From Octopus bimaculoides (Eukaryota): DNA of 39,075 nt. The DNA lies in assembly GCF_001194135.2 (NCBI RefSeq), contig NC_068998.1, positions 18,275,132-18,314,206 of the forward strand, read 5' to 3'. Shown here piece by piece: positions 1 to 39,075 of this stretch. The notes beneath the pieces were generated by a model. That model saw only the letters and a program-made list of their open reading frames with translations, did no database searches and was not told where the DNA came from. The translations under genes were made by a program, and so were the position numbers. Position 1 is the stretch's first letter. Each line of letters opens with the position of its first letter.

Positions 1-960
1 CAGATATACTTACATTGTGATTTCTGCAATGTGGTGCATAAATTGTCAAGTAAATGAGACGCATCTTTGCCTCCACTGATTCACTTGCAAAGTGTTGAGT
101 AAAATTATTTCGTTGCAGACCTCCTTTGAGTCTTTTTATTATCACTGCGACACACACAGTCCCCAGTTGGTAACATTGATTTCAAAGCCTTCCCAGATGA
201 GAGACTGGCATTCCACTTAATGTCTATGTTCCATGCTGGCATGGATTGGAGAGTTATTAATGTAGAAATATGGTATCGTAGCTACTAACAGTTGAGGGTT
301 GCGTAGTCTAGACGGCGTTTTTAGATTTCATTATTCTCTGCTAGTAATTTTATATTTTTAAAAATTTTATGGTGTTAATATAAACAATGTTACCTATCAC
401 ATAGCAGATAATGTTGGGAATATAACTTTTGCAACTTTCAGGTAATGTCACATCTGTAATTAGTTGATAGTCAATCTTTAGCACACTGCATTTTTCCTAG
501 AATTGTTTCCCCTGCCAGTGCCATTACTACAAGGGAGATAACTCATACAGTGAAATGATGCACCTACAGTGTGCTAAAGGTTAAACAGTGGTATTATTGT
601 TACTGATAACATATATTTATTATAAATTACAGTTACAAATTTACTTTATTTAGCTTAATTACAATTTAAGAAATATTTTGTTTATCTTGAAAATTCGTAA
701 ATTGATATTCATTTCATTATTCTGCATGGACACTACAAAATTTGAAAAGAAAATTTTTTTAGGATTATTGAACCAGTTTATATAAAGTAAAACTGAATGA
801 AAATAAGTATCATCAGATAGACCCTGGATAAAGTAACTATTAAAATAGGAGAGAGACACAGAAGGAATAAAAGAAAAATATAAAATGAAAATATATGTCT
901 TCCATAGCAGAAATGTTAAAGCCACATCCCCTGGTGAAGAAGATTAGCTTGCAAGAGTTC

Positions 961-1162
961 TGTGCTGGTGCCAGTATCATGTAAAAAAAACTTAGTGCAC
1001 ACTGTAAAGTGGTTGGTGTTAGGAAGAACATCCAGCTACAGAGACGAAACCAAATCAGACTGGAACCTGATACAGCTCTCCAGCTAGCTAGTCCTGATCA
1101 AACTGCCCGACCCATGCCAGCATGGAAAATCAGATATTAAAGGGTGATGATGATGATGATGT
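961..1162 (+). mobile_element. Family C: RTE-type LINE 3' end or derived short element with (GAT)n tail, decayed
   Basis: GTGGTTGGTGTTAGGAAGAACATCCAGCT..ACCCATGCCAGCATGGAAAA..(GAT)n. Confidence 0.7.
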
Positions 1163-1221
1163 TGGCAAGACATGAGTAAGAAATGATTCTGTAACTGTTA
1201 ATGTTATCAAATAGTTGCAAA

Positions 1222-1429
1222 CAGGTATGGCTGCATGTTTAAGAACCTTGTTTTGCAACCAACTGGTCTTGGGTTCAGTCCCACTGCATAGAATCTTGGA
1301 CAAGTGTCTTCTACTATACCTCCAGATCAACTAATAATGCATTGTGACTGAATCTGGTAAAAACAATGTGTAAGCCTGTTGTATATATGTATACGTTCGT
1401 GTTTGTCTCCCACTCTCTATCTTTCTCTA

Positions 1430-1464
<35 letters not shown>

Positions 1465-1645
1465 GACAACCTGTGTTGGTTTGTTTACAGGCTCAGAAGT
1501 TTGGCAAAAATAACTGATAAAATAAATATCAGACTTAATAAAAAAGTATTGGGGTCAATTTGTTCAACTAAACCCCACATGGTGGCGCCCCAGCATGTCC
1601 ATAATTCAAAGACTGAAACAAGTAAAAGATAAAAGATAAAAGATT
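1222..1645 (+). mobile_element. SINE family A (tRNA head, CORE-like segment, internal microsatellite; OR1/OR2-like)
   Basis: GGGTTCAGTCCCACTG..CTTGGACAAGTGTCTTCTACTATA; (CA)n middle; tail CAGCATG..GACTGAAACAAGTAAAAG. Confidence 0.8.
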
Positions 1646-1999
1646 ATTGTAAAGCACCGAAAATCTGTAAAACAAATTAAATAAAACAGAACACAAAGAT
1701 TAACATTTAAAAAATGTTTTTAATGGTTTCATTAGAGGAAGAAGGGCAGGAACCATGACCTTTTTTCAGGGCCTCTGAGACTGGTGAGAGAAAGAAAGAA
1801 AGTTATCCTCTCCCCATAGACCTGACTTGAATGCTTTCAATAGAAAGGAATTCATTGAAAGCACCCAGAAAAGAGCCAGGTAGTCGTAAAACCGGGTGAT
1901 GGAAGAAAGCATATTATGAAATATACAAATAAATGATAAATGAAACATTTACTACATTATTTAAATTTTAACAGATTTTGTCCTCATCTTGCTTGTTGC

Positions 2000-2043
2000 T
2001 AACACGTTTTGGCTGATGTACTCTCCAGCCTTCATCAGGTGTC
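2000..2043 (-). ncRNA. Degenerate minimal type I hammerhead motif, P1 left arm
   Basis: GACAC-CTGATGA-A-GGCTG..CAGCC-AAAAC-GTGTT; G12 changed to A and a 2-nt deletion at the cleavage site. Confidence 0.55.
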
Positions 2044-2333
2044 TTGGGGAAATTTCGAACCTGGGTTCTCATTCCTAAGGTATTTTTTCGATGTTATTAT
2101 TATTATTATTATTCAGGTCACTGCCTGGAATCAAACTTGGAATCTTGGGGTTAGTAGCCCGCGCTCTTAACCACTACACCCATGGGCATATAGTGTAGTG
2201 GTTAAGAGCACGGGCTACTAACCCCAAGATTCCGAGTTCGATTCCAAGCAGTGACCTGGATAATAATAATAATAATAACAATAACATCGAAAAATACTTT
2301 AGGAATGAGAATCCAAGTTTGAAATTTCCCCAA

Positions 2334-2376
2334 GACACCCGATGAAGGCTGGAGAGTATATCAGCCGAAATGTGTT
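2334..2376 (+). ncRNA. Degenerate minimal type I hammerhead motif, P1 right arm
   Basis: GACAC-CCGATGA-A-GGCTG..CAGCC-GAAAT-GTGTT; U4 changed to C, plus the same 2-nt deletion as the left arm. Confidence 0.55.
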
Positions 2377-2582
2377 AACAACAAAAAAGATGAGGACAAA
2401 ATCTGTCAAAAATGTCAAAAATGTAAATAATGTACATAATTCCTTATCTCTTAAATATAAAACTGTATGAAACATTTACTGTATAAATAATTTCTTTTTT
2501 TTTTCTTTGTGTCTTTTTGTCATTCTTTATATTCATTTTTAGCTGCAATTTAATGACTTTTGATACAAACATGTGTTAGTCG

Positions 2583-2588
2583 TTTATT
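2583..2588 (-). promoter_or_regulatory. Candidate polyadenylation signal AATAAA of CEP78
   Basis: TTTATT on plus about 190 nt past the stop; another at 2720-2725. Chance hits are common in AT-rich DNA. Confidence 0.3.
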
Positions 2589-2773
2589 AATTTTGATGAA
2601 GATTTTAGTGAATGAAAAACTAAACATACTGTCCCGAAGAGTTTTGTTTTTACATATAAAAGATAGATATTTAGTTTTGGTGGATGTTTAAATTAGATAC
2701 ATCTTAAACGCTTTTATATTTTATTTTTATAATTTTTAAGGAATAAATTTTCTTTTTGTCTAGAGATTAAAGT

Positions 2774-3836
2774 CTAGAAGGTTTCATCGCTAATTGACCT
2801 CAAAAGTGATGTGTCATTAGAATCGTTATCCTCAGCTTGTGAAATAGCTTCATTGTTTTTGTCTGATCGATTTGTTGCAGGATTGCAATGGTTATTGCTT
2901 GAAAGGGCTTCAAATGAAGAATAATCATTGTAAGTGTCTCCTTCAGATGAGTCTGATTCTTCCTCAATCAGTGATTCCAAGAGCTTCAATTTAGATGATC
3001 CTGTACTCTGTGGTGATGTCAGACTCATGGAATTGCCTTTAGGTTTCTCCTTAACAAAATTGTTATCAGATTGGTTGTGATTTTTACAAATAGCAGATTC
3101 TGAAACAGAATAGCGAATGGATTGATCATCTTCTTTACCTTGGGGGTAAGTTTCTTTTTCCTTTTCTTTAACCTTTTCTTTTCTGATACAAGATATTCTT
3201 TTTGTGCTTCCATTTTGCCTCATTTGGTAAATTTCTCCATCAGCTTCATCACATTCAGTCATTGTGCTTTTAACATGTGTTTGATCTGTTGGAGAAGTAG
3301 CACCATAACTTTTAGCACCATTAACTGTAGCTCCATTAATTCTAGCACCATTAACAGCACTGCTATTAACAGTGCCACCATGAACATCCTTTTTAGTATT
3401 ACTGCTATTTTTAGCATTACTGTCCTTTTTCAGAAGACTCACTTTTTGAACAATGTTTTCTATTATGCTTGATCTTGGTAAAGTTGTTTTTGAGAAAAAA
3501 TCATATTCTGGTAACTTAGAATTTTTGCTATGTTTGTTAGCTTCAAAAGCAGGAACATTTGAATCTGCATATAAATCTGGAGTGTGGGAAATAACAGAAC
3601 CATTTTGAAAAGCTTGAGACATGTTCTTAAGCATAGCTTCTTTGATTTTATTTTCTTTATCATCTGCTTGAAGTTTTTTTTTTAAATTACTCTGTGATTG
3701 GTGAGGATCCTGAATTGGATATATTGATTTTGCATCCAGAGATTCATTTGGCGGAAGTTCAAATGTGGAATTGAGATCTGACTTTTGATTATGTTGCACC
3801 TTAACATCTTTCTTGAAATTCTTTCTTAAATTATGA
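2774..3836 (-). CDS. CEP78: Probable terminal CEP78 exon; long low-complexity S/N/K/E-rich tail ending in TAG
   Basis: Strong acceptor ttttatttttatttttcag| at 3837. The phase-2 join to the previous exon gives TGT and stays in frame with ORF 2774-3799 (353 aa). Assigned by frame and position, not by recognisable homology. Confidence 0.75.
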
Positions 3837-4197
3837 CTGAAAAATAAAAATAAAATGAAATAAAATAAAATTGGATATTGTGAATGAATTTGGAATGTTT
3901 ATGCTTGTTAGTTGTTAGTTCAGTTTTCAAGAGAAAAAAAATTATAAAATTGAGGTTAATATGGCTTGCATATTTGATATTGTAACCCTATCTGAAATTG
4001 TTATATCCGGCTTAAAACTATAACTGAGACAGGTCAACATTGTTGAGATTGTTACTATAGTTTAAGTGATAACTCTACTTATGGTAGTAAGCTTTTCAGG
4101 TACAGAAATAATTATGGAGTTTGTTATTTTAAACTTAGGTGATTATTTTGAAATTTTATATAATATATGACTTTGAAATCAGTTTTTGGATATTTAA

Positions 4198-4418
4198 CCT
4201 TTTAGCATTTACATTAGCCATATTCAAGACCAAATATCTTTCCTGTTTTATGTTCAAACCAGCTAGATCTGACCTCTCACACCTAGCCTGCTATGTCATT
4301 CTAAAAATAAATTATCACATCATTGAAATTTCAAAGTTATGAGATAATGCATGATTAGTTCAAAACAAGGTGAATAAGTAAGCATTACGTTTAACATAGT
4401 AGTCTAAATGCCTAAGGG
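4198..4418. mobile_element. piggyBac-type MITE, 221 bp
   Basis: TTAA at 4194-4197 and 4419-4422; TIRs CCTTTTAGCATTTA and TAAATGCCTAAGGG. Confidence 0.8.
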
Positions 4419-4850
4419 TTAAATTAATTTTTGATTTAGTTGAATTTTATTAATTTCATATCATGTGCCATTTTTTCATGATCCTCTTTCATTTGACCTA
4501 GATATTTAGAATTCTTGTTACATTTCTGATCTTTTTAATGTCTAAGGATGGATACTGATGAGGAGGAGTCTGTTTTCAAACATAATTCTGGAGAGCTGAA
4601 AAGGAAAATTCACCTTATCTTGGCTAACTCATTCTGCTCCAGCTAAATTTGTCTTTTATATGTTCAAACAGAATGGTGATCATTTTCTGAAATAGTCTTC
4701 TGAATATGTTATAGTGTTTTTAATGCATTTAGGGAAGGTGATTTGCTTAGCTGATATAGTTTTTGTAAGGTAGTGAACATTTGTAAAAAATATATTTTCT
4801 TCCAAGTCAAAAATCCAATAAAAAAATCCTCAGTGTGCACCCACCCACCC

Positions 4851-5182
4851 CGTAGTTCAACATAAGTTCTAAAAGTTTCATAGTAGAAACCAGAGTCTAA
4901 AAGACGAAGCAAGTCACAGACAACTTTCTGAGATTGACAATGAATAAATGCAGACCATTATTGAAGCAGACCTATGCAAAAGACCTCAAGAGGTTGCAGA
5001 AGTAAATAGTAGCTTAACATTTTACACTGTACTGGCAAGCAACAGAAAAAAAGGGGTTTGTATGAGCTGAATAAAAAAATAATAAAAAAACCATAACAAA
5101 GTCTGCTCTGCACCTCATTTGCACAACAAAACAATCTGTTTCTTGATAGCATTATGACATGCAAAAAAACTGGATTCTATGT
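4851..5182 (+). mobile_element. Mariner transposase relic, N-terminal half (Hsmar1/cecropia-like)
   Basis: Broken translation VQHKF*KFHSRNQSLKDEASHRQLSEIDNE..TIIEAD...LHNK..FLDSIMTC..WILY follows recalled Hsmar1 VQWWFKKF..ESLEDEERSGRPSEVDND..IIEAD...FLDRIVTCDEKWILY. Confidence 0.75.
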
Positions 5183-5811
5183 AATTTTGTATAGAATCAA
5201 TGGCATTTGAATAGTATGCAAACAGTTGTTCAAAAGACATTCCACTGCAAACAGTTGCTCCAAAACAAAAGAAAAAACAAAAAAAAAACCCCCAAAAAAC
5301 AAGAAAAAACAAGAAAAAAAAACCCAACTCAACTGATTGAAATAACCATAGCTCTCAAATCGATATTTTATCAAATTATAGCAAATATTAAAATACTAAA
5401 AGAAGGTTATATTGTTATAGTTTATTAAAATATTTTTTATTAGCATACAAAAACCAATGCATTTTGTATGTGTGTATGTAATATTTATAGGTTTTAGACT
5501 GTAAACATAAATATGACACATGCACACATAGATATATCTATATGTGAAGTTGCTGACAATGAAAAGATTATATATAGTATAACATTTTCATAGAAAAATG
5601 TATTGTCATAATATTGGGCCCTAAAATCAGTGGGAAGCAATAAAAACAATTATCGTTTACAATATATATATATCAACAATGACTTTATTTGAAATTATAT
5701 CTAATTAGCCTCCATTAACCTGCCTCACACTGGCCCTGAGTCTATGATCTTAGCTTCCTGCTTTAAACTGATCTAAATTAAAACCTTCTATCAAAATTTC
5801 ATGCTAGTTAA

Positions 5812-6118
5812 TCATCGTCGTTTAACGTCCGCTTTCCATGCTAGCATGGGTTGGACGATTTGAGTGAGGACTGGTGAAACCAGATGGCTACACCAGGCTC
5901 CAATCTGATTTGGCAGAGTTTCTACAGCTGGATGCCCTTCCTAATGCCAACCACTCTGTGCCACCAGCACGAAGGCCAGTCAGGCGGTACTGGCGAAGGT
6001 CACGCTCGAAATGGTGTATTTTACGTGTCACCTGCGCAGGAGCCAGTCCATCGGCACTGGCAACGATCTCGCTTGAATGTCTTTTCACGTGCCAGGAAGG
6101 CAACGTTGGTAATGATCA
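5812..6118 (-). mobile_element. Family C, young copy
   Basis: Near-identical, in reverse, to 6950-7100 and 33870-34030. Confidence 0.85.
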
Positions 6119-6562
6119 CTTAATGACTTATAAAAACATTTAATATACTTTATAGTATATTACGGTTGCATAATGAAATACCACATACCTACAAGTCATT
6201 AATATTTATGTACCAACTTCCAGGAATGCATGGGTGTTTAAGCAATGTGTTCAAGGATGATTAATGAGTTAGATGGGTGCAGATGAAGGGGCAAAACCCC
6301 CTAAAATATGGCATATATACCCATTGCCTATTTTTCATCTTTGATCTCACTGTTTGTTTACATCTGACATTTCGTATATGAAACGTAACAACAAAAATCA
6401 GTGCTGGCAACGATTTCTATAGAATATCTGTAGCGGTAACCTTAACAAAGTCATGTTAATTATGTTTAGAAAAGTCAGCTTAAAAATAAGTTATTTTATT
6501 AAATTCTCTATTATTTTCTAAATGAAGTGAAATAAAGGCCTTGTAATTCAACAGAAATATCG

Positions 6563-6660
6563 TAGTACTGGTACTTTATTTTATTGACTCAAAAAATATG
6601 AAAGGCGAAGTCATCCCCAGTGAAATTTGAACTCAGAACATAGAGACTGACAAAAAAACT
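6563..6660 (-). mobile_element. SINE family B fragment
   Basis: ATGAAAGGCGAAGTC..AATTTGAACTCAGAAC. Confidence 0.6.
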
Positions 6661-6668
6661 GAACAATT

Positions 6669-7276
6669 TATTCTTTTACTCTTTCACTTGTTTGACTGTG
6701 GCCATGCTGGAGCACTGCCTTTAGTCAAACAAATCGACCCCAGAACTTATTCTTTGTAAACCTAGTACTTATCCTATCGCTCTCTGTTGCTGAACTGCTA
6801 AGTTATGGGGTATGTAAACACATCAACATTGGTTGTCAAGAAATGGTGGGGGAACAAACACAGACACACAAATATATATATATATATAGATATATATATA
6901 TATATATAATATATATATATATATAATATAACGTAAAAGCACCCACTACACTCTCTGAGTGGTTGGCGTTAGGAAGGGCATCCAGCTGTAGAAACTCTGC
7001 CAAATCAGACTGGAGCCTGGTGTTGCCATCCGGTTTCACCAGTCCTCAGTCAAATCGTCCAACCCATGCTAGCATGGAAAGCGGACGTTAAACGATGATG
7101 ATGATGATGATATATATACAATGAACTTCTTTTGGTTCCCATATGCCAAATCCACTCACAAGGTTTCAGTCGGCCCAAGGGTTTAGTAGAAGACACCTGT
7201 CCAAGGTGTCACACAATGGGACTGAACCCAGAACCATGTGGTTGGAAGCAAGCTTCTTACCACACAGCTACTCCTT
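6669..7276 (-). mobile_element. SINE family A, interrupted by an RTE 3' fragment in its (TA)n
   Basis: Tail 6669-6870, head 7115-7276, insertion 6933-7110. Confidence 0.8.
6933..7110 (+). mobile_element. Family C, young copy nested in a SINE A microsatellite
   Basis: CGTAAAAGCACCCACTACACTCTCTGAGTGGTTGGCGTTAGGAAGGGCATCCAGCTGTAG..GGACGTTAAAC(GAT)n. Confidence 0.88.
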
Positions 7277-7682
7277 ATTCTTTTACTTGTTCCAGTCATT
7301 TGACTGCAGCCATGCTGGAGCATTACCTTGAAGAGTTTTAGTCGAACAAATCGACCCCAGGACTTACTTTTTAAACCTAGTACTTATTTTATCAGCGTCT
7401 TTTGCTGAACTGCTGAGTTACGGGGATGTAAATACACTAACACCAGTTGTCAAGCAGTGATGGGAAGCGGGGGAACAAGGACATGCACACATAGATACAC
7501 ACACACACACATATATATACAACGGTCTTCTTTCAGTTTCTGGTTACCAAATCCACTCAGAAGAATTTGGTCGGCCTGAAGCTATAGTGGAAGACACTTG
7601 CCCAAGGTGCTACACAGTGGGACTGAACCCAGACCCACATGGTTAGGAAGGAAGCTTCTTACACACAGCTGTGTTTGCACCT
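7277..7682 (-). mobile_element. SINE family A, tandem with the previous copy
   Basis: Full head-to-tail match to the 19415 copy in reverse. Confidence 0.85.
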
Positions 7683-8144
7683 TAATCAATTTTTCAATCA
7701 TTATTGAGGTCTTATCAGTGTCTATACCATTCGACCAATCTCAATTCAACAGAGATAATGGTAACAAAAAGGGTTAAAGTGAATATGTAAAGAACTCCTT
7801 ACAACAATAAATATATAACAGTTCTGCTTATAACAATTGCTTTTTTTTAATCTTTCATAGTTCACAACAGTAGTTTCATTTTCTCCATTTCTAAATTTCT
7901 TGATTGCTTTTATTAACTCCCATCATCTCCACCTAATTTTGGGATAGAACACTAATAACAAAATTATTTTAATAGAACATAACAATACAATATTTTTCCT
8001 TTAATCTGTTTTATGTATTTTGAATATTTACTTTAATTTGATTGGATGTTGATTTTGAGCAAATGTTTCATCGACCAGTTTTTTTTTCCATCTTAGCTAC
8101 TGCTTTCAATCAATTGTATTTTGAATCAACAGTTTTCAATAAAT

Positions 8145-8733
8145 TGACACCAAACTGTTCTGTGCAATGGATGGGCTGAGTGAAGCACGAAAAACACTTT
8201 CTCAAACTGAAGCTGCATTGAAAGGTTATAGTCACTGTTTGATGATCAGCAAGTGGAATTAACAATTACCGAATCTTAGTAAAACCATCACACCAGAGAA
8301 ATGGAGGAAATTGACAAAATTCACCATGAACTACAACTTACATCTAACACTAATAAACTGAAAAGGACAAATTCTTCTGAAAGACAACATCTAACTTCAA
8401 GTTTTGCAAATGGCTTTGTTGAAATTTTAACAAACTAGCCACTGAAATTGTATCATAGCCAACTTACTCCCCATACCTCTCTCAAGCCCATTACCATTTT
8501 CTCAAGCAACTTGATAACAAAAGTCCAAAATGCCTGCAATGAATTAATTAGTTCCAAGGTTCCAGAATGCCACGCTACAGAAATAAATAGACTGGTTTCT
8601 TGCTGGTGAAATGTATAGATTCTAATGGTTATTATCAATAACCATTTTGATTAATAAACTTTATTAAGAGTCGAGATATATTGCTTTAAAGTTAAAGATG
8701 AAAAACTGCAATTATTTTTGCACCAACTTGATA
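8145..8733 (+). mobile_element. Mariner relic, C-terminal half with right TIR and TA
   Basis: Relic SVQW..KHF..KVIVTV..SA, KTITPEK..EIDKIHHELQ, PTYSPYL..YHFLKQLDN, TEINRLVSCW..CIDSNG. Ends AAAACTGCAATTATTTTTGCACCAACTTGA+TA (8702-8733), close to the Hsmar1 TIR. Confidence 0.85.
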
Positions 8734-9669
8734 TCTGAAGGGTAGCGGGGAAGGAGCAACAGACATCAAGCAGAGAGAGAGACACTCAATACAGACAAGG
8801 TGATTAATTAAGAAAACACTAATTTCCAAAGATTATATGTTGGATAGCATGTAAAAGAAGCACAACACCAAAAGATTAAACAGATTGCCGCATGTGTATG
8901 CTGCACAAATTGTTGTTAATGATTATACTTCAAATAACAACACACTAAAAATCTGAGGGTGCTGTTTTGTCTAGAAACACCATTTAATAGTTAAATATTG
9001 ATTCCTAAAATTTCAAAAGAATAAACTGTTGTTATTATTATTATGATTATAATGATGATGATGGTGGTGGTAGTGGTAGTAATCATTGTTGTTTGTTCAA
9101 AATACATTTACTTACTATTCATACTTATCACGTACGGTGGTGTAGCTACACATACAAACCACATCCAAAGGGTCATTAATAAACTCTATCACTGATAACA
9201 CATCACTTTAACCACTAGCTCACAGTTGTATCATTTCTAATTCTTTTACTGCTACAACAGCCTCTGCTCTTCTGAATTAGCTAACTGCATACCTCTTTCA
9301 CCCAGATCCATCTGACATGCCTGTCTTTCTCTTCTCTCTCTCTCCCATCTTGCTCTATCTCCATCCCAACACTTTGCTGTTCCTCACTGTAGACACTGAC
9401 CTATAAATGTTATAACTCCTTTGTTATTATGTTTATACTGAAGTACATGGCCAATTAATTACGAAAAATAATGAAGAATTTAGTGAAACAGGCAGGTAGG
9501 CATTAAAAGAGTTTAACTAAACATCAACTGTTTTAATTTCCCCAATCTCAAATGACCTGAAAAATGCCATAAGCACTGTTATTCCACCACCAGATAGTTT
9601 ATAAATTAAACTGTACGGTATTCTTGACCAAAAAAAAAATCATCCTATTTTTTCCTTCTTCTTACCAGG

Positions 9670-9830
9670 GTTTCATCAATCCTGAAGGAGGAACCCTTCT
9701 CTGGACTCCTTCCACCACTATCTATCTCTGGCCAGTCATGGCCATGCAGGTCCCAGGTAGCCGGTGAGAGCATCTTGCCATCTTGTCTTTGGTCAGCCTC
9801 CTGATCTAGTCAGATTGAACTAGTGCTTAT
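9670..9830 (-). mobile_element. RTE-like LINE C-terminal ORF relic
   Basis: G*PKTRWQDALTGYLGPAWP*LARDR*WWKESREGFLLQD resembles the GRPxxRWxD..W..LAxDR..W end of RTE ORFs. Confidence 0.6.
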
Positions 9831-10192
9831 TTGCCTTGACCAAATAAGTACTAGTTCAATCTTACAACAAAACCAGCTGGTACTAAGATGTACACAGACA
9901 TCTCAAAAGTAAATAGACACCCCTAATTATACCATTTTATCCATGTAGATATTGCCTGGTGCTTCAAACTTGTTAATGTTTTGTGCACAAGGTATGTTAA
10001 ATAATTACTAAATTAATTATTCACATGCAGCAAATGACATTATTTAGCTTCTACAAATAACCATTTCAAAAATGATGACGTCTATTTATTTTTGAGATGC
10101 CTGGGTACATTCTAGAATTAGATATGTGATTCAAGTAGACTTGAAAATGTCTCAATTATACAAATTTACAAATTCAGCAAAATAAATGTTAC

Positions 10193-10432
10193 CACTGATC
10201 ACAATCTAAGCTCATTTCCAACTCTTCCTCTGCATTTTTATTATTACCAATGTGACTGGTGGCTGCTGTCGCTTCTCTTTCTAGCATTGTTGAGCTCTCA
10301 GGTTCAGGTGGAATATTTTCCAAGTTTGGATTCACCTCAAAAGAGGATGTCAGATTTCCTCTTGAGGATATAACTTTAAACAAGGAGAAGAAATTGCTGT
10401 CAATTCCAGCCATATTAATCAGTTGCCCAAAC
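10193..10432 (-). CDS. CEP78: CEP78 exon
   Basis: aattacag|G...TG|gtaaca, 240 nt, phase 2 to 2. Encodes FGQLINMAGIDSNFF...SLDCDQ (human LGQLATMAGIDQSDF). Confidence 0.88.
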
Positions 10433-10583
10433 CTGTAATTAGAGATAGGATTAAAAAACACACACAAATGAATTATATAACAATATGGAAGGACATATAA
10501 GACAACAAGGAAGACACATGGTAGACATTGAAGAACACACAAAGACTGTTAACTTCACTTAGACATTAGTTATATAGGATTTG

Positions 10584-11161
10584 ATCTTTTATCTTTTACT
10601 TGTTTCAGTCATTTGACCGTGGGCATGCTAGGGCACTGCCTTGAAGGGTGTTAGTCAAACAAATCAACCCCAGGACTTATTTTTTAAACCCTACTACTTA
10701 TTCTATTGGTCTCTTTTTCTTAACTTCTAAGTTAAGGGCATAACACACTAACACCGGTTGTTAAGTAGTGGCTGGTGACAAACACAGACACACACACACA
10801 CAGAACGGTTTTCTTTCAGTTTCTTATTTCTTTACTGCCCACAAGGGGCTAAACATAGAGGGGACAAACAAGGACAGACAAAGGGATTAAGTCGGTTACA
10901 TCGACCCCAGTGCGTAACTGGTACTTATTTAATCAACCCCGAAAGGATGAAAGGCAAAGTCGACCTCGGCGGAATTCGAACTCAGAACGTAGCAGCAGAT
11001 GAAATACCACTAAGCATTTCGCCCGGCGTGCTAACGTTTCTGCTAGCTCGCCGCCTTTTTCTTTCAGTTTCTGTCTACCAAATTCACTCACAAAGCTTTG
11101 GTCAGCCTAAGGCTATAGTATAAGACACTTGTGTAAGGTGCCATGCAATAGGACTGAACCC
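10584..11161 (-). mobile_element. SINE family A, interrupted by a family B SINE; runs into an N gap
   Basis: Tail 10584-10824, head part 11057-11161. Confidence 0.8.
10825..11056 (-). mobile_element. SINE family B (tRNA head plus GACTTTGCCTTTCATCCTTTCGGGGTCGATAAA central domain), intact copy
   Basis: 16-bp TSD TTTTCTTTCAGTTTCT at 10809-10824 and 11057-11072; A-box-like TGGCAGAAACG and B-box-like GAGTTCGAATTCC in sense. Confidence 0.9.
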
Positions 11162-11502
11162 NNNNNNNNNNNNNNNNNNNNNNNNNNNNNNNNNNNNNNN
11201 NNNNNNNNNNNNNNNNNNNNNNNNNNNNNNNNNNNNNNNNNNNNNNNNNNNNNNNNNNNNNNNNNNNNNNNNNNNNNNNNNNNNNNNNNNNNNNNNNNNN
11301 NNNNNNNNNNNNNNNNNNNNNNNNNNNNNNNNNNNNNNNNNNNNNNNNNNNNNNNNNNNNNNNNNNNNNNNNNNNNNNNNNNNNNNNNNNNNNNNNNNNN
11401 NNNNNNNNNNNNNNNNNNNNNNNNNNNNNNNNNNNNNNNNNNNNNNNNNNNNNNNNNNNNNNNNNNNNNNNNNNNNNNNNNNNNNNNNNNNNNNNNNNNN
11501 NN

Positions 11503-11503
<1 letters not shown>
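11162..11503. other. Assembly gap (N)
   Basis: Run of N. Confidence 1.

Positions 11504-11552
<49 letters not shown>
11504..11552. repeat. (AG)n microsatellite at the gap edge
   Basis: Direct reading. Confidence 0.95.
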
Positions 11553-11555
<3 letters not shown>

Positions 11556-12064
11556 CCAGTCTAATCACACAGCAAATGTAATCATTTTACAAGAAGAAAA
11601 TATACTAATTACTTCAAGAAAACATTAGTAATAATATAGTCAATAGTAACAATAACAAGTCTGCAAACTTTTTCACTGTTCAGAGGTAATAACATTGATA
11701 TGTTTTACTAATTAATGACCAGTGACTTGAAACTAAAAAGCAGAGAAAGTTTCTTGCCTTCTATCTTTTGCAGGAGCCACTTCAAACGGATAAACCCTTG
11801 ATATGAATCATGTAGTAGAGGAAATTTTGTCAGGTAGGACTTTATGATAAAAGAAAGTGCATTTTTATGTCAATTCCTTATATGAACAACAGAATAATGG
11901 GAAAACACTTGGCTTTTCTCATGCTACCAAAAGAGCAATTGAGGGCAGCTCTGGCCAATGGCATATCCTCCAGTAGTCAAGGAAGAAATTATGGAACTGT
12001 ATAAAGGATAAAGTGAAAAGAAAGGCTGAGCTGGTGCATTACCACCATCTCACAAACTATTTCT

Positions 12065-12182
12065 CAATGCAAGGGGTAGTGCAGCATAAGAATTATGAGA
12101 ACTGGTGTTGATGTAATCAACTACCTCCTTTGCCCCAAAATTTAGGCCTTGCTCTTATAGTACAAAGGATTATTAATATCAA
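12065..12182 (+). mobile_element. SINE family B, 3' fragment
   Basis: GATGTAATCAACT..GGCCTTG..GTACAAAGGATTATT. Confidence 0.5.
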
Positions 12183-12286
12183 TACATAGCTGAGGAAACA
12201 TTACCTTACAACACAACATTACCACATAACAAGTTCTTAAGGCTCATCTGGTATCAAAAATTATAGATTACCAATGAAATACTCAC

Positions 12287-12432
12287 CCAGCATCACGTAG
12301 AATATCTAGGAAAACATGGAATTGCATAAAGGCACTTTCAATGGAATCCAATATATTCTCTTCTTCGAGTAAAGATAACTTTTTCTTCAGCCTCAATACT
12401 TCACTCTGCATGTCATTGTTATCCATACTTAA
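12287..12432 (-). CDS. CEP78: CEP78 exon
   Basis: atttcag|TTA...GG|gtgagt, 146 nt, phase 0 to 2. Encodes LSMDNNDMQSEVLRLKKKLSLLEEENILDSIESAFMQFHVFLDILRDAG (human [23 protein letters not shown]). Confidence 0.93.
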
Positions 12433-12698
12433 CTGAAATACAGCACAGAGCAGATGATAAAATGTAATGAATACTGTGTAAATACATTGTTGTTCTCAAT
12501 TATTATTATTTATCTTGTTTAACACAGCAATTTCGCAGGAGAAAGTAACAAAGTGCCAGCTATCCACAACCAGTTGACTGAGGTAACACTCTTCATTCAG
12601 ACTTTGATAACTCTGTGAAGGATTTGTGCAGTTACAAGATCACCATGTTCTGCAGATGTTCTCTCTTCACGTTTCCCCCTATCTTCTTCTTATTATTA

Positions 12699-12935
12699 TT
12701 AAGGTGGTGAGCGGGCAGAAACAATTGCAAATTGGACAAAATGCTTAGTAGCATTACTTCTGGCTTTTGATGTTTTGAGTTCAAATCTCACTGAGGTCAA
12801 CTTTGCCTTTCATCCTTTCAGTGTTGATAAAATAAATAACAGTTGAACACTAGGGGTCGATGTAATCAACTAATCCACTTCCCTAAAATTGCTGGCCTTG
12901 TGACAAAATTTGAAACCATTATTATTTTTATTATC
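12699..12935 (+). mobile_element. SINE family B
   Basis: AAGGTGGTGAGCGGGCAGAA..CTTTGCCTTTCATCCTTTC..GAAACCATTATT. Confidence 0.8.
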
Positions 12936-12946
12936 AGTTGGTGAAT

Positions 12947-13141
12947 TAAGTGGCGAGCTGGCAGAATCGTTAACACACCAGGTAAAATGCTTACTTGCAT
13001 GTTGTCCATCACTACGCTCGGAGTTCAACTTTACCTTTCATCCTTTCAGGGTCAATGAAAAAAAGAACCAGTCAAGCACTGAGGTCGACTACTCCCACTC
13101 CCCAAATTCCAGGCCTTGTACCTATAGTAGAAAGGATTTTT
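12947..13141 (+). mobile_element. SINE family B, tail variant CCTATAGTAGAAAGG
   Basis: Bounded by AGTTGGTGAAT at 12936-12946 and 13142-13152. Confidence 0.8.
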
Positions 13142-13152
13142 AGTTGGTGAAT

Positions 13153-13373
13153 GAAGGTGTTGAGCTGGTAGAATTGTTAGCATGCTGGGCAAAATGCTTA
13201 ACAGCATTTCATTTATCTTTACGTTCTGAGTTCAAATTCCACTGAGGTTGACTTTACTTTTCATCCTCTCAGGGTTGATAAAATAATTACCAGTTGAGCA
13301 CTAGGGTCACTGTAATTGAGTTACCGCCTTCCCTGAAATTGCTAGCCTTGTGCCAAAGTTTGAAACCATTATT
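13153..13373 (+). mobile_element. SINE family B, tail variant TTTGAAACC
   Basis: Bounded by AGTTGGTGAAT at 13142-13152 and 13374-13384. Confidence 0.85.
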
Positions 13374-13544
13374 AGTTGGTGAATAACAATAAGGGAATGC
13401 CAATACAACTTAGGTAGAATAAATACCACTAGGTATTTTGTCAAATTCATCAATATATTAATTCAGTCATAACTGGTTCCAAGCTCATTTGAGAAAGGAA
13501 GAGAGTAGTAGGTATGGGGTTAGCAGTTCTACACTATTAATTTT

Positions 13545-13770
13545 CTACATTGCTACTCAAGCAAGAAAGCCTGTGAAACTAGCCCTGGTGAGAGGAGGTA
13601 GTTCTCAGAAACTGCATATGAAGCAATGTAGTGAAAGCTGAAAGGAAGAAGCAGCAGTAAGCAGCTACACCTGGGAGCAACTGCAGTCCTTTGCCAAAGT
13701 CTGAGACAGGTGGAGATCCCTTGGTGGTGCTCTACACTTCATATGAAGTCAAAGGAACAAAGGAGAACCA
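13545..13770 (+). mobile_element. RTE-like LINE C-terminal ORF relic
   Basis: YTWEQLQSFAKV*DRWRSLGGAL resembles the TWxxLxxxAQDRxxWRxLVxAL RTE end. Confidence 0.55.
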
Positions 13771-13829
13771 ATATATATTGGTTTTCTCAATGATATGAAC
13801 ATCATTCAGCAATATACACTGAGGAAAGT

Positions 13830-14014
13830 TGTACACATTCACGCACATACACAATTTGGCAGAGAGTGACCATCTAGCAAATTTCACTCAAAAGGCATTG
13901 GTCAACTCAAGTCTGTAATAAAGGACATTTCTCCAAGGTGCTGAACAGTGAGATTGAACCTGGAACCATGTGATTTTGAAATGAACTTCTTCACTACATA
14001 GTCATGCTAGCACC
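13830..14014 (-). mobile_element. SINE family A, decayed 5' part
   Basis: CCAAGGTGCT..ATTGAACCTGGAACCATGTG. Confidence 0.6.
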
Positions 14015-14218
14015 AGTTACATAACTAACCCCCTCCTGCTCTCTTTCATAGATAACTATACTCCAATCAGATTTTGTTTATTTTCTATTATCAATAACAG
14101 CAGTTTATAGCCTGGCTACCAAAACCATAATGTAGTTCTAGTCAAGATATTGCATAGCCATAGTAAATTGAATTATATACAGAAGTGTTGTGATATTTGA
14201 ATCAAAAACAGTGTTTAC

Positions 14219-14296
14219 CTTATAGACATTTTTATCTGATTCCAGACGAGCAATACGTTCTTCTTCTAATTCCCTTTTCACATGCACAAGTTCAAC
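14219..14296 (-). CDS. CEP78: CEP78 exon, coiled coil
   Basis: cccatcag|GTT...AAG|gtaaac, 78 nt, phase 0 to 0. Encodes VELVHVKRELEEERIARLESDKNVYK (human [20 protein letters not shown]). Confidence 0.9.
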
Positions 14297-14628
14297 CTGA
14301 TGGGAAAGGACAGGAAAAAGAATTTCGAGCATTAATTTGATTCATGCAGTAATTAAATCGTTTAACAGCAGCAACAATAACAAATATATCCAAAATAATG
14401 ATACAGCTACAGTATGTTAGAACACGATAAAGAAATTAGGACGAAACATTGTGATATTAACACAAACAATGAAGACAAACAAAAGAAGGGAAAAAAATGA
14501 AGGTAGTATTAGAAACTTTTTCATGTTTTCAATAAAAGGTCATTCATAAAGAAGCTGAGAAACTAAGCTTATGGGTCTCAAACATGAAAATAAGCAAAGT
14601 AAGACTGCACAAATGATACCAATAATCA

Positions 14629-15028
14629 GTTGTTGTTGTTGTTGTTGTTGTTGGCACTCCGTCGCTTGCGACGTCGAGGGTTCCAGTTGATCCAATCAAC
14701 GGAACAGCCTGCTCGTGAAATTAACGTGCAAGTGGCTGAGCACTCCACAGACACGTGTACCCTTAACGTAGTTCTCGGGGATATTCAGCGTGACACAGAG
14801 TGTGACAAGGCTGACCCTTTGAATTACAGGCACAACGGAAACAGGAAGTAAGAGTGAGAGAAAGTTGTGGTGAAAGAGTACAGTAGGGTTTGCCACCCCT
14901 GCTGGAGCCTCGTGGAGCTTTAGGTGCTTTTCGCTCAATAAACACTCACAACGCCCGGTCTGGGAATCGAAACCGCGATCCTATGATCGCGAGTCCGCTG
15001 CCCTAACCACTGGGCCATTGCACCTCCA
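14629..15028 (-). mobile_element. SINE family D (tRNA-derived head, ~380 bp, (CAA)n tail)
   Basis: Sense head TGGAGGTGCAATGGCCCAGTGGTTAGGGCAGCGG..GGTTTCGATTCCC; tail GAGTGCC(AAC)n. Confidence 0.9.
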
Positions 15029-15129
15029 TGCTTAGTATAAAGAAAGAACACAAAAAATATTCCACAGAGGGAAAAGTATGGTGAGCAGTGGCAACTTCTA
15101 GTGACTTTTCTCCTTTTATCGTTTTAAAC

Positions 15130-15410
15130 AGTGGTTGTGTGGATAAGAAACTGTGTGGTTTCAGATTTAGTTCTGCTGTGCAACATTTTGGGTAAGTGTC
15201 TTTTACTATATCCCAAGGCTGACCGATGCCTTCTGAGTGAATTTACTAGGTAGAAACTGTGTGGAAGCCCATTCCACCATACATATATATGCACATGCAT
15301 GCGAACATGTGTGTGCATTTGTGCATGCATGCAAGTGTGTGTATTGATGCGAGTGTGTATGCCTTTGTCTCAGTGTTTGCTCCCCCCACCCGACAACTAG
15401 TGTTGGTTTG
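15130..15410 (+). mobile_element. SINE family A, decayed and partial
   Basis: TTGGGTAAGTGTCTTTTACTATA..GACAACTAGTGTTGG. Confidence 0.6.
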
Positions 15411-15483
15411 TAATTATTTGGACTGAAAAATTCTTGTCACATCGCTTCATTATAACATGTGTTAACGTTAGTTTATGGAGCCC

Positions 15484-15705
15484 TAAAGGTGACAAGTTGG
15501 CAGAATCATTAGCATGCCAAGCAAAATGCTTAGTGGCATTTCGTCCATCCATATGTTCCAAGTTCAAATTCCGCCAAGGTTATCTTTGCCTTTCATCTTT
15601 CCAGGATCAATAAATTAAGTATCAGTTGAACATTGAGGTCAATGTCATCGACTTACCCCTTCTCCTGAAATTGCTGGCACGGTGTCAAAATTTGAAACCA
15701 TTATG
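15484..15705 (+). mobile_element. SINE family B
   Basis: Collinear with the other B copies. Confidence 0.8.
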
Positions 15706-15830
15706 TTATGGAGTCCTTGTATAAAGAACTAATATGTACATCACCATACCCAGAAATGGAACTGGAGAGATAGAAAAAGACATTGAAAATCAAAACATCA
15801 TATGTTAACATTAAACACGTGGAATCTTAC

Positions 15831-16047
15831 CTGAAGTTTTTTGTACTCATTTTCAATGGAAGAGAAATAAGTGTTTTCTTGACAGTTTTGGGCTGCGAGA
15901 TGATTGGTTTTAGTCGGGTGATTTTCTTTGTCTGTCGTATCAGAAACAAACTTTGTCCATGCCATCTCTTTCTTTGGTGCAGAATCAACTATTATTTCCA
16001 TATTTCCATCAGAATCATACTGCTCCTCATGGTTGGTGAAGCAACCC
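15831..16047 (-). CDS. CEP78: CEP78 exon
   Basis: ttgctaag|G...CAG|gtaaga, 217 nt, phase 2 to 0. Encodes GCFTNHEEQYDSDGNMEIIVDS...SSIENEYKKLQ; lies within ORF 15798-16064. Confidence 0.82.
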
Positions 16048-16762
16048 CTTAGCAAACGAAACAATAATTTCAGTGACTTCCAAACTATTTCATTAAGTAC
16101 TCAAAATGTTTTTTTTTTTATCCCACCAATTTGGAAACATCTAGAAGTACATGCCTACACTGGTTTCTACTCCTTGAAGCTGGCTGGTATCATAAAAGCT
16201 TCATTCAGCAGCCCTGACTCACTTGATTCTCCTCTTCCTATCACCCATATTGTGTTTACCCTTCAGGGTTCACACCATCTACTATGTTCACAGTTTTTTT
16301 CCCCCCCAGAAAGTCAGCTCTCTGAAATTCCCTTTCTGTCCATACTATATCAGCAGCTATTAACTTTCAAATATTCAAGAGAACCATTAACCTTGTCACT
16401 TTTACAGGACTTGCAAATAGCAATGGACACAGCCCTTTGCTCTAGAATAAAGCAATAAAAACAAGAGGTGGTTTAGCCCCAGGTCAGTTTTTGATTAACC
16501 AGACCTATGATCAAAGATGTTCCAGCCATGGTCAATCCATATTTGTTTTCTTTTTTTTTGTCTTTAGACTATGTATCCAGAACTACAACATGCAGCAGTT
16601 CTTCCTTTTTTAAAATGGTAGAGTATGATCCAAAGCAAACTTAGCTATTTATAGCAGTTTGAGTTATCATGCAGTGGTGCAGGGGTTTCAACAGGAAGCT
16701 GACACTAATGGTAAGAGTTTAAAGAAAGACTATACTGCAAGTAATATAATCCAGGCAGAGAT

Positions 16763-16975
16763 AAGGCAGCAATCTGGCAGAATCGTTAGCACACCAGGCA
16801 AACTGCTTAGTGTTGTCCATCTTTATGTTCTTAGTTCAAATTCCACCAAAGTCAACTTTGCCTTACAGCCTTTCAGGATCAATAAAATAAGTACCAGTTG
16901 TAAACTGTGGCCAATGTAATTGACTTAACCCACCCATAAAATTACTGGCCTTGTGCTAAAATTTGAAGCCAGTAT
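16763..16975 (+). mobile_element. SINE family B
   Basis: Collinear with the other B copies. Confidence 0.8.
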
Positions 16976-17034
16976 AACCTAGGCAGAGTACACACTAGAT
17001 GTGACACTGTATATGCAGTATCTACATTGAAGGT

Positions 17035-17411
17035 GTGGAGGCGCAATGGCCCAGTGGTTAGGGCAGCGGTCATAGGATCGCGGTTTCGATTCCCAGACCA
17101 GGTGTTGTGAGTGTTTATTGAGCGAAAACACCTAAAGCTCCACGAGGCTCCGGCAGGGGATGGTGGTGAACCCTGCTGTACTCTTTCACCATAACTTTCT
17201 CTCACTCTTACTTCCTGTTTCTGTTGTGCCTGTATTTCAAAGGGTCAGCCTTGTCAGACTGTGTCACGCTGAATATCCCTGAGAACTACGTTAAGGGTAC
17301 ACGTGTCTGTGGAGCTTTCAGCCACTTGCACGTTAATTTCACGAGCAGGCTGTTCCGTTGATCGGATCAACTGGAACCCTCGACGTCGTAAGCGACAGAG
17401 TGCCAACAACA
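17035..17411 (+). mobile_element. SINE family D; part of a larger TSD-bounded unit extending to 17571
   Basis: 43-nt exact inverted match of 17318-17360 with 14697-14739. Confidence 0.9.
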
Positions 17412-17769
17412 ATATTAATGGTATTTATTTGAAATGTGCTGCAAAGAAAAGTGAGACCCGGTGCTTTTGCACTTGGAACATATACTGGCGAATTTAAAAT
17501 ACAAGTCATCTACTTTTGTGTGTTACTGCTCTTGTTTTCACCTCGACGTCGTAAGCAATGGAGTGCCAACAACATTGAAGGTAACATTGTCTATGCAATG
17601 TTTTCATTGAATGTTGCATTGGTCTATGCCCTGCCTATATTGCAGGAAACCTCTCTGCAGAGCCTTCACTGAAAGTGATACTGTCCCTGGAATATCTATA
17701 CTGAAGGGGATAGTTTCCATGTACTGTCTACACAGATGGTGACATTATCTATGGATGCTGTAAGACAGC

Positions 17770-17935
17770 AAACTGGCAGGGTTGTTAGCATGCTGATAAA
17801 ATGCTTAACAGTATTTCTTCCAACTTTATGTTCTGAGTTCAAATGCTACCAAGGTTCACTTGATCTTTCCTCATCAAGTCCCAATGTCATGCTGGAGATT
17901 ATAATAGTTATCAACAATACGCAGGTTCAACTCAG
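17770..17935 (+). mobile_element. SINE family B, decayed
   Basis: CTGGCAGGGTTGTTAGCATG..TTCTGAGTTCAAAT. Confidence 0.6.
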
Positions 17936-18014
17936 TTGTTTAGACATATTATTTCTAAGTCAAAATAAATCAATAATAATAATAAGAAGAATGATGATGA
18001 TGACAGTTACTCAC

Positions 18015-18145
18015 CGCTGTTTGGTTGCTCTCATGGCTGTCCGCCAAGGCATACCACGGTTTGGCTTTGGAATAACAGTTGATGCTATTTGGTGTGGATT
18101 AAGATTGCTATGTACAGAATCTAAGTGATAACACATCCCATTAAT
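18015..18145 (-). CDS. CEP78: CEP78 exon with the conserved PWRTA motif
   Basis: tttgtag|ATT...CG|gtgagt, 131 nt, phase 0 to 2. Encodes INGMCYHLDSVHSNLNPHQIASTVIPKPNRGMPWRTAMRATKQR (human LPWRTAERAKRHR). Confidence 0.9.
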
Positions 18146-18524
18146 CTACAAACAGAAACAATAGCATGTAAGTCTTAATATTCCAATAATCCAATAGTAT
18201 AAATGATGCAATGGTTAGATTTTTGGTATGATTAGCTTGACTTTTCACTGGTCTGATGTCAATGAAATAAATTCTATTAATATAGACACTTTTAATCAGT
18301 GTCAAACTCATCATACAGTAGTGGGGCCCTGGTTAAGGACTGCCAGCACTTTGACAAGCGTGGAACCACCTTTTAGCCACTACTGTTCCCATGTCTACTT
18401 TGATCTGAAGTAATAGCAGTTGTCAGGGTCTCAACCATAGGTTAATTAGCATGTCACAGAATTGTTTCTAGAAGAAGGTCACATAACAACCCCTAAAGTT
18501 CTGGTGTTACGTAAAACGTACTCA

Positions 18525-18685
18525 ATATACACTATGTAAAGTGGTTGATATTAGGAAGGGCATCTGGCCATAGAAACCAAACCAAAAGTGAGACGTGACC
18601 CTCTGACCCACCAAAGAGAGCATAAATCACCCATTCAACACATGACAGCATAGAAAGCAGGTATAAAACGATGATGATGATGATA
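18525..18685 (+). mobile_element. Family C, decayed
   Basis: GTGGTTGATATTAGGAAGGGCATC..(GAT)n. Confidence 0.65.
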
Positions 18686-18732
18686 TATTGAGGAAATACC
18701 CAAGAGGAGAAAACTAAAGGATCATCTCTTAC

Positions 18733-18840
18733 CTTGATATTAGTTTTTTTACAGTGAGATGTATTTAAAACCCTTGCAGATTTTTTCTTCTTTCGTGGTT
18801 TACTTTCTAGATTAGGACGGTCTAAACTGATCCATTCGTA
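18733..18840 (-). CDS. CEP78: CEP78 exon
   Basis: ttgttag|TAC...AAG|gtaaga, 108 nt, phase 0 to 0. Encodes YEWISLDRPNLESKPRKKKKSARVLNTSHCKKTNIK (human YQWI...TIRIG). Confidence 0.88.
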
Positions 18841-19247
18841 CTAACAAATCAGAAACAAAAAAAATGTGTGAAAAAAATTTAAGAAGTAATAACAATTAAA
18901 CTGATAGATAGGCAGGTTCAGATACGTCCAGTCATCTATATTATAATGGCGAAAGCTGCTTATTCATTAGGTATGTGACAATTACTAAAAGAAAGCAATT
19001 ATTAAAGGTTTGACCATCTGGAAATTTTTTTTATAAATTCATGTTCTAAGAAATTTCCTGTAATTTCGATTTGTGAAGTTTATTGAATATTTGAACTTCA
19101 GTTTTCTTCACAAATTTAAATATTCATTGCATTCACTGCAGAGTAGATTTAATAAATAAAAATTAATTTGTTGCTGACAAAATATTCCGTTTTCATTGGC
19201 AACAGTCTCTCACTCACTTTCGCCTCTATTTTCATTAACGATAATTT

Positions 19248-19302
19248 NNNNNNNNNNNNNNNNNNNNNNNNNNNNNNNNNNNNNNNNNNNNNNNNNNNNN
19301 NN
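19248..19302. other. Assembly gap (N)
   Basis: Run of N. Confidence 1.
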
Positions 19303-19414
19303 TTTCATTTCAAGTTTTCATTTGCTATTTGCAAAACCCATGTAAAAAAAAAAAATTGCTATTAGACAAAATATAACTTTCAGGCTTATTTTTGATAGAA
19401 TAAAATTTTTTTAA

Positions 19415-19579
19415 GGAGTGGCTGTGTGGTAAGTAGCTTGCTTACAAACCACATGGTTCCGGGTTCAGTCCCACTGCGTAGCATCTTGGGCAAGCGTCTT
19501 CTACTATAGCCTCGGGCCGACCAAAGCCTTGTGAGTGGATTTGGTAGATGGAAACTGAAAGAAGCCCGTCGTATATATG

Positions 19580-19610
<31 letters not shown>

Positions 19611-19813
19611 GTTTATGTGACTGTGTTTGTCCCCCCAACATCACTTGACAACCGATGATGGTGTGTCTACGTCCCCGTTACTTAGAAGGTCGACAAAAGA
19701 GACCGATAGAATAAGTACTAGACTTACAAAGAATAAGTTTTGGGGTCGATTTGCTTGACTAAAGGCGGTGCTCCAGCATGGCCACAGTCAAATGACTGAA
19801 ACGAGTAAAAGAG
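19415..19813 (+). mobile_element. SINE family A, well-preserved full copy
   Basis: GGAGTGGCTGTGTGGTAAG..CCGGGTTCAGTCCC (A/B-box-like), CTTGGGCAAGCGTCTT (CORE-like), (TA)(TG) tract, tail GACTGAAACGAGTAAAAGAG. Confidence 0.9.
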
Positions 19814-20524
19814 TATACTGGTATAATTTGAAAAGAAAAATTAAGAAGTGATGGCTGTTTGGAACTCTATAAGAAGGTATGGCTGTTTGGTACACTATAA
19901 GCCTTACAATAATAACCACGTGATCACTGCTATTTCTAGCATGCTAAACATAAATTACTGAAAGAAATATTTACTAAGAAAGTGAGTTTTTTTTTTATAA
20001 ATTGAAGTTTTCAGGAAAATTTACTTTCTGAACTTCCTTTTATTATTGAATATTTCAAGTTCACAAATTTAAATATTTGGTACAAGATAGTTTTTAGCAA
20101 ACTTTTATTTATACGATTTTTTTTCATTTCATGTTTATTTCATTCAATGTTTACAATGTTCTCTCTCCCCCCTCTCCCTCACACACGCACACTGTCTTTG
20201 TAATATAAACACACACACATTCCACGTTTGACTAGCAGAAAACCACCCAGAGGGCAGTCTTTCTGCTAGTATTAATTAATGCCTTTTTGATTTTAAAGCA
20301 CTCTTGATACATAAAACATCAAAAATACTTTTTTCTTTAATATCCTGAAATTAGATAACTTAGTGCCTGAAGTAAAAAAGAAGCAGAAATGAAAGTCTAT
20401 TTATCCAACAAACGTAAGAGAAAATCATTCACAAAAGAGGTTGCCTGCCATGTTAACTACAAAAGAATTCTCACCAATTTCTTTAGCATGAAATTCTCTT
20501 TCTGTAGATATATTCAACACTAGA

Positions 20525-20922
20525 TGCGGGCATGGGAGTGTGGTAAGAAGTTTGCTTCCCAACCACATGGTTCCTAGTTCAATCCCACTGCATGGCACCT
20601 TGGGAAAATGTCTTCTACAATAGCTTCAGGCTGACCGGAGCTGTGAGAGTGGATTTGGAAGACAGAAACTGAAAGAAGCCTGTTGTCGATACATGTGTGG
20701 GGGGAGGTGTCTTTGTGTCTGTCTACCCCATCCCACCGCCCCACCACTTGATAACCAGTGTTGGTGTGTTTACATCCCCTTAATTTAGCAGTTTGGCAAA
20801 AGACACCAATAGAATAAGTACCAGGCTTTAAAAAAATAACTATTGGTGTCTATTCATTCAACTAAAATTCTTCAAGGTGGTGCTACAATATGGCTGCAGT
20901 CTAATGACTGAAACAAGTAAAA
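20525..20922 (+). mobile_element. SINE family A
   Basis: Collinear with the 19415 copy. Confidence 0.8.
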
Positions 20923-21478
20923 AATAATAAACGCAGTTAACCATCAAGAAGAGAACATTCAGAAATAATTGATAAACTAAATTCTCTCAGATATCCTCAT
21001 AATCCAAGCTTCAGGTTCAGTTCATATTAAGATCTGTGAGTAGGACTCAAGTTCATTTTTAACTCCATAAAGCACAAGTAAAATATACAACCAATTATAA
21101 TACCTATCTCAATTTTAGGGCCTAAATTGTTTTAAGAAACCTTACAATTACTTGTATAACATGCAATGTTAACATAACTACTACATAAAGAGATAATCTA
21201 AAATAATCCTAATATGTTAGTTTTTATATTACATTTTGTATAAACTATGTTATTATATAATTAAAAAATCTAGAACATAAGACTGTATTATATTATTGTT
21301 TTTACTTAATAAAAATAGGTAAGAAAATCCTTTTAATCATGAATTTGGTGGGAAAAAATGTGTATTATACATAGAGTACGACAGTAATTTTAATCAACTT
21401 ATTTTAAAATTTTATGTTGTTTGTTTTCTTTGTATATGAAACAATATAAATTAATTTCAGATGAAGCTTAAAAACAAG

Positions 21479-21510
<32 letters not shown>
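21479..21510. repeat. Poly(A) run, 32 nt
   Basis: Direct reading. Confidence 0.95.
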
Positions 21511-21512
<2 letters not shown>

Positions 21513-22442
21513 GAAACGATCCCAACAAAAACAGCCAATAATCTACAAAATGGTAGAAATTGATAAAGATTAGCAAATGCTGAATTACAACAAAAAAAAA
21601 AGGAAAAGAAAAGAAAGAAGAGAGTTTATTAGTTTAAGAACTAAAATATTCCAGACATCAGAAGAAACAAAAAAAAAAAAATAGTAATAACTTGACATTA
21701 TGTAAAAGATGTTTTAAAACAACCTATAAGGTCACATGATTAAAAGGAGGCTTCTATACTCATCAAAGATAATATAAAAACATGTATTTCACAAACTGCA
21801 GTTCAAACATTAAGTTATTTACGGTTATTAAGTAATTCCTCACTCAAGTTGAACCTAGAAGCTGAAACTTAGTTCTCCTAGATTATTACTTCACCATTTA
21901 TTTGTATGATAATTCAACAGGCAGTCAACCATCCTATATCAAGCAAAGAACAGATGTAAAAACTACTGGAAATGACAAATGGTTATGGTAATAGTGATGC
22001 TGATGCTTTCCACATAAATGTACTGTGTACATCAAATGAAATTGCCTTTAAGGATTTTTCCCTAAACTCTGAAAGGTCAAAATTCAATCAAGACTGCAAC
22101 TATGAAACTTGCATCATAGCAAAAGTTTTGGAAAAACAAAGATTGACATTTTCTACAGAAACATGGAAAGAAGAAGCACAAGTCATCAACTATGAAATAT
22201 AAGTAACTCTGAAGTACATGAGTTCTTGTCATGTTTACTACAAATGCAAGGAAGAAACAAACCATTTTTTTTTTTATGCTATGAGGCATGGTAATTAGCA
22301 GGTAGAGGGAATTAACAGAGGCTATTTCCAACCAACCCCAAACCCATTAATTAATACTGATGGGTGATGATGATGATTTCTTTTATTTGCCATAGGGGCA
22401 TTTATTGAATGAAATATTACAAGGACAGTTCAGATTTTGTGT

Positions 22443-22832
22443 TGTTGATGTTGTTGGCACTCCATCGTTTACAATGTCGAAGGTTCCAGTTGATCCGATC
22501 AAGGAACAGCCTGCTCGTGAAATTAATGTGCAAGTAGCTGAGCACTCCATAGACATGTGTACCCTTAACGTAGTTCTCGGAGATATTCAGCGGGACACAG
22601 TGTGACAAGGCTGACCCTTTGAATTACAGGTACAACGGAAACAGGAAGAAAGAGTGAGAGAAGGTTGTGGTAGAAGAGTACAGCAGAATTCACCAGCATC
22701 CCCTGCCGGAGCCTCGTGGGGCTTTTAGGTGTTTTCGCTCAATAAACACTCACAATGCCTGGTCTGGGAATCGAAACCGCGATCCTATGACCGCAAATCC
22801 GCTGCCCTAACCACTGGGCCATTGCGCCTTCA
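22443..22832 (-). mobile_element. SINE family D
   Basis: 12-bp TSD CAGATTTTGTGT at 22431-22442 and 22833-22844. Confidence 0.9.
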
Positions 22833-22959
22833 CAGATTTTGTGTAGGGCTTACATAAAAGAAGATGAAGGAAAGAAAGAGAAGAGATGGGGAGAGATGAA
22901 ATAAAAAGCAAACATAGTATAAAAAATGTGAACACATACATAGATGATACATTTCTCCT

Positions 22960-23360
22960 AATACAGGAGAGTCTCCAAATAGAGCCAATGAAGGAATCCT
23001 AGGATCACCTTGGTCACCAAGCCCATGAGCCCTCACCCGACTGTTCTTCTGCAATCTACAGGTGTATACTTAGAATAGTTCAATTCAGCCTGACCATTTT
23101 TACCAGTCATCCACTTTTTGATAACTTCACTTCAATCCACCTTCAATTTCCTTTCCAAGTGGTACTTCGAAAAAGTCAAAGAGGAAGGTATTTGTCCTCA
23201 ATTCTTTCAGCCTCATCCACTACACAACCTCTTTCACCATAACCACCAGACAGAGTAACATTGACTGTCCCACTTTGTTGAAAGTCAGCAGTGGGGTGAT
23301 TTTGACAATGGACTTGACTTGTATGACAGTGAGACTCATTTACAACTACAACCATCATAA
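22960..23360 (-). mobile_element. Highly decayed RTE-like LINE relic
   Basis: LQKNSRVRAHGLGDQGDPRIPSLALFGD loosely matches RxxRLRWxGHVxRMxxxRIPKxxLFGE; weak. Confidence 0.35.
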
Positions 23361-23374
23361 CAAAGTCAGGCGCT

Positions 23375-23560
23375 GGGGTTACTTTACCTTACAATCTTTT
23401 GAAGTTGATAAAATAAGTACTAGTCAAGTACTGGGGGGTTGATGTAATCAACTTTCCCACCCCTCAAACTTGCTGGCTTTGTGCTATAATTTAGAATAAT
23501 TTATTGTTATTATTACTATTATCATTATTACTATTATTATTGTTATTATTATTATTCATA
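23375..23560 (+). mobile_element. SINE family B, 3' half with (ATT)n tail
   Basis: GTTGATAAAATAAGTACTAG..GATGTAATCAACT..GCTGGCTTTGTG. Confidence 0.65.
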
Positions 23561-23568
23561 AAAGAATA

Positions 23569-23570
<2 letters not shown>

Positions 23571-23628
<58 letters not shown>
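23571..23628. repeat. Compound (TA)n(GA)n microsatellite
   Basis: Direct reading. Confidence 0.95.
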
Positions 23629-23629
<1 letters not shown>

Positions 23630-24864
23630 AAGCAAATAGTGTTGAGTGGTTTAACATTCTCAGTTAGAAATTACAATTTTCTCAATATACCACATTCTAA
23701 ATCAAGCACAATAATTACGAATATCTTTCATAGTTTTAATACACGCTCATTCTTCATTCGTTACTTTTCTAGCCTCTGAGTTGATGAAAGCCATTGATAA
23801 GGGAAGTTAAACAACCGTTGGGCTCATTCTCATCATATTCTAGATTTGTTTACAGAAATGCTATTTGTTTGATTATCAAGTGCTAGTTGAGGTAACAAAT
23901 AACAGGATGTGCAAAATGTAAGATTTATCTGTTTTATAATTTTCTGTTGCTATAATGACTAACTGTTTCTACCATTTGATTCGTTATTAATTCCTGTTGG
24001 GAACTGGAATGTTTGTCCTGGACAAATGAATGGCCTCAAGCATGTTTTTTTCTGTGTCTGCTTGTTTTTTTGTTTTTTCTTAATCTGGTTCCAACTTGCA
24101 CCTTACACTGATATGAATGGATTGCACCAGTGCCAGCGGTCATAACCAAAGGATATTTATTTATCCTCTTCCTCCTCCATCATCACCACGACCACTGCTG
24201 CTGCTACCACCACTATATGCACATGCATAGTGTGTGTAATGAATAACGACAGAAAGCCTATCCAACCAACGAATTGTTACAAAGAAGGCTATTTTATTTA
24301 CCCTTCGCTACCAACCAACCAGCTGATAGGAAGGTTTTGGTGTAGAGTAATGTAAATAGACCACAATAGGATGAGTTGAGATTAGAAAGAACATTCTTTA
24401 GTGTTGGATGAATGTTATTTATCGTTGCTACAAAACACTTTCATCAAGTCATCTTCATTGTCAATATCCTTAAATCTAGCAATTCTCATTTTGTTTAAAC
24501 ACATTGAAGTAAATACTAGTCAACAGTACTTCATAAAAATAATAAATAAATAAATAAATAAATAGGATGTTTTCTAGTGTTAATATCAAATGTAATGAAG
24601 CAGAGTTAATGAACTGCATTCAGAAAATAAATTCTCTTTGATTCACATGAGTTTTAATCAACGCGAGCCCTGATCGTGAATTTTAATTTCCTTTTCACAG
24701 TAACTGCATAAAATATAAAATTTGAATTTAAAGAAGAAAATAGTAGGAGGCTCTGCTCTTCAGAAACTCTATTTAAGCAGTCATATCACAAACTTGTAAA
24801 AATAATGAAGAATGCACAAAATTTAATTTGTTGTATGTTTCTAACAGTATCAATGACCCCCCCC

Positions 24865-24885
24865 NNNNNNNNNNNNNNNNNNNNN
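24865..24885. other. Assembly gap (N) inside a poly(C) run
   Basis: Run of N flanked by C tracts. Confidence 1.
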
Positions 24886-25088
24886 CCCCCCCCAATTATA
24901 CTCAGTTCTAATATGAAAAAATAATTACATGGATAGTAAAAGAAATTATCTTTAAATAACAATTAGGATGATTTCACTTGAAATCGTTTAGATAGAATGG
25001 TAAAGAACCAACAGATCATGTGTCGTCCTTTAGACTTTGTTGCAGATATTAAGTTCATATCTTGTTACAGAAGGTACATTGTCTCAGT

Positions 25089-25821
25089 TGAAAAATGCGA
25101 GCATGGAAAGTAATATTCTTAAGATTATAAATCTGGAAAAGTACAGGACAAGTTATTACACCTGGAAAAGTATAGGACAAGCTATTACTTCTAGTAAAGT
25201 AAAGAATAAGAAACTTTTTACTTAAAATATTGCAGCAAAGAATGCCAGTTCTTCTAATTTATCACTCTTTATAGTTTTCATCTTTTAAATTTATTGTACA
25301 AAATTGTTCAGCTAATTTGTAAGTTTGTCTAATTAGTCACTTTTTCTGTATTTAAGGTAGTAAATTAGCCAAATTCTACTTAACCCTTTTGTTACCGTAT
25401 TTATTTTGAGATGCTCTGTGTTTCTTTCAATTATTTTAAATATAACAAAGAATTTAGTAAAATAACATAGTTATCATAAAGCTAGTGTTACGAACATAAA
25501 TTGTGACTAAGGCTTAGTGGTATATTTTAATGCAAAACTTATGAAATCAAGACATTTGTACTATGGAGCCAGAGCCAGTTTTGGTTGGGTTAGTAACGAA
25601 AGGGTTAAATAAGTATAGTGTTATTTGTAAACTATAATAAAATAATTTTTAATATTCAAATTTTAATTTTAGCTGCAATATTTTAAGTAAAAAAGTTTCT
25701 TATTCTTTACTTTACTAGAAGTAATAGCTTGTCCTATACTTTTCCAGGTGTAATAACTTGTCCTGTACTTTTCCAGGTTTATAATCTTAAGAATATTATT
25801 TTTCATGTTAGCATTTTTTCA
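25089..25821. repeat. Long inverted repeat (arms 25089-25236 and 25672-25821); foldback/MITE-like, superfamily unassigned
   Basis: 87-nt exact inverted match (left arm 25133-25219). Each arm has tandem 29-bp units CTGGAAAAGTA(C/T)AGGACAAG(T/C)TATTAC. No TSD found. Confidence 0.85.
25384..25604. mobile_element. piggyBac-type MITE, 221 bp, second family
   Basis: TTAA at 25380-25383 and 25605-25608; TIRs CCCTTTTGTTAC and GTAACGAAAGGG (11/12). Confidence 0.85.
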
Positions 25822-26631
25822 TGTAATCCATGATTTTTCCAGGCATTGCTGTTATAAGATAATTAATAATGTTTCAATTAATAATTTAAGATTTTAACTT
25901 ATAAGATACTGAAAGATAATATTTCAATTTGTCTATGTAAGTGATGATAATATTTCAATTTTTTTCATGTTTAATTTAAATATATGTTGTGAACGAATTA
26001 TTTGATATTACCCATCCACACCAAATTAATGGCAGGGAATTTTACCATCTTGTTGGTTGCACCTGTCTCACCAAAAGTTACAAACAAGAAGACCCCAAAA
26101 CCATTAGTTACCACCTTAAGTAACCTAGATTTTGAGTTGACTGCTGCTAATCTATATCTATCAATAATTATTCAATACAACAGTAATTATAAAAGCATAT
26201 CAGATATACACAAGTTAAAATTACCTACATCCCATTAATATAAATTTGATTTATGAAAAATCCCTTTTAATTAATTTTGAAATTTAAAAAGTAAATTTAG
26301 AATATAAGCACTTTTAACCAATGCCTTTTCTGGACAGCCTTACTACATGCCTTCAGGTCTGCCTGTAGAGACACAGCCAAAATTGACTATATTCCTGCTC
26401 CAATAATTTAGATGCATATATCTGAAGCATATAATACATTAATGAAATAGCCTGATTAAATAATTAACTAAAAAGAAAAGGAAAGCAACTAAAAAGGAAA
26501 AGCAAAAAAAGCAGAAAGCAAGTTAATTGAAGCTGAAAGAGAAAATTAATAATAAAAGTTAAAACTTACCCTAATTCAACAGCATATTAAAAATAACTTT
26601 ATTAAATACGTAATTAAAAAAATAAAATATA

Positions 26632-26742
26632 CAAAAGATAAAGTCAACCTCAGTGGAATTTGAACTCAGACCAAAAAGACAGACAAAATACCACTAAGCA
26701 TTTCGCTCGGTGCACTAACGTTTCTGCCAACTCGCCACATTA
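26632..26742 (-). mobile_element. SINE family B, 5' half
   Basis: AAAGTCAACCTCAGTGGAATTTGAACTCAGA..TGCCAACTCGCC. Confidence 0.75.
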
Positions 26743-27524
26743 GAATGTAAACATTCATTTTAGAAATATATTCTTATCTTAACATTATTGGGGTGTTACT
26801 TCTTACTTCCTCACTTACAATAAATTTCATGACATTTCACCTCATAACTTTTTTCTTCTAATTTTTGTTCAATGTGACTAACAATTCTGAATTCCTCATG
26901 CATTTTTCTATCATTTAAGCCTAAGAAAAGTATACTTTTATTTTAAAATAAAAAGAAATTATGTTACTGCCCACCTTTAGACCTGACATATTTTGATGTA
27001 ACTTTTTTTCTACTGAACCAAATCTCAAACTATTTATGCCAAAGTGTAGCTGAGGAAGTGTTCTCTTTAAAACTGTTAACAGTTTGCAATTTAGTTGAGA
27101 ACTGAATTAGTGGCAAAACTTGGAAGCTGCTGTGATTGACGAAATGGTGGACTTAATATATTCAACCACTGTCATGGTTGAATAACTGTATACATACATA
27201 TACTGTATATATATATATAAGTAGAGAAAGAGAGATATATGTATGTTTGTATATATTCTATATAAAAGTGATTGCTTGATGTTGTAATCTTTACCTGACT
27301 ATATTTATAATGAAATATATTTGTCTATATGTTTGAATTGATATTGAAAATAACCAAGAATTTGGAGGGATTTATTAAGATAACTTTGTCAGTGTTTAGA
27401 ACATCACCATATCATGATAGTTTTTTTTTTTTAAATTTGAATATGAATATTTTAGATTGACAGGTTTTCAATCATAGAACCAGTAGTGATTTCAGGTAGA
27501 TTAGTATCAAAAAGTTTAACTTAC

Positions 27525-27604
27525 CTCTGGCTCACTATTATCTTCAGTTTGGGCTTTACAGTTAAGATTCACATGATCAATAATATCTCGGAGAAGAGCT
27601 GACT
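27525..27604 (-). CDS. CEP78: CEP78 exon
   Basis: ccttacag|AG...GAG|gtaagt, 80 nt, phase 1 to 0. Encodes ESALLRDIIDHVNLNCKAQTEDNSEPE; keeps frame with both neighbours. Confidence 0.85.
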
Positions 27605-27799
27605 CTGTAAGGTAACAAAATTAAACAACATGAAAGTTCAGTCTGTGTTAATCATATCAAGAAAATATGGAAAACTCTTCAGAGCTGAAAAATAATTTAA
27701 TGTTAACCAATTCTTCCATCCTCCTCCAGATTTTTGTCTACTGGAATTCCTTCCCTGCTCAAGTTATCTAATAGACAGTAACCTGCAACAACAAATCAA

Positions 27800-28017
27800 G
27801 TTTTCAAATTTTGGCACAAGGCCAGCAGGTTTGGGGGAGGAGCTAAGTCAATTAAATCAACCCCAGTGTTCAACTGGTACTTATTTTATCGACCTTGAAA
27901 GAATGAAAGGCTAAGTCAACCCTGGTGGAATTGGAACTCAGAATGTAAAGACGGACAAAATGCCACTAAGTATTTTTTGCTTGGCGTGCTAATGACTCTG
28001 CCAGCTCACTGCCTTAA
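27800..28017 (-). mobile_element. SINE family B
   Basis: Collinear, in reverse, with the other B copies. Confidence 0.8.
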
Positions 28018-28211
28018 AATCAAGTTGAACATTAAACTCTATTAACCCTTATCCTGCCATCTAATCTAGGAGAAGGACTAATAAAAGGCTAGCAGCATTT
28101 CAATTCTCCTCTTCAACAGGCTGGTAAATGTTTAAAGGAAAGTATACTCTAATGACAGAAGGAAACAAGAATGGATACATCTGAGCATATGAATGAGGAA
28201 ACCACACTCTA

Positions 28212-28242
<31 letters not shown>

Positions 28243-28269
28243 TAAATAAACAAATAAATAAAGATAAAG

Positions 28270-28648
28270 GTGCAGGCATGGTTAAGAAGCTTGCTTTGCA
28301 AACATGTGATTTTTGAGTTCAGTTCCACAGCACACCACATAAAGCAAGTGTTTTCTATTATAGTCCTGGGCCAACCAATGCCTTGTGAATCAATGTGGTG
28401 GGCAATATACTGTGAGGATGCCTGCTGTGTGTGTGTGTGGTTTTGTTGTGTTTGACCCCCATTACTGCTTAACAACTGATGTTGGTTTGTTTACATCCCC
28501 ATAAATTACCAGTTCGGTAAAAGAAACTGATAGAATAAGTATCAGACTTTAAAAAAAAAAAAAGTATTGGAGTTAATTTGTTTAACTAAACTCTTCATGG
28601 TGGTGCCCCAGCATGGGCTGCAATCTAATGACTGAAACAAATAAGGGA
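28270..28648 (+). mobile_element. SINE family A
   Basis: Collinear with the 19415 copy; flanked by (AAAT)n on both sides. Confidence 0.75.
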
Positions 28649-28652
28649 TAGA

Positions 28653-28688
<36 letters not shown>

Positions 28689-29114
28689 AACACAATCTGC
28701 TTAGGTGAAAATAAATACCATTTCTTCTCATTAATAGTTGTGCAATCAACATTAAGAAAGGGATCAGCTTCAGAATCTTTTGATCTAACAATTTATGCAA
28801 ATTTTTGGAAGTGCAGAACCATCAAACCCATATAACTATGAATAGTCTGTTAAGAAAATTTAAATAAAAGAAATTAATGATTACCCCCATCCTCACCGCG
28901 TCCATCATCCCACACCACACAGTAATTGAAAATTAGTCAAGCTGAGTGAAAACCAGTAAACGAATTCAATATCTTTTTTATGAGTCAAGCATTTTATAGA
29001 ATAATAATTGAAAACAGAATCATTAATGAAATCACTTTCACATTTTAATTAACAGACTTAAGTGTTTATAATGTGGCAAATGCTACAGTGTAAAAGTTAA
29101 GCTTTTGTCTTTCA

Positions 29115-29365
29115 TCTTTCAGTTCTTACCTGTATTTGCCATTAGACTGTGACCATGCTGGGGCATCAGTTTGAAAAGTTTAGTTAGACAAATCAACTCC
29201 AGTTACTTATTTTTCTAATGTACAGTACTTATTCTATCAATTTCTTTTGCCAAAGTGCTATGTTAAGGAGACATTAACAAATCAACACAGTTGTCGAGTG
29301 GTGTGTGAAGACACGCACACACAGACATGCACTCACACACACACATGCACACACACACACAAACA
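29115..29365 (-). mobile_element. SINE family A, 3' part
   Basis: GACTGTGACCATGCTGGGGCA..TTGTCGAGTGGTG. Confidence 0.65.
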
Positions 29366-29433
29366 CATGCACAAAATTAGGGTAGGCTTGATCACATCTA
29401 CATGCACCTACATCTGAGATTAAATTCATAAAC

Positions 29434-29850
29434 AGGTGCAGGCATGGCTGTGTGGTAAGAAGTTTGCTTCCTAACCACATGATTCCAAGTTCAGTCCCAT
29501 TGTGTAGCATCCTGGGCAAGTGTTTTCTACTATAGCCTCAGGCAGATCAAAGCCTTGTGAGTGTATCTGGTAAACGGAAACTGAAAGAAGCTCATCGTAT
29601 ATGTATGTATGCATATGTATATGTGTGTTGGTGCGTCTTTGTGTCTGCACTCCCCCCCCCCTCCACCGCTTGACAACCAGGGTTAGTCTGCTTATATCCC
29701 TCTAACTTAGTGGTTTGACAAAAAATAGAGAAAGTACCAAGCTAAAGAAAAAATAAATAATTACTGGGGTTGATTCATTTAACTAAAATTCTTCAAGGCG
29801 ATGCCCCAGCATGGACATAGTCTAATGACTGAAACAAGTAAAAGACAGAA
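29434..29850 (+). mobile_element. SINE family A
   Basis: Collinear with the 19415 copy. Confidence 0.85.
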
Positions 29851-30026
29851 TTAATGACATGTATTTAATAATATATTTAGCCTCGTTTAATGGAAACCAC
29901 AACCAGCTGATCCAATCTTTCATTCTGACTGCTGAGAGACACAGGGAAAGTGGCTCAACTTTCACAGTGACACTAAATACAGAGAGTAGTTCAAAAGTCC
30001 CTTTAGCAGTAGCCTTTTTGATACCA

Positions 30027-30237
30027 CCTTTTGATACCAACCTGCCTCAGACTCTATAACATAAACCTACTGTTTTAAAGTAGTCTGAATTATAATCTTC
30101 TGCCAAAATTTTATGCTAATTTGTTCCAGATCTCAGCTTAATGATGACAAAGTTATTTTACCTAAATACTTCGTTATTTTAAAAAATTAACTGAAACAAA
30201 GGCAATATATATTGACAGAAATATGGTAACGAAAGGG
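30027..30237. mobile_element. Diverged, inverted homologue of the 25384 MITE
   Basis: Right end GGTAACGAAAGGG+TTAA (30238-30241); internal AAAATAACTT..TCATTAAGCT shared in reverse; left end CCTTTTGATACC lacks TTAA. Confidence 0.65.
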
Positions 30238-30779
30238 TTAATAATATACACTAGTGAACAACTGAGATCATTTGAGCTTTTTACAATAAATCACACACCT
30301 CCTACCTCTTCTCCATGCCCTTCATACACCTCCCCATCAATGCATTCATTACACTCCTAACACCAGTCCCCACACTATGTGTCTGATGGGTTCTAATATA
30401 TCTAGTTGAGTCTATTGCCCTGTCATTCATAATGCCAGCCATCTTTACACACACCACATGACAGTTTCTCAGACAATCAAACAGGATTAGTATTAAATTG
30501 TGCCATTTAATAGGGCAATTAATATTCTCTCAGTCTTTTGATGATGACATTTTCTTAAATATTTCAAACAGAATATTCATATCAAAAGAACTTTGCAACC
30601 AAATAGCTAAGATAGTATTAAAAATATATAAAAGCAAATTGTAACAAAATAAAAAAAAATTGAAAATATATATCATTTAAATGTTAAAGAGACTTCTGTA
30701 TGTTATAGATATGACAGTAATTCTGTTGATAAATTTGATTTCAAATACACTGTAACAATGTTCCATTTAATAAATACAT

Positions 30780-30943
30780 AGGTGTAGGTATGGCTGGGTG
30801 GCAAGAGGTTTGCTTTCCAGCCACATGGTTCTGGGTTCAGTTCCACTGAGTGGCACCTTAGGAATGTGTCTTCTACTATATCTCTGGGCCAACCAAATCT
30901 TTGAGAGTAAATTTGATAGGTGTAAACTGTAAAAAGTCCATCG

Positions 30944-30978
<35 letters not shown>

Positions 30979-31218
30979 ATATGTATGTATCTAGTCTCTG
31001 TATTTGTGTCTGTCTCCCTACCATCAGTTGACAACCATTGTTGGTTTGTTTGCATCCCCATAACTTGGCAGTTCAGTGAAAAGAGACCAGTAGAATAAGT
31101 ACCAAGCTTAAATTTTTAAAAAACACCCACAAGTACTGGGGTCAATTTGTTTGACTAAAACGTCTCCAAGTGGTGGTACCCCAGCATAGTTGCAGTTCAA
31201 TGATTGAAACAATTAAGG
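30780..31218 (+). mobile_element. SINE family A
   Basis: Collinear with the 19415 copy. Confidence 0.8.
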
Positions 31219-31450
31219 TATACACACACATATATACATATGCATATACATATATCATCATCATCATCATTTAGCATGATGAGGTGGAGAGGAAAAGAAG
31301 GGAAAAAAGCCTTCTCGAGTATATGGGTAGGGATGGGAAAATAAAAATATATAAATATAGCAGGAAAGTAAGAAAATCTGGAGAGTAAAAGTTCATAGTG
31401 ATTTGACACTGACTGGTAGATATCCAAGAAAATCATACATCAATGTTGTT

Positions 31451-31527
31451 GATGAGATAGAAGAGAATTCAAGGGATCCTTTGCATTGATGAGATAGAAG
31501 AAAGGTCAAGAGGTCCTTTGCATTGAT
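31451..31527. repeat. 37-bp tandem duplication
   Basis: GATGAGATAGAAGAGAATTCAAGGGATCCTTTGCATT followed by GATGAGATAGAAGAAAGGTCAAGAGGTCCTTTGCATT. Confidence 0.8.
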
Positions 31528-31571
31528 CCATGGGTTCACAGGAAAATCTTGCAACTGATGGATAGGAAAGT

Positions 31572-31800
31572 TTTGCTAGTTCTTTACAGTAGTTTACCTT
31601 TACCTTTGTAGCAGTTGACTATGGTGCTGCTACACCAATCATTGGGTATGACTCCTTCATGAACTAATTGATTTATGATGTGGGTGACAAGACCGTAACC
31701 CACACCACCCAATATTTTAAGCATCTCAGTAGTGATTCCTGATGGGCCAGGTGCTTTCCCTGTCTTCATATCGTTAATTGCGTTATCTAACAGGGTACTG
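31572..31800 (-). mobile_element. RTE-clade LINE reverse transcriptase fragment (start of RT domain)
   Basis: MKTGKAPGPSGITTEMLK...VIPNDWCSSTIVNCYKGKG matches the KAPGPDGIxxEMLK..PxDWxxSxIVxIYKGKG signature. Confidence 0.85.
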
Positions 31801-31901
31801 CAGTTTATGTACAGATATATCTCTTATGGACATGCTGTGTTAAAAATAATAAATATCAGAACAAGAAAAAAAAATCATCCCAGCAGCAACAAATGAGAAC
31901 G

Positions 31902-31938
31902 CCAGATGCATTTCGACTTTTACGTGCCTTTTCAATAA
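31902..31938 (-). ncRNA. Candidate minimal hammerhead with U3-A8 core variant, copy 1
   Basis: TTA-TTGAAAA-GGCACGTAAAAGTC-GAAA-TGCA-TC-TGG; palindromic ATGCAT at stem III; stems I and II only about 3 bp. Confidence 0.4.
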
Positions 31939-32239
31939 TGTGTAGTCAGTCACAATCACATATTTGGATGAGAATCTGTCACCTTCAGTATAGGAAATAG
32001 TGAATAAAACATTGACTGCTGTTATGAATAATCACCTGGCCAAATAAAAATCTAGCATATGCAGTTGAGGCAGAATTAAATTAAAACAGTCATTTATGCA
32101 TCATACGTAATGTATAAAACCACCCTGTTATTGCAGTATTCATCCTGAGGTAGTATCTCTTAGAGACACGTTGTGTTAAAGAGACAGTGAATATCAGAGG
32201 GAAACAAAATATTGTCTCAGTAGCAACCAGCAAGAATGG

Positions 32240-32276
32240 CCAAATGCATTTTGGCTATTCTAGACCTTTTCAATGA
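32240..32276 (-). ncRNA. Candidate minimal hammerhead with U3-A8 core variant, copy 2 (degenerate)
   Basis: TCA-TTGAAAA-GGTCTAGAATAGCC-AAAA-TGCA-TT-TGG; same geometry, 338 bp from copy 1. Confidence 0.33.
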
Positions 32277-32317
32277 TGTGTGCCTGCAGGACGAATACTG
32301 CAATAACTGGCTTATCA

Positions 32318-32490
32318 GTTAGTTTGTTTATGTCCCTAGAACTTAGCAGTTCAGCAAAAGAGACCAAAAGAATTAGTAACAGACTTTTAAAAAAATAAGG
32401 GATTAATTTATTTGACTAAACCCATCAAGGTGGTGCTCCAATAAGGCCGCAAGCCAATGATTGAAACGAGTAAAAGAAAAGAATAAAAGA
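32318..32490 (+). mobile_element. SINE family A, 3' part
   Basis: ACTTAGCAGTTCAGCAAAAGAGACC..TGATTGAAACGAGTAAAAG. Confidence 0.7.
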
Positions 32491-32818
32491 TACATATGGA
32501 GAATGCATGCAGAATAGTTGGTAAGATTCTAAAGAACAGAATATAAGACCCATGTTAGACTCCAAGTGTAACAGGAAATAATGTCCTTATATGGCTGTCA
32601 CAGCTTCCATTTCCTCCACCTATGAAATCAATAAAGCTGATCATAGATGAATATCACTGATATCAAAAGGTCAAGCAATTGACTTATTTATCACAGTATT
32701 GCAAAGAATAAATATATAAATATCTATTCTTATCTTCAATATAATAATGTATTTATAATACATTTTCTGTTCAGTCGTTGAGAGAGTTAAAGAAAGAGAC
32801 AGAAAAAGAAAGAGAGAA

Positions 32819-32819
32819 T

Positions 32820-32877
<58 letters not shown>
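32819..32877. repeat. (TG)n microsatellite
   Basis: Direct reading. Confidence 0.95.
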
Positions 32878-32879
<2 letters not shown>

Positions 32880-32998
32880 ATGTAAGTGTAAGTAAGAGGG
32901 AGAGGAAGATATTGATTCGATTTTTAGAAGAGAAACCAATCAATAAATGAGAAATGATGAAAGAAGAATAGTTGTCAACCAATTCATTTCTAAATAAT

Positions 32999-32999
32999 G

Positions 33000-33056
<57 letters not shown>

Positions 33057-33067
33057 AGTGAGAGATT

Positions 33068-33102
<35 letters not shown>

Positions 33103-33139
33103 CATTAATGAGTGAGAGATTATCATCATTATTATTATT
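32999..33139. repeat. (ATT)n tracts with a duplicated AATGAGTGAGAG spacer
   Basis: Direct reading; the spacer occurs near 33053 and 33107. Confidence 0.9.
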
Positions 33140-33372
33140 CTAGCAGAATTGTTAGCATGCTGGGCAAAATGCTTAGCAGTATTTCGTCTGTCTTTATGTT
33201 CTGCACTCAAATTCTGCCAAGGTCGACTTTGCCTTTCACCCTTTTGGGATTGATAAAAAAAGTACCAGTCAAGTACTGGAGTCGATGTAACTGACTTAAC
33301 CCCTCCCACGAAATTGCTGGCCTTGTGTCAAAATTTGAAACCATTATTATTATTATTATTATTATTATTATA
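33140..33372 (+). mobile_element. SINE family B
   Basis: Embedded between (ATT)n tracts. Confidence 0.85.
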
Positions 33373-33481
33373 GATGTCACACAGTATCGTGAGGTTGTTG
33401 ATTGAAGATATTGATATTGTGTCTACTGAGGGTTTGTACTGTTTGTCAAGTCACAATTATTATTATTATTATTATTATTGT

Positions 33482-33697
33482 AAGCATGCCAAACAAAATG
33501 TTTAGTGGCATTTTATATACCTTTATGTTCTGAATTCAAATTCTGCCAAGGTCAACTTTGTCTTTCGTCCTTTCAGGGTTAATAAAACAAGTACCAGTTA
33601 AGCATTGGGGAGGAGGAGGCTTGAGGTAATTGATTTACCCCTCCCCAAACTTGCTGGTCTTGTGCCAAAATTTGAAATCATTATTATTATTATCATC
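33482..33697 (+). mobile_element. SINE family B, 5' truncated
   Basis: Starts directly after (ATT)n and ends in (ATT)n. Confidence 0.8.
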
Positions 33698-33705
33698 ATT
33701 GCCAG

Positions 33706-34032
33706 TACCGCCTGACTGGCCTTCGTAGGATTTTCGAGCGAGATTGTTGCTAGTGCCCCTGGACTGGCTCTTGTGCGGGTGGCACATAAAATACACCATT
33801 TTGAGCGTGGCCATTGCCAGTACCGCCTGACTGGCCTTCGTGCGGGTGACACGTAAAAGCACCCACTACACTCTCTGAGTGGTTGGCGTTAGGAAGGGTA
33901 TTCCAGCTGTAGAAACTCTGCCAAATCAGATTGGAGCCTGGTGTTGCCATCCGGTTTCACCAGTTCTCAGTCAAATCGTCCAACCCATGCTAGCATGGAA
34001 AGCGGACGTTAAACGACGACGATGATGATGAT
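33706..34032 (+). mobile_element. Family C, young copy with upstream hairpin repeat units
   Basis: ATTGCCAGTACCGCCTGACTGGCCTTCGT occurs twice, then the conserved 3' end and (GAT)n. Confidence 0.88.
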
Positions 34033-34035
34033 TAT

Positions 34036-34276
34036 TAAGGCGGTGAGCTGGCAGAGTCGTTAGCACGCTGGGCAAAATGCTTAGCAGTATTTTGCCCGTT
34101 GCTACATTCTGAGTTCAAATTTCGCCAAGATTGACTTTGCATTTCATCCTTTTGGGGTCGATAAATTAAGTACCAGTTGAGTACTGGGGTTGATATAATC
34201 AACTATTCCCCTCCCCCAAATTTCAGGCCTTGTGCCTATAGTAGAAAGGATTATTATTATTATTATTATTATTATT
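34036..34276 (+). mobile_element. SINE family B
   Basis: AAGGCGGTGAGCTGGCAGAG..CCTATAGTAGAAAGG(ATT)n. Confidence 0.88.
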
Positions 34277-34512
34277 AGGCAGTGAGATGGCAGAAGCATT
34301 AACATGCCGGGCAAAATGCTTAGCGGCATTTCGTCCATCTTTACATACTGAGTCCAAAATTATGCCAAGGTGAACTTTGCCTTTCATCTTTTCAGGATCA
34401 ATAAAAAAAAGGACCAATTGAGCCCTGGGGTTGGTGTAATCAACTAGCACCTGCTTCCCTCAAACATGCTGGCCTTGTGCCAAAACTTGAAATCATCATT
34501 ATTATTATTATT
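34277..34512 (+). mobile_element. SINE family B
   Basis: Starts in the (ATT)n tail of the previous copy. Confidence 0.85.
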
Positions 34513-35237
34513 TCTTCTGTATTTTTCTCATTCTCTCTCACTTAAATTTTTCGTAGTCATACTTAAAAAAACACAAAAATAGTTTTAAGAATAATATCTG
34601 GTGTATTTACGAAAAAAGGGTGGTGGGGTAAAATAGTATATACTTCAGTATAATGTCTAGATGTAGATGAACAAGCAACACTTAATTGTTTTATATTCAC
34701 TTTTACTATGTTACCACCAAGATTTTTTTAAAATTTATTTGGTTATCTTTTTTTTTAAATTTGAATATTTCTATATCTGTTGATGCAATACCCAGCCACC
34801 CACCCAAAAAAGAAAAAAGAAAAGAAAAAATAAGAAAGAAGGAATGAACAAAAAAGACAGGGATTCTGAATGCCATATTGTAGGCAACCTCTAATGATGG
34901 GAACTGTAAAAAAATAAAAAAATAAAAAACTGATACAAAGTAGAGGTAACTCTTCAATCCTGCTACAAACTAAATGTCTGCTTGGCAAATGCCTTTCAGA
35001 TCCGTTTCTGTTAAAAATACAGAGATATCTATTGCTTGGGATGTTTCTTTCGTTGTTGATTTTAGGTATAGGTCAGTCATTCTGGTTGAGAGCTTATAGC
35101 TAGTTGATTATATAAATTATCTGGTGCTGGTGGTACAATAAAAACACTTCTGTTCTATATTTAAGAAATGAGGAATTATGTACATTTTTTACATTATTTC
35201 CATTTGACGGATGTTTGTCCTCATCTTGTTTGTTGTT

Positions 35238-35283
35238 AACCCAACGTTTCAGCTGATATACCCTCCAGCCTTCATCAGGTGTC
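35238..35283 (-). ncRNA. Minimal type I hammerhead ribozyme motif with intact core, P2 left arm
   Basis: GACAC-CTGATGA-A-GGCTG-gagggtatat-CAGCT-GAAA-C-GTT-GGGTT. Palindromic AACGTT in place of stem III; stem I has one mismatch. Confidence 0.7.
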
Positions 35284-35490
35284 TTGGGGAAATTTCGAAC
35301 CTGGGTTCTCATTCCTAAGGTATTTTTCGATGTTATTATTATTATTATTCAGGTCACTGCTTGGAATTGAACTCAAAATCTTGGGGTTAGTAGCCTGCGC
35401 TTTTAACCACTATGCCATATGCCCATGGGTGTAATGGTTAAGAGCACAGGCTACTAACCCCAAGTTTCCGAGTTTGATTCCAAGCAGTGA

Positions 35491-35558
<68 letters not shown>

Positions 35559-35605
35559 TCGAAAAATACTTTAGGAATGAGAACCCAGGTTCAAAATTTC
35601 CCCAA

Positions 35606-35651
35606 GACACCTGATGAAGGCTAGAGGGTATATCAGCCAAAACGTTGTGTT
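35606..35651 (+). ncRNA. Degenerate minimal hammerhead motif, P2 right arm
   Basis: GACAC-CTGATGA-A-GGCTA..CAGCC-AAAA-C-GTT-GTGTT. Stem I GACAC/GTGTT is intact; G12 changed to A. Confidence 0.6.
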
Positions 35652-35807
35652 AACAAAAAACAAGATGAGGATAAATATCTGTCAAATGTAAATAATGTAA
35701 ATGAAAATACCTCTTATCTACATCATAAAAACTGGTGATTTTTTTAAGACTCATGTAACTCATGACGACCTTGAATTCTTATTTTTAAGAATGAAACTAG
35801 AATGTTA

Positions 35808-35990
35808 TCATCATCATCATCATCATCTTTATAATCATCTTAATATTTTACTGCTTTTTTTATGCTGGCATGCATTGGATGAAACTCACTGAGACAGCTG
35901 AATGCCCTTCCTAACACCAACAGTGCAGTGGGTGCTTTTTACATTCCAGTGGCACAGGTGCCAGTCATGAAACACCGGCCTCGGTCACCA
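35808..35990 (-). mobile_element. Family C, decayed
   Basis: (CAT)n, ATGCTGGCATG, AATGCCCTTCCTAACACCAAC, GTGGGTGCTTTTTAC. Confidence 0.6.
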
Positions 35991-36141
35991 CTATGATTTA
36001 AATGAGTTAACTTCCCCTACATCATTTTTCAACAAAAATTTCTAAAAAATTCTGGTAACGATCTACTCATGTGATTAACACACCCACTAAAGTTTATTTT
36101 TGTTTTTGCAAAAAAATTGCATAATTACATGGGTTTTTATG

Positions 36142-36189
<48 letters not shown>

Positions 36190-36284
36190 TATCCAACCCA
36201 TACCAGCATGAAACATAGACGTTAAATCATGATAATAATGATAATATATGATGATACATGTGTACACAAACACACACACACACA

Positions 36285-36400
36285 CACACATATATATACA
36301 GCACAGTTTCTGTTGACCAAATTCTAAAGTTCCACTCACAAAGCATTGGTTAACCCAAGTCTATAAGAGAATACACCTGCACACATGGAAAACAAACACT
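36285..36400 (-). mobile_element. SINE family A, decayed fragment
   Basis: CAGTTTCTG..CCACTCACAAAGCATTGG. Confidence 0.5.
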
Positions 36401-36495
36401 GACGATGATTTGATGGGATTAATACCAAAATAAAATTGAGCATTCAATATTTCTGCATAGACATAGCTTGGAAGAGTGAGAAAACAATAAAATAC

Positions 36496-36609
36496 CTATT
36501 AATGGGTTGTCTCGAACATCAAGCACCACCAGTGTGGTGTTATATTGCAACATTTTATTCATTGCTTTGCCTCCAAAATTTGAGATTCCACAGTTCTGCA
36601 TATCTAAAG
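36496..36609 (-). CDS. CEP78: CEP78 exon, LRR region; first exon visible in the window
   Basis: tttacag|CT...ATAG|gtattt, 114 nt, phase 1 to 1. Encodes [38 protein letters not shown], matching recalled human CEP78 [37 protein letters not shown]. Confidence 0.93.
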
Positions 36610-36699
36610 CTGTAAATAAAATAAAACAAAACACAATAAAATGATGTCTGTAAATATATTGTGAGGTGTGACAGGTTAATAACTTCTGAATGTAAGGCA

Positions 36700-36908
36700 G
36701 CAAGCTAGCCGAATCTTTAGCATGCCAGGCATAATACTTAGTGGCATTTTGTCTGTCTTTATGTGCTGGTTCAAATTCCACCAGAGTCAACGTTACCTTT
36801 CATCCATTTGGGGGTCAATAAAACAAGTACCAGAATGGGGTCGATGCAATCAATTTTCAGCCCTTCCCAAAATTTGCTGGCCTTGTGCCAAAATTTGATC
36901 CAATAATT
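36700..36908 (+). mobile_element. SINE family B
   Basis: About 90 bp upstream (in transcript direction) of the CEP78 LRR exon acceptor. Confidence 0.75.
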
Positions 36909-36963
36909 TCTGGATGTATTGAAATGAATTGATAAAAGTCTACAATTATTAGAGAATTTATTC

Positions 36964-37082
36964 AAGGGTTGGCTGAAAAGTTCATGGGCTGACCAAGATG
37001 TTCTCATGGAATGTGACTAAATGAGGTTTATTTTTCAACATAATCCACCCCCACTGTGGTTCACACACTTCTTCCCACAGTG
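36964..37082 (+). mobile_element. 5' fragment of a second mariner-like element
   Basis: Begins CAAGGGTTGGCTGAAAAGTTCAT, like irritans/Hsmar2-type TIRs, followed by a TTTTTCAACATAATCC..CACACACTTCTTCC leader typical of such elements (recalled). Confidence 0.45.
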
Positions 37083-37504
37083 GAAGTCCTAGTAACACAA
37101 CAGGCAGTTCTGTAAGCCTTACCATGCCTATTTGAGATAACTATACCTGACGTATCATGTAATGTTGCTTCTAGTTGCTGTTTCAAGTATAACAAGAATC
37201 TTCCACTATTTTTTAAAATTGTTCAGAGAAATTAATTTATGCTTTGTTCATTCTTGTTTATATTCTTAAGACTAAGAGACTATCTTCAGACATGGTGTTC
37301 CAGAATGTCTTTTCTTTTTTTTTTTTTTGTTTGGTGGGGAAGAAATTCCTCAGGTCCAAAGCTTCCAGCTATTTTGTCACATGGGTAAAATTACCCCATT
37401 GGTAATAGCCTTAAAGTTTGGCCTTGATGTTATGTGTACTCAAGATGACCCTCCCACCACAACAGAGTACTCAAGAACACCTGCCCATCATAACAGAACA
37501 GAGA

Positions 37505-37845
37505 TCCTAAAACCAAGGTGCCACATAAAAAACACATGTGTGGGTGCTGGTGCCATGTAAAAAGCACTGGTGATGGTGCCACATAAAAAGCACTGGTGAT
37601 GGTGCCACATAAAAAGTACTGGTGATGGTGTCACATAAAAAGCACTGGTGATGGTGCCACTTAAAAATTCCCTGGTACACTCTGTGGAGTGATCACCATT
37701 AGGAAGGGCATCCAACCATGGAAATACAGCCAAAATAGACTATGGAACCAGATGTGTGCTCCTGACCTTGCCAGTTCCTGTCAAGCTGTCCAACCCATGC
37801 CAGCATAGAAAACAGACGTTAAATGTTGATGACGATGATGATGCT
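37505..37845 (+). mobile_element. Family C with an expanded 26-bp tandem repeat
   Basis: Five units GGTGATGGTGCCACATAAAAAGCACT at 37543-37672, then AGGAAGGGCATCC..(GAT)n. Confidence 0.8.
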
Positions 37846-38143
37846 ACGTGTGCATGTACGTGTGTGCGTACACAAAAATGTCATCACTGACCAGAGAGAT
37901 GTTGGCATTATTTATACTAGCAGTATTCTCAATGGAATTATCATTAATATTCTTCGTCTATTCTTTTGTAATATGTGTCTGAGCGAATAAATATTTACTT
38001 ATGCTTTCTTGTGTATATTGTATGTGTATGACAGTCTTGTTTTTGCAATATTTTCTTTTGAGAGGCTTAGGTCAAAATTTTTATAATCATTTTTTAACGT
38101 AGACAACATGAAAAATATAAAATTTATCTAAAAATATTGGCAA

Positions 38144-38188
<45 letters not shown>

Positions 38189-38439
38189 TGTCATCCCTGT
38201 ATGTGTAGACTCCAAGCTTTCCAAGTAAGTTTTTATTATATATTGTAATATTGATCTATTATTATGATGACACATATAAAGATATGATATACACACGTAA
38301 ATGATATGCAGACAGGTAATAAAGAAAAAAGGTAAATGGACAGGCTTATCTAATCAATAAAAGCTATTTCATGTAGTAATTATCCTTTCTTCAAAGAGTT
38401 TCTTGAGAACAATACTTGACTAGGTCAGCATTGAATAAT

Positions 38440-38665
38440 AATGACAATAATCCTTTCTACTATAGGCACAAGGCCTGAAATTTGGCGGGAGAGGACTAGT
38501 CGATTACATCGAGCCCAGAGTTTCACTTGGTGCTTAATTTATCAAGTCCAAAAGGATGAAAAGCAAAGTTGACCTAGGCAGAATTTGAACTCAGACCATT
38601 AAAAATGGATGAAATGTCATGATTCTGTGTGCTAACAATTCTGCCAACTCACCACCTCAATAATA
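38440..38665 (-). mobile_element. SINE family B
   Basis: Collinear in reverse; (TAA)n on both sides. Confidence 0.8.
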
Positions 38666-38692
38666 ATATTCATAATAATAATAATAATACTA

Positions 38693-39075
38693 ACAACCAC
38701 AGAAACAACAGGCAATATCACTGAGTTAAATGACATAATATATGCGGCAGCCACTGCAGCCACAAAAGAAGCAGGATACTCACTCAAACCCATCCGAACA
38801 GGAGTTCTACCAAACAGACCTTGTGGATAAATAACATCCAGAACAAAATTAAAAAAAAGAGAAAAGATTTATCGATTCTCAACGAAATTAGTAAACAATC
38901 AACACTACTAAGTAACAAGAAGAAAACAAAAATACTGTACAAATACAGCATTACAGAAAAAGATTTACCTGAGGCAAAAGAAAAACTAAAGCAAGACATC
39001 CTTGCCAAAGCACAAAGGATCCGCCGGTATGAGAAACGCCAATGTTTCTTTGAACAAAACAAACAGTTCAAATCC
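38693..39075 (+). mobile_element. Dong/R4-clade non-LTR retrotransposon fragment (5' truncated, runs off the window end, one frameshift near 38820)
   Basis: ELNDIIYAAATA...//WINNIQNKIKKKRKDLSIL...EKLKQDILAKAQRIRRYEKRQCFFEQNKQF matches the LKQKLxAKAQRxRRYEKR..QNxLF motif upstream of R4/Dong RT. This frame is absent from the ORF track, which lists only an antisense ORF here. Confidence 0.8.

What the first reader, a model, noticed from the sequence alone, without database searches (positions are those of the whole stretch)
35137..35714. Second independent copy with the same asymmetric architecture: identical 11-nt spacer, one long arm and one short arm
Seen: P2 lies 33 kb from P1 with different flanks and its own degenerate TSD (12/15). 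Its spacer ATATGCCCATG is the exact reverse complement of the P1 spacer. In both copies the short arm stops at ...AAATAATGT(A). The long arm carries an extra ~35-45 nt (CATAATTCCTCATCTCTTAAATATAGAAC-like), on the same side relative to spacer orientation. Known (recalled): Penelope pLTRs show a 30-40 nt 3' tail missing from the partner repeat. Inference: the palindrome has a reproducible, mechanistically fixed structure and is not a random local fold-back.
Basis: partly seen in the sequence, partly recalled or inferred. Interest (0 to 1): 0.7.

Follow-up and report, generated by a model that had tools for sequence, protein, structure and literature searches.

The report
Inverted-dimer SINE with Penelope-type hallmarks
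The palindrome is a real mobile element in an octopus-like genome: a short tRNA-promoter retroelement with a decayed hammerhead-ribozyme motif that inserts as a head-to-head double copy, as expected if Penelope-type enzymes copy RNA from both cut DNA strands.

Summary
P2 (35152-35699) and P1 (1954-2466) are two copies of one roughly 0.5 kb palindromic element. They lie in opposite orientations and have unrelated flanks. Both have the same 11-nt centre, the same short-arm end (…AATAATGT) and a 33-39 nt tail on the arm next to the same side of the centre.

A related species' contig (L001) lacks P1 exactly and carries the 14-bp target once. The whole palindrome therefore went in as one event with a target-site duplication.

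Each arm, read from centre outwards, is a SINE. It has pol III A and B boxes, an (AAT)n stretch, and a body whose CpG-restored consensus fits the Penelope-type minimal hammerhead. It ends in a 3' stem-loop and has no poly(A). The 11-nt "spacer" is the 5' end of the full-length arm.

This matches published Penelope-like element (PLE) footprints: an inverted partner copy, a 30-40 bp tail at one end only, and in vitro priming from both strands at two internal start sites.

Best reading, at about 0.65: a PLE-mobilised SINE inserted by dual-strand target-primed reverse transcription.

Limits: only two DNA copies were available, no autonomous partner was found, and the ribozyme motif is decayed and untested.

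It is a new member of a known kind, of moderate interest.

The parts
35137..35151 (.). P2 target-site duplication, left copy (AATAAAAACACTTCT)
   Evidence: Matches 35700-35714 at 12 of 15 and abuts both element ends. Chance is 0.001-0.003.
35152..35416 (-). P2 long arm. This is the full-length SINE copy; its sense strand is the minus strand, read from centre outwards.
   Evidence: Four-arm alignment.
35152..35190 (-). P2 tail, the 39 nt that the short arm lacks. It includes the 3' strand of the terminal stem (35166-35174).
   Evidence: The same tail is seen in the P1 long arm and is encoded in the Octopus bimaculoides protein P0001.
35238..35283 (-). Hammerhead-like motif in the P2 long arm (C11.1 changed to U, one helix I mismatch)
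35363..35417 (-). Pol III A box plus B box of the P2 long arm. The first A-box base is the last spacer base.
   Evidence: The composite pattern matches with 2 mismatches. Chance is 0.01 per window.
35417..35427 (-). 11-nt centre (CATGGGCATAT on the minus strand). It is the 5' end of the full-length arm, at tRNA-like positions -3 to 8.
   Evidence: Exact reverse complement of 2181-2191. A-box register.
35428..35699 (+). P2 short arm. This is the inverted partner copy; it lacks the first 11 nt and the tail, and carries an expanded (AAT)n at 35494-35556.
35606..35651 (+). Hammerhead-like motif in the P2 short arm (G12 changed to A by CpG decay)
35700..35714 (.). P2 target-site duplication, right copy (AATGAAAATACCTCT)
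1940..1953 (.). P1 target-site duplication, left copy (ATGAAACATTTACT)
   Evidence: Perfect 14-bp repeat of 2467-2480. It is present once in the empty site of L001.
1954..2180 (-). P1 short arm
2181..2191 (+). P1 11-nt centre (CATGGGCATAT)
2192..2466 (+). P1 long arm. It contains the A/B boxes (2191-2245), the hammerhead-like motif (2334-2379), the stem (2388-2396 with 2441-2449) and the tail (2434-2466).
2467..2480 (.). P1 target-site duplication, right copy

Best explanation
P1 and P2 are insertions of a non-autonomous, SINE-type retroelement in an octopus-like genome.

The unit RNA (inferred) is a pol III transcript with these parts, in order:
- a tRNA-like head with A and B boxes, starting at the 11-nt 'spacer';
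- an (AAU)n stretch;
- a roughly 160-nt body carrying a Penelope-type minimal hammerhead motif;
- a 3' stem-loop, with no poly(A).

The proposed mechanism (inferred) is mobilisation by a Penelope-like element (PLE) reverse transcriptase with a GIY-YIG endonuclease:
1. The enzyme makes staggered nicks 14-15 bp apart in AT-rich DNA.
2. Both 3'-OH ends prime reverse transcription at internal RNA sites.
3. One cDNA starts at the distal site (...UAUAGAAC) and runs to the RNA 5' end. This gives the long arm with its tail and the 11 nt.
4. The other cDNA starts about 33 nt upstream (...AAUAAUGU) and joins the first head-to-head, 11 nt short of the 5' end. This gives the short arm.
5. Fill-in produces the TSD.

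Shown here: a single-event insertion with a TSD; identical architecture in two independent copies; promoter-like boxes; the hammerhead motif in the consensus.

Inferred: the PLE enzyme, priming from both strands, and pol III transcription.
For: 1. Empty site. Contig L001 from a related species aligns to window 4058-2467 and then to 1953-1680. It skips exactly 1954-2466 and carries the 14-bp target once.

2. Same architecture twice. The two copies have unrelated flanks and opposite orientations, yet share the identical 11-nt centre, short-arm end and tail side. The P2 TSD has a chance probability of 0.001-0.003.

3. Termini are not inverted repeats. The tail is on one side only, and the TSDs are 14 and 15 bp. 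This fits target-primed reverse transcription rather than a transposase.

4. Promoter. The A+B box composite at tRNA spacing matches both long arms only when the last spacer base is included. Chance is 0.01 per window. The ancestral sense arms lack T runs of 4 or more, while the antisense strand has several.

5. Hammerhead motif. The CpG-restored consensus is GACAC-CUGAUGA-A-GGCUGG(8-nt loop)UCAGCC-GAA-ACGU-U|GUGUU. It passes a strict minimal-hammerhead descriptor that gives 0 hits in the window on both strands and 0 hits in 20 Mb of simulated sequence. It shows every emergent PLE hammerhead trait listed in PMC4209133: an extra base between A9 and G10.1, a G10.1-C11.1 pair, a 6-bp helix II, a 5-bp helix I and palindromic 15.2-16.2. 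That paper also reports paired minimal hammerheads 100-700 bp apart on opposite strands.

6. Published PLE footprints. These include an inverted partner copy plus a 30-40 bp tail at one end only (PMC8557442). The anole PLE protein cleaves and extends both strands and starts reverse transcription at two adjacent internal sites; the stretch between them is the tail. Its targets are AT-rich (PMC11167929).

7. Arm relationships. Two indels are shared by both arms of a copy and differ between copies. No indel is specific to arm type. Each palindrome was therefore made from one source.

8. Possible partners exist. Penelope families are abundant and recently active in Octopus (PMC13282606).
Against: - Only two DNA copies could be examined, plus one protein-level trace of a third. 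No further copies could be retrieved.
- No autonomous PLE sharing the 3' module was identified, and the window holds no RT or GIY-YIG coding sequence.
- No present-day arm passes the hammerhead descriptor.
- Rfam found no hammerhead or tRNA, and ARAGORN found no tRNA.
- U4 of CUGAUGA sits at a CpG-type column: one arm has C and three have U. By my rough estimate the ancestral U is only about 70% likely.
- The direct pseudo-LTR tandem typical of PLEs is absent.
- In vitro the two start sites were used equally on both strands, which does not by itself predict the fixed long/short pairing seen here.
- The 3' stem-loop is only weakly better than shuffled sequence (z = -1.76).
Confidence: 0.65

Rival explanations
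1. Master palindrome. The inverted dimer arose once, and the whole palindrome is the unit that is transcribed and retrotransposed. Alternatively, several palindromic masters exist whose arms are homogenised by gene conversion. The fixed centre would then be inherited rather than re-created at each insertion.
For: The centre and arm ends are identical in both copies, which inheritance explains trivially. All four arms are equidistant at about 90% identity.
Against: - Two indels are shared by both arms within a copy but differ between copies. This needs extra gene conversion.
- The only promoter-like elements point outwards from the centre.
- The antisense arms contain several pol III terminator T-runs.
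- A full transcript would be a dsRNA hairpin of about 250 bp, a poor template for reverse transcription. Its 5' end at ...ACATTATTT would need an external promoter that is not carried along.
Confidence: 0.15
2. A LINE-mobilised SINE, with a stringent-type partner such as RTE or CR1 that recognises the 3' stem-loop. The inverted duplication would come from a twin-priming-like side reaction, and the hammerhead resemblance would be incidental.
For: TSDs of 14-15 bp and a 3' stem-loop are also typical of LINE/SINE target-primed reverse transcription. RTE, CR1 and Dong-R4 LINEs are abundant in octopus.
Against: - Classical twin priming inverts a different part of one RNA. Here both arms cover the same roughly 225 nt.
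- There is no poly(A) or microsatellite 3' tail, unlike the other SINEs in the window, which end in (ATT)n.
- The 33-39 nt one-sided tail and the minimal-hammerhead features are PLE hallmarks.
- The hammerhead motif has a chance rate below 5e-8 per nt.
Confidence: 0.12
3. A DNA transposon derivative, either a MITE or a foldback element with long terminal inverted repeats.
For: The overall shape is a palindrome flanked by direct repeats.
Against: - The extreme termini are not inverted repeats, because a 33-39 nt tail is on one side only.
- The TSDs are 14 and 15 bp, and I recall no eukaryotic transposase superfamily with a TSD that long.
- The arms are outward-facing pol III SINE units.
Confidence: 0.03
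4. Chance or local artefact: a random fold-back, an assembly artefact, a segmental duplication of one locus, or two independent SINE insertions that happen to lie head-to-head.
For: None specific. Palindromes can be assembly artefacts.
Against: - There are two copies with unrelated flanks, each with its own TSD.
- There is a clean empty site in another species.
- The junctions are identical and there are no internal TSDs.
- The arms have diverged by about 10%, so this is not a recent artefact.
Confidence: 0.01

Closest known systems
Penelope-like element (PLE) insertion architecture (Craig et al. 2021, PMC8557442; Frangieh et al. 2024, PMC11167929)
   Same: - An inverted partner copy abuts the 5' end of a full-length copy.
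- A 30-40 bp tail is present at one end only.
- The target is AT-rich and the TSD is variable.
- The 3' ends are defined by internal reverse-transcription start sites, not by poly(A).
- A hammerhead lies upstream of the start sites.
- The distances here from the predicted cleavage site to the two ends are about 51 and 81-84 nt. In the anole PLE one start site lies about 85-92 nt from the cleavage site.
   Different: - There is no RT or GIY-YIG ORF and no direct pseudo-LTR tandem.
- The unit is only about 270 nt and is headed by a tRNA-like pol III promoter.
- The partner copy is nearly full length, lacking only 11 nt at the 5' end, rather than variably truncated.
PLE-type minimal hammerhead ribozymes (Cervera & de la Pena 2014, PMC4209133; Lunse et al. 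2017, cited but not read)
   Same: - CUGAUGA and GAAA cores.
- An extra base between A9 and G10.1, and a G10.1-C11.1 pair.
- A long helix II (6 bp) and a short helix I (5 bp).
- A helix III reduced to A-CG-U with palindromic 15.2-16.2.
- Occurrence as pairs on opposite strands a few hundred bp apart.
   Different: - The motif is seen only in the CpG-restored consensus; all four present-day arms are mutated.
- Activity is untested.
- It was not detected by the Rfam hammerhead models.
SMalpha, the SINE-like element of Schistosoma mansoni with an active hammerhead (Ferbeyre et al. 1998, as cited in PMC8490949; the pol III boxes are from my recollection)
   Same: It is a short non-coding retroelement that combines a pol III-type promoter with a type I hammerhead, in a genome rich in PLEs.
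   Different: - SMalpha has a canonical hammerhead rather than a minimal one.
- Sequence homology was not tested.
- No head-to-head dimer with a one-sided tail was mentioned for SMalpha in the papers read here.
Animal non-LTR retrozymes (Cervera & de la Pena 2020, as cited; bioRxiv 10.64898/2026.07.22.740005)
   Same: They are non-autonomous, hammerhead-bearing and proposed to be mobilised by PLEs.
   Different: Retrozymes are head-to-tail tandem arrays that are processed into circular RNAs. Here there are dispersed inverted dimers with a tRNA-like head and a minimal hammerhead.
L1 twin priming inversions (recalled: Ostertag & Kazazian 2001)
   Same: Both target strands prime cDNA synthesis, giving an inverted segment joined head-to-head.
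   Different: Twin priming yields non-overlapping parts of one RNA, with poly(A) at one end. Here there are two near-complete copies of the same sequence and no poly(A).

Membership tests
PLE-type minimal hammerhead (min-HHR) | Conserved cores CUGANGA and GAAA in type I order | tested here: met
   Met in the consensus of the four arms. Three of four arms keep CUGAUGA and two of four keep GAAA; the losses are at CpG sites. Ancestral U4 is uncertain, at about 70%.
PLE-type minimal hammerhead (min-HHR) | Extra nucleotide between A9 and G10.1; G10.1-C11.1 pair; helix II of 6-8 bp; helix I of 4-5 bp; palindromic 15.2-16.2; H17 | tested here: met
   The consensus has an extra A, GGCUGG/UCAGCC (6 bp), GACAC/GUGUU (5 bp), A-CG-U, and U17. 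The features are as listed in PMC4209133. The descriptor gives 0 hits in 20 Mb of simulated sequence.
PLE-type minimal hammerhead (min-HHR) | Self-cleavage, as a dimer or protein-assisted | not testable with these tools
   Needs in vitro transcription and a cleavage assay.
PLE-type minimal hammerhead (min-HHR) | Match to curated hammerhead covariance models | tested here: not met
   No hammerhead hit at E of 10 or below in Rfam 15. This is expected for helix-III-less variants, but it is still a negative result.
Penelope-like element insertion (non-autonomous passenger) | Inverted partner copy abutting the 5' end of the full copy | tested here: met
   Present in both P1 and P2.
Penelope-like element insertion (non-autonomous passenger) | 30-40 bp tail at only one end | tested here: met
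   The tail is 33 nt in P1 and 39 nt in P2, on the long arm only.
Penelope-like element insertion (non-autonomous passenger) | Direct partial tandem (pseudo-LTR) | tested here: not met
   There is no direct repeat of the unit at either locus.
Penelope-like element insertion (non-autonomous passenger) | Sequence similarity of the 3' module to an autonomous PLE of the same genome | not testable with these tools
   No octopus genome or TE library is available here. There is no RT or GIY-YIG coding sequence in the window.
tRNA-derived SINE (SINE2) | Internal pol III A and B boxes at tRNA spacing | tested here: met
   TRGCNNAGTGG-N33-GGTTCGANNCC matches both long arms with 2 mismatches. Chance is 0.01 per window.
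tRNA-derived SINE (SINE2) | Recognisable tRNA cloverleaf | tested here: not met
   ARAGORN found none and the Rfam tRNA model gave no hit.
tRNA-derived SINE (SINE2) | LINE-type 3' end (poly(A) or simple-repeat tail) | tested here: not met
   The ends are ...TATAGAAC and ...AATAATGT. The (AAT)n stretch is internal.
tRNA-derived SINE (SINE2) | Insertion flanked by a target-site duplication, with an empty site in a relative | tested here: met
MITE / foldback DNA transposon | Inverted repeats reaching both termini, and a short TSD of fixed length | tested here: not met
   The termini differ by a one-sided 33-39 nt tail, and the TSDs are 14 and 15 bp.
Non-LTR retrozyme | Head-to-tail tandem units, each with a hammerhead | tested here: not met
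   Only inverted pairs are present, with no tandem arrangement.

The most novel reading that the evidence does not exclude
The fixed asymmetry may be an in vivo record of an ordered, coupled two-strand reaction by a dimeric PLE enzyme. The cDNA that starts at the distal site always reaches the RNA 5' end. The cDNA that starts at the proximal site always stops 11 nt short and jumps onto the 3' end of the first cDNA. Both cDNAs may copy the same RNA molecule, which would explain why the arms of one copy share indels. If so, 11 nt acts as a molecular ruler, either the enzyme footprint or the last stable hybrid. In that case this small SINE family would be a genome-wide readout of how Penelope-type integration is completed, which is still unresolved.
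Probability: 0.25. Interest if true: 0.7.

Novelty: new member of a known kind. Interest (0 to 1): 0.5.

Why it matters
How Penelope-like elements integrate is still described as undefined (PMC8557442), including how they produce their inverted and tandem structures and the tail. The only biochemical clue is in vitro: both strands are cut and extended, from two internal start sites (PMC11167929).

In a roughly 0.5 kb passenger element, both arms, both outer ends and the inner junction survive intact. An empty site is also available. Together these provide a compact natural record of that reaction.

If the family is abundant in octopus genomes, tabulating the arm combinations and junction offsets across copies would test the dual-priming model directly.

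It would also help classify some of the many 'unclassified SINEs' of octopus genomes. It would link dispersed minimal hammerheads to a defined pol III-driven carrier.

Tried and rejected
- Known RNA families: Rfam at gathering and E-value thresholds, and ARAGORN, found no hammerhead and no tRNA. The only hits were microRNA-like hairpins caused by the palindrome itself.
- More copies in the window: none beyond the four arms.
- More copies elsewhere:
  - Two exact-pattern scans each of the metagenome and viral collections found nothing.
  - Translated arm ORFs found only one Octopus bimaculoides UniRef entry, P0001. Its DNA is not on record.
  - An alignment of centre-spanning ORFs found nothing.
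- Empty site for P2: not obtainable, because the protein searches were exhausted.
- Complementarity or identity between the tail and the target flanks: none beyond chance.
- Microhomology models for the 11-nt junction, using the CATG and CATATG palindromes and snap-back priming: each was one base off the observed junction, so I left this unresolved.
- Rejected explanations: MITE or foldback, segmental duplication, two chance SINE insertions, and classical twin priming (reasons under the rivals).
- Pfam scan of the ten longest window ORFs: no RT or endonuclease.

Full report
**Setting.** The window is AT-rich eukaryotic DNA (GC 0.25-0.42). It is packed with tRNA-derived SINEs that end in (ATT)n and with microsatellites. 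A translated arm ORF hits an Octopus bimaculoides UniRef entry, so the source is an octopus or a close relative.

**Observation.** P2 is a palindrome with arms 35188-35349/35540-35701 (92%) and 35333-35412/35432-35511 (90%). P1 lies at 1954-2466.
- The 11-nt centres, 2181-2191 CATGGGCATAT and 35417-35427 ATATGCCCATG, are exact reverse complements.
- When the four arms are aligned from centre outwards, both short arms stop at ...AAATAATGT.
- Both long arms continue with ACATAATTCCTYATYTCTTAAATATARAAC. This tail is 33 nt in P1 and 39 nt in P2, where it includes a private 10-nt duplication.
- The long arm is always the one joined to the CATAT side of the centre.
- Similarity between the two loci ends at the element borders, and there are no other copies in the window.
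- P1 has a perfect 14-bp TSD at 1940-1953 and 2467-2480. P2 has a 12-of-15 TSD at 35137-35151 and 35700-35714, reached by 0.1-0.3% of control position pairs.

**Empty site.** A 341-aa ORF next to P1 (2774-3799, minus strand) has a 72%-identical counterpart in a Logan assembly.
- Its 1.9-kb contig L001 aligns to window 4058-2467 at 81% and then directly to 1953-1680 at 89%.
- The two alignments overlap by the 14 target bases.
- With P1 and one TSD copy removed, the joined window flanks are colinear with L001, which carries AGTAAATATTTCAT once.
- The whole 513-bp palindrome is therefore one insertion event with a 14-bp TSD.
- Precise loss in the other lineage cannot be formally excluded. It would not change the insertion signature.

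**Anatomy of an arm.**
- *Head.* The composite TRGCNNAGTGG-N33-GGTTCGANNCC (pol III A and B boxes at tRNA spacing) matches both long arms with 2 mismatches. It does so only if the last spacer base is the first A-box base. The chance expectation is 0.01 per window, and the other hits are bona fide tRNA-SINEs.
- *Centre.* That register places tRNA-like position 1 at spacer base 4, and the expected pol III start at or near spacer base 1. The 'spacer' is therefore the 5' end of the full-length arm, and the short arm is a copy lacking those 11 nt.
- *Terminators.* The sense strands lack T runs of 4 or more, except for one derived run in P2. The antisense strands have several.
- *No cloverleaf.* ARAGORN and Rfam do not call a tRNA.
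- *Body.* After an internal (AAT)n comes a body whose consensus reads GACAC CUGAUGA A GGCUGG-AGAGUAUA-UCAGCC GAA ACGU U|GUGUU. Ten CpG-type columns were restored to obtain it.

**Hammerhead motif.**
- The consensus passes a strict minimal type I hammerhead descriptor. That descriptor finds nothing in the real window on either strand and nothing in 20 Mb of composition-matched simulated sequence.
- It has every trait that Cervera and de la Pena reported as emergent in PLE hammerheads. These are an unpaired base between A9 and G10.1, a G10.1-C11.1 pair, a long helix II, a short helix I and palindromic 15.2-16.2. They also noted paired motifs 100-700 bp apart on opposite strands.
- No present-day arm passes the descriptor. 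Both short arms have G12 changed to A. The P2 long arm has C11.1 changed to U and a helix I mismatch. Both P1 arms have a 3-nt deletion, and the P1 long arm also has U4 changed to C.
- U4 lies in a CpG-type column, so the ancestral U is probable rather than certain.
- Rfam gives no hammerhead hit.

**3' module.**
- AGAUGAGGA pairs with UCCUCAUCU in the tail, forming a 9-bp stem.
- The short-arm end lies in the loop and the long-arm end lies 14 nt beyond the stem.
- The only changes in the tail strand are C to U, which keep G.U pairs.
- The fold is only modestly better than shuffled sequence (z = -1.76).
- The O. bimaculoides protein P0001 encodes the same tail without the private duplications of P1 and P2. 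It also has the longer GUUGUR form of helix I.

**Relationship of the arms.** All six arm pairs are 89-91% identical.
- The informative substitutions split 2:2:2 and are mostly at CpG sites.
- Two indels (GT---G versus GTTGKG, and AAA-ATC versus AAAYATC) are shared by both arms of a copy and differ between copies. No indel is specific to arm type.
- Each palindrome was therefore built from one source sequence.
- This favours re-creation of the structure at each insertion over a single master palindrome with diverged arms. Gene conversion within palindromic masters cannot be excluded with two copies.

**Mechanism.** The geometry is what target-primed reverse transcription from both nicked strands predicts.
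- With staggered nicks leaving 3' ends that both carry the target, each 3'-OH extends a cDNA from the RNA 3' region towards its 5' end.
- The two copies then meet head-to-head, with the TSD outside them.
- Frangieh et al. showed that a purified anole PLE protein cleaves and extends both strands. It starts reverse transcription at two adjacent internal sites that are not homologous to the target. The genomic 'tail' is the stretch between them, and the targets are AT-rich.
- Craig et al. describe the inverted partner copy and the one-sided 30-40 bp tail as general PLE features.
- Penelope families are abundant and recently active in Octopus.
- I therefore read the family as a pol III-driven SINE that borrows a PLE's 3' recognition module, including its hammerhead, and is inserted as an inverted dimer.
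- How the junction forms is unresolved. It is most simply an end-to-end jump of the short-arm cDNA from RNA position 12 onto the 3' end of the full-length cDNA. The microhomology and snap-back models I tried were one base off.
- The tail shows no complementarity to the flanks.

**Rivals.** The alternatives are a master palindrome (0.15), a LINE partner with a twin-priming-like reaction (0.12), a DNA transposon (0.03), and artefact or chance (0.01). The reasons are given in their entries.

**Novelty and verdict.** Every component is already known:
- the PLE inverted copies and tail;
- minimal hammerheads dispersed in animal genomes;
- the hammerhead-bearing SINE-like SMalpha of Schistosoma;
- PLE-dependent retrozymes.

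I found no description of a cephalopod tRNA-headed hammerhead SINE or of this precise dimer. It may exist unrecognised in repeat libraries.

It is a new member of a known kind. Its value is as a compact in vivo footprint of the dual-strand reaction.

Noticed in passing
window 2774-3799 (-); L001 290-1348: A 341-aa Ser/Asn-rich ORF with no Pfam domain is conserved at 72% amino-acid identity in a related species (Logan SRR11869391). It is probably a real coding exon. P1 lies 293 nt beyond its stop codon.
   Followed up: partly
window 25091-25818: A MITE-like unit with 129-nt terminal inverted repeats (96%) around a 470-nt AT-rich core. It is unrelated to P1 and P2.
   Followed up: partly
window 5811-5956 / 6957-7102, and 33902-34023: A 146-nt inverted pair (96%) lies 1 kb apart, with a third copy 28 kb away. 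This is another repeat family in an inverted arrangement. I did not check it for a TSD or a tail.
   Followed up: no
window 14963-15017 (-), 17039-17093 (+), 22767-22821 (-): A second tRNA-derived SINE family has near-perfect A and B boxes. Its copies form long inverted pairs (17134-17356 with 22503-22725 at 90%; 14645-14798 with 17259-17412 at 95%).
   Followed up: no
window ~11160-11530: An assembly gap (run of N) is flanked by a (GA/CT)n simple repeat.
   Followed up: no
window 12690-13390, 15480-15710, 33130-34520, 36690-36920: There are clusters of octopus-type SINEs ending in (ATT)n. Several lie in tandem within 33.1-34.5 kb, just upstream of P2. Their tail type contrasts with the tail-less ends of P1 and P2.
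   Followed up: no
L001 1-24 / window 19414-19437: The 5' end of the related-species contig starts inside a copy of another window SINE family. That family therefore predates the split of the two species, whereas P1 does not.
   Followed up: no
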